Assembly (NCBI GenBank): GCA_037137535.1
Contig: JBAXKC010000002.1
Location: 64,001-128,000 of the forward strand
Source: a bacterium
Lineage (GTDB): Bacteria; Cyanobacteriota; Vampirovibrionia; Gastranaerophilales; JBAXKC01
DNA: 64,000 nucleotides
Reading direction: 5' to 3'
The notes beneath the pieces are model-generated. The model had not been told where the DNA came from. It saw only the letters and a program-made list of their open reading frames with translations, and did not search any database. The position numbers and the translations under genes are program-made. Shown piece after piece: positions 1 through 64,000 of the stretch; position 1 is the stretch's first letter, and each line of letters starts with the position of its first letter.

Positions 1-2
1 CG

Positions 3-548
3 GCCGAAGAAGCTGTAAGAGTTGCTAGACTGGCAAAAGCAATGGGCTTAAATAATTGGATAAAACTTGAAGTAATTCCAGATCCAAAATATTTACTGCC
101 CGATCCGGTTGGAACGTATGAAGCAGCAAAAATATTAGTTGATGAAGGTTTTGTAGTTCTTCCTTATATTAATGCTGACCCGATACTTGCAAAAAGATTG
201 GAAGATATTGGTTGCGCTACAGTAATGCCTTTAGCTTCGCCAATTGGCACAGGACAAGGCGTTAAAACACTTGAACAAATTAAAATTATTATTGAACAAT
301 CAAATGTACCTGTTGTTGTTGATGCAGGACTGGGCGTTCCATCGGAAGCAGCGCAAGTTATGGAACTTGGTGCAGACTTTGTAATGGTAAATACTGCCAT
401 TGCTGGAGCAGAAGCCCCTGTAAAAATGGCAGAAGCATTTAAACTCGGAGTAGAAGCAGGAAGATTAGCTTATGAGTCAGGAAGAATGCCTATTAAAGCA
501 TATGCAAGTGCATCATCTCCACTAACAGGAATAGTTGGAAAGAACTAA
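3..548 (+). CDS. thiG: Thiazole synthase, 5'-truncated by window edge
   Basis: [39 protein letters not shown] and ASASSP motifs; frame is open from position 3 ([13 protein letters not shown]). Confidence 0.95.
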
Positions 549-550
549 AC

Positions 551-1312
551 TTAATTATTTAGTCCAAATAGCAAACTTAACCCATCAAGAGTTAAATTAG
601 GACTAAAATAATCAATAGGTCTTTTTAAATAATTTTTAATAATTTGAGAATATCCGCCCGTTGCTATTGTAGTGACGGGCATATTTAATTCATCTTCTAT
701 TCTGGCAATAATACCTTCAGTTAAAGCAGCATGCCCGATTACAATACCACTTAACATATTATCAATAGTATTACGACCAATTACATTTTGCGGAGTTGCA
801 ATTTTTATATTAGGCAATAAAGAAGTATTTGAACTTAAGGCATTAGCTGAAATATTTAAGCCTGGAGCAATTACACCACCTATAAACTCGTCTTTATATA
901 AAACATCAAAAGTAGTAGCTGTACCAAAATCGATTACAACAGCAGGCGAACCATACGTTTTATAAGCAGCATAAGCATTTGCAATTCTATCCGCACCAAC
1001 CTGCTTGGGGTTTTCAACATTTAATTTTACACCTGTATTTATTTTATGAGATAAAACCATAACAGGTATACCTAAATATTTTTTAATAGCTTTCTCAAAG
1101 GTTTCAGTCAAGGGAAGAACAACACTTGCGACAATTGCATGATTAATTTTATTTTCTAAACCTTTATGATTAATAATCGAACTTAAAATAATGCCATATT
1201 CATCTTCAAGTCTGTCTTTTTCACTTTTAAAACGCCAACAGTCTAATAAAATACCATTTTCATAAATTCCAAGCGTTATATTTGTGTTTCCAATGTCTGC
1301 AGTAAGAAGCAT
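551..1312 (-). CDS. coaX: Type III pantothenate kinase
   Basis: DIGNTN, VGADRIAN, VIDFGTATTFD, IATGG motifs. Confidence 0.95.
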   Translation of the reverse strand: MLLTADIGNTNITLGIYENGILLDCWRFKSEKDRLEDEYGIILSSIINHKGLENKINHAIVASVVLPLTETFEKAIKKYLGIPVMVLSHKINTGVKLNVENPKQVGADRIANAYAAYKTYGSPAVVIDFGTATTFDVLYKDEFIGGVIAPGLNISANALSSNTSLLPNIKIATPQNVIGRNTIDNMLSGIVIGHAALTEGIIARIEDELNMPVTTIATGGYSQIIKNYLKRPIDYFSPNLTLDGLSLLFGLNN

Positions 1313-1327
1313 TTTAACCTCAACTTA

Positions 1328-2236
1328 TTATTTAGTAGATACGTCCTGTTTAAATTTTGTTTCAGCTTCAACCAATGCATCATTACCGACAAGTTGTTCT
1401 AGTGAAGCTCTAGCCTTTAAAGCATCCTGTTTAGCCTGAAATTGAAGATCGGTAGATTCTCGATAAAATACATCAGCTATTGAGTGCTGCTCAACGGATT
1501 TATTTTGAGATTTCAGGTAAAAGTCATATCTGTTTTTTACAATTTCATCAATTTTATCAAGTCTTTCTAACGCATTTTTATAATCATAATATTGCTTAAC
1601 TAAAGTACTTTGAAGATTATCCGTCTGTTGAGCAAGCAATACCAATTCTGTATCAGTAACTCTTGATAACTTATTATTGACAAAACTATCATCTGATAAC
1701 ACCGAGGATAAAAGACTACCGCCTAAAATAGTGCTGCTGCCTGCAATAACGTTACTTGCTCCCATACCTAAGATAGGAGTAACACTTGCCAGAGGAGATA
1801 ATATTTTTTTTACAATACTTTTCTTTTGCTCTTCTCCATTAGGATTAGAAAGTTTATAAATTGCAAACCTTAGCGTTTCGCTTTTAGCAACAGTTGCTTG
1901 CCACAAAACTCTTAAATTTTCCAAATCAGCAGTTTTTGTATCGTCTATTCCCCACTTAACTTCTTTCGCTAATTGTTTAATATCAAAATCTGTATAATTA
2001 ATTTCTTTACTCAAATTATTCTCAAGACTTGGCACGCCCTTTTGTAATGAACTATCTTTGATTTTCTCAGGCAAAACAGCAGGCATATCAACTTTATTGT
2101 ATTCAACCATACCGTTTAATCCGATTCTTGGAATAATAGACTTAACCTTATCTGATGGTGAAGAAAAAACCGCATTGCTATAAAGAACAGACAATAATAG
2201 AGAAGAACAAAATAATATTTTTTTAATTTTCATCAT
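1328..2236 (-). CDS. Secreted helical hypothetical protein, paralog of the adjacent gene
   Basis: Sec-like N-terminus; shares LW..(T/A)VA, DTEL..LA, YYDYK and R..LE.L.G blocks with 2233..3099. Confidence 0.8.
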   Translation of the reverse strand: MMKIKKILFCSSLLLSVLYSNAVFSSPSDKVKSIIPRIGLNGMVEYNKVDMPAVLPEKIKDSSLQKGVPSLENNLSKEINYTDFDIKQLAKEVKWGIDDTKTADLENLRVLWQATVAKSETLRFAIYKLSNPNGEEQKKSIVKKILSPLASVTPILGMGASNVIAGSSTILGGSLLSSVLSDDSFVNNKLSRVTDTELVLLAQQTDNLQSTLVKQYYDYKNALERLDKIDEIVKNRYDFYLKSQNKSVEQHSIADVFYRESTDLQFQAKQDALKARASLEQLVGNDALVEAETKFKQDVSTK

Positions 2237-3099
2237 TTATTTGTTCCTTCCGACTTTACATCATCTAATTTAATATTCTCAGGAACAGCCAGATTAAGTT
2301 TATCAACCGTATCAGCACCTGATAGCCTTTCAAGCTCAAGCCTGCTTAACTTAGCCTGTTGCATTAACTTCATCTCAACCAGCTCTTCTTTGTCATATAA
2401 AGCTGATGTAGCAATCATAGATATAGCATTTTGACTTTTTATAGCATCAGAATAATTTTTTGAATGAATTGCTAAATTTTGCCTGCAAACTCTAAGAGCT
2501 TCTAAAGAAGATTTATAATCATAATAATTTTTTATAACTTTTCCCTGCAAACCATCTATAAGTTCAGCAAGGTGGATAAGCTCCGTATCACTCAGAGGTA
2601 AATCAGTAGGCATATTTTTTTGAGTTAAAACCCTACTTGCCAAACTACCTCCGGCACTTGCAGCTGAAGCAGTAAAAGCATCAGCACCAAACAATCCTGG
2701 TAATATGGCGACTCCGTTTATTAGAGCTGAAAGGCTTTTTGTCATTAAAGAAGAGTGTAATCTTCTTTGTTCAGGAGGAGCTGACAATTTTCTCAATGCA
2801 AATTTAATAACAGTATTTCTTGCTACTGCCTCATCCCATAAAAATTTTATATCTTTTGAATCTTCTTCTTTTTGAATAGCTATAGTTTTATTAATTTTAT
2901 TCTGATCATTTTCAAAAAGGTTTCCATCTAGAGTTTTAGGGGAACTATGAATTCTTAATTCGCTTTTTTCAGAAGGAGTTAAGTTTATTTTAATATCAGT
3001 ATTTTTTGGAACATCAAGCTTTAATTCTTCAGTAAATCCAACATTACAGAATAAAATTGATGCACAAACAGTTAAAATAACTTTATTTTTGATTCGCAT
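2233..3099 (-). CDS. Secreted helical hypothetical protein, paralog of the adjacent gene (start MRIKNK at 3099 preferred over ORF-track start 3162)
   Basis: Signal-peptide-like MRIKNKVILTVCASILFCNVGFT; 4-nt overlap with next gene. Confidence 0.8.
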   Translation of the reverse strand: MRIKNKVILTVCASILFCNVGFTEELKLDVPKNTDIKINLTPSEKSELRIHSSPKTLDGNLFENDQNKINKTIAIQKEEDSKDIKFLWDEAVARNTVIKFALRKLSAPPEQRRLHSSLMTKSLSALINGVAILPGLFGADAFTASAASAGGSLASRVLTQKNMPTDLPLSDTELIHLAELIDGLQGKVIKNYYDYKSSLEALRVCRQNLAIHSKNYSDAIKSQNAISMIATSALYDKEELVEMKLMQQAKLSRLELERLSGADTVDKLNLAVPENIKLDDVKSEGTNK

Positions 3100-3332
3100 T
3101 GAATATACCCGATAACTCCTGCCTCTATAGTATTTATAACACATAATAAAGAATAAGTTCATAAATATATTACATTTTTTTACTTAATGCCCTAATTTTT
3201 CATGAATTATAAAATTGGGCTTTTAATAAATCAATTTATAATATTAAAATATTCTAATTGTAAATTATTTTTTACAATTTTCTTTAAAGAGTAAATTAAA
3301 GCTGCAAACTTTTCTTATTCTCAATATAAATA

Positions 3333-3383
3333 TCCCCAAACACCTCCCCAGATAAATTATGACCGCCCTATTGGCGGTTTTTT
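3333..3383 (+). ncRNA. Candidate ~50-nt C-rich small RNA ending in an intrinsic terminator
   Basis: CTGCAA-17-TATAAA at 3302-3330, TCCCCAAACACCTCCCC, then ACCGCC-ctatt-GGCGGT-TTTTT; no + strand gene ends here. Confidence 0.4.
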
Positions 3384-3475
3384 CATAGAGCTTAAATATA
3401 TATAATTTTATTTGCTACAATAAAGATAAAAAAAAATTCAATTATTTATATTTATGAAATATTTTTGAAACAATT

Positions 3476-3493
3476 AAGTGATATATTTCACGA
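3476..3493. promoter_or_regulatory. Possible Rex/CRP-type palindrome AAGTGATATATTTCACGA
   Basis: GTGA-N6-TCAC core, same core as the operators ahead of the hydrogenase operon. Confidence 0.3.
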
Positions 3494-3550
3494 TAAAGGG
3501 ATAAAACTGTTTTTTAATTATTATGCACGATTACAAAGAAAGTGGGAATC

Positions 3551-3973
3551 ATGATCAATTACTTAAATGAAATGGAACACGCAGGGCTGGATAATGATAA
3601 ACCTGTATTTCCAATTAGCGTAGTTGCTGAAATACTAGGTGTACACCAAAGGACACTAAGAATTTATGATGAAGCAAACATACTTGCTCCTTCAAGATCA
3701 GCTAAAAATCGTAGATTATACTCAGTAAAAGATATTGAAAAAGGAAAATTTGTTCAATATTTAACAAGAGAATTAGGAATTAATTTAGCTGGAATAAAAA
3801 TTATTTTTTATCTACTAGAACAACAAAAAATCAATCCTGCTAATTATGTGGATCACATAAATCAAATTGCTTTAAAGCTAGATATATCAACAGAAATACA
3901 GCAAGAAAACAGAATTAAACTTTCAAGAAGAGGCAGAAAACCTTCTAAAGCTAAAGAAGAAATTGAAGCTTAA
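3551..3973 (+). CDS. MerR-family regulator, HspR-like
   Basis: PVFPISVVAEILGVHQRTLRIYD...SRSAKNRRLYS...LGINLAGIKII matches the HspR/MerR HTH. Confidence 0.85.
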   Translation: MINYLNEMEHAGLDNDKPVFPISVVAEILGVHQRTLRIYDEANILAPSRSAKNRRLYSVKDIEKGKFVQYLTRELGINLAGIKIIFYLLEQQKINPANYVDHINQIALKLDISTEIQQENRIKLSRRGRKPSKAKEEIEA

Positions 3974-3991
3974 ATAAAGTTTATAAGAGCA

Positions 3992-4031
3992 AAAAAAGAA
4001 ACCTCCATAATAATGGCAGGTTTCTTTTTTT
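3992..4031 (+). terminator. Intrinsic terminator after MerR gene
   Basis: AAAAAAGAAACCT-ccat..atgg-AGGTTTCTTTTTT hairpin with T-tract. Confidence 0.75.
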
Positions 4032-4081
4032 GTATAAAAGTAGTAAAATACAGAATAATAGTAGATTTATGGTCGGTTTAT

Positions 4082-4759
4082 ATGAAATATTTATCAGTAT
4101 TTGACATTATCGGACCTGTTATGGTCGGCCCCTCAAGCTCTCACACAGCAGGAGCTGTAAGAATAGGACTTATTACAAGAACAATTTTTGGAGAAAGACC
4201 TGATTTTGTAAAATTTACTTTATATAATTCTTTTGCTAAAACAGGAAAAGGGCATGGAACTGACAAAGGTCTCGTTGGCGGATTGTTAGGCTTTAGAGTT
4301 GATGATGAAAGAATAAAAGATGCCTATAAATTTGCGGAAAGCAACAAGATAAAAATATTTTTTGATTATAAATATGATTCAGAAAGACACCCAAATTCAG
4401 TAGACATTGAACTGGCAAAATTTGATAGCGGACACAATATGGTTATCAAAGGTAATTCACTCGGTGCAGGTTCAATACAAATATCTTCTATTGACGGCAT
4501 AGAAGTCGATATTAGAGGTGATTATCATACTTTACTTTTGGTTTACAAAGACCAACCAGGAATGATATGGAAAGTAAGTAAATGCATTCAAGACTATGGC
4601 ATAAATATTGCTTATCTTAGTTGCGGAAGAAGTGAAAAAGGGCAAAAAGCCACCATGTCAATATTTTTGGATGGTATTTTATCAAATGAAGCAACAAAAG
4701 ACTTATACCAAATTCCTGATATGTATTTAATAAGAACCGTAGAAAAACTGGAAAAATAA
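4082..4759 (+). CDS. sdaAB: Fe-S L-serine dehydratase beta subunit with C-terminal ACT domain
   Basis: SVFDIIGPVMVGPSSSHTAGA, SFAKTGKGHGTD, HPNS, DQPGMI; ATG at 4082 preferred. Confidence 0.93.
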   Translation: MKYLSVFDIIGPVMVGPSSSHTAGAVRIGLITRTIFGERPDFVKFTLYNSFAKTGKGHGTDKGLVGGLLGFRVDDERIKDAYKFAESNKIKIFFDYKYDSERHPNSVDIELAKFDSGHNMVIKGNSLGAGSIQISSIDGIEVDIRGDYHTLLLVYKDQPGMIWKVSKCIQDYGINIAYLSCGRSEKGQKATMSIFLDGILSNEATKDLYQIPDMYLIRTVEKLEK

Positions 4760-4761
4760 TT

Positions 4762-5655
4762 ATGAAAAATGCCGAAAATTTTAAAGAGCTTATAAATATT
4801 TTAGAAATTAATAATTTTGCGATGTCAGAATATTTTATAAAACTGGAAGCCTGTTATCTTGAAAAGTCAGTTGAAGAAATTAGAAACTTAATGCTAATTA
4901 ATTTTACTGAAATGAAAAACAGTATTAAATCTGGACTTGAGAAAACAACCTTATCCTATAGCGGAATGTCAGGTAACGACAGTTGTAAAATACAACAAAG
5001 ATACACTTCAAATAGCAAAAGCCCTATGAATAATCTATTTGGCAAACTATTAAACTACTCAATAGCCGTAATGGAAGAAAACTCTCGAATGGGTAAAATA
5101 GTAGCTTGTCCAACAGCTGGATCATGCGGTATTTTACCTGCAGTAGTTATAGCTTATGCGGAAGAACTTAATATCGCGGATGATTTGGTAATAAACTCTT
5201 TATTTACAGCTGGAGGCATTGGAAAAATCATTGCTCAACAAATGCCTTTATCAGGAGCTGTTGCTGGATGTCAAGCGGAATGCGGTGTTTCATCAGCAAT
5301 GGCGGCATCCGCCGTAACAGAATTACTTGGTGGAAATAATCATCAAATAATCAACTCAAGCACATTAGCTTTAAAAAATGTATTGGGATTAACGTGTGAC
5401 CCAGTTGCAGGTCTTGTTGAAGTACCTTGTGTAAAAAGGAATGCTTTTTATTCTATTCATGCCGTTACTGCAAGCGAGTTATCCTTATCAGGAGTAACAT
5501 CTGTAATCCCTGCTGATGAAGTTGTAAGCTCAATGAAACAAATTGGAAATCTTATGTCGCCCTTACTGAAAGAAACCTCTTGTGCAGGTCTGGCTGTAAC
5601 TCCTACAGCAGAAATAATCACAACAAAAATAGAAAAGCAGGATGCTAAAGTCTAA
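4762..5655 (+). CDS. sdaAA: Fe-S L-serine dehydratase alpha subunit
   Basis: PTAGSCG, SGAVAGCQAECG, GLTCDPVAGLVEVPCVKRN. Confidence 0.95.
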   Translation: MKNAENFKELINILEINNFAMSEYFIKLEACYLEKSVEEIRNLMLINFTEMKNSIKSGLEKTTLSYSGMSGNDSCKIQQRYTSNSKSPMNNLFGKLLNYSIAVMEENSRMGKIVACPTAGSCGILPAVVIAYAEELNIADDLVINSLFTAGGIGKIIAQQMPLSGAVAGCQAECGVSSAMAASAVTELLGGNNHQIINSSTLALKNVLGLTCDPVAGLVEVPCVKRNAFYSIHAVTASELSLSGVTSVIPADEVVSSMKQIGNLMSPLLKETSCAGLAVTPTAEIITTKIEKQDAKV

Positions 5656-5666
5656 CATCCTGCTTT
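5634..5666. terminator. Bidirectional terminator between convergent genes
   Basis: AAAGCAGGATG / CATCCTGCTTT inverted repeat. Confidence 0.65.
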
Positions 5667-5693
5667 AATTATTATTTGAAATAAAACTTGCTA

Positions 5694-6266
5694 CTATTTA
5701 GCAAGTTTTCCTAATTTGTAGACATCCTCTAAAAAATTGCCTATTCTTGCTTTTGAAGCTTTAGATATATTATCAAGATAAGTTCTTTTTACAGGGGAAA
5801 AACCACAAAAGCCCAATATGCCAATTTTCAAAGAAGTCCAGAAAGCATCTCTCAAAAATAAAGTTGTAAAAAAGGCGGGACTTCCTTGTGTATAGATTAC
5901 TCGAGCAGTTTTATCCTTTAATAAAGGTTTCAATTTGCCATTTTCTGTAAATTGAAAAGCAAAACCGGGTAATAGAACTCTATCAACAAACCCCTTGAAT
6001 AAAGCAGGTAAACCGGACCACCAATAAGGTAAAACCAAAACTATATGATCGCATTCTCTAATTAAATCTTGAACCTTTATTAAATCTTGCTCTAAATCCA
6101 TTGGTTTAGCATATCCATACTGTAGATTAGGATTAAAATCCAAATCTCTTATTTTTAATAAATCAACTTCATGTCCACCTGCATTTGCACCTTGCACATA
6201 CTTTTCGGCTAAAGTAGAACATAAACTTTCATTATTAGGATGACCATCTATTACTAATATTTTCAT
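5694..6266 (-). CDS. Flavodoxin-like NAD(P)H:quinone oxidoreductase (MdaB/KefF-like)
   Basis: ILVIDGHP, PYWWSGLPALFKGFVDRVLLPGFAF. Confidence 0.9.
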   Translation of the reverse strand: MKILVIDGHPNNESLCSTLAEKYVQGANAGGHEVDLLKIRDLDFNPNLQYGYAKPMDLEQDLIKVQDLIRECDHIVLVLPYWWSGLPALFKGFVDRVLLPGFAFQFTENGKLKPLLKDKTARVIYTQGSPAFFTTLFLRDAFWTSLKIGILGFCGFSPVKRTYLDNISKASKARIGNFLEDVYKLGKLAK

Positions 6267-6338
6267 TACATCACCTCATAAACAATAATATTTCAATATC
6301 AATATTATTACATATTTTTCAGTCAATGTTACATAAAA

Positions 6339-6896
6339 TTAAAAAACTATTCTGCAAATAATCAATGCAGCAGTAAGACCTGCAATATCAGCTATTAAAC
6401 CTGCAATTAAAGCATGTCTGAACTTTTTTATTCCAACCGAACCAAAATATACAGCAAGAACATAAAAAGTAGTTTCTGTGCTTCCGACCATAACCCCTGC
6501 AAGTTTTGAGATAAAAGCATTGCCACCATATTTATGGCAAATCTCTGACATTATACCCAAAGCACCGCTACCTGATAAAGGTCTTATTATTGCTAAAGGG
6601 AGAATATCAGCAGGCATTCCTATAACTTTTAAGAAAGGGGAAAATACATGAGCTATAAAATCAATAGCTCCAGAAGCTCTAAACATTGAAACCGCAGTGA
6701 TTATTGCAACAAGATAGGGAATAATACTTACACCTGTTTGAAATCCTTCTTTTGCCCCTTCTATGAAAGTTTCATAAACAGGCACTTTTTTAATTAATCC
6801 ATATAAACAGATGCCTACAACTATGACTGGTATTATAAAAGCTGAAAAAACACTTAATACAGTTTTAAATAAATATAAGAATTCATTCATTTTCAA
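6339..6896 (-). CDS. spmB: Spore maturation protein B-like membrane protein (Gate domain)
   Basis: VYETFIEGAKEG, RPLSGSGALG, GSTETTFYVLAVYFGSVGIKK.RHAL. Confidence 0.9.
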   Translation of the reverse strand: MKMNEFLYLFKTVLSVFSAFIIPVIVVGICLYGLIKKVPVYETFIEGAKEGFQTGVSIIPYLVAIITAVSMFRASGAIDFIAHVFSPFLKVIGMPADILPLAIIRPLSGSGALGIMSEICHKYGGNAFISKLAGVMVGSTETTFYVLAVYFGSVGIKKFRHALIAGLIADIAGLTAALIICRIVF

Positions 6897-7542
6897 CTAA
6901 CTCCTTCAAAACAAGGTTAGAATCAGCTTTAATAGACGGATAATCTTTAAGCTTAAAAAACGGCAGCTTTTCAAGAGTCTTTACAGTAAAAATAGCTATG
7001 GTTAAAGCTATTGCAGTAGACATTAAAGTAGGAGCTATAATCTCTGAAGGATTTTTATTTCCTGTAGAAGCAAGCACCGCCATTATTGTAACTGGTATTA
7101 ACTGAAATCCTGCCGTATTTATGGCTAAAAAAGTACACATAGCATTTGTTGCAGTATCTTTTGTTTTATTTAATTCCTGTAATTCTTTCATTGCCTTAAT
7201 CCCTAAAGGTGTTGCAGCATTAGATAAACCTAAAGCATTAGCTGAAAAATTCATAGCAATTGAAGTCACTGCGGGATGATCAGAAGGAATATCAGGAAAA
7301 AGCCTTGAAGCTAAAGGCTTTAATAATTTTGAAAAAGAATTTACTAATCCTGATTGTTCAGCTATTTTCATTATCCCCATCCAAAAAGACATAATACCAA
7401 TTAAAGAAATTGATATTGTTACTGCATCTGTAGCAGCTTGCATTGAACTCTCTGAAATTTTCTGAGCAGTTGAAACATTCCCGCTGAAAACTGCAACAAT
7501 TAATGCAAATAGCATCAATCCAACCCAAATATATCCTATCAA
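6883..7542 (-). CDS. spmA: Spore maturation protein A-like membrane protein (TTG start)
   Basis: FWMGIMKIAE, LFPDIP, NFSANALGLSNAATPLGIKAMKELQ. Confidence 0.9.
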   Translation of the reverse strand: MIGYIWVGLMLFALIVAVFSGNVSTAQKISESSMQAATDAVTISISLIGIMSFWMGIMKIAEQSGLVNSFSKLLKPLASRLFPDIPSDHPAVTSIAMNFSANALGLSNAATPLGIKAMKELQELNKTKDTATNAMCTFLAINTAGFQLIPVTIMAVLASTGNKNPSEIIAPTLMSTAIALTIAIFTVKTLEKLPFFKLKDYPSIKADSNLVLKELVENE

Positions 7543-7747
7543 ATGAACTCACTCCTTTACATAATATATATATAATCTTTAAACATTATCTTTAACTTCT
7601 CCTAATTATAAAAACTTTCAGTAAATTCGTTATATTAATAAATAGATACATATTTGAATAAACACTTGAAGTTTTTTAAATTAACCTGTTTAATGTATAA
7701 GGGAATTTTTTTCTAAAGGTATAATAGAGAGAAAATATGAAAACGTT

Positions 7748-8710
7748 ATGAATAAGACAAGTTCATTAAAAGAAACAAATAATATGGATAATATAAGCTT
7801 AACTGCTTATAGAATTATCAGCATATTTAAACTTTTAAATGAAAAGCCTGTATCAGATAAAGATATTAACATACACCTGCAAAATATTATACCTGAAAGC
7901 CGTCCACTCTCTCAAGACACCATAGGTATATATATTAACACCCTAAAAGCAGTTGGTTGTAATATATCAAGACCTAAAAAATCTAATGATTATAAGTTTG
8001 AACTAATTGACCATCCTTTTAAGCCCAATATATCAAAAGAAGAAATAAGTGCGCTTTTTAATCTAAGAAAATTTATTGTATCTTTAGATGATTGGAAATT
8101 GATAGTTGAAACAGAAAAACTACTTGAAAGAGTTATAAATTCACTTACAGAAGTACAAAAAAATGAATATCTTTCGCTGAAAAAAACTTTATTCAGAGGC
8201 TATTCATTAATTGGTAAATATGAACTTATAGATACTTTGGAAAAATACTGTAACAAAAAAAGATATGTAAATTTCCACTATGAATCAGCTAGTGGAAATG
8301 AAAAACTCATAAATCTAGTTGCTGAAAAACTTTCTTATGAAAACGATGCTTTATATTTATGGGGATTTGATGTTCTAAATGATGAAATAAGATATTATAG
8401 AGTTGACAGAATAAATAAAATAACAACTATTAATATTGTAATGCCATCATATAGCGCTGAAGCGATAAAAATAAAATATAAACTTTCAGATTATTCAGCT
8501 GAAATGTTTACACCCTCATCAACTGATATTATAGTAGAAGAAGCAAACAATGTAAAAATAATTACTTCACAAATAAATAATAAATTTAAATTTTTTCAGG
8601 ATATACTATCCTATGGATCAGAATGTATTATTTTAGAACCACTAGAAATAAAAGAAGAACATATTAAAAGATTAAGCAATGTATTAAAATATTATACAGG
8701 TGAAAATTAA
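7748..8710 (+). CDS. WYL-domain transcriptional regulator (HTH-WYL-WCX), PafB-like
   Basis: N-terminal wHTH-like region, ALYLWG..YYRVDRI WYL motif, ILSYGSECIILEP WCX motif. Confidence 0.85.
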   Translation: MNKTSSLKETNNMDNISLTAYRIISIFKLLNEKPVSDKDINIHLQNIIPESRPLSQDTIGIYINTLKAVGCNISRPKKSNDYKFELIDHPFKPNISKEEISALFNLRKFIVSLDDWKLIVETEKLLERVINSLTEVQKNEYLSLKKTLFRGYSLIGKYELIDTLEKYCNKKRYVNFHYESASGNEKLINLVAEKLSYENDALYLWGFDVLNDEIRYYRVDRINKITTINIVMPSYSAEAIKIKYKLSDYSAEMFTPSSTDIIVEEANNVKIITSQINNKFKFFQDILSYGSECIILEPLEIKEEHIKRLSNVLKYYTGEN

Positions 8711-8713
8711 GAT

Positions 8714-9673
8714 ATGTCTAAAAAATATAATGTAAGCGCTACAGCATATAAGGTTTTAGCTTTGCTTAAATTGCTTTGCTCAGAGAACATGGATATGAAT
8801 AAACTAATACATGAGCTTGAAAAAGATATAAACATAGGAAAATATATATCTAAAGAAGTTATTATTAAATATATCGGAACATTGAGATTAGCAGATATTA
8901 AAATACAAAAACCTACAAAAATAAATGATTATTCCTATACAATTGAAAAAGCGATTACATTAATCAATTTGAGTCCAAGCGATATAAAAATATTTGCTAC
9001 ATTATATTTTATTAGTAAAAAACTATCACAAAAAAAAATAATCAAAAATACTGAATCACTACTTTCGACACTACTTAAGTTCCTACCTGCAGAACATAAT
9101 GAAATTTTCAAGAAGTATTTAAAAGAGCTAAGTGAAACAAAATACAAACATGAAATATTAGAAAAAGTAATTCCTGAAGAATTAACTCAAAAAATTGAAA
9201 AATTAGAAAAATTTTGCAATGAAGATATGAGAAGTCTGGTATCTTACTTGCTACCAAACTCAAATAAACAAATTGAACTTGTTTTTGAACCTAAATATAT
9301 CAAATATGAAAAAACATCTATTTATCTGGCTGGTTATAACTTCATAACAGGAGAAAAACAACTTTTAGATATAAAAAACATTGATGATATAAAACAACTA
9401 CCTGTTAAATCGAAGTATAATAATATTCTGTCCCCCATAATTTTCAAATTAAGAGGAAAAATAGCTCATTCATACAGAATTTATGAAGGAGAGAAAATAA
9501 CTGAGAAAAATGGTTTTAATAGTGAAATAACTGTTACATCTTATATAGAAGATAAAGATTTATTATTAAAACGACTTTTAAAATATGGTGATGCCTGTGA
9601 AATAATTTATCCAGCATATATTAGAGAAGAAGTAAAAAATATTCTTTTAAAGAGTTTAGCAAATTATAACTAA
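8714..9673 (+). CDS. WYL-domain transcriptional regulator (HTH-WYL-WCX), PafC-like
   Basis: Paralog of upstream gene; FEP..IYLAGYN..LLDIKNI, LLKYGDACEIIYP. Confidence 0.8.
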   Translation: MSKKYNVSATAYKVLALLKLLCSENMDMNKLIHELEKDINIGKYISKEVIIKYIGTLRLADIKIQKPTKINDYSYTIEKAITLINLSPSDIKIFATLYFISKKLSQKKIIKNTESLLSTLLKFLPAEHNEIFKKYLKELSETKYKHEILEKVIPEELTQKIEKLEKFCNEDMRSLVSYLLPNSNKQIELVFEPKYIKYEKTSIYLAGYNFITGEKQLLDIKNIDDIKQLPVKSKYNNILSPIIFKLRGKIAHSYRIYEGEKITEKNGFNSEITVTSYIEDKDLLLKRLLKYGDACEIIYPAYIREEVKNILLKSLANYN

Positions 9674-9676
9674 AAT

Positions 9677-9703
9677 CAAAGCCGGTAAAAATTACCGGCT
9701 TTG
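9677..9703. terminator. Bidirectional terminator between WYL pair and pilin
   Basis: CAAAGCCGGTAA-aaa-TTACCGGCTTTG perfect 12-bp stem. Confidence 0.8.
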
Positions 9704-9730
9704 TTAATTGATCAATTTTAATTTATTAGA

Positions 9731-10159
9731 CTAATTTCCCCCAAGACCTGTTAAGGAACCAGCTGTTGTTGGAGGTGCTACTTTTTTAACGCATTCTGTA
9801 GCAGTTGCAAGCTTACAACTTCCTTGAATAGCAACTAATCCATCATCACCTAAAGAGATACCTACTTGACCTAAAGTAGGCGTTGCACCTGCGGCATAAG
9901 CACTTCCAGTACCTGTAACAGGATTAACTGTACCTAAAGCCGCTAATGCTGTACGTGTAGCGGTAATAGCAGTAGCAGTATCAGCCTCTGTCGCAAATTT
10001 ACCTGATAATGTAGAAGCAGCGGAAGCAATATTTTGCTTAACAGCAGCGTCTTTTGATTTGTCTGTTGCATTTAATAAAGCAGGAGCAGCGATTAATGCT
10101 AAAACACCGAGAATAACAACAACGATTAATAATTCTAATAAAGTAAAACCTTTTTTCAT
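9731..10159 (-). CDS. Type IV pilin / prepilin-like protein
   Basis: Class III signal MKKG|FTLLELLIVVVILGVLALIAAP with E5; C-terminal Cys pair. Confidence 0.92.
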   Translation of the reverse strand: MKKGFTLLELLIVVVILGVLALIAAPALLNATDKSKDAAVKQNIASAASTLSGKFATEADTATAITATRTALAALGTVNPVTGTGSAYAAGATPTLGQVGISLGDDGLVAIQGSCKLATATECVKKVAPPTTAGSLTGLGGN

Positions 10160-10503
10160 TTTTGACCCTTTCGCAGATAAATTAAATACTACACAACACT
10201 AAACACTAAAACATATTTGACTTATAAGGTTAAACTCGTACCTCCTTTTTAAAATAAATTTTTAATTAACCTATTTATTATATATTTTTTTAAACCTTAT
10301 GGGAACAAGTATATATTTCCACTAATTTTATTAAATTAAACTCAATTACTATTAAATTGTTATATTTAGAAACAGTATTTCCGATATTTCAAAATTTCGC
10401 AAAAAATCATCAAAATACGGTATAAAAAAGAGATGAAATTTTGGAAAATAAAAAACATAATTGAGGTAAAATACTAACAAAGATATTTCTGGAGTACTAA
10501 AAA

Positions 10504-11718
10504 TTGATTGAAGATATAAAAAAATTTACAGCTGAAATAGAACAAGAAATTATAAATATAAGAAGACATCTGCACCAAAACCCCGAACTGTCGGGAGAAG
10601 AGCATAAAACAGCAGAATATATTTCAAATATCCTCACAAAAAACTCTATAAAACATGAGTTAACAGTTTTAGAAGCAGGCCCTGTTGTCATTGCTGAAAT
10701 ACATAAATCATCAGAGCTTAAAACTATTGCATTTAGAGCCGATATGGACGCTTTACCTCTAATTGAATGTACAGATAAACCTTATTGCTCAAAAGCACAC
10801 GGTGTTATGCATGCCTGCGGACATGATTTTAATGTAGCATCTGTATTAGGAACAGCAATTATTCTAAATAAAATAAAAGATAAAATAGACCTAAATATTA
10901 AATTTATATTTCAACCAAAAGAAGAAAAATCAGAAAGTGGCGCAAAAGCAATTGTTAAAGCAGGATTAATTAAAAATATTGATGCAATATGGGCAATACA
11001 TGCATATCCATGCCTTGAAGCGGGTAAAATAGGTATTAGATATGGAGTAACAACAGCATCAGCCGATATTTTCGAAATTGAAGTAATAGGAAAGGGCGGT
11101 CACTCTGCAAGACCTCATCAGTGCATTGATTCTATTTATATAATGAATAAAATAATTAATGACTTTTACTCAGAAATATCAAGAAAATTTGATCCAATAA
11201 AACCTGTTATTTTTACAGTCGGGCAAATAACAGGCGGAACTGCCGCGAATATTATTTCCGAAAAATGCAAATGCACAGGAACTGTAAGAACCTTTGAAGA
11301 AAGTATTCGTAAAGAACTCATGGTTTATATTAATAAAAAAGCATCAGAAACTGCTGCACTTTATGGTGCAACTACACATATAAATTGGACTTACGGCCCT
11401 CCTTCAGTAATTAATGACGAAAAACTCGCATCAATTACTGAAAAAACCGCGACAGAATTAATTGGAGCAAGCAATACGGTAATTCTAAATGAACCAAGCA
11501 TGGGAGCTGAAGATTTTGCATTATACTTAGAACAAACACCAGGGGTGCTGCTTAGAATTGGAACAGGTGGAAATGACTGCCATCATCCGCTTCATTCTTG
11601 TTACTTTGATATAAACGAACATAGCATACCCGTTACAATAAATCTTTTAAGCTTTATTGCTGTTTCTTACTCACTAAAATTTTCAAACACCGAAATTGCT
11701 ATACCTAACACTCAATAA
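10504..11718 (+). CDS. M20D family amidohydrolase
   Basis: RRHLHQNPELSGEE, FRADMDALP, MHACGHD, FQPKEE, GKGGH, MGAEDF. Confidence 0.93.
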   Translation: MIEDIKKFTAEIEQEIINIRRHLHQNPELSGEEHKTAEYISNILTKNSIKHELTVLEAGPVVIAEIHKSSELKTIAFRADMDALPLIECTDKPYCSKAHGVMHACGHDFNVASVLGTAIILNKIKDKIDLNIKFIFQPKEEKSESGAKAIVKAGLIKNIDAIWAIHAYPCLEAGKIGIRYGVTTASADIFEIEVIGKGGHSARPHQCIDSIYIMNKIINDFYSEISRKFDPIKPVIFTVGQITGGTAANIISEKCKCTGTVRTFEESIRKELMVYINKKASETAALYGATTHINWTYGPPSVINDEKLASITEKTATELIGASNTVILNEPSMGAEDFALYLEQTPGVLLRIGTGGNDCHHPLHSCYFDINEHSIPVTINLLSFIAVSYSLKFSNTEIAIPNTQ

Positions 11719-11726
11719 CTTTAATA

Positions 11727-11900
11727 CTACATATCCTCAGGTAAATAAAAACATGATTTTGCTAAGGCATCTCTGACTTCATCATATGTATACTCTTTAC
11801 AGTTACATCTTTGCTGATACATTGTAACAATCATTAAGATATCATCTGTTGTAAGTCTAATTGCCCTTCTACCATTCGGATTATCTATGATTCTAGCCAT
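11727..11900 (-). CDS. Small 57-aa hypothetical protein, not in the ORF track
   Basis: ATG..TAG frame MARIIDNPNGRRAIRLTTDDILMIVTMYQQRCNCKEYTYDEVRDALAKSCFYLPEDM; GGAG upstream; sigma28-like promoter. Confidence 0.7.
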   Translation of the reverse strand: MARIIDNPNGRRAIRLTTDDILMIVTMYQQRCNCKEYTYDEVRDALAKSCFYLPEDM

Positions 11901-11940
11901 AGTTTTTTTGTACTCCGGCTCAATATTACCTCACCATGGT

Positions 11941-11967
11941 CATTCGGCAATTTTTATCAAACCTTTA
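11941..11967 (-). promoter_or_regulatory. Sigma28 (FliA/SigD)-like promoter
   Basis: Minus strand reads TAAA-N15-GCCGAATG versus consensus TAAA-N15-GCCGATAA. Confidence 0.55.
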
Positions 11968-12160
11968 ATATTTTTTTTGTTTCTATTAACAATTATTAAC
12001 ATTTATGCTGAAATTATCAAAGATTAATAGCCCTAAATGAAATGATAGCTTTAAAATACAGTAATATATGATTCTAACTTGTTAATATTGTAGACTCAGA
12101 AAAATCAACTATGCATCTTTTAGTTGCGACATCGTAAAGTTATTAAAGACTAAGCCAAAA

Positions 12161-12219
12161 ATAGTTAACCAATACCCCTAGTTTAGTAATAAAACTAAAC
12201 TAGGGGTATCCATAGTTAA
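12161..12219. repeat. Perfect 16-bp inverted repeat flanked by 8-bp direct repeats
   Basis: ATACCCCTAGTTTAGT-aataaa-ACTAAACTAGGGGTAT (12172-12209); ATAGTTAA at 12161-12168 and 12212-12219. Confidence 0.85.
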
Positions 12220-12247
12220 TTATTAAATTGATATAATACTGAAAATT

Positions 12248-12937
12248 TTAAGCAGCATTATTAAACCTATAACCCATACCATATATAGTTTCAATGTTTT
12301 TACCATAAGAACCTATTTTTTTTCTCAATCTAGCGAGCATAACGTCAATTGAGCGATCGTTGACAATAGCATCATCACCTTTTATTTCTTCTAAAAGTTG
12401 GTTTCTTGTATAAACTCTATTAACATTACACACTAAAAAGTACAAAAGACGAAATTCAGATGAAGTTAAACTGATTTTTTTATTTTTAATTCTTACTTCA
12501 AAAGTATCAGCACAAATACAAAGGTCTTTAATAGCTATTGCTGACTTGTTTAATCGATCTATACAACTTTTTCTAATTGCACAATTTACCCTTGCCGCTA
12601 AAATCTTCATATTAAAAGGCTTAGTAACATAATCATCCACACCAAAGTTAAAAGCATTAATTATATCATGTTCATGACAACGAGAAGAAACCACAATAAC
12701 AGGAATGTTTGAACATTTGTTATTATTTTTTACCATGTGACAAAAGTCATAACCATTTACTCCAGGTAACATTAAATCAACTAAGATACAATCAGGTCTT
12801 TGCAATTGTAAAGTATCAAAAGCTTCATAACAATCATTAAAACAATGCGTTTTAAACCCTTCTTTAGTAAGACTGCAAGACAAAAGTCCAGACAAATCTT
12901 CTTCATCTTGAATAATAAAAAGATTTTTTGCCTTCAT
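12248..12937 (-). CDS. OmpR/PhoB-family response regulator with no adjacent kinase
   Basis: REC domain (DLMLPG, DDYVTKPF) plus wHTH (LTSSEFRLL, RSIDV..RLRKKI, IETIYGMGY). Confidence 0.93.
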   Translation of the reverse strand: MKAKNLFIIQDEEDLSGLLSCSLTKEGFKTHCFNDCYEAFDTLQLQRPDCILVDLMLPGVNGYDFCHMVKNNNKCSNIPVIVVSSRCHEHDIINAFNFGVDDYVTKPFNMKILAARVNCAIRKSCIDRLNKSAIAIKDLCICADTFEVRIKNKKISLTSSEFRLLYFLVCNVNRVYTRNQLLEEIKGDDAIVNDRSIDVMLARLRKKIGSYGKNIETIYGMGYRFNNAA

Positions 12938-13269
12938 AACAATTAACGCTCCACTATGTTTGTATTTTTATTCTAAACTTAATTTCAATTCATCTGGCAA
13001 TAGATATAAATTTAGTTTAGCAAATTAAAACCATAAATGACATAACATATTTTCGGTTTTACATATTTTACAAAGATTTACAAGTAACTAATATACAACT
13101 CATAGTGATATGACAATACCTATAAACAGCTTTAAACAAGGAATCTATCCAAATCAAACAATTTAAGACATGTAAAAGCAAGCAAACAAGAATATTAATA
13201 CTTATATACCAGATTGTAATAAAATGCCAAGAATTGTCTTACAGAGGTTTATCTTCTAAATATCTAGGC

Positions 13270-13542
13270 TTATTGAACATTTTTAGGTCTGGGCTTTTTA
13301 ATTACCAAAATCAATCCACTTACAATCATAGAAAATAAACAAAAACCGACAAATAAAGGATAAATTTTTTGCAAACCAAAGATTTCCATTGTATGAATAC
13401 TTATTAAAAAATCAGCAAATTTTTCATTACCAAAGTAATCTTCAGAAATAACAGCTCCCATACCTGTAATAAGAGTTAATAACACTGGTATTGCGCAAAT
13501 CACGCCAAGTGTAATATGTACTTTTCTAGCATTTTTTTTCAT
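13270..13542 (-). CDS. Small PepSY-associated TM-like membrane protein
   Basis: RKVH..G....P......TG pattern, LISIH, two hydrophobic helices. Confidence 0.65.
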   Translation of the reverse strand: MKKNARKVHITLGVICAIPVLLTLITGMGAVISEDYFGNEKFADFLISIHTMEIFGLQKIYPLFVGFCLFSMIVSGLILVIKKPRPKNVQ

Positions 13543-13728
13543 AATATTTTCTCATCCGGTATTATCAAAGTTAAACAAACTAATTATATCATTTACAATT
13601 ATAAGAAAAAGATATTAAATTTGACATTCTATAGATAAAAAATATAAACAAAATACTGATTATAATAATCTAAAAGCATACTAAAATAACGATAAACTCT
13701 CCTTAAAAAATTTAGGAGTTTAAAACAA

Positions 13729-14421
13729 ATGACAATAAAAAAAATAACCGATAAACTTTTAAATCTTGATAATTTTATCACTATAACATTGATTGGTGTG
13801 TCATTATTTAACTTTGTAAGCACTACAATAGAAGTGATAATTAATAAAAAACTTACCTTTTACGATTCAGCAATAGTAAAATCTTTGAATGTTACAGCTT
13901 CAGAACATTCTGATAAATTTGCAATATTTATAACAAATTTTGGTGGAATCCTAACCAGTACAATTATAATAATTCTATTAATTACAATACTTCTTTATTA
14001 TCGCAAATATAAAGACAGCTTGTTTATTATCATGGTTACAAGTGGCGGATATATTTTATTTAATAGCTTAAAACTAATAATAAACAGAGAAAGACCTATT
14101 GTTAATACATCTTTAATTGAAGCATCGGGATACAGCTACCCATCGGGACATGCAACTATATCAACGTGTTTATACGGAGCTTTGATTTACTTAACTTATA
14201 AATATATTAAAAATACACATGTGAAAATCATAATTATATTAATATTAAGCATCCTTATTTTATTAATTGGAGCAAGTAGAGTTTATTTAGGTGTTCATTA
14301 TCCCTCTGATGTTTTTGCAGGAATAAACCTAGGAATATTTTGGCTTAGCTTAAATATTTATATATATAAACATATTAATCAGAAACAAATAATAAAAATA
14401 AAAAAACTCACAGAATTTTAA
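13729..14421 (+). CDS. PAP2-family membrane phosphatase
   Basis: K.....RERP, SYPSGH, SRVYLGVHYPSDV. Confidence 0.93.
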   Translation: MTIKKITDKLLNLDNFITITLIGVSLFNFVSTTIEVIINKKLTFYDSAIVKSLNVTASEHSDKFAIFITNFGGILTSTIIIILLITILLYYRKYKDSLFIIMVTSGGYILFNSLKLIINRERPIVNTSLIEASGYSYPSGHATISTCLYGALIYLTYKYIKNTHVKIIIILILSILILLIGASRVYLGVHYPSDVFAGINLGIFWLSLNIYIYKHINQKQIIKIKKLTEF

Positions 14422-14435
14422 TCTGTGAGTTTTTT
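14401..14435. terminator. Bidirectional terminator
   Basis: AAAAAACTCACAGA / TCTGTGAGTTTTTT. Confidence 0.75.
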
Positions 14436-14453
14436 AAAATATAAAGTTAATAA

Positions 14454-15737
14454 TTAAGCATTTAATAATGAAGCAACGTTTAAAGCTTGTTCCAGATCAG
14501 CAATTATATCTTTTATGTCTTCAATACCGATTGATAGACGAATATAATCGCTAGTCACACCGGATGATACTCTTTCTTCTTCTGTAAGCTGTTGATGTGT
14601 AGTGCTTGCAGGATGAATAACTAAAGATTTTACATCACCGATATTTGCAACATGTGAAAGAAGCTTTAAGTTATCAATAAACTTAATAGCAGACTCTTTT
14701 CCGCCTTTTATTCCAAATCCAATTAATGCTCCCTGACCATTTGGTAGATATTTTTGAGCTAATTCATAATTTTCATTTTCTTCTAAGCCCGAATAGTTTA
14801 CCCAACTGACATTTTTATTAGAACTCAAGTATTTTGCAACAGCCAAAGCGTTTTCACAATGTCGTTGAAGCCTTACATGGAGAGTTTCAATTCCTTGTAT
14901 TATCATGAATGCATTAAAAGGACTGATTGCGGAGCCTACATCTCTTAATAATTGAACCCTAGCTTTAATAATATAAGCTAAATTACCAAAATCTCTTGAA
15001 TAAACAACACCATGGTAACTATCATCAGTTTCAGTAAATTCAGGAAATTTACCAGATCCTGCCCAATCAAATTTTCCTGAATCAACAATAATACCGCCAA
15101 TAGAAGTACCATGTCCGCCTAAAAACTTAGTCGCCGAATGTACTACAATATCAGCCCCAAAATCAATTGGTCTTAGAAGATACGGCGTAGCGACAGTATT
15201 ATCTACGATTAATGGTATATTATGACTATGAGCAATATCCGCAAGCTTTTCTATATCTGCTATTGCAAGCTTAGGATTTCCAATTGATTCAGTATAAAGA
15301 AGTTTAGTATTTTCATTAATAGCTTCTTCAAAAGCCTCATGATCTCCAGGTTCAATAAATTTAACATTGATACCAAGTCTTTTTAAAGTATGTGAAAAAA
15401 GATTATAAGTTCCACCATAAAGAGCAGAGGAAGCGACAATTTCATCTCCAGGTTTTGCTATATTTAAAATTGCATAAGTAATAGCTGATTGCCCTGATGC
15501 CACAGCTAAAGCTGCAACTCCGCCTTCAAGCTGAGCTACCCTTTTTTCTAAAACATCAGTTGTAGGATTCATTAACCTTGTATAAATATTACCAAACTTT
15601 TTTAATGCAAATAAATCAGCTGCATCTTGAGTGTCTTCGAAAACATAAGAAGTTGTCTGATAAATGGGAACAGCTCTTGAATGAGTGGTAGCGTCAACTT
15701 CCTGTCCACCATGAAGTGCAACTGTATTTAATTCCAT
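14454..15737 (-). CDS. metY: O-acetylhomoserine/O-acetylserine sulfhydrylase
   Basis: [30 protein letters not shown] (PLP lysine), [18 protein letters not shown]. Confidence 0.93.
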
Positions 15738-15824
15738 TATTTTCTCCTTTTCAAAATAAATTCTTACAAGGTTATAAACTTAAATAGTTTTCTAACAAAA
15801 TTTAACAATAATAATTTCTGCGAT

Positions 15825-15852
15825 TTGAATTTTATTCGGTTTCCCGTATAAT
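15825..15852 (+). promoter_or_regulatory. Promoter of DtxR-family gene with overlapping palindrome
   Basis: TTGAAT-16-TATAAT; TTATTCGG-tttc-CCGTATAA (7/8 palindrome) at 15832-15851. Confidence 0.5.
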
Positions 15853-15904
15853 GTTTATATAAAAAAATATTCGTCTCGTCAATAGAGTAGAGGTAAATTT
15901 ATTC

Positions 15905-16435
15905 ATGAAAAGAACTAAAACACTTACAGCAAGCTTAGAAAACTACATTAAAGCAATATACAACATTATGAAAACAAAACCAGCTGCACGAGTTAAAGAC
16001 GTAGCGGCAAGCTTAGGAATAGGCGCTTCATCAGTATCAGAAGCTCTAAAAAACCTAGCCGAAAAAGGAATGGTAAACTATGAACCATACGGATTTATAA
16101 CTTTAACCGATGAAGGCAATAAAATAGCGCAAGAACTTGCCCAAAGACACAATATTATAAAAAACTTTTTTGAAAACGTACTTGTATTACCTTCAGAATT
16201 AGCAGAAGAAAGCTCAAAAGAAATTGAACACAGAATGGCAGAAGAAGTTCTTGAAAAATTTATTATGTTTCTCGAATTCATGTCAAGCTGCTCATGCAAA
16301 GAACCTAAATGGATGAAAAGTTTCAAAGAATTCTCTTCAAATAATGGAAGATTAAGCGATAAATGCACAAGGTGCATCGAAGCAAAAAAGAATAACCCTA
16401 AATTAAGCAACAGCCAATGTTGCGGAATGTCATAG
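15905..16435 (+). CDS. DtxR/MntR-family metal-dependent regulator with Cys-rich tail
   Basis: SLENYIKAIY, ARVKDVA..LG....SVSEALKNL, YEPYG.ITLT.EG, RH, EIEH. Confidence 0.9.
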   Translation: MKRTKTLTASLENYIKAIYNIMKTKPAARVKDVAASLGIGASSVSEALKNLAEKGMVNYEPYGFITLTDEGNKIAQELAQRHNIIKNFFENVLVLPSELAEESSKEIEHRMAEEVLEKFIMFLEFMSSCSCKEPKWMKSFKEFSSNNGRLSDKCTRCIEAKKNNPKLSNSQCCGMS

Positions 16436-16448
16436 AAAAACCAATTAA

Positions 16449-17402
16449 TTAAACTTCAGATTTTTCTATATTAGATAATTCTTTAATAAAAATTGGCGGA
16501 TCATTTTTTGGCACATCATTTGAATATGCAGCAAAAGTTTCAAAGAGATTTTTATCATGTTCAAATAATTGCGTATAATTTTCTTTTGGTTTATCTCCTA
16601 AATACTCATGAATTAAGGTTTCAGTAAATCTTCCACTTTTTTGAAATCTATTTATTGCTCTTTGAGCTGCAACATCTTTATCAACTTCAACAAAACGTAA
16701 GTGAACTTTATAACCTTTATCTTTTGCAGTTTGAGCAAGTTGCTTCACATCCTCATAAACTGTCCCGATATTTGGCATGACCAAATTAAATCTACTCTCT
16801 AAAGCCTTATTAAAGGCAAGATGAATAATATCATCAGCTTCATCGCACACAACATAATTAGCTTTACCATTTTTATATTCGGGCAAAAATTCCTTTGCAT
16901 CATCCTTATCAAGAACAACAGCTTTAATTTTTTTTAGTAATGGTTTCTCTATAACAGAAGATTTACCTGATCCGGGCAACCCCATAGTAATATAAAGCTC
17001 TGGGTCTATACCAGATTTAACCGGAGTAGCATCTTTTAATAATTTTTTTACTACATCTAGTCTTAATAGTTTTCTCTCTTCAGTCTGAATTAAATCGGTA
17101 GATATAACACCAAATTTTTCTTGCAAAGAATGTTGTGCATTTAATTGATCAATTCTAGCAGCTAAAACACGTTCGGTGTCATATTTTGTCAAATGCACTT
17201 TTAAAGGACTAAGTTTAATAACTAAATTTTTATATAACCCTTTTATTACATGTTTTAAACCAGTAAAATTTTGCTCTTTATTTTTAACAAAACAGTCATT
17301 TTCATAAAACCCACTTGAAATTTTAGGACTATGATTTCTGCTCATAGAAATATTTACAGTATTAACAAATTGATAAGAATTAACATTGATTAACTTAATC
17401 AT
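16449..17402 (-). CDS. Zeta-toxin-like P-loop kinase with N-terminal low-complexity extension
   Basis: Walker A MGLPGSGKSS, DKDDAKEFLPEY, GYKVHLRFV, A.QRA..RF..SGRF. Confidence 0.75.
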   Translation of the reverse strand: MIKLINVNSYQFVNTVNISMSRNHSPKISSGFYENDCFVKNKEQNFTGLKHVIKGLYKNLVIKLSPLKVHLTKYDTERVLAARIDQLNAQHSLQEKFGVISTDLIQTEERKLLRLDVVKKLLKDATPVKSGIDPELYITMGLPGSGKSSVIEKPLLKKIKAVVLDKDDAKEFLPEYKNGKANYVVCDEADDIIHLAFNKALESRFNLVMPNIGTVYEDVKQLAQTAKDKGYKVHLRFVEVDKDVAAQRAINRFQKSGRFTETLIHEYLGDKPKENYTQLFEHDKNLFETFAAYSNDVPKNDPPIFIKELSNIEKSEV

Positions 17403-17513
17403 AAGATCTTATACCCCACTATATATAAGATTAATATCTTAATGTAAAAATGAAATTAAGGTTGTAAATTTTTATTTATTTTATAATTCAAATTAACATA
17501 CTATATATGATAA

Positions 17514-17542
17514 AAGAGATTAGAAAAAACATCTAATCTCTT
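17514..17542 (-). terminator. Terminator after upp
   Basis: AAGAGATTAGA / TCTAATCTCTT inverted repeat. Confidence 0.6.
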
Positions 17543-17576
17543 AAACTTATTAATATTAGGTTATTTAGAATCTCAA

Positions 17577-18242
17577 CTAATAAATACTATTATAAGTTCT
17601 ATCGCCTGCATCTCCTAAACCTGGAACAATATATCCATTCTCATTTAGTTGCTCATCAATACAAGCTGTAACTATTTTTACATTCGGATAGCAATGTTGA
17701 ACTTTTGATATACCTTCATTTACAGCGATTAAAGAAACAAATCTAATATTTTCTTCAGGAACTTTAAGATCAATAAATAATTTAATTGCAGCTACAGCAG
17801 AACCACCGGTCGCAAGCATAGGATCAAGAATATAAATATAAGTTTTATCGGGGTTTTTAAAGCTCTGCGGTAAATTATTATAATAAGAAACAGGTTGTAA
17901 TGTTTTTTCGTCACGATATAAGCCAATATGATGAACTCTGGCAGTTGGGATTATTTCACTTGCTGCATCAGCAAAAATCAAACCAGCTCTTAGTATTGGA
18001 GCAATAACAACTTCAGAATCAGGATCAATTATTTTTGATATTGTTTTAGTTAACGGAGTTTCTATTTCTGTATCCACAAGTGGTAAATTTTCGGAGGCTT
18101 TGAAAAACAATATCTGAGCAATTCTTTTAGTTGCATTTCTAAATAATTCTGATGAAGTATTTTTATCTCGTAAAACAGTTAGATTTTGATTTGTTATAGG
18201 ATAATTGCAAACTATAACATTATTTTTAACGCATGTGTTCAT
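17577..18242 (-). CDS. upp: Uracil phosphoribosyltransferase
   Basis: PILRAG, GLYRDE, DPMLATGGS, GYIVPGLGDAGDR. Confidence 0.97.
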   Translation of the reverse strand: MNTCVKNNVIVCNYPITNQNLTVLRDKNTSSELFRNATKRIAQILFFKASENLPLVDTEIETPLTKTISKIIDPDSEVVIAPILRAGLIFADAASEIIPTARVHHIGLYRDEKTLQPVSYYNNLPQSFKNPDKTYIYILDPMLATGGSAVAAIKLFIDLKVPEENIRFVSLIAVNEGISKVQHCYPNVKIVTACIDEQLNENGYIVPGLGDAGDRTYNSIY

Positions 18243-18303
18243 TTTGATACCTTGAGTTTATAAATTATATCTAATGTACAACGGTTTAGCGTTTAGTTCA
18301 ACA

Positions 18304-19350
18304 TTAAAGTTTATTTTTTAATTTTTTTATGGAGCAATTAATATTTTGAATAGTGCAATTCAATTTTTGAATTTTTTTATTTGATATGGACTTACTTAAA
18401 TTATTGGAAGTTACATCAATTTGCTCAAATGTTGAATTAATCCAAAAGAAAGTATAGTTAATTGAATCAGAATTGAGTTTTTTATGCTTTAACCAGCTAC
18501 TTGAGATATTTTTAGCCTGATAAGCAGAATTTATTACCTGCATTAGATGTTTTTCACGCCAATCATTTATACCATTGCTATATAAATTTGAATAATCACT
18601 TAAAATATAAATGTTCTGCAAAGTCTGAGCTTTATCAAGTTCATTAGCAAATGATTCTAATCGTTGATTACTTTCATTTATATTATCCTCTGAGGTGTTA
18701 ACAACAGGAACTTTTTGCTTACCTATATTAGTAATTGCATTTGCACATTCCCTAAATGTGGTGTTAATGTTGTGTGAAATAGTTTTTGACTGCACAATAT
18801 TATTTTCCAGTTTTTCAATGCCACCGGAACCAAAAGTTTTTAATATATTTGTAGATAAATCTAAAACAGAAAGAGATACATCTTTCTGTAAATCAAACAC
18901 TTGCCCTACTCGTACAGGTTCAACCACTTTAAAATTATTTTCTTCAATATGAGTAGTCTGCTCTGGAGCTTTTACATTTAAAGGATTAACAGTTTTTTCT
19001 TTTAATTTATTAGGCGGAATTATCTCAATAGATCTTGAACCTGCTAATCCTGTAAATTGAACACTTATAGCAGATGATGGCGGAATCTCAACATCATTAT
19101 TATTTATTTTTATACTTATTAATGCTTTATTATTATCTTTATTTTGAACTTCTGTTACATTTCCAACAGTAATCCCCATAATTCTTACAGGCGAACCAAC
19201 AATTACACTATCAGCATCATTAAATTCAAACTGATAAGTAGTTCCCTGATTGAATTTATCGTCAAGATAACTAACGCCCAGGTGAAGTAGCCCACCAAGA
19301 ACAATTATCCATATAAAGATTTCCAATAGTAAAATATGTTTTCTACTCAT
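18304..19350 (-). CDS. MlaD/MCE-family protein
   Basis: N-terminal TM helix, FNDA....GSPVRIMGITVGNV, GLAGSRSIEIIP, helical C-terminus. Confidence 0.85.
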   Translation of the reverse strand: MSRKHILLLEIFIWIIVLGGLLHLGVSYLDDKFNQGTTYQFEFNDADSVIVGSPVRIMGITVGNVTEVQNKDNNKALISIKINNNDVEIPPSSAISVQFTGLAGSRSIEIIPPNKLKEKTVNPLNVKAPEQTTHIEENNFKVVEPVRVGQVFDLQKDVSLSVLDLSTNILKTFGSGGIEKLENNIVQSKTISHNINTTFRECANAITNIGKQKVPVVNTSEDNINESNQRLESFANELDKAQTLQNIYILSDYSNLYSNGINDWREKHLMQVINSAYQAKNISSSWLKHKKLNSDSINYTFFWINSTFEQIDVTSNNLSKSISNKKIQKLNCTIQNINCSIKKLKNKL

Positions 19351-19415
19351 ATCATTATATTAAGGGAATTTGACTTTTTTTAAAAGAAAAAATTTTATTA
19401 GAGGGAGAGAGAATC

Positions 19416-20138
19416 ATGGTAGAAAAAAGAGCTTCGTATATTACTAAGCACAATTATAATTTTTATAGCACCGTTCCTTGGGGAATAAACGATGTTTTAT
19501 CATCATATGCCTTTATTTTTATATTAGCTGTATTGTTTTTTTCAGCTTTTATCTTTACAGGACAAAATGCAGAAATGTTAACTTTTGCAATAGTTCAACT
19601 TATTTTATCACTTGCAACTCTTGGAATCGTCTATATTTTTATTCATAAAAAATACCATCTTAATTTTCTGGAATCTATGGGAATTGATTTTTCAGAAACT
19701 CCTAAATACTTATCACAAGGGTTAACTACCTCTTTTTTTATCTTACTTGGTACTGCTTTGATTACTTATCTATTTACAAATTATACAGCCACTAGTGATG
19801 ATAGCGCATATGCGAACCTTTCCATTGATAAATTAAGAATAATATCATTGTTTGCAGTATTTTTTGCACCGATAGTCGAAGAAGTATTTTTCAGGGGGTT
19901 TATGCAACCTGCAATGAGCAAGTATATGGGAGCAGCAGGAGGAATAATCGCAACTGCATTAGTATTCGGCTTTTCACATACACAATACTATGGAAGTTAT
20001 GTCGCACTTGTTTCTGTTATATTTATAGGCTTAGTTTTAGGCATGGCAAGACATATTTCAGGCTCAATCATGCCTGGAGTATTCGCACATTTAATAAACA
20101 ACCTTATTGCTGCAATTGCATTATTATCAATGCAATAA
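19416..20138 (+). CDS. CPBP (Abi/CAAX) intramembrane metalloprotease
   Basis: APIVEEVFFRG, FGFSH, HLINN. Confidence 0.92.
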   Translation: MVEKRASYITKHNYNFYSTVPWGINDVLSSYAFIFILAVLFFSAFIFTGQNAEMLTFAIVQLILSLATLGIVYIFIHKKYHLNFLESMGIDFSETPKYLSQGLTTSFFILLGTALITYLFTNYTATSDDSAYANLSIDKLRIISLFAVFFAPIVEEVFFRGFMQPAMSKYMGAAGGIIATALVFGFSHTQYYGSYVALVSVIFIGLVLGMARHISGSIMPGVFAHLINNLIAAIALLSMQ

Positions 20139-20222
20139 CTATACCTATAGAAGAAAATAATTGATAAAACATCTTTCGAAAAATTTTTCATATTTACTAA
20201 ATTCATTCAACACAACAAAATT

Positions 20223-20377
20223 TCGATAGCTAAAGCCATCGACTAACTTTTCATTTTTCAAAAAACAAAAAAGTCAACAAAAACGCGGCGCATCTGAACG
20301 CTACTGGATTCTTTTCTTACTCTTTGGGTTAATTTACACAATAATTTTTGAGAAAAGAAGCAAACCGCTCGAGTTGT
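20223..20377 (-). other. Structured intergenic element with several hairpins (repeat-like element or ncRNA)
   Basis: Stems at 20223-20242, 20290-20301 and 20309-20317/20351-20359; mismatches become G-U pairs on the minus strand. Confidence 0.4.
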
Positions 20378-20496
20378 GTCTGTTTATAATTTCATTTTCA
20401 CAAAATATCAGTCTAAATTTGATTTAGAGTAATTAAAATTATCAAAAAAGTTAATTGTATTAATAGAATAAATTATTAATTGAACAATAACTATTT

Positions 20497-21012
20497 TTAT
20501 TTTTTCTTATTAACCTTTATTAAATGCCAACCAAACTTTGTTTTAACAGGATCTGAAATCTCTCCTATTTCTAAATTAGCTGCAGCATTTTCAAAAGCAA
20601 GAACCATATCGCCTTTGGAAAACTCTCCAAGATCGCCTTCTTTTTTTCCTGATGGGCATGTTGAATACTTCTTAGCTAATTCAGCAAATTTTTTATTTTT
20701 TTCTTCGGGAGATTTACATTGATCTAATTCTTTTTTGAGCTGTATTGCAAGTTGTTCATCTTTGACAAGAATATGTTGAGCTGACATTTTAGTAAAACTT
20801 TTATTAGCAGTAGTTTTTGCTGTTTTATTGGCTTTTTGCATTAATATATTTGCTCGAAAACTTAATTCAGCAGGACTTTTAGCATTACTATCAATATTTT
20901 CATCTTTGAATTGAGAATAATTTGGCATTGTTTGTTCATTTGTATTTTTTTCTTTTACATTTTGTTTAATTGGAATATTGTTATTCACAGATAAATTAGT
21001 TGGAAAATTCAT
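20497..21012 (-). CDS. Parvulin-type peptidyl-prolyl isomerase with ~75-aa N-terminal extension
   Basis: AQHILVK, FAELAKKYSTCPSG, GDLGEF..G.MV..FE, PVKTKFGWHLI. Confidence 0.92.
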   Translation of the reverse strand: MNFPTNLSVNNNIPIKQNVKEKNTNEQTMPNYSQFKDENIDSNAKSPAELSFRANILMQKANKTAKTTANKSFTKMSAQHILVKDEQLAIQLKKELDQCKSPEEKNKKFAELAKKYSTCPSGKKEGDLGEFSKGDMVLAFENAAANLEIGEISDPVKTKFGWHLIKVNKKK

Positions 21013-21130
21013 TAAAACTACCCTTATTAATCATGCTCCTATATTATTAAAAACAATATATTGATTAATATTGACAGGCCTTCTGAATTTTTACAATTTT
21101 AATAATGTAATTTAACATAATTAATAAGTT

Positions 21131-22333
21131 TTAGTTAAAAATATTAACATCTTTTACAATGATTTTATAGTTTGAGAATTCATTAGCTATATTTTCTAAT
21201 TCCTTTATAGATTTTAAACCGCTTTGAGCTCCATAATTTTGAGTGATAGAGGCAGAATTAATAGAAGCCAATTTTAATGCTTTATCTATCTTCCACTCTT
21301 TCATTAAAGCCCCTATAAATGTACTTGCAAAAGCATCTCCTGCTCCTAATGTGCTAACAACTTCAGCAGGAAAACAAGGTGCGTAATATATTTGCTTCCC
21401 GTCAAAGGCTTGCGCTCCATTTGAACCATCTGTTATTACAACAATATCAGGACCCATTTCTTTTAAACATTTCAATTTATTAATTGCAAAAAATCCCCAT
21501 GGCTCAAGCAACAGCGAGCTTTGTGGGCATAATTCCATACATTTTGAGCAACCTTTAATGCATTTATCTATACTGCTATCTATATAGAGCTTACCTTCTT
21601 CTATGTTAAAAACTCTTTGAGGACAAGCTTTTAAACATTCATAACAAGATTTGCATTTTTCTTTATCAATTTTCAAAGTTTCATCATAAATTTTTGTTAC
21701 TAATTCAGCTTCCGATTTATTCAAAACAAGAATTGATACTTTTGATAATATTTTTTTGAAATCATCAAAACCTCTTTTTAGCTGCCTGGTACCAGGATTA
21801 AAACCTACCTTAATATTGTTCTTTTGTGCAAAATGAGTTATTTCATCAAGTATAATATTCGAATCGCCACTTAATGAAGAAATATAAAACCATTTTGTGT
21901 TTTTTAAAGCCTCTAACTTGATTTCATCTAATATTATCGAGCTATTTGCACCCCTATGAGTTAAGACAGTACGCTCACCCTCAAAACTGTTAAGAATAAC
22001 ACTAAAGCCGGTTTTAAAATCCTTGCATTTGATAATACTAGATTTATCAACATTTTGCTCTGTTAATCGGTTTAATATCGCTTTAGCATTAAGGTCATTA
22101 CCTATTTTTATAATGGTACTTGTATTAAAACCTAATATTGAAAAGTTTACTGCCGTATTAACTGCTCCCCCGCCAATATCAAAAGCTAAATTATCAATTT
22201 CAATTTTCGCTCCAAAATCAAAACATAACAATTTATTTACGTCTTCTAAAGTTTTTGTAGTTATTATTTTTGCAAATTCAGTTTGAATAAAAATATCTTG
22301 AGTAGCTCCACCAATAGTTATTACATCAAACAT
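21131..22333 (-). CDS. PfkB/ribokinase-family kinase with inserted 2x[4Fe-4S] ferredoxin domain
   Basis: GGGAVNTA, ITDGSNG, STLGAGDAF; internal CxxCxxCxxxCP and CxxxCxxCxxxCP. Confidence 0.88.
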   Translation of the reverse strand: MFDVITIGGATQDIFIQTEFAKIITTKTLEDVNKLLCFDFGAKIEIDNLAFDIGGGAVNTAVNFSILGFNTSTIIKIGNDLNAKAILNRLTEQNVDKSSIIKCKDFKTGFSVILNSFEGERTVLTHRGANSSIILDEIKLEALKNTKWFYISSLSGDSNIILDEITHFAQKNNIKVGFNPGTRQLKRGFDDFKKILSKVSILVLNKSEAELVTKIYDETLKIDKEKCKSCYECLKACPQRVFNIEEGKLYIDSSIDKCIKGCSKCMELCPQSSLLLEPWGFFAINKLKCLKEMGPDIVVITDGSNGAQAFDGKQIYYAPCFPAEVVSTLGAGDAFASTFIGALMKEWKIDKALKLASINSASITQNYGAQSGLKSIKELENIANEFSNYKIIVKDVNIFN

Positions 22334-22433
22334 AAGCCCCCTTTATTTTCATAGTTTTTTGAAGTTTAATAATAAAAAGCTTTTGACATAATAAAGTATT
22401 AAATTAGAGTTTTGAATAAGACAGGCGTTTTAT

Positions 22434-23204
22434 ATGTTTCAAAAAGAGATTATAAACAGTATTAGTTATTACACCTCAAACATGCTTAAATCTGATAAAT
22501 TCATTCATGCTTTTACTACAAGATTGTTTGAAGATGCAGCAAATTTTACATTAGGGACAGGTGGTAATCCTGAAAATAAATTGTTAGTTGATGTGAATAG
22601 AAAAAACATATGTGAAGCATTTAATTTAGATATTAATAAATTAATAATTCCCGATCAGAAACATACTGATAATATAAAAATTGTTACATCAGTTGACGAT
22701 AATGTCAGCGAAACTGATGCTTTGATAACTAATGTAAAAAACTTGCCGATATTATTGTTATTTGCTGATTGTACGCCAATAATACTTTATTCGGAAATAG
22801 ATAATGTAATAGCAGTAATTCATGCCGGCTGGAGAGGAACTGCAAAAAATATAGCCCGCAAGACGGTTGCCCAAATGGGTGATTTTTTAGGCATTAAGGC
22901 TGAAAACATTAAAGCTGCTATCGGACAGGCAATTGGAATGTGCTGTTACGAAGTATCACAAGAAGTTAAGGACTTTTTATTATCAACATTAACTCATGAT
23001 TATGATAATATTATTAAGTCTACCGAAAATGATAAATTCTTTGTAGATTTGAAAAAAATAAATGAATACCAGCTTTTAGAATCAGGAGTAAATAATATAG
23101 ATGTATTTGATATCTGTACCTCCTGCGAAAGTAATCAGTTCTTTTCTTATAGGGCTGAGAATGGTAAAACCGGACGACATGGTGCAATAGCTTGTTTAAA
23201 GTGA
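22434..23204 (+). CDS. pgeF: Peptidoglycan editing factor / laccase-domain purine nucleoside phosphorylase
   Basis: HAFTTR, QKHT, FADCTPI, HAGWRG, CTSC...FFSYR. Confidence 0.92.
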   Translation: MFQKEIINSISYYTSNMLKSDKFIHAFTTRLFEDAANFTLGTGGNPENKLLVDVNRKNICEAFNLDINKLIIPDQKHTDNIKIVTSVDDNVSETDALITNVKNLPILLLFADCTPIILYSEIDNVIAVIHAGWRGTAKNIARKTVAQMGDFLGIKAENIKAAIGQAIGMCCYEVSQEVKDFLLSTLTHDYDNIIKSTENDKFFVDLKKINEYQLLESGVNNIDVFDICTSCESNQFFSYRAENGKTGRHGAIACLK

Positions 23205-23213
23205 GGACTCAAA

Positions 23214-24521
23214 ATGGTTGCCATTGACAGACGTGAAACGGTTAGTCAAGTACTTAATAAACTTTTTGATTTTGTAAAATCTGATCAGTTTATTGCTGAA
23301 GATGTAAAAAAATATGCAAATGCCTTTATAACAACAGAAGAACAGGCAAAAAACGTTGATATTGAAGGACTTTTGCTTGCTTATGTTTTTGAAAGAAAAA
23401 TAGATGATAAATTTGTAATGGATTTATTCATTGAAAAACAGACAGATTTATCTGATGAAGAAAAAGAAATCATTGACGGTCTTAAAAAATCCATTTATTC
23501 TATCTTTGAAATCAAAAAAGTATTAAAAAATGGATTTGAACTTTATAATATAGTTAATGAAAAAACTTATCCGACTTCAACAATTATTAAATCAAGTAAC
23601 TTTAGAGGAGTAGGTTCTGGAGAATATATTTTAGGACGAATCTTCCCATGCAAAGAAACTAATTATCTTATTGTATTGAACAAAATTTTCCCGTCAGCAG
23701 CTAAAACTGAAGTTTTCAGATATGCTGTAATGATGCAAATGGAAAAACCGGAAGCTGTTTATCAAGATAATGAAACTAAATTTCAAGAAATAGAAAAAAT
23801 GACTAAAGAACTTGCAACTACGTTTCAAGAATATTTTAACTCTTTAGAAATTGTTACAACAACAGAAAATCTTGACGAAATTTTAGCAGGCTTTAATGAC
23901 TTTGTTGAATCTGGTGAAAAAACAAATATAGACAAACTGCCTGAACTGATTAAACAACCTGATGAATACAAATATTTTGATATAAATGAAGTATCAAAAA
24001 CTCAAGAAGGTGACTTTATTGATCAAGCGACAAAAGGTTTTTCTTCGGCTCCTGCAAGTTATGATGTTGGACTGATGTATGATGCAGAAACAGGTCTATT
24101 AGTTGTTCCTTTTTACGCTACATTTAGAGAAATTTTCAAAAGAGAAGATTATAAATCAGTTGAAGGATACCAAGATTGCATTAAAGAAATTTTTAATAAT
24201 GATAAAGTTCCTCCATCTGTAATTGAAAAAGTTTATAATGAATTTTCTTCTAATTTTATGAATATTGTCAAAGAAGTATTAGAAGAAACAGAACTTCAAT
24301 CTCTTGATGAACTTCTTAAAAAATACAAAAAAGACTATTATACACACAGGAAATTCTCTGTTCCTACAATGTTATACTCTTCCGAAGCATTTAATGAACT
24401 TATGTACCTTCTTCAAGAAGAGCAGTTGATGTCTTATATGAATAAAACTACGGAAAAAGTAGGAAGAAATGATTCTTGCCCTTGTGGAAGCGGCAAAAAA
24501 TATAAAAAATGTTGCATGTAA
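23214..24521 (+). CDS. SEC-C (zinc-binding) motif protein
   Basis: C-terminal KVGRNDSCPCGSGKKYKKCC. Confidence 0.85.
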   Translation: MVAIDRRETVSQVLNKLFDFVKSDQFIAEDVKKYANAFITTEEQAKNVDIEGLLLAYVFERKIDDKFVMDLFIEKQTDLSDEEKEIIDGLKKSIYSIFEIKKVLKNGFELYNIVNEKTYPTSTIIKSSNFRGVGSGEYILGRIFPCKETNYLIVLNKIFPSAAKTEVFRYAVMMQMEKPEAVYQDNETKFQEIEKMTKELATTFQEYFNSLEIVTTTENLDEILAGFNDFVESGEKTNIDKLPELIKQPDEYKYFDINEVSKTQEGDFIDQATKGFSSAPASYDVGLMYDAETGLLVVPFYATFREIFKREDYKSVEGYQDCIKEIFNNDKVPPSVIEKVYNEFSSNFMNIVKEVLEETELQSLDELLKKYKKDYYTHRKFSVPTMLYSSEAFNELMYLLQEEQLMSYMNKTTEKVGRNDSCPCGSGKKYKKCCM

Positions 24522-24543
24522 GAAAAATCTTTAATAGTAAAAA

Positions 24544-24575
24544 AATAAGACATCATTTTATAATGGTGTCTTATT
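24544..24575 (+). terminator. Terminator after SEC-C gene
   Basis: AATAAGACATCATT / AATGGTGTCTTATT. Confidence 0.6.
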
Positions 24576-24689
24576 AATATGTAACAAAATTAGTAAATTT
24601 TGGCAAAAAACAGCCTATTTCCCTTGAATTCAGCGTGCTGTTTGGTATAACCTGTATCCATGTATGAAATTTGAAAGAATAAACTTTAA

Positions 24690-25439
24690 ATGATAACCCC
24701 TAGTAAAAATCAAACTGAAGAAATAGCAAATTTAGTCCGTAAAACTGAATTAAAGCATATTGCAATTATTATGGACGGCAACAGACGTTGGGCTAAAAAA
24801 CGCTTTTTGCCAACGCCTGCGGGACATAATGAAGGTGTTAAAAGCTTAAAAAAAGTTGTAAAAGCTTGCGGTGAATTTGGGATTAAGTATTTAACGGTTT
24901 ATGCATTTTCTACAGAAAATTGGGGAAGAAAGCAAGACGAAGTTGATTTTTTAATGAAACTTCTTGCAGAAACAATCAAAAAAGAAACTAAAGATTTACA
25001 TGCTAACAATGTAAAAATAAAAATCATTGGCAATATTGCCGCATTATCAAAAGATTTACAGGCTATATTAAACGAATCGATGGACTACACTTCTCAAAAT
25101 ACAGGTCTTAATTTACAGATAGCTATTAATTACGGCTCAAGAGATGAAATAATTTCAGCCGTTAAAAATATTGCAGAAGAAGTTAAACTTGGAAATATTG
25201 ATACAGACTCAATTAACCAGGAACTTATATCAAGTTATCTTTATACATCAGAAATCCCCGATCCTGATCTTTTAATTAGAACTGGCGGCGATTTTAGAAT
25301 AAGTAATTATTTATTATGGCAGGCAGCTTATGCTGAAATACTTGTTATTGATACATTATGGCCAGATTTTGATAAAGAAATACTAGCAGATGCAATTATA
25401 AATTTTTCTAATCGTGATAGAAGATTTGGAAAAGGTTAA
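24690..25439 (+). CDS. uppS: Undecaprenyl diphosphate synthase
   Basis: HIAIIMDGNRRWA, YAFSTENWGR, PDPDLLIRTGG..RISNYLLWQ. Confidence 0.97.
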   Translation: MITPSKNQTEEIANLVRKTELKHIAIIMDGNRRWAKKRFLPTPAGHNEGVKSLKKVVKACGEFGIKYLTVYAFSTENWGRKQDEVDFLMKLLAETIKKETKDLHANNVKIKIIGNIAALSKDLQAILNESMDYTSQNTGLNLQIAINYGSRDEIISAVKNIAEEVKLGNIDTDSINQELISSYLYTSEIPDPDLLIRTGGDFRISNYLLWQAAYAEILVIDTLWPDFDKEILADAIINFSNRDRRFGKG

Positions 25440-25440
25440 C

Positions 25441-26019
25441 ATGAAAAAAATTGTACTTGCAACTTCAAATGCAAAAAAAATAATAGAAATGGAAAACATT
25501 TTAAAAAACTACTCTATAAATGTAGATAAAGTACCTGATACTTTTAATCCAGATGAAACAGGAACTACTTTTGAGGAAAATGCTTACATAAAAGCATATG
25601 AAGCGGCAAAGTTGACGAATCTACCCTCGTTGGCGGATGATTCAGGATTAGTAGTTGATGCACTTGACGGTAAACCTGGTATTTACTCTTCAAGATACGA
25701 ATCAACCGATGAAAAAAGAATTAATCGTATATTAAACGAATTATCTGAATATAAAAATAATGAGAGAACGGCAAGATTTGTTTGTGCTATGGCTCTTGTA
25801 AAACCTGACGGCGAAACATTATTTTCTTGCAAAGGAATTTGTGAGGGAATTATAACAGCTACACGTTCAGGTAGTGGAGGATTTGGCTATGATCCTATTT
25901 TTCATGTTACAGATAAAAATAAAACAATGGCAGAACTTACATTAGAAGAAAAAAATCTTGTAAGCCATAGAGGCAAAGCATTAAAACAAATGTTGGAATG
26001 GATGAAAAACAATTTTTAA
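25441..26019 (+). CDS. rdgB: dITP/XTP pyrophosphatase (Ham1 family)
   Basis: LATSN.KK, ETG.TF.ENA..KA, ADDSGL, GFGYDPIF, SHRGKA; ATG at 25441. Confidence 0.95.
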   Translation: MKKIVLATSNAKKIIEMENILKNYSINVDKVPDTFNPDETGTTFEENAYIKAYEAAKLTNLPSLADDSGLVVDALDGKPGIYSSRYESTDEKRINRILNELSEYKNNERTARFVCAMALVKPDGETLFSCKGICEGIITATRSGSGGFGYDPIFHVTDKNKTMAELTLEEKNLVSHRGKALKQMLEWMKNNF

Positions 26020-26045
26020 ATGAAAGACAATAAAGGGGATGGTAG

Positions 26046-27098
26046 ATGATAAACAGGCTGTTAATAATTTTTATATTGTTAATTTTTGCTTTTTCAAAGC
26101 CTGCATATTCTGAAATAAGCGATAAAAAAATACAAAATATATTTAATACAGGCAGTGCGACGGGTGAGGCTTATTATAATCTCATAACGATTTACCAAGG
26201 CTCAAGTGTAAATGAAGTTAAATACAATAAACTTAAATTTCAACATGCATTTCAATCTTTAAGTATTATTGATTTAATTTCGGAAGACTTACAGCTAAGT
26301 AATCAATCATTATGTTTATTGAAAAATATAAGATCAAATTTATATGAATCTCTAAATGAAGAAAAAATAAATTACGCGATGTTAGAGCAAACAATAAAAC
26401 TGCTTAATCAGTTTTATAACTCTTTTAATCTTGATATAGCTAATTCTTATGGAACAGATTCAGATTGGTATTCAGATTTAGGTTTTTATTCCTCTTTTCA
26501 ACTGGAATCAATAAATACAAATAAATCCTCTGCGCTTTTGTTGGACGGTTCACAAAAATTATATGAACAAGTACCTGCAAGCGTACCTCAAACATCATCA
26601 GAAATGGTTAAAAGTTTAAAAAGTTTTGATAAACCAACACTTACTGTTGATGAAATTCAAGCATTAAAAAATGAGTTAAATTATTTAATAAGTTATTTTT
26701 CCAATTATCCGAATAAAGTTGCTGATAATGCTAATATAAAAGCTTTAAAAGGCTTTTGGCAAGGAATAATGATTAATCCATACGGACAAAAATACAATAT
26801 ATCTTTAAACTTTAATGATGTAAACAATTCGAGTCTAACGATAGAAGGCATTGCCTCAAATATACCTCTTGAAAATATTGATTTACTTGATAGTTATTTC
26901 AGTTTTACCTTTAAACCTGTTGGAACAGAAAAATTCAATGTAAGATTTAACGCTAAAATAAATAACGATATGTTTTCAGGAAATATTACAAACTCTCTAA
27001 ATGAGCAAGGTTATTGGGTTTTAACAAAAACAACAGATAATAAACCTTTATCTTCAGAAAAGATTAACCAGTTAAGCTCATATATAAATAAAAATTAA
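26046..27098 (+). CDS. Secreted hypothetical protein
   Basis: Sec-like signal (..SKPAYS); C-terminal beta-rich segment (KGFWQG). Confidence 0.7.
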   Translation: MINRLLIIFILLIFAFSKPAYSEISDKKIQNIFNTGSATGEAYYNLITIYQGSSVNEVKYNKLKFQHAFQSLSIIDLISEDLQLSNQSLCLLKNIRSNLYESLNEEKINYAMLEQTIKLLNQFYNSFNLDIANSYGTDSDWYSDLGFYSSFQLESINTNKSSALLLDGSQKLYEQVPASVPQTSSEMVKSLKSFDKPTLTVDEIQALKNELNYLISYFSNYPNKVADNANIKALKGFWQGIMINPYGQKYNISLNFNDVNNSSLTIEGIASNIPLENIDLLDSYFSFTFKPVGTEKFNVRFNAKINNDMFSGNITNSLNEQGYWVLTKTTDNKPLSSEKINQLSSYINKN

Positions 27099-27103
27099 TA
27101 GGC

Positions 27104-27955
27104 TTAACCATTGAGAGTTTTATTAACTAAATCTCTCAATTCCTTAAAAAATATAAGTATTTTAGGAGTTGGTTTGTTGTCATTTCTTTTAGTTTTTTGA
27201 TGCTGTACTGCAATTAAATCCGAATATTGTTTGTTTAACTTATTTACTTCATTAAAATAATCAGCTAAATTTCTTTGACTAGTCAAGGAACCAAAAGCTA
27301 CTTTTTTATCCGAAATTCTATTAATTGAACCTGTTAAAAACAAGAACTTTCTGTTAATTTCTTTTAAATCATCACTTTTTTTAACCATAGGAATACTTCT
27401 TCTGAAGTTTTTGCTTATTGGATTTTCGAATACTAAAGTTTTTGCATTATCAGCCCCATTTTTGGCTACACCATATAAATCATTAAATACATCTGAAATT
27501 GCATTAAATTTATCTAGCGTTCTGTATTGCTTTTTATAATGACTTAATTTATCAAGTATTTCAATTCTTCTATTTTCTAATTCAGTTAATTTTATTTTAG
27601 CCGATGACAAATTCATTAATTTTATACTTTGAATTTCACTATCAACTTCTTTGAGTTCTTTTTCAGCTTTTTCAATCATAAACTCAATCTTTAAACTCTC
27701 AGTAGGAAGATGTTGAGCTAGACTGTCATTAATCAAATTTGAATCATAATCATTAATTCTGTTTAAAGTAATGGGATTAGAATTATTTTTAGTTTCAACT
27801 GAATTTTGATTATTCAAATCCAATAATTTATCTGATACTTCATCCTTTTCTGAAATCAACTCTTGCAAAGTTGGATTTAAGAAAAAGTTATTATCACTTA
27901 ATTCATTATTAAATTGTTCAAAATCAGCGAAAAAATTCACCAAAGATCCCCTCAA
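27104..27955 (-). CDS. Hypothetical coiled-coil protein
   Basis: 283-aa ORF with heptad-rich centre; start uncertain (GTG at 27940 possible). Confidence 0.65.
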   Translation of the reverse strand: MRGSLVNFFADFEQFNNELSDNNFFLNPTLQELISEKDEVSDKLLDLNNQNSVETKNNSNPITLNRINDYDSNLINDSLAQHLPTESLKIEFMIEKAEKELKEVDSEIQSIKLMNLSSAKIKLTELENRRIEILDKLSHYKKQYRTLDKFNAISDVFNDLYGVAKNGADNAKTLVFENPISKNFRRSIPMVKKSDDLKEINRKFLFLTGSINRISDKKVAFGSLTSQRNLADYFNEVNKLNKQYSDLIAVQHQKTKRNDNKPTPKILIFFKELRDLVNKTLNG

Positions 27956-28024
27956 CCTTAAATATATATTTATATTTTCTCAGATTAACAGATATTTGTT
28001 ATCATTCACTGAAATGATTTTATA

Positions 28025-28687
28025 TTATCTACTAAATTTTAAAGAACTTATAGCAGACTTAATATCGACTGCACAATACACATAAGAGCCTGCAACCAGA
28101 GCATTAGCACCCGCATCAACGCACAGTTTGCCCGTATGATTATTAATACCGCCATCAACTTCTATAATCAAATCATTTAAGTTTTGCTCAACAGCAAGTG
28201 ATTTAATAAAACTAATTTTATCTAAACTATCATTAATAAAAGATTGTCCGCCAAATCCTGGTTCAACTGACATAATTAAAACTAAATCTAATTCTTTAAT
28301 TAATGTACCAATTTCTTCTATATTAGTTTTAGGTTTAACAGAAAGACCAACTTTAACATTAAAACTCTTAATTAATTGAATAACCTCAGCAATATTTTCT
28401 TTACAGGCTTCATAATGAACAGTGATATAGTCTGCCCCTGCTGAAGCAAAATCTTCAATATAATTTTGTGGATGTTCAATCATCAAATGAACATCTAATG
28501 TCATATCAGTGATTTTTCTTAATGCTTTTACTACAGGAGCGCCAATTGTTATATTGGGAACAAAATGTCCGTCCATAACATCAACATGTACCCAATCTGC
28601 TCCAGCTAATTTAATTATATTAATATCTCTTTCAAGGTTTGCAAAATCAGCAGAAAGAATTGATGGCGCAACAATAATATTACTCAT
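28025..28687 (-). CDS. rpe: Ribulose-phosphate 3-epimerase
   Basis: APSILSADF, HVDVMDGHFVPNIT, MSVEPGFGGQ, EVDGG. Confidence 0.97.
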   Translation of the reverse strand: MSNIIVAPSILSADFANLERDINIIKLAGADWVHVDVMDGHFVPNITIGAPVVKALRKITDMTLDVHLMIEHPQNYIEDFASAGADYITVHYEACKENIAEVIQLIKSFNVKVGLSVKPKTNIEEIGTLIKELDLVLIMSVEPGFGGQSFINDSLDKISFIKSLAVEQNLNDLIIEVDGGINNHTGKLCVDAGANALVAGSYVYCAVDIKSAISSLKFSR

Positions 28688-29417
28688 TTTTTATTAGCTC
28701 TTCCGGCAATAGCCCTAAACTTATTACTCCCATTTTTGCAGCTTTTTGATGAGCCTCTTTTTTAGACTTACCTGTCCCAAATCCACAAACTTCATCATTA
28801 ATGACTACTTCAATTTCAAAAGTTCTGTTATGAGGTGGGCCCTCTTCTTTTACAACATTGTAAATTGGAAGATCAATAGCTTCAGCTTGTGTATACTCTT
28901 GAAGAATTGCTTTAAAGTTGTGCTTTGCAGCACTTTGATCGATTTCTGTAACTTCACTTTCAAGTAGATTTGTTAAACTTAGGTGTAATTCGTTGAACTT
29001 ACCATCTACATACAAAGCTCCAAGTAATGCTTCAAAAGCACAGGCTAAAGTAGATGCTCTGGTTCTTCCGCCTAATTTTTCTTCATGAAATCCAAGTCTG
29101 AGATATTTACCGAGATCAATACTATTTGCAATTTTTGTAAGTGTAACATCACTTATTAATATAGCTCTTATTTTTGTTAAATCGCCTTCCGTATAAGTCG
29201 GAAAGCGTTTTAACAAATAATCACTGGCAATAAGCTTTAGAACTGCATCACCTAAGAACTCAAGTCTTTCATTATTTATTAATGGACATAACTTATTTTC
29301 AAAGGTGTATGAACTATGAGTCAGAGAATTTTCAATCAGTTCATAATTATCACTATGCATACCAATTTTGGTAAGCAATTCATTGATTTTTTGGGTTTTA
29401 TTGCGGTTATCATTCAT
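28680..29417 (-). CDS. rnc: Ribonuclease III
   Basis: NERLEFLGDAVL, FEALLGALY, dsRBD; ATG at 29417 preferred. Confidence 0.96.
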   Translation of the reverse strand: MNDNRNKTQKINELLTKIGMHSDNYELIENSLTHSSYTFENKLCPLINNERLEFLGDAVLKLIASDYLLKRFPTYTEGDLTKIRAILISDVTLTKIANSIDLGKYLRLGFHEEKLGGRTRASTLACAFEALLGALYVDGKFNELHLSLTNLLESEVTEIDQSAAKHNFKAILQEYTQAEAIDLPIYNVVKEEGPPHNRTFEIEVVINDEVCGFGTGKSKKEAHQKAAKMGVISLGLLPEELIKNE

Positions 29418-29433
29418 ATTATAAACCTGATTA

Positions 29434-30294
29434 TTAAAAAATGTTAATAATTGCTGTCTTGCCAAGAACTATCATAGAAAAGTAATAAAAAGCTATAGCA
29501 CCGGTTATTACATAACTATCTGCTCTATCTAAAACACCACCATGCCCTGGGAATAAATTGCCTGAATCTTTGACACCTGCATCTCTTTTTATCATAGATT
29601 CACATAAATCTCCAAGTTGAGCAGAGGCAGTTAACAAAAGACCTGCAAAAAATGAATGAATTATATTTAAATTTATTATTGAACCAATCAATAATGCGCC
29701 GATTATGCCAGCAATTGTAGCAGCAGCAGCTCCTTCAATCGTTTTGTTAGGACTTATTGTAGGACAAAGTTTATGTTTACCAAAGTTTGTTCCAATATAA
29801 TAAGCCGCAATGTCAGAAACTGATATAACTACAAACAGAAGTAAAATATAGCCTAATCCATCTGAGAAGTGATGACCAAAAATATCAAAACCTTTTTCAT
29901 TCAGATTTCTGATAAATAATAGATGCAATGGCAACCATCCACCATAAAAGAAGCAAAGCATACTAACAGCCGAATCAGCAATTTTCCCATTTTGTCCTCT
30001 AAGCATAGTTAATACAAGAGATAAAATCCCAGACAAACTGAACAGTATAGGGATTAGGCTATATAATTTAAAGGATGCCGCTGCTAATAAAGCTAAATTA
30101 GATGTTAAGATTAATGGAGTGTTAAGATTAAAGCCTTTTAATCTGCAAAGCTTAATTAACTCTAATGTTCCTAAAACTATTAAAACAGATAAAAACAAAC
30201 TGAAAGCCAAACCACCATATGCAAACATAACAAGAGCAATAGCTAAAAATATTACGGCAACAGTTACTCTTATAAATTGAGCTGAAACTTTCAC
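29434..30294 (-). CDS. cdsA: Phosphatidate cytidylyltransferase
   Basis: SDIAAY, ISPNKT.EG, GDLCES.IKR..GVKDSG..PGHGGVLDR.DS. Confidence 0.95.
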   Translation of the reverse strand: MKVSAQFIRVTVAVIFLAIALVMFAYGGLAFSLFLSVLIVLGTLELIKLCRLKGFNLNTPLILTSNLALLAAASFKLYSLIPILFSLSGILSLVLTMLRGQNGKIADSAVSMLCFFYGGWLPLHLLFIRNLNEKGFDIFGHHFSDGLGYILLLFVVISVSDIAAYYIGTNFGKHKLCPTISPNKTIEGAAAATIAGIIGALLIGSIINLNIIHSFFAGLLLTASAQLGDLCESMIKRDAGVKDSGNLFPGHGGVLDRADSYVITGAIAFYYFSMIVLGKTAIINIF

Positions 30295-30854
30295 TAAACC
30301 GACATAACCTCTTTTTCTTTATCCATAACGATTGTATCAATTTCTTTTGTATATTTATCTGTGATTTTTTGAATTCTATCCTGTTCTTTTTTTACTTCAT
30401 CTTCAGGAAGATTTTCGTCTTTTTCAGCTTTTTTTAGAGCATCTGACATTTCACGTCTGATATTTCTAACAGCAACTTTATTTTCTTCCCCAATTTTTTT
30501 AACTTGTTTAACAAGTTCTTTTCTTCTGTCTTCAGTTAAAGGCGGGAAAGTAATTCTAATATTTGCACCGTCATTATTAGGTGTTACGCCCAAATCAGAC
30601 TTTAAAATAGCTTTTTCAATATCTTTAATAATAGTTTTATCGTATGGCTGAATGAAAAGAGTTGTTCCATCCTGAACAGATACGTTAGCAGCCTGCCTGA
30701 TAGGTGTAGCTGAACCATAATAGTCAATAGATAGTCTGTCTAATACAACCGGATTTGCTCTGCCTGTTCTTATTGACAGAAATTCTCTTTTTGTTTCTGC
30801 AATAGTTTTTTGCATTTTAGCATCGCCACTTTTGATAATTTCTTCTATTGGCAT
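30294..30854 (-). CDS. frr: Ribosome recycling factor
   Basis: [27 protein letters not shown]. Confidence 0.97.
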
Positions 30855-31594
30855 TTTTCTGTTTCTCCTATTAAAGTACCAATCTTTTCACCTGTTACAA
30901 TTTTCTCAATACTTTGTTCACTTTGTGAGTTAAACACAATAATTGGAATACTACTATTTTTACATAAAGAAATTGCTGATGTATCAATAATCTTCAGATC
31001 TTTTACAATGAAATCATCATAAGTAAGATGGTCAAATTTAACTGCATCATCAAATTTTCTTGGATCTTTTGAATAAACGCCATCAACTTTATTTTTAGCC
31101 ATAAGCATAACTTCTGCATTAATTTCAGCAGCTCTAAGTGCAGCAGCGGTATCAGTAGTAAAGAAAGGATTTCCTGTTCCTGCCGCAAATATAACAACTC
31201 TGCCTTTTTCTAAATGTCTGATTGCTTTAAATCTTGTATATGATTCTGTTATTTCATTCATTGAAATAGCTGTTTGTACCCTAGTAGAAACATTGTTTTT
31301 TCTAAGCATACTTTGTAGAACCATAGCATTCATTACGGTAGCAAGCATACCGACATAGTCAGCTGAAGCTTGTTCCATTCCAAGCTTAGCACTATTTTGG
31401 ACGCCTCTGAAAATATTACCGCCACCCACAACGATAGCCACTTCAACGCCAAGGTCGTGCACTCTTTTAATTTCAAGAGCAACATTATTTATAACCTCTG
31501 GGTCAATACCAAAACCCAGATTGCCCATTAGAGCTTCACCACTAACTTTTATTAAAACTCTTTTATAAGCTAATTTGGTTTTATCTTCGCTCAT
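30845..31594 (-). CDS. pyrH: UMP kinase
   Basis: [34 protein letters not shown]. Confidence 0.97.
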
Positions 31595-31799
31595 ATATAC
31601 ATTTTCCTATTAGCCGTATTTTTACAAAACTTGTTACTATTTTACCCGAAACATAATATTTTTTACCACTATAAAAAAATAACTGCAATATTATTATTTA
31701 TGAGAGATAAGATATTATTATATAAATCTTATCATTTATTAGTTTTTTTAGTTGATTTTAAGACAATTAGATAAGATTTAATAAGTTTTTAAAAAATAG

Positions 31800-31828
31800 T
31801 TGCAAAATATTTATTAATTGATTAGAAT
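31800..31828 (+). promoter_or_regulatory. Sigma70-type promoter of arg leader and operon
   Basis: TTGCAA-17 nt-TAGAAT. Confidence 0.75.
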
Positions 31829-31855
31829 TTAAAGAAAAGAAAAATTCAGGATCAA

Positions 31856-31924
31856 ATGAAATATTTAATTAAAAATAACAATCGACGCCAATTACGTAAA
31901 GACTCATCAGGAGGCTTATGTTAG
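31856..31924 (+). CDS. Putative arg operon attenuator leader peptide (22 aa, MKYLIKNNNRRQLRKDSSGGLC)
   Basis: AGGA 4 nt before ATG; Arg codons CGA-CGC at 31883-31888 and CGT at 31895-31897; overlaps antiterminator arm. Confidence 0.75.
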   Translation: MKYLIKNNNRRQLRKDSSGGLC

Positions 31925-31972
31925 GCTGTGTTTGTTATTTTGCCGATACATATATAAAGTTTTTAAACTTTT

Positions 31973-32002
31973 TACCTCCTGTATTTCAGGGGGTATTTTT
32001 TT
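31973..32002 (+). terminator. Attenuator terminator upstream of argC
   Basis: TACCTCCTG-tattt-CAGGGGGTA-TTTTTTT; 5' arm CCTCCTG is alternatively complementary to CAGGAGG at 31908-31914. Confidence 0.85.
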
Positions 32003-32046
32003 GTGTCAATTAAGAATTTTTTATTAAAAATAGGAATAAATAAATT

Positions 32047-33087
32047 ATGTTAACAGTTGGAATAATCGGTGCGACAGGCTATGCAGGAAGTGAACTTGTA
32101 AGAATTTTAGTAAATCATAAAGAAGTAGATAAAATACATTTGGTCTCAAAATCCTATGAAGGTAAGTCATTTAGTGATATTTACGGAAGTTTTAATAAAA
32201 TTGTAGATTTTAATTGCCAAAACAGCTCATTAAAAGAACTTTCAGAAATATGTGATGTTGTTTTTCTAGCAATGCCACATGGAATTGCAGCCGAAATTAT
32301 TACGGACGAAATTATCACAAACACAAAGATTATTGATTTAGGTGCTGATTTCAGAATTGATTGTATCGATACTTATGAAAAATGGTACGAAATTAAGCAT
32401 AAAGCAGAAAACCTAATTAATAAAGCAATTTATGGTCTTTGTGAATTAAACGCTGCTAAAATAAAAGATTATTCATTAGTTGCAAACCCTGGTTGTTACA
32501 CGACTTGTAGTATTCTGTCATTAGCACCTGCCTTAAAATACAAACTGATAAACACTGAAAACATTATCATAGATGCAAAATCAGGAGTTTCAGGAGCAGG
32601 AAGAAGTTTGAATACAGGTACATTATATTGCGAATCTAATGAAAACCTAAAATCCTATAAAGTTGCTTCTCACAGACATACACCCGAAATTGAGCAAGAA
32701 TTGTCAAAAATTAGCGGGGAAAACATATGTTTAACGTTTACTCCTCATTTAGTACCCATGCAACGAGGAATTTTAACAACCTCCTACACAAAACTTAAAA
32801 ATAATAATTCATATCAAGAAATTTATGATGCCTACAAAGAATTTTATCAAGATAACTATTTTATTCGAGTATTAGAAAATGGAAAAATACCGGAAACCCG
32901 ATGGGTAAAGAACTCTAACTTTTGTGACATAGGACTAGTATTAGATAAAAGAACTCAAACATTAATCATAATTGGTGCAATTGATAATTTAATCAAAGGA
33001 GCTTCTGGGCAAGCAGTTCAAAATATGAATATATTGTTTGGATTTGATGAAAAGACAGGATTAGATTTAGTCCCAAGCTTTATTTAA
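32047..33087 (+). CDS. argC: N-acetyl-gamma-glutamyl-phosphate reductase
   Basis: GATGYAG, ANPGCY, HRHTPEIEQ, IDNLIKGASGQAVQNMN. Confidence 0.97.
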   Translation: MLTVGIIGATGYAGSELVRILVNHKEVDKIHLVSKSYEGKSFSDIYGSFNKIVDFNCQNSSLKELSEICDVVFLAMPHGIAAEIITDEIITNTKIIDLGADFRIDCIDTYEKWYEIKHKAENLINKAIYGLCELNAAKIKDYSLVANPGCYTTCSILSLAPALKYKLINTENIIIDAKSGVSGAGRSLNTGTLYCESNENLKSYKVASHRHTPEIEQELSKISGENICLTFTPHLVPMQRGILTTSYTKLKNNNSYQEIYDAYKEFYQDNYFIRVLENGKIPETRWVKNSNFCDIGLVLDKRTQTLIIIGAIDNLIKGASGQAVQNMNILFGFDEKTGLDLVPSFI

Positions 33088-33099
33088 TTGGAGATTATA

Positions 33100-34320
33100 A
33101 TGAAAATAATTAACGGCACTATAAATTCACCTAAAGGCTTTAAATCAGCAGGGAATTTTATAGGTATAAAAAAACAAAAAAAAGATTTAGCTATAATTTA
33201 TTCTGAAGTTGATGCAGTAACAGCAGGTGTTTTAACGCTAAATAAAGTAAAAGCCGCTTGCGTAGTCAGAAACCAAGAAATTTTAAACAGTATTGATAAA
33301 ATCAGAGCAATTGTAATAAATAGCGGTAATGCTAATGCTTGCACAGGTGAAGAAGGCAAACAAAATAATGTGATAATGGCTCAAACATTAGCCAAAAGTC
33401 TTGATATTGAAGCTGATAAAGTAATTACTGCTTCAACAGGTGTTATCGGGGTACAATTAGACACAAATATTATAGTGGAAGGAATAAAACAATCTGCTAA
33501 ATTACTTGATATTAACCAACAAGCAGGATTGGATGCCGCTGAAGCAATAATGACGACTGATACTTTTACTAAAAACATTTGCGTACAAATAGAAATTGAT
33601 AAAAAGTTAGTAACTTTAAGTGGTATAGCAAAAGGATCTGGAATGATACATCCAAATATGGCCACTATGCTTGGTTTTATAACAACAGATGCTAAAGTTT
33701 CACAATCAACATTAAATAATTTATTAAAAGAAATTGTTGACGATACCTACAATATGATTTCAGTTGATGGCGATACCAGCACAAATGATATGGTTATTGT
33801 TATGGCAAATGGAGCAAGTGAATGTTCTGAAATAACTGAAAATCATTCACAATTTAATAAATTTAAAGAAGCATTTTATTATGTAAATGAATTTTTAGCT
33901 AAACAGATAATTTCTGATGGCGAAGGTGCCACAAAATTTTTAGAAGTATCAATTAGTGGAGCTAATTCAAAAGATAATGCTAAAAAACTTGCTAAATCAA
34001 TTATTTCTTCAAGTTTAGTAAAAGCGGCATTTTTCGGTTGTGATGCAAACTGGGGAAGAATACTCGCTGCAATGGGATATTCTGAAGCTGATTTCAACCC
34101 ACAAAGCGTAAATATATCTTTTAAAAGTGAAGCAGGCTTAATTGATCTAATGAAAAACGGAGTACCGATAAGTTTTGATGAAGAAATAGCTTTAAAAATT
34201 CTAAAGCCTAAACATATTAATATTTTAATTTCCTTATCAGATGGAAACCATAAAGCAAAAGCGTGGGGCTGTGACTTAAGCTATGAATACGTAAAAATCA
34301 ATGGTGAATACAGATCATAA
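33100..34320 (+). CDS. argJ: Ornithine acetyltransferase
   Basis: NSGNANACTG, AIMTTDT, KGSGMIHPNMATML, DGDTSTND. Confidence 0.97.
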   Translation: MKIINGTINSPKGFKSAGNFIGIKKQKKDLAIIYSEVDAVTAGVLTLNKVKAACVVRNQEILNSIDKIRAIVINSGNANACTGEEGKQNNVIMAQTLAKSLDIEADKVITASTGVIGVQLDTNIIVEGIKQSAKLLDINQQAGLDAAEAIMTTDTFTKNICVQIEIDKKLVTLSGIAKGSGMIHPNMATMLGFITTDAKVSQSTLNNLLKEIVDDTYNMISVDGDTSTNDMVIVMANGASECSEITENHSQFNKFKEAFYYVNEFLAKQIISDGEGATKFLEVSISGANSKDNAKKLAKSIISSSLVKAAFFGCDANWGRILAAMGYSEADFNPQSVNISFKSEAGLIDLMKNGVPISFDEEIALKILKPKHINILISLSDGNHKAKAWGCDLSYEYVKINGEYRS

Positions 34321-34334
34321 ATAAAGGCAGAAAA

Positions 34335-35195
34335 ATGCATAAATACATTGAAAAAGCTAAAATATTAATCGAATCATTGCCATACATAAAGAAATTCAAT
34401 GGTAAAACAGTTGTAATTAAGTATGGCGGAAGTGCAATGCTTAATGAAAATCTTAAAAAAGCTGTTATGCAAGATATTGCACTGATGAAACTGGTTGGAA
34501 TAAGACCTGTAATTGTACATGGAGGTGGTCCTGAAATAAATTCACTCTTAGAGAAAATCGGTAAAAAAGCTGAATTCATAGATGGATTAAGAGTAACAGA
34601 CGACGAAACAATGGAATGCGTCGAAATGGTTTTAGCAGGAAAAGTCAATAAATCAATAGTAAATCACCTTTTAAATATCGGCGGAAATGCTGTAGGAATA
34701 AGCGGAAAAGATGCAAATATTATTGAAGCGGAAAAAAAATTAGTAAACGGAAAAGATGTGGGATTAGTTGGTGAAGTGAAAAATGTTAATCCACAACTGA
34801 TAAACACGCTTATAGAAAGCGACTTTGTCCCTGTAATAGCTCCTGTCGGCAGAGATAAAATAGGCTTAACCTATAATATCAACGCTGATTATGCAGCTGA
34901 AGCCATAGCAGTTGCTCTAAATGCTGAGAAATTAGTATTTTTAACTGACGTAGAGGGAGTTTTAATGAATAAAAATGACTCTTCTTCTCTAATTTCTTCC
35001 TTAAAAGTAAATACCTCTGAAAAATTGATTGAGGCAAAAATTATTCAAGGCGGAATGATACCAAAAATTGAGTGTTGCAACAGAGCCGTTAAAAATGGTG
35101 TTAAAACAGTTCACATTCTTGACGGAAGAGTTGAACACAGTCTTTTACTGGAAATTTTTACGGAAGCAGGCATTGGGACAATGATAGAGGAATAA
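34335..35195 (+). CDS. argB: Acetylglutamate kinase
   Basis: VIKYGGSAM, VHGGGPEI, NINAD, GGMIPK. Confidence 0.97.
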   Translation: MHKYIEKAKILIESLPYIKKFNGKTVVIKYGGSAMLNENLKKAVMQDIALMKLVGIRPVIVHGGGPEINSLLEKIGKKAEFIDGLRVTDDETMECVEMVLAGKVNKSIVNHLLNIGGNAVGISGKDANIIEAEKKLVNGKDVGLVGEVKNVNPQLINTLIESDFVPVIAPVGRDKIGLTYNINADYAAEAIAVALNAEKLVFLTDVEGVLMNKNDSSSLISSLKVNTSEKLIEAKIIQGGMIPKIECCNRAVKNGVKTVHILDGRVEHSLLLEIFTEAGIGTMIEE

Positions 35196-35197
35196 TT

Positions 35198-36376
35198 ATG
35201 CAAAATCTTATTGAAAAAAGTAAAAAATATAAAATGAATACTTATGCCTCGTTTGATATTGTACTGGAAAGTGGTAATGGAAGTACATTAAAAGACATTA
35301 ACGGCAAAGAATACCTTGATTTTGTATCAGGGATAGCTGTTAATAGTCTGGGATACGGTCAGACAGACATATTAAAAGCATTAGTAGGACAAGCTTGCAT
35401 GCTTACGCACTGCTCAAATCTATATTTAAACTTAAATGAAATTGAGCTTGCGGAAAAACTTGTTGAAAATTCTTGTTTTGACAAAGTCTTTTTCTGTAAC
35501 AGCGGTACAGAATCTGTTGAAGCCGCTATAAAATTAGCAAAAAAATATGGTAAAACACAAAAAAATATAGATACACCTGAAATTATAAGTATGAAACAAT
35601 CTTTTCATGGAAGAACACTTGGTGCTCTAACTGCAACAGGGCAAGATAAATATCAATCAAGTTTTACTCCTTTGTTAAGTGGCTTTAATTATGCAGAATT
35701 TAATAATATTGAATCAGTTAAATCAATAATAAATGAAAAAACATGCGCTGTCATAATTGAAATTATTCAAGGTGAAGGCGGGATTTTACCAGCTACAACT
35801 GATTTTATTAAAGAACTAAGAGAAATTACGCAAGATAAACATATTTTATTAATAATAGACGAAGTTCAAACAGGAATTGGCAGAACAGGCAAACTTTTTG
35901 CTCATCAGCATTACGGAATAGAACCGGATATTATGACTTTAGCTAAAGGCTTAGGTGGTGGAGTTCCAATAGGTGCAATGCTTGCGAAAGATTTTGTCGC
36001 TAATTCTTTTATAGCAGGCGATCATGCTTCAACATTCGGTGGAAATCCTCTTGCTTGTGGAGCAGCCATTGCTGTACTAGATAAAATATTATCCGATTGT
36101 TTCTTCGATGAAGTTAAAGCAAAAGGTCATTATCTTAAAGAGCGATTATTAGAATTAAATATCGAAAATACGGAAGTTCGAGGAATGGGACTAATGTTTG
36201 GAATGGAGTTTTCTTTTCCAGTCAAACCAATTATAGAAAAATGCATAGAAAACGGATTATTATTGATAGGAGCAGGTGCCAACGTTATAAGGTTTGTACC
36301 TCCTCTGATAATAGAGTTTGAAGAGATTGATAAAGCAGTAGATATACTGCAATCTGCACTTTTGGAGATTAAATAA
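35198..36376 (+). CDS. argD: Acetylornithine aminotransferase
   Basis: FHGRTLG, IQGEGG, DEVQTG.GRTG, LAKGLGGG. Confidence 0.95.
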   Translation: MQNLIEKSKKYKMNTYASFDIVLESGNGSTLKDINGKEYLDFVSGIAVNSLGYGQTDILKALVGQACMLTHCSNLYLNLNEIELAEKLVENSCFDKVFFCNSGTESVEAAIKLAKKYGKTQKNIDTPEIISMKQSFHGRTLGALTATGQDKYQSSFTPLLSGFNYAEFNNIESVKSIINEKTCAVIIEIIQGEGGILPATTDFIKELREITQDKHILLIIDEVQTGIGRTGKLFAHQHYGIEPDIMTLAKGLGGGVPIGAMLAKDFVANSFIAGDHASTFGGNPLACGAAIAVLDKILSDCFFDEVKAKGHYLKERLLELNIENTEVRGMGLMFGMEFSFPVKPIIEKCIENGLLLIGAGANVIRFVPPLIIEFEEIDKAVDILQSALLEIK

Positions 36377-37446
36377 TGAAAGCAAATATATTACTAGAAG
36401 ATGGAACAGTTCTTCAAGGTAAATTTTTTGGAAAAGTGGGAACAGCATTCGGAGAAATCGTTTTTAATACAGGAATGACGGGCTATCAAGAAGTATTAAC
36501 TGATCCTTCTTATGCTGGACAAATTGTTGTAATGACATATCCGTTAATTGGAAGTTATGGCACAAATAATAATGATATTGAATCAAAAAGTCCTAAAGTA
36601 AACGGTTTCATAGTAAAAGAATACGTAAATGACTGCTCTAACAGGAAATCAGATCAAAACTTATCAGATTATCTTGAACAAAATAATATTGTAGCTGTAT
36701 ATGACCTAGACACAAGAATGTTAACCAAAAAAATCAGAAATCAAGGTGCGATGAAGTGCTTAATAACAAATGAAACCCTGAGTGATTGGCACACAATCTC
36801 ACTTCAAAATTATAGCTTTCCATCTGATGTAGTAAGTCAGGTTTCGCAAAAAGAAGTTACGAACATCAGCGGAACAGGCAAAAAAATAGCTTTAATTGAC
36901 CTTGGTATAAAGAATGGAATAATTGAAAACTTTAAAAGATTAAACTGCGATATAACAGTTTATCCACATGATGTTACTGCGGATACTATTTTAAATAATG
37001 ATTATGGTGCAGTATTCTTTTCAAATGGCCCTGGAGACCCAAAAGAAGCTAAAGAAGCGATAACAGCGGCAAAGCTCTTAATAGGAAAAATCCCTGTTTT
37101 TGCAATTTGTTTAGGTCAACAAATTTTGGCTTTAGCATTAGGTGCAGATACTTACAAGATGAAATTCGGACATAGAGGGGCTAATCATCCAGTTATTGAT
37201 GTAAGAACAAATAGAGTAATGATTACTTCTCAAAATCATGGTTATGCCGTTAAAGGTGAAACCTTACCAGATAACATAAAAATTACTCACATAAATGTAA
37301 ATGACGAAACAATTGAAGGTTTTTATTCGACCGAGTTGAATATTCATTCCGTTCAATTCCACCCTGAAGCTGGCCCTGGACCAGATGATGCCTGTTATAT
37401 ATTTGACGATTGGATGAAATTACTGGAGATTGAACAAAATGCCTAA
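36376..37446 (+). CDS. carA: Carbamoyl-phosphate synthase small subunit
   Basis: [33 protein letters not shown]. Confidence 0.97.
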
Positions 37447-40400
37447 AAATAACGATATAAAAAAAGTTCTGGTAATTGGCTCAGGACCAATAATAATTGG
37501 ACAAGCTGCTGAATTTGATTACGCAGGTACTCAAGCCTGTAAATCTCTGAAAGAAGAAGGTATTAAAGTTATTCTTGTAAATAGCAACCCTGCAACAATA
37601 ATGACCGATGATAACATTGCAGATAAGGTTTATATTCAGCCGATAAATGTACAGGCAATAGAATATATTATCAACAAAGAAAGACCTGACGGACTTTTGC
37701 CGACTTTAGGCGGTCAAACAGGCTTAAATATGGCGGTTGAGCTTAATGAAGCAGGAATATTAGAGAAATACAACGTAAAACTTTTAGGAACGTCCTTAGA
37801 TACAATTAAAAAAGCAGAAGACAGAGAAAGTTTTAAAGAATTAATGCAGGAAATAGGCGAGCCTATACCAAAAAGCAAAATTGTTGAAACTCTGGAAGAT
37901 GGTTTAGCTTTTGCAACTGAAACAGGTTATCCTCTAATAGTAAGACCAGCTTATACTCTTGGCGGAACAGGAGGTGGTATAGCCTTTAATGAAGGAGAAC
38001 TAAAAAAAGTTTTATATTCTGGATTAATGCACAGTAGAATAAATCAGGTTTTACTTGAGCAAAGCGTTGCAGGTTTCAAAGAAATAGAATATGAAGTAAT
38101 GAGAGATTCTAATGATACTTGCATTGTCATCTGTAACATGGAAAATCTTGATCCTGTCGGTATTCATACAGGTGATAGCATAGTTGTTGCACCATCACAA
38201 ACGCTAAGAGATGAAGAATATCAAATGTTGAGAAGTTCTTCAATTAAAATAATCAAAGCCTTAAAAATCGAGGGAGGCTGTAATGTTCAATACGCATTAA
38301 ATCCCGATTCACTTGAGTATTTCGTAATTGAAGTAAACCCGAGAGTCAGCAGATCATCTGCTTTAGCATCAAAAGCGGCAGGCTATCCAATTGCTAAAAT
38401 TGCTGCAAAAATAGCAATTGGTTTACATTTACACGAAATACCGAATTACGTTACAAAAAAAACTAAAGCCTCTTTCGAGCCTGTATTAGATTATATAGTT
38501 ACTAAAATTCCTAAGTTTCCTTTTGATAAATTTTCTTATGCTGATAAGACTCTTGGTACTCAAATGAAAGCTACTGGAGAAGTTATGGCAATAGACAGGA
38601 CTTTTGAAAGTTCTTTTCTTAAAGCTATGATTTCACTTGAAGGCGGAGAAACAGGTTTAAGAAGAACTTATTTATCAGAAATGAGCGATGAAGAAATTCT
38701 GGAAAGCCTTAAAGAAATAACTGAGTGCAGAATTTTAAACGTAGCAGAGGCTTTAAGAAGAGATATTTCGATAGAAACAATATATTCTATTACGAAAATT
38801 GATAAATGGTTTTTAAATAAACTTAAAAACATTACAAATATGGAAAACAGGCTAAAAAGAGAACTTTTAACGGCTAATTTATTGAAAACGTGTGAAGCAA
38901 TGGGCTTTACGGACAATGAAATATGCGAACTCTCAGACGAACCGCTCGAAGTATTAGACACTCTTAGAAGAGTTTACAACCTTTATCCTGTCTATAAAAT
39001 AGTTGATACTTGCGCAGGCGAATTTGAATCAGCAACACCATACTATTATTCAACCTATGAACAAGAAGACGAAAATATAATCAGCAATAGGGAAAAAGTT
39101 ATAGTAATTGGTTCAGGACCTATAAGAATTGGACAGGGCATTGAGTTTGATTATTGTTCAGTACACGCAGCATGGGCTATTCAAGAAGCTGGACATGAGT
39201 CGATAATAATTAATAATAATCCAGAAACAGTTAGTACAGACTTTGATACAGCTGATAAATTATATTTCGAGCCTTTATATATAGAAGATGTATTTAACGC
39301 AATAAGAAAAGAAATGCCCAAAGGAGTAATTGTACAATTTGGCGGACAAACTGCTATTAATCTTGCTCCTAAACTTCTTAAAAGAGGCGTTCAGATACTT
39401 GGAACATCAGTTGATTCAATAGATGTAGCAGAGGATAGAAAAAGATTTGAAAGATTATTAAGAGAGCTTGGAATACCACAACCTAACGGAACAGCAGTAA
39501 CAAACCTTGAAGATGCCGTAACAGCCGCAGAAACTCTAGGTTATCCCGTATTAGTAAGACCTTCTTATGTAATAGGCGGAAGAGCAATGCAAGTTGTGCT
39601 CTCAAAAGAAGAGCTTATTTTATATGTTCTTGAAGCAGCTTCATTATCTGATGAACATCCGATTTTAATTGATAGCTATATAAAAGGTAAAGAAGTCGAA
39701 GTTGATGCAATATCAGATAGAGAAAATATCTTAATCCCAGGAATAATGGAGCATATAGAAAAAACAGGAGTTCATTCAGGGGACAGCATAACCGTTTATC
39801 CGACACAAACTCTTTCTAGAAATGTAATTGATAAAATGATTGGTTATACAGAAAAAATTGCAAAAGCACTTCAAGTAATAGGACTAATGAATATTCAATT
39901 TGTCGTAAAAGATGAAGATGTTTTTGTAATCGAAGTTAATCCTAGAGCCTCAAGAACGGTGCCAATTCTAAGTAAAGTAACTAAAGTTCCTATGGTTAAT
40001 ATTGCAGTAAGAACAATATTGGGCGAAAAGTTAAAAAATATGGAATACGGAGTCGGCTTAATGCCCACAAGCAATCTTGTAGCAGTAAAAATACCAGTCT
40101 TTTCCTTTCAAAAACTTCATGGTGTCGATGTAGCATTAACACCTGAAATGAAATCAACTGGAGAAGTATTAGGAGTTGCTGAAAATTATGAAGAAGCCTT
40201 ATTAAAAGGCTTTATGGGAGCTGATTATAAGTTTTTCAACGGCGGTAAGATTTTAGTTTCTATTTCAGATAATGATAAAGAAGATTTAATAGTACCACTT
40301 AAAAAAATAATTAAAAAAGGTTTTAAGGTAGTAGCAACACAAAAAACTTACGAATATTTAAAATGCAATAATATTGACACAGAAGTGATTGATATAGAAA

Positions 40401-40645
40401 ATATTGACGAAATAATAAATAAAATCAAATCGGGAGAAATAAATTTAGTTATCAACACACCTACATTAGGAAAAAATCCTAAAAGAGCAGGATTTAAAAT
40501 AAGGCAGGCTGCTCAACAATATAAGATACCGACATTTACATGTATTGATACTTTTGATGCTTACATAAAAGCATTAACAGCTTATCAAAATAAAGATAAA
40601 TTAACATTTGAAACTATTGATTACTACATAAAAGGAGAAAAATAA
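37439..40645 (+). CDS. carB: Carbamoyl-phosphate synthase large subunit
   Basis: MPK start, [15 protein letters not shown], two ATP-grasp domains, MGS domain. Confidence 0.98.
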
Positions 40646-41859
40646 TGAAAAAGAAGGTAGTTCTTGCATACTCAGGCGGACTTGATACTACGGTAATTAT
40701 TCCATGGTTAAAAGAAAATTATGATTATGATGTAATAGCCGTTTGCGTTGACTTAGGACAAGGAACTGAAACAGAAGGCTTGGAAGAAAAAGCTATATCA
40801 ACAGGCGCAAGTAAATTCTTTTTAGTAGATGTTAAAGATGAATTCGTAACTGACTATATTTTCCCGACATTAAAAGCAGGGGCGATATATGAAAATAGAT
40901 ATTTACTCGGAACTTCAATGGCAAGACCTTTAATTGCAAAAGTATTGGCGAAAATTGCAATTGAAGAAGGCGCAGAAGCGATTTGCCACGGTGCGACAGG
41001 CAAAGGTAACGATCAAGTTAGATTTGAACTTGGAATTAAAGCATTTGCTCCAAATATGAAAATAATTGCTCCTTGGAGAATGTGGGATTTAAAATCAAGA
41101 GAAGATTTAATAAATTATTTACAAAAGAAAGGTATAAATTTACCTTTCAGAGTAACTGAAAGTTACAGCAGAGATAAAAATTTATGGCACTTAAGTCATG
41201 AAGGTTTAGAGCTTGAAGATCCATCAGTTGAACCTGATTACGAAAAGATTTTACAAATAGCAGTACCTCTTGAAAAAGCATCAGATACACCTGAATATGT
41301 TGAACTTGAGTTTATAAAAGGTATTCCTGTAAAACTTAACGGTGAAGAAGTTTCACCCGTTGAATTAATTAAACAACTTAATATTATTGGCGGAAGACAC
41401 TCAGTTGGACTTACTGATTTAGTCGAAAACAGAGTTGTAGGAATAAAAGCCAGAGGAGTTTATGAAAATCCGGCTGGAGCTGTATTATTCTTTGCTCATG
41501 AACAACTTGAACATATTTGCCTCGACAGACAAACCTACTCTTTCAAGCAAAATGTAGCTAACAGGTTTGCAGAGCTTACTTATGCAGGTGAATGGTTCAC
41601 ATTACTAAGAGAATCATTAAGTGCTTTTATTGATTACACTCAGCTTACAGTAACAGGTACTGTTAAACTTAAACTTTTCAAAGGAAATATAATTCCTGCT
41701 GGCACAACTTCACCGTATTCTTTATATGATGAAAGCCTTGCAAGCTTTACAACCGGCGATTTATACAGCCACAAAGACGCAGAAGGCTTTATTAATCTGT
41801 ATGGTTTACCAATTAAAGTCAGAGCCTTAATGTCCGAAGCTAAAGGTTTATTGATTTAA
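40645..41859 (+). CDS. argG: Argininosuccinate synthase
   Basis: [23 protein letters not shown]. Confidence 0.98.
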
Positions 41860-41873
41860 TTATTCCATTCAAT

Positions 41874-41907
41874 AAAAAATGGGCTTATGTTAAAAGCCCA
41901 TTTTTTT
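41874..41907. terminator. Bidirectional terminator ending arg operon
   Basis: AAAAAATGGGCTT / AAGCCCATTTTTTT. Confidence 0.8.
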
Positions 41908-41935
41908 ATGTTGTTTAGAGTTATTTATCTAAACA

Positions 41936-42271
41936 CTAACCAATAGCACTAAAAGTAACAGTTTCTCTGTTTTTTTCTTGATTTACACCATAAAGCAAAC
42001 TTTTAATAGTTTCACGACTTGCCCCAGAGTTTAATAGCCCATCTTTTATAAAATCATAATCCGTTATAGACATTTGAGGATTATCGGTATTAATGCCAAT
42101 AGAATCAGCGGAAGAGGAGATTATAATATCTTTGTATTTAGGATTATCACCATGTTCTTTAATATTTTTCAAACTATTATATACAGCCTTTTGATCAGCA
42201 CAATTTTGACCACATGGTCGAAAATCAAGTTTGTAATTTCCTGTAAAAGCAATGTTATTGTTTAATTTCAC
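41936..42271 (-). CDS. Small hypothetical protein (GTG start, MKLNNNIAFTG leader)
   Basis: AAGGAG upstream; 111-aa ORF. Confidence 0.65.
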   Translation of the reverse strand: MKLNNNIAFTGNYKLDFRPCGQNCADQKAVYNSLKNIKEHGDNPKYKDIIISSSADSIGINTDNPQMSITDYDFIKDGLLNSGASRETIKSLLYGVNQEKNRETVTFSAIG

Positions 42272-42634
42272 TTTGCATATCTCCTTATAAAATCATATAG
42301 CTTAAAAGTCAGGTAAAAATGTTATTACCAATTATATAATTTTACAAAAAACATATTAGTATTGAAATCTATAGAGATATAAAGATTCGGTATATTTAAG
42401 ATTATCTCAGTTTTCTTTTATTTTATTCAAACTTTTGAATACGACTTCTTGAATATCAGGAAATGTTGAGAAAATTGTTTTGATAAATTCAAAAAATCCA
42501 AATAAATATATTTTTGTAAAGTATAGTTTACTCAAAGAACAATTAAAATAGATATGTTGTTTTTATATATTCAAACATTATACTTATTTTAATATATAAC
42601 TAATGCATATTAATAATTGCAGGAAATAAATTTT

Positions 42635-43684
42635 ATGAAAAAAAAATTATTATTCATTCTATCTCTTTTTCTTTTAATATTTATTTATTCTGCAGGAATT
42701 TTAATTAAATTCAACTTTGGCACTTCTGCCACCGACTATTTTAATAAAGGAATGCATCAAATAGTTTTACATAACTATAAAAAAGCTATTGAGAATTTTA
42801 ATAAAGCTATTTCAATTAATTTTAATTATTCAGAAGCATATTTTAATAGAGGCAATGCAAAAGAGTATTTAAACGATAAAAAAGGAGCGATAGAAGACTA
42901 TAATAAGGCTATATTAAGGAATCCAAACCTTGATTATATGTATATAAACAGAGGAAACGCCAAAAGTAATTTAAAAGAAGCTATCAAAGACTATAATAAA
43001 GCTATTTCAATCAATCCTCATAATCTAGCTGCATATCATAATAGAGCAAATGCTAAAGAGCGCTTAGGCGATTATAAAGGTGCAATTAACGATTACACAA
43101 AAGCAATCTCTATGACTCAAAAGCCTTTAAGCTACGAATCACGAGGACAAGCTAAACAACATTTAGGTGACTATGCCGGTGCACTTCAAGATTATAATAA
43201 AGCAATTTCTCTTTTTCCAAATTCAGATATGGGTTACATTTTTAGAGCAGGCATTAAATCCGAATTAGGCAATGACAAAGGAGCTGTTGACAATTATAAT
43301 AAAGCACTTTCTCTCAATATTAATAAGGATATGGCTTATAACGCTCTAGGTTATTTATACATATTAAATAATGAAACCGATCTTGCTATTGAAAACTTAG
43401 AAAAAGCGCTTACTTTAAATATTAATTCTCCCTGTATATTATCAAATTTAGGTGAAGCTTATCAACAAAAAAATGATATAAATAAATCTAAAAAATATTA
43501 TCAAAGAGCAAAAAAAGTTTACCCAAGTTTTCCTAAATACTTATACAAAGAAGCAATAGAAACCCGACTGAAAAATATAAGAAATTCAAAAAGTTGCATA
43601 AGACAAGCCTATGCGATGTCCCCAGATGATAAAGAAATTAAAAAACTTTATGACGAATTAATATTAAATTCAAAGAAGGATTGA
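42635..43684 (+). CDS. Membrane-anchored or secreted TPR-repeat protein
   Basis: N-terminal hydrophobic helix; repeated Y.NRG.AK..LGD.KGAI.DYNKAI units. Confidence 0.9.
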   Translation: MKKKLLFILSLFLLIFIYSAGILIKFNFGTSATDYFNKGMHQIVLHNYKKAIENFNKAISINFNYSEAYFNRGNAKEYLNDKKGAIEDYNKAILRNPNLDYMYINRGNAKSNLKEAIKDYNKAISINPHNLAAYHNRANAKERLGDYKGAINDYTKAISMTQKPLSYESRGQAKQHLGDYAGALQDYNKAISLFPNSDMGYIFRAGIKSELGNDKGAVDNYNKALSLNINKDMAYNALGYLYILNNETDLAIENLEKALTLNINSPCILSNLGEAYQQKNDINKSKKYYQRAKKVYPSFPKYLYKEAIETRLKNIRNSKSCIRQAYAMSPDDKEIKKLYDELILNSKKD

Positions 43685-43686
43685 TT

Positions 43687-45057
43687 ATGACTTCAAATAT
43701 TGATAAAAAATCAAAAAAGAATTCAATGACTAAAACTATAATATTAAACGTTTCAAAAAAAATTTTTAGTAAACTTCAGCCTCATCTTATTTTTTTATTT
43801 TGTTTATTAACAACTTTCGCGCTTTATGTGAAACTTCTAAGTTTTTGTAATTATCAAACTCGTTTTTTAATATCGTTAAATATTGTAATTTATTCGATTA
43901 GTGCCATAATTGGTGTTCTTTTAGGGCATATTATTGATAAGTTCATTAAAAAGAGAAATGAAAAAAAACAAAAATTAAAATTAGAAGAACTAAAAAAGAG
44001 TACTAAAACTTTATTAAATCCCAATCCTGAATTGCTTTATAAAGAAATATATGTTGAACAAATTCAATTTGAAGTGGGATATAGTTTAATAAAAATTGCT
44101 GATCCCGAACAAGGAGGAAATGTTGTTCCTTTAATAGATGATCTTAGAGGCAAACTAATTGATAAATTAGGATATATAATTCCGCCCATAAGAATTTGTG
44201 ATACTACAACTTTAGAAGAAAATGAATATCAGATTTTAATAAGAGAACAATTTGCCGTTAAAGGCAAAGTTTTTCCATTCCATAAAATGGCTACAAAAAG
44301 AGAATTAATAACAAACAATATTGAAATAAAAGCAGAATGGCAAGAAGAAACGCATCCGATAACAAAAGAAACTGTCTATTGGATAAAAAATGCAGAAAAA
44401 GAGTTTTTGGAAAAAGTTAATCTGATTAATCCAACTGATTTAATGATTGAACATTTAAAAACTGTCTGTATAAATTATTCAGATAATCTATTTACTTTAG
44501 ACAGCACAAAAAAGCTTTTAGAACATAGCAAAAACCTAGCACCAGTTTATTTTGATAATTTGGAGATTTCTTTGAGCCTTTTAAGAAAAATCCTTGTTAA
44601 CCTTATAAGAGAAGAAGTTTCAATAAAAGATATTCAATTAATTCTTCAATCATTAATTGAATTAACTGATAAAAAAATTTATGATGCTGATTATTTATCA
44701 GAACAATTAAGAAAAAAATTTATAAGACTCATTTCTACCAAATATGTTGATAAACAAAATATTTTAACCTGCATTAAAGTGCCTACTGACTTTGAACATT
44801 TATTTATGCCTAATTCAGATAGTAACAATTTAATACTATCTTTAATAAAATCAATTGAAACTCAAATTAATGAAGCCTATTATAAAAATGGAACCTATCC
44901 AGTTATTTTATGCTCAAATAATATCAGATTAAATCTATTTAGAACATTCAAAGAAAACATTAAAAACCTTACTATAACGGTGTTGGCAGAAGATGAAATT
45001 GCTGAATTTGTTATAATTAATAATATTGCTAATTTTTCAGAACTAAAAGTATTCTAA
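43687..45057 (+). CDS. FlhA/FHIPEP cytoplasmic-domain protein with only ~2 TM helices
   Basis: EVGYSLI.IADPEQGG, LGYIIPPIRICD...L..NEY.I.IR, LRKILVNLIREEVSIKD, PVILCS..IR. Confidence 0.8.
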   Translation: MTSNIDKKSKKNSMTKTIILNVSKKIFSKLQPHLIFLFCLLTTFALYVKLLSFCNYQTRFLISLNIVIYSISAIIGVLLGHIIDKFIKKRNEKKQKLKLEELKKSTKTLLNPNPELLYKEIYVEQIQFEVGYSLIKIADPEQGGNVVPLIDDLRGKLIDKLGYIIPPIRICDTTTLEENEYQILIREQFAVKGKVFPFHKMATKRELITNNIEIKAEWQEETHPITKETVYWIKNAEKEFLEKVNLINPTDLMIEHLKTVCINYSDNLFTLDSTKKLLEHSKNLAPVYFDNLEISLSLLRKILVNLIREEVSIKDIQLILQSLIELTDKKIYDADYLSEQLRKKFIRLISTKYVDKQNILTCIKVPTDFEHLFMPNSDSNNLILSLIKSIETQINEAYYKNGTYPVILCSNNIRLNLFRTFKENIKNLTITVLAEDEIAEFVIINNIANFSELKVF

Positions 45058-45293
45058 AATATGTATTTATAGGAAGGTGAAATCTATTTTAAATACCTTT
45101 ATATGCTTTATATGGGTAATTGCAGGTGCTAGTTTTTATTTTATCTTAAAACAGATTAAAAAATGGATGGTTAAGAGTATTGAAAAAAAATTAAATGAAA
45201 TTAAATTAATAATGTAAAAAATAGAAGCGAGTGAAACTTCTGATAATTAAAATACACTCTAATTTTTTTATTAATACTGTTTAATTTACCTTA

Positions 45294-45932
45294 TTAACTA
45301 TAAGGATTTTCGCCTTCTAACATTAACGACAAAGAAATAAAACTTGCTGCCAAGTCTTGATTACAAATATGTATGCCTTCCGGCACTTTCAAAGTGGCGG
45401 GGGCAAAATTCCATATTGCTTTTATACCCGCTTCTACAATAAAATCAGTAGTATTTTGAGCGTATTCCGTTGGTATAGTCAAAATAGCCATTCTGACATT
45501 TTGTTTTTTTACAAAATCAGGAAGAGTCGAAATAGGAAAGATTTCTTTATTTGAGATTTTTAAACCGATTTTTTGTGGATCGTTATCAAAAATACCCGCA
45601 ATTTCTAAACCATATTTTTTAAATCCGTCATATTTAGCAAGAGCAATTCCAAGATTTCCTGCTCCTATTAAAAAAGCAGGTTTAAATGTTTTAAAACCAA
45701 GATAGTTTTCAAGATGTTCTTTAAAATCTTTAATATCAAATCCAATTTTTGGCTTACCGACATAACCTGTTGCAGCAATGTCTTTTCTTACCTGAGTATC
45801 GTCAATAGCAAGAGCATTAGCAATTTTAGCGCTTGAAATGAATTTTTGACCATCGTTAAGCGCTTCACAGAGAATATTATAATAATTTGGCAATCTTCTT
45901 AAAGTAGGAACTGGAATTGGCTTATTACTCAT
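45294..45932 (-). CDS. rex: Redox-sensing transcriptional repressor
   Basis: IP.PTLRRLPNYY, QVRKD, GAGNLG.AL, IWNFAP. Confidence 0.93.
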   Translation of the reverse strand: MSNKPIPVPTLRRLPNYYNILCEALNDGQKFISSAKIANALAIDDTQVRKDIAATGYVGKPKIGFDIKDFKEHLENYLGFKTFKPAFLIGAGNLGIALAKYDGFKKYGLEIAGIFDNDPQKIGLKISNKEIFPISTLPDFVKKQNVRMAILTIPTEYAQNTTDFIVEAGIKAIWNFAPATLKVPEGIHICNQDLAASFISLSLMLEGENPYS

Positions 45933-45957
45933 AATTTATCTCATTTTCTTTCCCTGG

Positions 45958-46014
45958 CGATTAACTCCCTAATTAATGGAATTAATCGGCAAAGAGGGGA
46001 AAATTAATTCCCCT
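45958..46014 (-). terminator. Two tandem hairpins between hydA and rex (partial terminator or stability element)
   Basis: AGGGGAA/TTCCCCT (45995-46014) and CGATTAACTCC/GGAATTAATCG (45958-45988). Confidence 0.5.
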
Positions 46015-46032
46015 TACTCTGCTTACTTCTTA

Positions 46033-48057
46033 CTAAAGTTTTGGCTCAATTTCACTTTCAAAGATTTCTTTTGCTCTGTCAGAAGTAGCATTATAAATAA
46101 GTTGTCCGTTTACTGACATGTTAGGACCAACTCCGCATTTTTCAAAACAGAATCTGCCTTTAACAGCAACTTTATCTGAAACGTTTTTATCAGCTACAAT
46201 TTCAATAAATTTTTGCATTGTGTCATAAGATCCGTTGTTATAGCAACATGTTCCTACACACACTTCAAGTTGTAATTTATCGGTATCATCTTCTTTTGTG
46301 AAGCTAATGCCGCCTTCAATTCTCTTTTTGCTGTGATAATGAGTATGAAGAAACTCGTGTGCAAGTTCGCTGTTCGGATTTTTTAACCATTCTTTGTAAA
46401 GTTTTTGAACATCAGTATTTTCATGTGATTTTCTGATTTTATGCTCTACATCAGACTGGTAAATACCTTTCATTCTGTCTTCTTTAATGGAAGGATCTTT
46501 ACAGCTTTGCGGCTGACCGCCACCAGTAATACAACCTGCAGGACAAGCCATTACTTCAACCATATCATAATGAGCTTCTCCGCTAATAATCTTTTTGCAA
46601 AGATCATCAGCTTCGTTTAATGTTGCACAGATAGCAATTTTAAGTTTTTTGCCTTCAAGGTCAACTGAGAACTCTTTAAATTTATTAAATCCTCTAGCTT
46701 CCTCAACGACAATATTACCCATTGGCTTACCTGTAGCAACTTCATAAGCTGTTCTAAGAGCAGCTTCAAGAACTCCGCCTGTGTTAGCAAATATAACGCC
46801 TGCACCGGATAACATACCGAATGGAGCATCTGTTTCTTCAGGTTCAAGGTTTTTAATATCAATACCAGCTTCTTTAATCATTCTTGCAAGTTCTTGGGTT
46901 GTAAGAACGATATCAATATCAGCTTCGCCACCTTCAGCAAACTCAGGACGTTTTGCTTCAGCTTTTTTAGCAGTACAAGGCATAATGGAAACAGTTACAA
47001 CATCTTTTGATTCAATACCCATTTCTTGAGGTAAGAATTTTTTCATAACTGAACCGAACATTTGTTGTGGTGATCTGCAAGTTGAAAGATTGTTAAGTAA
47101 TTGAGGATATTTCAATTCTGCAAATCTTACCCAAGCAGGACAACAACTTGTAAAAATAGGTAATTTTTCGCCTGTTTTAACTCTTGAAAGAAGTTCTGTT
47201 CCTTCTTCCATAATTGTTAAATCAGCGGAGAATGTTGTATCAAATACTTTATCGAAGCCCATTTTTCTAAGAGCCGCAACTATAAGACCAATTGAATTAG
47301 TACCTTTTGGAAGACCAAACGCTTCGCCTAGAGCAACTCTTACAGCAGGAGCAATTTGAGCAACAACTGTCTTTTTCGCATCTAGAAGAGCTTTCCAGGT
47401 TTGCTCTGTCTCAGATTTAATAGTTAAAGCTGCTGTTGGACAAACTTGAATACATTGACCGCAATAAACACAATCAACATCTTTCATGTCTTTGCAGAAT
47501 GCAGGAGTTACAACTGTTTTTGAGCCTCTGCCAGCAAATTCAAGAACTGATTGACCTTGAATTTCGCTACAAGCTCTAACGCAGTCACCACAAAGGATAC
47601 ATTTATTTGGATCTCTTACTACTGATGGGTTACTGTCATCAATAGCAGATTTTTCTTCTCTTTTACCGAATCTAACTTCTTTAATGCCCATTTTTGTTGA
47701 AAGATCTTGAAGTTCGCACTCACCTGATTTTTCGCACATTGTGCATTCTCTGTTGTGGTTAGCAAGAAGAAGCTCTAAGGACATTTTTCTTACTCTTCTT
47801 GTTTTTTCGGTATTTACTTTAACTTTAATACCAGCTTCTGGAGGCATTGTACAACTTGATTGTACGCCTCTGCCTTCAACTTCAACAACGCACATACGAC
47901 AAGCACCATATATTGAAAGATCCGGTCTATAGCAGAATGTAGGTACATCTATTCCTGCTTTTCTTATAACTTCAAGAAGGTTTCTTTCATCGCTGAATTC
48001 TACTTCTTTACCGTCTACGAATAATATATTTTTTTTATCTGTTTTAACGTCAACCAT
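46033..48057 (-). CDS. hydA: [FeFe] hydrogenase catalytic subunit (group A3-type) with C-terminal [2Fe-2S] domain
   Basis: H-cluster motifs TSCCPAW, MPCTAKKAE, EVMACPAGCITGGGQP; N-terminal Fe-S domains; C-terminal CVGTCC...CFEKC. Confidence 0.95.
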   Translation of the reverse strand: MVDVKTDKKNILFVDGKEVEFSDERNLLEVIRKAGIDVPTFCYRPDLSIYGACRMCVVEVEGRGVQSSCTMPPEAGIKVKVNTEKTRRVRKMSLELLLANHNRECTMCEKSGECELQDLSTKMGIKEVRFGKREEKSAIDDSNPSVVRDPNKCILCGDCVRACSEIQGQSVLEFAGRGSKTVVTPAFCKDMKDVDCVYCGQCIQVCPTAALTIKSETEQTWKALLDAKKTVVAQIAPAVRVALGEAFGLPKGTNSIGLIVAALRKMGFDKVFDTTFSADLTIMEEGTELLSRVKTGEKLPIFTSCCPAWVRFAELKYPQLLNNLSTCRSPQQMFGSVMKKFLPQEMGIESKDVVTVSIMPCTAKKAEAKRPEFAEGGEADIDIVLTTQELARMIKEAGIDIKNLEPEETDAPFGMLSGAGVIFANTGGVLEAALRTAYEVATGKPMGNIVVEEARGFNKFKEFSVDLEGKKLKIAICATLNEADDLCKKIISGEAHYDMVEVMACPAGCITGGGQPQSCKDPSIKEDRMKGIYQSDVEHKIRKSHENTDVQKLYKEWLKNPNSELAHEFLHTHYHSKKRIEGGISFTKEDDTDKLQLEVCVGTCCYNNGSYDTMQKFIEIVADKNVSDKVAVKGRFCFEKCGVGPNMSVNGQLIYNATSDRAKEIFESEIEPKL

Positions 48058-48060
48058 TGT

Positions 48061-49923
48061 TTATGCGACCTCCTTGATTGCTTTGAATGGGCAGGATGAT
48101 AAGCATGCTCCGCATTTAATGCAATTATCCTGATCAATTGTGTGTACTGCTTTTACTTTGCCTTCAATTGCATTTACAGGACAAACTCTTGCACACTTTG
48201 TGCATCCTTTACAAAGTTCAGCTTCAATAACGATTTTCTTAAACGCAGTACATTGACCAGCAGGGCAACGACCTTCGTTAATATGAGCAAGATATTCGTC
48301 TTTAAAGTATTTAAGTGTTGAAAGAACAGGGTTTGGAGCTGTTTTACCAAGTCCGCAAAGTGATCCGTCTTTTACTGCAAGAGCTAACTCTTCAAGTAAA
48401 TCTAAATCGCTAAGTGCTGCTTTTCCTTCTACGATTCTTTCAAGAATTTTCAACATGTTCTTTGTACCTTCTCTGCAAGGTACGCATTTGCCGCATGATT
48501 CGTTCTGAGTAAAGCTCATAAAGAACCTAGCAACTTCAACGATACATGTATCTTCATTTAGAACAACAAGACCGCCTGATCCAACCATAGCACCAACGCT
48601 AAGTAATGAATCATAATCAAGTGGAAGATCTAAATATTCTTCAGTTAAACAACCGCCTGATGGTCCACCGATTTGTACCGCTTTGAATTTTTTATTGTTT
48701 CTGATACCGCCACCGATATCAAAAATGATTGTTCTTAATGTTGTTCCCATTGGAACTTCAATAAGACCTGTATTATTAACTTCACCTGTTAAAGCGAAAG
48801 TTTTTGTTCCTGCACCTTTTTCTGTACCAAACCCTTTGAACCATTGTGCGCCGTTTCCGATAATTAAAGGAACGTTAGCAAATGTTTCTACGTTGTTAAT
48901 AAGGGTTGGCTTTCCAAAAAGACCTTTATTCGCTGGAAATGGCGGTTTTGGTCTAGGCATTCCTCTTTCGCCTTCAATTGAAGCGATAAGAGCTGTTTCT
49001 TCACCACAAACGAACGCTCCAGCGCCTTCTTTTACATGAAGTGTAAAGTTGAAATCTGAACCAAGAATATTATTTCCTAAATATCCTCTTTCTTCAGCTT
49101 CAGCAATAGCAATTTTTAATCTCTTTACAGCTAAAGGATATTCAGCTCTAACATAAATGTAACCTTCATCAGCGCCTGTAGCATAAGCTGAAATAGCCAT
49201 ACCTTCAAGCATTTTATGAGGATCGCCTTCCATGATACTTCTGTCCATGAATGCTCCAGGATCCCCTTCGTCACCGTTACAGATAACGTATTTTTTATCG
49301 CCGATAGCCATTCTTACGAATTGCCATTTTCTACCTGTTGGGAAGCCTCCGCCCCCTCTTCCTCTTAAGCCTGATTCTTCTACTTCTTTGCAGACTTCTT
49401 CAGGAGTCATTGTGGTTAAAATTTTATTTAATGAAGAATATCCGCCAATAGCTAATGTATCGTCAATTTTTTCAGGATCAACTTTACCGCAATTACAAAG
49501 GGATGTTCTGCATTGTTTTGAATAGAAATTAATATCTTCATTTTTAGCGACAGGCTGATTTGTTTGTGGATCAACATAAAGAAGTCTTTCAACAATTTCG
49601 CCACCAAGTATATGTTTATTAACAATTTCTTCAACATCAGCAAGTTTAACTTTTACATAAGTTACATGTAAATCAGGAATAACTACTAATACACCCTGTT
49701 CACAGAAACCATGGCAACCTGTTCTGATTGTTGTGAATTTTTTTTCATCTTGAATTGCTGTTACGTTTACGCCCATTTCTTCAAATTTTTCGCAAACTTC
49801 AATTGAACCGTTAGCAACGCAACCTGTTCCTGCGCAAACAAGAACTCTTGTTCCCATTTGTTTTAGAACTTCTCTGGCACGCTCTTGTTCTTTGTTTATA
49901 TCAACTTTAGAAGTTGTTGTCAT
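48061..49923 (-). CDS. hydB: Bifurcating hydrogenase diaphorase subunit (NuoF-like)
   Basis: SGLRGRGGGGFPTG, CNGDEGDPGAFMDR, ESCGKCVPCREG, two C-terminal 4Fe-4S motifs. Confidence 0.95.
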   Translation of the reverse strand: MTTTSKVDINKEQERAREVLKQMGTRVLVCAGTGCVANGSIEVCEKFEEMGVNVTAIQDEKKFTTIRTGCHGFCEQGVLVVIPDLHVTYVKVKLADVEEIVNKHILGGEIVERLLYVDPQTNQPVAKNEDINFYSKQCRTSLCNCGKVDPEKIDDTLAIGGYSSLNKILTTMTPEEVCKEVEESGLRGRGGGGFPTGRKWQFVRMAIGDKKYVICNGDEGDPGAFMDRSIMEGDPHKMLEGMAISAYATGADEGYIYVRAEYPLAVKRLKIAIAEAEERGYLGNNILGSDFNFTLHVKEGAGAFVCGEETALIASIEGERGMPRPKPPFPANKGLFGKPTLINNVETFANVPLIIGNGAQWFKGFGTEKGAGTKTFALTGEVNNTGLIEVPMGTTLRTIIFDIGGGIRNNKKFKAVQIGGPSGGCLTEEYLDLPLDYDSLLSVGAMVGSGGLVVLNEDTCIVEVARFFMSFTQNESCGKCVPCREGTKNMLKILERIVEGKAALSDLDLLEELALAVKDGSLCGLGKTAPNPVLSTLKYFKDEYLAHINEGRCPAGQCTAFKKIVIEAELCKGCTKCARVCPVNAIEGKVKAVHTIDQDNCIKCGACLSSCPFKAIKEVA

Positions 49924-49964
49924 TTTGTAAGTTCTCCTATTGTGTTAACTTCTTTATTTCTCAA

Positions 49965-50474
49965 CTATTCTTCTTCTTTTTTCATTAACTCATCAATAAT
50001 AATGCTTATAGCATCTGATGTCATTGCAGGATAAACTTTTTCGTTTATGACTACAACAGGAGCAAGTCCGCAAGCTCCAAGGCAACTAACTGTTTCCACA
50101 CTGAATTTTAAATCTTCAGTAGTTATATTACCGTCTTTAAGACCTACTTTGTTTATAATTGCATTATAAACAGGCATTGAACCTCTAACGTGGCAAGCAG
50201 TTCCATCGCATACTTTTACTTCATATTTGCCTTTAGGATTCAAACTGAATTGACTGTAAAATGTAGCTACTCCATATACACTTGCAGGTGAAATATCCAT
50301 AGCTGAAGATACATAAGTAAGAATTTCTTCAGGTAAATATCTATACTGTTCTTGTATGCTTTGAAGAACTGCAATTAAATGCGTTCTTTTATAGTCATAT
50401 TTCTTGAGTATTTCATTTACTATCTGAAACTTTTTCTGTCCTTCAAGCATTTCTGCTGTCAGCTTGTCTGTCAT
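49965..50474 (-). CDS. hydC: Bifurcating hydrogenase [2Fe-2S] subunit (NuoE-like)
   Basis: VATFYSQF, CDGTACHVRG, CLGACGLAP. Confidence 0.95.
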   Translation of the reverse strand: MTDKLTAEMLEGQKKFQIVNEILKKYDYKRTHLIAVLQSIQEQYRYLPEEILTYVSSAMDISPASVYGVATFYSQFSLNPKGKYEVKVCDGTACHVRGSMPVYNAIINKVGLKDGNITTEDLKFSVETVSCLGACGLAPVVVINEKVYPAMTSDAISIIIDELMKKEEE

Positions 50475-50505
50475 TTGTGTCGCTCCTTTTTAATTGAATG
50501 TTCTC

Positions 50506-51117
50506 CTAGAAATATATTATTTCGACTTTTTTACCCATTTTTTCTAGCTTTGTCTTGAGTTGTTTAATTATGTCTATCTTATTACCCGTTTTAATCGGCA
50601 AATTAAATTGTTGATGAGCAGAATTTTCAGCCTGCCCAACAATAAATCTAATATTTTTAGCACTTTTCATTTCACATGCCAGCTCTTCAGCAGGATTCTG
50701 CGGAACATAGATTGAATTTGAGCAAGCTTTTTCTGAAATAAGTAATTCTTTATTATTAAGTGAAGTGTATGTTATATACTTTTCATCTGTTTTAATTTTT
50801 TTTGATAAAGGGATTTCACATAACATATCCTTATCAATAATTTCTGCGGTTTTTGATAAGATAATAATTCCTTCGGTAACTATGTCAATTCCGTCAATTC
50901 GCCCTTTAGGAGGAAAACCTGTATCTTTTCCAAGCAAAACTTCTAAATCTCTGTCAAGTTCTCTCGCCATAATCTTTGCAGTAGTTCCACCACACACAGC
51001 TTTTACACCTTGCGATTGTGAATAGAATCTTACCATTTCTGTATCTTTAGATTTATCTTTAGGAGGACCGAAAGCTAGTGTCAGATATTCTTTCTCTCCA
51101 GTCTTTATTAAGACCAC
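50506..51117 (-). CDS. Stand-alone domain resembling the C-terminal part of hydrogenase-associated SpoIIE-like phosphatases (GTG start)
   Basis: FGPPKD, VCGGTTA.I.AREL, GIDIVTEG, F.VG.A.N.AHQ; no PP2C catalytic domain. Confidence 0.7.
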   Translation of the reverse strand: MVLIKTGEKEYLTLAFGPPKDKSKDTEMVRFYSQSQGVKAVCGGTTAKIMARELDRDLEVLLGKDTGFPPKGRIDGIDIVTEGIIILSKTAEIIDKDMLCEIPLSKKIKTDEKYITYTSLNNKELLISEKACSNSIYVPQNPAEELACEMKSAKNIRFIVGQAENSAHQQFNLPIKTGNKIDIIKQLKTKLEKMGKKVEIIYF

Positions 51118-51222
51118 TCTTTTTCTCCAAATGTAGCTAGTTGCTTTATTAAAAACAAACGATTCTACAAAATTTACAATACAACCAATATGACGTACAA
51201 ATATTAAAAAGGTTTTACATAA

Positions 51223-51260
51223 TAGTGAAATTATTTACATTTTCGTGAAAAATTTCACTA
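51223..51260. promoter_or_regulatory. Two tandem Rex operators
   Basis: TAGTGAAATTATTTACAT (51223-51240) and TCGTGAAAAATTTCACTA (51243-51260) versus TTGTGAA-N4-TTCACAA. Confidence 0.75.
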
Positions 51261-51269
51261 TTCAATAAT

Positions 51270-51297
51270 ATATTAGCATTACAAACTTAAATTTCAA
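51270..51297 (-). promoter_or_regulatory. Promoter of hydrogenase operon
   Basis: Minus strand TTGAAA-16-TAATAT with TG extended -10, just upstream of the Rex boxes. Confidence 0.55.
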
Positions 51298-51459
51298 GCA
51301 TTTTTTTTAGCTTATTAATTTAACTTTAAGATACGCTTTAATATTGAATTTAATTCTTTATTAAATAAATATATAATCAGATGGCTAGACAGTTAGGGCA
51401 TAAACAAAACTCACTAATTTTGATTAAATAAAATTGTAATTATAAAGGGCTTATTATTA

Positions 51460-52407
51460 ATGCAAACTCCTAAGGTTTCAGTAATTATAACAACATATAA
51501 CAGGGCAGAATTCATAGGAGATACAATTAAATCTGTTCTGACTCAGACCTATCAAGATTTTGAGTTAATAATAATTGATGATGGTTCTACTGATAATACC
51601 AAATCCATAATAGATAAATTTAACGATAAGAGAATTATCTATTATTATCAAGATAACAAAGGGCAAAATCCTGCCAGAAATAAAGGTATGGAGCTATCCA
51701 ACGGAGATTATATTGCACATATAGATTCTGATGATACATGGAAAAATACAAAACTTGAAAAACAAGTTAAAATTTTAGATAAATTTAAAGAGATTGGTCT
51801 TGTTTATTGTGGAACAAAACTAATAGATTCAAAAGGACGATTTATTCGTAACCTAAAAATTTATGATTATAACGGTTTTGTTTTAGAACAACTTATAATG
51901 TTTAACTTCTTATATAACGGATCAAATACTTTATTTAGAAAATCATGTTTAGAAAAAATAGAATGCTTTGATGAATCTATTGATAGAATGACAGATTGGG
52001 AATTTTATCTTAAATTTTCTATTTTTTATAAGTTTTATTGTGTGCCTGATTATTTAGTTTTTTATAGAATTCATGATACCAATATGAGTGTCAACTATAA
52101 AAAATACGAGAAAAATGGATTTAAAATTTTATATAAAGTGTTTAAAAGAGTTTCAGTGAAAAATTCTATTAAACACTTAAAGCCTTTAGCTTATGCAATG
52201 AGATACAGATTTTTAGCTCATAGATGTTTAGACCTTAACAGCAGTAAAGAAATCAGAAAATATGTTATAAAAGCCTTTAAAATTTGTCCATCAATTTTAT
52301 ATAAGAGCAATATTGCATTAATATTTATACTTTCATTTTGCTCAAAATGGGTTTTAAATGCTTTAAGAAAAAGCCGTAAATATACCTATAATTTAAATTG
52401 CAAATAA
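51460..52407 (+). CDS. Family 2 glycosyltransferase
   Basis: VSVIITTYN, IIIDDGSTD, ARNKG, DSDD. Confidence 0.93.
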   Translation: MQTPKVSVIITTYNRAEFIGDTIKSVLTQTYQDFELIIIDDGSTDNTKSIIDKFNDKRIIYYYQDNKGQNPARNKGMELSNGDYIAHIDSDDTWKNTKLEKQVKILDKFKEIGLVYCGTKLIDSKGRFIRNLKIYDYNGFVLEQLIMFNFLYNGSNTLFRKSCLEKIECFDESIDRMTDWEFYLKFSIFYKFYCVPDYLVFYRIHDTNMSVNYKKYEKNGFKILYKVFKRVSVKNSIKHLKPLAYAMRYRFLAHRCLDLNSSKEIRKYVIKAFKICPSILYKSNIALIFILSFCSKWVLNALRKSRKYTYNLNCK

Positions 52408-52422
52408 ATATATAATAATGAT

Positions 52423-53175
52423 TTACTTATAGCTTTTCCAGAACAATAAAGATTTTGTATCTATAGTTTTGCTTAATGAAATTATATAGCCAAGTTTAGC
52501 CTTATTTCCATTTGGAATAAGCACCCCACCTTTTAATGTTATTGTTTTTGTAGGCTTGATAATAAGACCTGTAGCTAACAGACCATAAGGTTCATTCCGT
52601 GAGGTCCAATCTATTACAGCAATTACTTTATCTTTAATTATTGTTTGTTCATAACCCAATAAAACACCTGGGACATTTTGAATAAATTTATTACGATTTC
52701 TTAAATACATACCTGCTGTTACTTTAGAATTAACATTAGGTATTTGTTGCGAAAAAAGATAATAACTCAAATTTGCGGGAATTTGATTATGTTGCAAACT
52801 TGGAGTTATTTGTGCACCCAATGCAAATTTTGTATATTTTGTAATGTTAAAACCTGATTTCATTCCTACATTTAAGTCTACTCTTGAATTTATAGTTCCA
52901 AACGTTGTATCTCTTTGATTACCAACAGGCACACCCATATAAAATTCTGAATGATAACCTATTCCTTGAATCAAAGAGGGATTACCATTAACAAATTCGG
53001 GATATGGAATCCTAAATCTAACGGGAAGTCTTATTGACGTTTTACCGGACTGAAGCACGTCAGTTGAAGGTATATTTAAAATGGCTTGCTGTGCCTCTAC
53101 CCTTGTTACAAAGACAAATGAAGCAAGCATAATAAGAAATAAGGACCTGCTTAATATAATTTTTTTAATATTCAT
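52423..53175 (-). CDS. Secreted hypothetical protein, possibly an outer-membrane beta-barrel
   Basis: Signal peptide ending VEA; alternating amphipathic beta pattern. Confidence 0.6.
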   Translation of the reverse strand: MNIKKIILSRSLFLIMLASFVFVTRVEAQQAILNIPSTDVLQSGKTSIRLPVRFRIPYPEFVNGNPSLIQGIGYHSEFYMGVPVGNQRDTTFGTINSRVDLNVGMKSGFNITKYTKFALGAQITPSLQHNQIPANLSYYLFSQQIPNVNSKVTAGMYLRNRNKFIQNVPGVLLGYEQTIIKDKVIAVIDWTSRNEPYGLLATGLIIKPTKTITLKGGVLIPNGNKAKLGYIISLSKTIDTKSLLFWKSYK

Positions 53176-53343
53176 TGCTAATACTCATAGTTATAATATT
53201 TTTTCAAATAATTAGAAACTCACCAATTAGCCAACTGGAGAGTTTTTGTTAAACTTTTATTCAACTATTTGGCTATTTGAATTGTATTTTTTTGCTATTA
53301 ATGATATAAAACTTTAAAGACTTATCGTTAAGAGGTATTAATC

Positions 53344-54186
53344 ATGAGAAAATTATTAGTTTTTATATTTATGTTAATGCTGTTTTCAAATACAGCTTCT
53401 GCTAAATCTCTCAAATTTGTTCAAGTAACTGATAACCATTTATCAATAAACAGCTCTGATTATGGAGGTAGAGAGATTTTAAAATCTACGCAAATTTTAG
53501 AAAATACAGTAAATTCTATTAATCAATTAAAGGATATTGATTTTGTTATATTTTCTGGTGATAACATTGATGTTGCAAATGAAGAGAATTTAAGAAAATT
53601 TTGTGAAATAACACAAAATCTTAATAAACCATATTACATTGGAATAGGGAATCATGATGTTTTTAAAACCAATGGCTTAAGCAAAGAAAAATATTTTAAT
53701 ATTGTCAAAGAATATAATAAAAATCAAAATAACAAAAAGCCCTATTATTATTTTTGTCCTGACAATAATTTTATAGTAATAGTTATGGATGGCGTACATG
53801 AAATAATACCAAGTAAACATGGAACATATACCGAAGAAAATTTAGATTGGTTAGATAAAGTGCTAAAAAAGTATAAAAACAAGACAGCTGTTATAGTTCA
53901 ACATTTTCCTATAGTTGAACCATCTGAAAACAAATCTCATAGAACCTTAGATCCTGAAGGTTATTTTAATTTACTTGATCATCATAACAACGTAGCTACA
54001 ATTGTTTCCGGTCATTATCATACAGCTAACGTTATTCAAAAAAATGGAATTTATCACATTAGTAGTCCTGCTTTAGCGGAAAAACCACACCAATACAGAA
54101 TTATAGAAATAAATAATGATAATCGTTCAGCTATTAGGATAGATACAGAGTTAATACCGGTTGAAGTCCCTGAAGATAATAATTAA
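53344..54186 (+). CDS. Secreted calcineurin-like metallophosphoesterase
   Basis: Signal ASA; TDNH, GDNID, GNHD, GHYH. Confidence 0.92.
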   Translation: MRKLLVFIFMLMLFSNTASAKSLKFVQVTDNHLSINSSDYGGREILKSTQILENTVNSINQLKDIDFVIFSGDNIDVANEENLRKFCEITQNLNKPYYIGIGNHDVFKTNGLSKEKYFNIVKEYNKNQNNKKPYYYFCPDNNFIVIVMDGVHEIIPSKHGTYTEENLDWLDKVLKKYKNKTAVIVQHFPIVEPSENKSHRTLDPEGYFNLLDHHNNVATIVSGHYHTANVIQKNGIYHISSPALAEKPHQYRIIEINNDNRSAIRIDTELIPVEVPEDNN

Positions 54187-54202
54187 AGCTGCTTGTCTTA
54201 AT

Positions 54203-54907
54203 TTATGAGTACAGTATAATTTTATCCAAAAAATGAAATAAAAACTTATTCATGGTGCAAAAATCAGATAATTTTATAATTTTTGCTTCATCTTGAATGT
54301 ACTTATCAGCAATTAATTCATGCCTGCAATTATTTATTATTTCCAATAAACTTTTTTGATTCATTTCCAAATGAAATTGAAGTCCAAAAATATTTTTATT
54401 ACAAAGAAATGCTTGATGTTTACAAGCCTCAGAAGAAGCTAAAAGTTTCGCTACGACAGGCAAGTCAAAAGTATCTCCATGCCAGTGAATAACATTAATA
54501 ACATTAATAACATTAGTTAGTTTATCGGCAAAAAACTCATTTTTTAGTGAATAATCACTTAGTGTAACAGGAAAAACGCCAATTTCTTTGTCTTTATTTT
54601 TATAAACATTAGCTTCAAGAACATCAGCAATTAACTGAGCCCCCAAACAAATACCTAATACTTTTTTATTCTGTTCTATTGCAGTTTTAATAAACTGTTT
54701 TTCTTTTTTTAACCATGGGTATAAATTCTCATCATATACCCCCATAGGACCTCCTAATATGATAAGAAAATCATAATCAGAATGTTCGGGTAAACTTTCA
54801 TTTTTATAAAGCAATGTCCCCTTTATCTCATAACCGTTATCATCTGCATAATTTATAATGGAAGAAGGGGTTTCAAAGGGGACATGTTGTAAATAATGTA
54901 TTCTCAT
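54203..54907 (-). CDS. Type 1 glutamine amidotransferase
   Basis: LGGPMG, GICLGAQL, WHGDTF, LQFHLE. Confidence 0.92.
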   Translation of the reverse strand: MRIHYLQHVPFETPSSIINYADDNGYEIKGTLLYKNESLPEHSDYDFLIILGGPMGVYDENLYPWLKKEKQFIKTAIEQNKKVLGICLGAQLIADVLEANVYKNKDKEIGVFPVTLSDYSLKNEFFADKLTNVINVINVIHWHGDTFDLPVVAKLLASSEACKHQAFLCNKNIFGLQFHLEMNQKSLLEIINNCRHELIADKYIQDEAKIIKLSDFCTMNKFLFHFLDKIILYS

Positions 54908-54916
54908 AAGTCCCTT

Positions 54917-55237
54917 TTATAATTTAATTAACATCATTTTAAATTTAGTTTTTGCAAGTAAAGCATGTGGTTCACCAGCTGGCATTATTATAACATCACC
55001 TTCTTTCAGATCAAATTTTTCACCTGAAATTGTTATTTCAACTTCACCTTTAATGGCTTGAACAATTGCATCAACAGGCGCAGAGTGCCCTGCTATTTCT
55101 TCACCTTCATCAAAAGCAAACAGAGTAACAGAATTATTGCCTTTGCTTATAATAGTTTGGCTTACTATTGCATTTTGTTGATAATCAATACTATTTTCAA
55201 GGCTAATGACTTGTTTTAAAAAATTACTTTTTTTCAT
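54917..55237 (-). CDS. Cupin-domain protein
   Basis: TLFAFDEGE..AGHSAP, MPAGEPHAL. Confidence 0.9.
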   Translation of the reverse strand: MKKSNFLKQVISLENSIDYQQNAIVSQTIISKGNNSVTLFAFDEGEEIAGHSAPVDAIVQAIKGEVEITISGEKFDLKEGDVIIMPAGEPHALLAKTKFKMMLIKL

Positions 55238-55268
55238 AATAAATTCTCCTATTTATGACAAAGTTATT

Positions 55269-55304
55269 AAAAAAACAGGTCTGCAGCAACTTGTACAGAC
55301 CTGT
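55269..55304 (-). terminator. Intrinsic terminator after hcp
   Basis: ACAGGTCTG/CAGACCTGT stem followed by U-tract on minus strand. Confidence 0.75.
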
Positions 55305-55310
55305 CATAAA

Positions 55311-56951
55311 TCATTTCAGAATTGTGTCTAAATCAGCTTCAGCTGTAGTCGTAGGCATTATATTAAAGTTTTCGACTAAAACCTTAAGAACCGCAGGAGT
55401 TACAAAAGCCGGTAATGTTGGTCCTAACCTAATATTTTTAATTCCTAAATATAAAAGACTAAGTAATATAGCAACAGCTTTTTGTTCATACCAAGAAAGA
55501 ATCATTGACAATGGTAAGCTATTTACATCAGTTTTAAATGCATTTGCAAGTGCAACAGCAATTTGTACAGCTGAATACGCATCATTACATTGACCAATAT
55601 CTAATAATCTTGGAATACCTTCAATATCGCCAAATTCTAATTTATTAAATCTGAATTTGCCACAGGCAAGAGTCAAAATAACTGTATCATCAGGAGCTTT
55701 TTGCGCAAAATCGGTATAGTAATTTCTACCTGATTTAGCTCCGTCACATCCGCCAACTAAGAAGAAATGCTTGATTTTACCTGTTTTGACTGCATCAATT
55801 ACTTTATCTGCAACATTTAAAACAGCGTTTCTAGCAAAACCTATTGTTATAAATTTTTCTTCAGCATCCTCTTCAAAACCTTTAGCTTCAAAAGCCGAAT
55901 CAATTACAGGCTGAAAGTTTTGGTTAGAAATATGCATAACACCAGGCCATTGAACCAAACCACTTGTAAAAATTCTACCTATATATTTTTTGGGCTCTTG
56001 AATACAATTAGTGGTCATAAGAATCGCACCAGGAAATTCTGCAAATTCCTTCTGTTGATCCTGCCATGCTCCTCCGTAATTTCCTACTAAATGTTTATAT
56101 TTTTTCAACTCAGGATAGGCGCAACAAGGTAACATTTCACCGTGTGTATATATATTTATTCCTTTTCCTTCTGTTTGCTTTAAAAGAGCGTCCAAATCTT
56201 TAAGATCATGTCCTGACACAAGAATTGCCTTGCCTTTAATTGGAGTAATTCTTACTTTTGTCGGTTCAGGATGACCGTAAGTTTGAGTATTTGCTTTATC
56301 GAGTAATTCCATAGTTTTTAAATTAACTTCACCACATTTAAGATTTGTGGCTACTAATTTATTTATATCTGACTCTCCTTCAGCTAATAAATTTAAAGCA
56401 CTTTCAAAAAACTCATAAATTTCAGGATTTTCATAACCTAAGACTCTTGCGTGGTCAGCGTAAGCAGCAGCACCTTTAATTCCATAAGTTAAAAGTTCCT
56501 GTAATCCTGTAACATCTTCACCAAATTTTTCTTTTCTTTTTATTATTGAAGCCTCTTCAGCTTGAATAATCTGCTCTTCTAATGTTGATGCAGGTACAAA
56601 ATTAACAACATCAGGCAAGTCAGCTTCTTCTTTTGAGTTAAAAGCTTCAAGATATAAGGCTTTGGCTATTTCTTTAATTTCAGCAGATTTTGTAATTATT
56701 TCAGATATATTTTGCGGATCAAAATTCACATTAGTAACAGTAGTAAACAACCCTTCAACAATAAATCTGTCAACTTCATTAGAAGTTAAGCCAGCTTTTC
56801 TCGCTCTTGAGCCATAAACTGAAATTACTTTTAAAGATTTGATTAATAAATCTTGTAACTTTGCAACTTCAGGTGTTTTGCCACAAACACCCTGTACAGA
56901 GCATCCTTGACCTTTAGCTGTTTGCTCACATTGATAACAGAACATACTCAT
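55311..56951 (-). CDS. hcp: Hybrid cluster protein (hydroxylamine/NO reductase)
   Basis: MFCYQCEQT...GC...GVCGK, SGHDL, THGEM, GCDG, GQCNDAYS, SWYEQKA. Confidence 0.97.
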   Translation of the reverse strand: MSMFCYQCEQTAKGQGCSVQGVCGKTPEVAKLQDLLIKSLKVISVYGSRARKAGLTSNEVDRFIVEGLFTTVTNVNFDPQNISEIITKSAEIKEIAKALYLEAFNSKEEADLPDVVNFVPASTLEEQIIQAEEASIIKRKEKFGEDVTGLQELLTYGIKGAAAYADHARVLGYENPEIYEFFESALNLLAEGESDINKLVATNLKCGEVNLKTMELLDKANTQTYGHPEPTKVRITPIKGKAILVSGHDLKDLDALLKQTEGKGINIYTHGEMLPCCAYPELKKYKHLVGNYGGAWQDQQKEFAEFPGAILMTTNCIQEPKKYIGRIFTSGLVQWPGVMHISNQNFQPVIDSAFEAKGFEEDAEEKFITIGFARNAVLNVADKVIDAVKTGKIKHFFLVGGCDGAKSGRNYYTDFAQKAPDDTVILTLACGKFRFNKLEFGDIEGIPRLLDIGQCNDAYSAVQIAVALANAFKTDVNSLPLSMILSWYEQKAVAILLSLLYLGIKNIRLGPTLPAFVTPAVLKVLVENFNIMPTTTAEADLDTILK

Positions 56952-57025
56952 ATTTGTTTCTCCTTTTCTTTCTTTTGAAAATATGTTAGTTAGTGTTAAT
57001 TAACAATAATTTCAAAAAAATTTTA

Positions 57026-57430
57026 CTACTTTATATATATATCAAATGTTTTAGTCTTCATGTATTCCACCATATTTTTATTCACATCTTCCAATATGTG
57101 ACCAAACATACATGTTCCCTCAACACATACCGGTTGGTCAAGTAGACATGAGTGGAAATCTATTTTACCGTCAAAGTACTCATAAATTTCTAATAGTGTA
57201 ATAGATGATGGAGGTTTACTTAATTTAAAACCGCCTTTAGCCCCTCTAATCGATGAAACCAGCCCCAATTTAACAAGTCTTTGAAGCACCTTTGCAAGGT
57301 GATTATCAGACACTTTCATTATATCGGCTAATTCTTTATTTGATAGTAATCTATCTTGATTTCTAGCCAATAAATATATAGTGTGAATAGCAATTGTAGC
57401 CGCTTCTGAAATTTTTATTATTGGAGCCAT
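57026..57430 (-). CDS. Rrf2-family regulator with 3 Cys
   Basis: HLAKVLQRL...GLVSS.RG.KGGF.L, CLL...C....C. Confidence 0.92.
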   Translation of the reverse strand: MAPIIKISEAATIAIHTIYLLARNQDRLLSNKELADIMKVSDNHLAKVLQRLVKLGLVSSIRGAKGGFKLSKPPSSITLLEIYEYFDGKIDFHSCLLDQPVCVEGTCMFGHILEDVNKNMVEYMKTKTFDIYIK

Positions 57431-57574
57431 AATTATTTAAACCTTAAATTTTATATTCTTATAATAGCATAATAATCTAGCAACACAACACCACTATACC
57501 TATTTAATTTACAAAAGTTAGCAAAGACTAACATCATGAAAATGTTTCATACGTTAAGAAGTATAATAATAAAT

Positions 57575-64000: not shown

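Follow-up and report, generated by a model that had tools for sequence, protein, structure and literature searches.

A conserved leader with tandem Arg codons ahead of the argCJBD-carAB-argG operon, very probably an arginine variant of classical attenuation

The arginine biosynthesis operon argCJBD-carAB-argG of the window, i.e. the whole stretch of 64,000 nucleotides analysed here, is preceded by a short ORF containing tandem CGN codons and by an intrinsic terminator. The conserved element is real and it is very probably an arginine variant of classical attenuation, a mechanism which is itself already known. On the basis of conservation and folding models, we give a probability of about 0.88 to the reading in which the element is a ribosome-mediated attenuator of the trp/his type, sensing charged tRNA-Arg(ACG). 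Three of its aspects are beyond chance: the antiterminator, the uniqueness of an ORF combining a Shine-Dalgarno (SD) sequence with tandem CGN codons, and the conservation in relatives. An arginine attenuator ahead of this operon had been proposed from the letters of the window; conservation, footprint folding and the fact that no ArgR was found all support this interpretation.

The features of the element and of the genes that follow are:

31800..31828, plus strand: candidate sigma70-type promoter TTGCAA-17-TAGAAT (TTGCAA 31800-31805, TAGAAT 31823-31828)
31847..31852, plus strand: weak SD sequence AGGA of the leader, 4 nt upstream of the ATG
31856..31924, plus strand: leader ORF of 22 codons, MKYLIKNNNRRQLRKDSSGGLC, with counterparts in relatives
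31872..31941, plus strand: predicted anti-antiterminator (1:2) hairpin of -17.7 kcal/mol, in which 31872-31881 and 31932-31941 form the outer stem
31883..31897, plus strand: putative control codons Arg10 CGA and Arg11 CGC (31883-31888) and Arg14 CGT (31895-31897)
31908..31914, plus strand: predicted antiterminator 5' strand CAGGAGG (segment 2), pairing with CCTCCTG 31975-31981
31973..32002, plus strand: intrinsic terminator, 9-bp stem 31973-31995, -13.3 kcal/mol, T7 31996-32002, 5' arm holding CCTCCTG
32047..33087, plus strand: first regulated gene, with Semialdhyde_dh domains, which we take to be argC from knowledge of the family
33100..34320, plus strand: argJ (PF01960)
34335..35195, plus strand: argB (AA_kinase; named from context)
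35198..36376, plus strand: argD (Aminotran_3; named from context)
36376..37446, plus strand: carA (CPSase_sm_chain, GATase)
37439..40645, plus strand: presumably carB, recognised by us from sequence type and position
40645..41859, plus strand: argG, last gene of the cluster (Arginosuc_synth)

The promoter, the 22-codon ORF with its CGA, CGC and CGT codons and the terminator were all recovered where the original prediction had placed them, and the CCTCCTG of the terminator arm is indeed the exact complement of the CAGGAGG inside the leader. The whole element spans about 200 nt, with a predicted terminated leader RNA of about 165 nt; segment 2 lies about 60 nt away from the terminator arm, and 44 nt separate the end of the terminator from the start of argC. 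The promoter candidate scores 9/12 and is not significant alone, since 4 sites were found versus 7.7 expected in shuffles; TTGCAA or TTGACA boxes are seen by eye at the equivalent position in most relatives, and transcription would start near 31835. The duplex energy of the SD sequence is -4.1 when computed against a short anti-SD motif. In the 1:2 hairpin, AAAATAACAA (31872-31881) is complementary to TTGTTATTTT (31932-31941), the Arg codons are located on the 5' side and CAGGAGG at the apex; this is probably also the hairpin at which the polymerase pauses. As for the earlier claim that this upstream hairpin can sequester the arm, the outer stem is real, whereas CAGGAGG is found partly in a loop and partly in a 3-bp stem, an arrangement in which it is surrounded by the hairpin without being firmly paired.

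The genome carrying the window (G000; 2.95 Mb, 31% GC) has argF and argH on other contigs, and its argF is without such a leader. The prevalence of AGA, previously noticed in the neighbouring genes, extends to the whole genome: AGA represents 71.4% of the Arg codons in 1155 long ORFs, and CGT, CGC and CGA together account for 18.3%. One tRNA-Arg each is present for ACG, CCG and TCT, and thus all three leader Arg codons go through the ACG tRNA; CGA, CGC and CGT should all be readable by this single tRNA-Arg(ACG), by means of inosine-34. Upstream of the leader and divergent from it, a run of genes occupies positions 28680-31594 on the minus strand, which presumably corresponds to a housekeeping pyrH-frr-cdsA-rnc run, and the 450-nt gap contains both promoters. 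Beyond the operon, a 458-aa ORF (43681-45057, plus strand) resembles the cytoplasmic part of FlhA or of a type III export gate with a short membrane anchor, and a 212-aa ORF (45294-45932, minus strand) looks like the redox-sensing repressor Rex.

The argC gene is present in 43 of 401 genomes of the Gastranaerophilales-type order, and in 42 of these the start of the arg unit is readable, the contig of the remaining one (G215) beginning inside argF. The leader heads the arg unit in 28 of the 42 genomes, which are kin and not independent; by family, it was found in 1/1 for f1, 19/19 for f3, 3/3 for f4, 1/3 for f6, 2/2 for f9, 2/2 for f10 and 0/12 for f5. It is located ahead of argC in the argC-first operons and ahead of argF in the argF-argG-argH-argC ones; a similar leader is also found before argC in two named records of 'Candidatus Gastranaerophilales'. 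In the gut family f3 argC occurs in only 20 of 367 genomes, and all 19 readable units have the leader. The order leaders have 15-35 codons, with ATG or TTG as the start, and bear an SD-like motif in most of the 28 cases; when the terminator was correctly placed by the script, the first CGN codon lies 93-137 nt upstream of the U tract, while the weak terminators of G328 and G334 were positioned by hand. At three loci upstream of argF (in G167, G129 and G140) the leader ATG is, by eye, about 7 nt past the -10 box and no SD sequence is seen, an arrangement that suggests leaderless translation of these peptides.

A strict automated test was passed by 23 of the 28 order leaders, the other five being accepted by eye; the same test was passed by none of the 14 argC loci of family f5 and genus g6, and by one of 71 argC loci of other groups (80 loci from named genomes, minus eight records of the own group and one with scant upstream DNA). 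Most of these named genomes are Firmicutes, spirochaetes and deltaproteobacteria, in which the leader was not found at argC. A class-wide sample of 99 argC-bearing genomes was also considered, and all 40 genomes of f12, a family of another order, were examined: the leader heads the arg unit in 27 of them, being located before argC in 19 genomes (20 loci), before argJ or argB in 5 and before argJ in 3 more. Five of the seven f12 genomes with neither ArgR nor a leader at argC then showed one before argJ or argB. The position of the leader follows the head gene of the unit, be it argC, argF, argJ or argB. Seven further families of the class are represented by 58 argC-bearing genomes; at 19 of their argC loci the region upstream of argC was searched, and no leader was seen. 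The original prediction had staked itself on the conservation of the short ORF and of its pairings among relatives; the layout and the complementarity between terminator arm and leader are kept in 55 genomes of two orders, the own genome included, while the sequences change.

Arginine synthesis is classically described as being under the control of a repressor, not of an attenuator, and a search for argR had been indicated as a check. Neither of the two ArgR Pfam domains was found in G000, which is 100% complete, while 8-9 of 14 control genomes were positive; the N-domain exceeded the cut-off in none of the 43 argC-bearing order genomes, and a C-domain scan of 35 genomes, drawn from the order and from other families, gave no hit above its cut-off. 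Of the 40 f12 genomes, 14 carry the C-domain, namely 3 of the 27 with the leader, all from genus g122, versus 11 of the 13 in which no leader was found, the leader scan of ArgR-bearing genomes covering the surroundings of argC, argJ and argG. At the genus level, seven f12 genera have the leader only, one has both and four have ArgR only. A strict mutual exclusion between leader and ArgR was considered and rejected, both being found together in three f12 genomes. In this genus, g122, argR precedes argG-argH and an Arg leader precedes argJ, between argC and argJ (L249-L251), an organisation in which dual control is possible. Family f5, where argC is present in 12 of 12 genomes and the arg genes are scattered, has neither a leader nor an ArgR that could be found; together with genus g6, this holds for fourteen order genomes with arg genes, indicating that ArgR absence does not imply the leader.

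Alignment of 48 leaders (28 from the order and 20 from f12) on the first CGN codon revealed that Arg is found in 48/48 at this position, where it is fixed by the selection rule, in 46/48 at the next one and in 31/48 at the third. At the flanking non-Arg positions the top residue reaches at most 21/41 and none exceeds about half, so that, judged from these sequences, only the Arg pair is conserved among the 48 peptides. In 36 leaders the first CGN falls at codon 11 or 12, and in 35 the pair starts with CGA. The ACG tRNA reads 154 of the 192 leader Arg codons, compared to 44 of 279 in 23 order argC genes, a bias that is partly circular, since carrying at least two CGN codons was a condition for selecting the leaders, and GC content is higher in the f12 genomes. 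When the leader of the window is compared with its closest look-alikes, an AGGAGG-like box is seen in three different leader frames, suggesting that it is kept as RNA. The seven closest leaders have about 62% sequence identity and no conserved aptamer-like core, but start codon, frame and Arg codons are maintained. Their MAFFT alignments were too poor for column-wise covariation, and therefore a duplex test of own versus swapped partners was used: the own partner beats at least 90% of the terminator arms of other families in 35 of 48 leaders, a pattern pointing to an antiterminator that co-varies across leaders. The own segment/arm pair of the window misses this 90% bar, 19% of the foreign arms pairing as well.

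The switch was computed by folding the RNA that extends from the 3' side of the ribosome, set 13 nt past the A site, to the terminator 5' arm, and by taking the energy gained by pairing the arm; the footprint size and the 7-nt arm are modelling choices. An initial footprint model, in which upstream RNA could pair across the ribosome, gave noisy profiles and was dropped. In the window, arm sequestration is worth between -6.6 and -9.3 kcal/mol when any of codons 8-14 is in the A site, -2.2 at codon 15, between -0.1 and -1.3 for the codons from 16 up to the stop, and -3.1 in the free RNA. The open codons thus include all three Arg codons and the open stretch ends right after Arg14; the open stretch also spans codons 8, 9, 12 and 13 (Asn, Asn, Gln, Leu), meaning that other shortages could trigger the switch in G000. 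The mean profile of the 28 order leaders peaks from the first CGN to two codons after it (-5.6 to -6.6 kcal/mol), against -1.4 at the stop and -2.1 in the free RNA; the CGN position is stronger than the stop by more than 1 kcal/mol in 22 of 28 and stronger than free RNA in 23 of 28, and 14 of 28 beat their own shuffles, with at most 3 of 60 shuffles as strong. Six order leaders, including four weak cases, show no difference between CGN and stop. Two of the six, G008 and G015, have their stronger antiterminator when the ribosome occupies the stop codon, and their termination would need ribosome release according to the model. The f12 leaders display a larger swing, -11 at the CGN versus -1.5 at the stop and -2.1 in free RNA, in all 20 tested, eight leaders found later being outside the set. 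Within this model-dependent computation, an antiterminator incompatible with the terminator arises when the ribosome occupies the control codons, and is absent at the stop or in free RNA, in the window, in 22/28 order leaders and in 20/20 of f12; the 1:2, 2:3 and 3:4 logic originally put forward, together with footprint folding as its check, is thus reproduced. At equilibrium the terminator of the full-length window RNA forms in every ribosome state (P 0.97-0.98), and hence readthrough needs the antiterminator to win kinetically; for the trp leader, the two alternative structures are described as similarly stable (PMC1183508).

The attenuation model would operate as follows. Transcription would begin near 31835 and the polymerase would probably pause at the 1:2 hairpin, while a ribosome is expected to follow on the leader. 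When arginine is plentiful, the ribosome would pass Arg14, cover CAGGAGG and then release, after which the 1:2 hairpin could re-form; in either state the terminator 5' arm would be left free and the polymerase would be predicted to stop near 32000, producing a transcript about 165 nt long. Under arginine shortage, the ribosome would wait at CGA-CGC (codons 10-11) or at CGT (codon 14), stalling on uncharged tRNA-Arg(ACG); it would hold segment 1 open and leave CAGGAGG exposed, so that this could pair with the emerging CCTCCTG. The terminator would then be blocked by the antiterminator, and argCJBD-carAB-argG would be transcribed by readthrough.

Within the genome of the window the signal is modest, since the leader ORF ranks 15th by amino-acid enrichment among the 181 regions of G000 with a short ORF and a terminator; this rank, and a promoter match within background, are what might be expected from an ordinary terminator next to a random short ORF. 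However, the argC leader is the only SD-bearing short ORF with tandem CGN before a terminator in those 181 regions, the two other tandem-CGN places being without SD, and its antiterminator energy of -7.8 kcal/mol was reached by none of 60 shuffles of the leader and by 2 of the 220 ordinary G000 terminators evaluated (out of 234). The layout shared by 55 genomes of two orders and the near-absence of strict-test matches in the other argC loci given above also stand against it. The chance reading has a negligible probability and is already refuted by the conservation and the switch results in relatives. The alternative helices, being real and co-varying, could also belong to an RNA switch working independently of translation (an arginine riboswitch, a T-box or a protein-binding leader), with the short ORF as an incidental presence, and T-boxes do control some amino-acid operons (PMC2965389). 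Against this, no Rfam family was found at the gathering level in 14 leader loci, except for a neighbouring tRNA, the leaders keep start codon, frame and Arg codons at about 62% identity rather than an aptamer-like core, and the total length is only about 165 nt. T-box models gave no match in the window at E up to 10 and none at gathering in the 14 loci; the Trp, His, Leu, Thr and Phe leader families did not reach their gathering scores in the window or in the 14 loci, the window having weak terminator-type matches only, with Phe_leader as the best leader family (20 bits versus a cut-off of 55, in the terminator region). Such a switch is therefore highly improbable.

A ribosome that stalls at the leader might also respond to something other than tRNA charging. 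Sensing of ornithine or arginine by the nascent peptide in the exit tunnel, in the style of SpeFL or of the fungal arginine attenuator peptide, with the arrest setting the switch, is very unlikely in our opinion. SpeFL/orf34 does have an Arg pair at codons 12-13 that is essential for ornithine capture (bioRxiv 604074), and the pair of the argC-type leaders is at a similarly fixed position; but no residue besides this pair is conserved, and the leaders match neither the conserved HIRRXXH sensor motif nor the fixed peptide length of the SpeFL type, ranging from 15 to 35 codons in the order whereas the arrest of SpeFL takes place at residues 33-34. Peptide-mediated arrest would moreover depend on residues, not on the codons of one particular tRNA, and in most leaders an arrest at the stop codon corresponds to the same terminated state as free RNA, so that only dwelling on the Arg codons opens the operon. 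The leader could instead be a general sensor of translation speed or ribosome stress, responding to slow decoding of CGA and other CGN codons, or to drug stalling at Arg-rich motifs, regardless of the arginine supply. The prominence of CGA, which is read by I:A wobble, at the beginning of the control pair would agree with this, as would the opening of the window switch on non-Arg codons as well; Arg-x-Arg motifs occur in antibiotic-sensing leaders (PMC8632094, on uORFC-6-1). The non-Arg codons of the open stretch, however, are not conserved, the combination of SD, tandem CGN and terminator is found once in the 181 G000 regions, before argC, and in relatives the leader tracks the arg genes through rearrangements; this explanation appears, if anything, even less probable than peptide sensing.

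Returning to attenuation by tRNA-Arg charging, other candidate attenuators are found in G000. A leader rich in Ile, Val and Leu, MSNNLLNIISIIVPVIIKQGL (contig C22, 37681-37746, plus strand), followed by a terminator and with a computed switch, lies before ilvD-ilvB-(small ORF)-ilvC and looks like a textbook ilv-type attenuator; with an equivalent computed switch in the same genome, the lineage plausibly runs the attenuation mechanism. Two Met/Cys-rich ORFs, MIVLKQKKSLNMCCMCFCMC and MKTNQPINFCKNMLMMFMMCCCMMHVLV, with leaders from 8788 and 6915 on the minus strand of contig C4, precede proteins of 468 and 676 aa, both without a Pfam match; each is followed by a terminator, and the computed antiterminator collapses past the Met/Cys run, so that they look like sulfur-amino-acid attenuators in the folding model. 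The closest homolog of the 676-aa protein, in G019, has a Met/Cys-rich leader too, and none was seen at the corresponding loci of 16 other genomes.

We consider it reasonably likely that attenuation is a widespread and so far undescribed control of arginine synthesis that largely stands in for ArgR in the class, which groups uncultured, non-photosynthetic relatives of cyanobacteria, travels with the head arg gene and reads tRNA-Arg(ACG), CGA being usually the first codon of the pair, also in genomes in which AGA prevails among the Arg codons. If so, arginine would join the amino acids sensed by classical attenuation, in bacteria devoid of ArgR, and a concrete regulatory model would become available for uncultured gut and freshwater Melainabacteria; f12, with its leader-only, ArgR-only and both-together genera, would allow the two control modes to be compared in nature. 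Control codons read by tRNA-Arg(ACG) in spite of 71% AGA would also permit a clean test of selective charging as the theory behind the choice of control codons (PMC1183508).

No leader-peptide attenuator for bacterial arginine biosynthesis was encountered in the literature searched, whose coverage is thin on subscription journals. Table S8 of Naville and Gautheret 2010 (PMC2965389) lists predicted premature terminators before argC, argF, argG, argJ and argB in several species, one of which, at Clostridium novyi argF, is flagged with a short ORF; in the accessible rows none is annotated as an arginine attenuator, and no arg terms occur in the available portion of the PMC8632094 supplement. The earlier remark that an Arg version would be unusual thus holds for biosynthetic operons within this literature, while leaders sensing Arg codons are known elsewhere, in speF orf34 and through the Arg codon of trpL. 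The fungal arginine attenuator peptide (arg-2/CPA1) offers a likeness, its uORF making a carbamoyl-phosphate/arginine gene responsive to arginine; however, the system is eukaryotic and relies on a conserved peptide whose arrest occurs when arginine is high and represses translation, which is the opposite stalling logic. E. coli argL, another small ORF, sits at the 5' end of argF, which serves arginine synthesis, and affects its expression (bioRxiv 511675); differently from the leader described here, it overlaps argF out of frame and dampens argF translation, in an organism that has ArgR, and the accessible text of that report describes no Arg-codon sensing or terminator switch. In Salmonella speF orf34 and E. 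coli speFL, consecutive Arg codons 12-13 sense arginine by ribosome pausing, but what is controlled is ornithine decarboxylase, with the involvement of Rho, of RNase G and of an arrest peptide that binds ornithine and contains HIRRXXH, and rare or common Arg codons both work in orf34 (PMC6386406; bioRxiv 604074). An effect of tandem CGG codons internal to E. coli argA has been modelled (PMC10325894), and data on CGA pairs exist for yeast (PMC7829197). Attenuation has been extended to further amino acids by the Ala-rich uORF of mycobacterial whiB7, experimentally supported and with another target (PMC10274678), and by uORFC-8-2 of Rhodobacterales cysS, with a different amino acid and target (PMC8632094). 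A further resemblance is with trpL, hisL, leuL, thrL, ilvL and pheL, which share a leader ORF with product-specific control codons near codon 10-12 (PMC1183508, Elf and Ehrenberg 2005), 1:2, 2:3 and 3:4 helices, an intrinsic terminator, stalling that leads to readthrough and biased synonymous control codons (PMC1183508). The E. coli trp leader even has an Arg codon at which stalling also relieves attenuation (PMC1183508). The putative attenuator ahead of argCJBD-carAB-argG would differ from these in that arginine is sensed for an arginine operon, in a host of Melainabacteria type.
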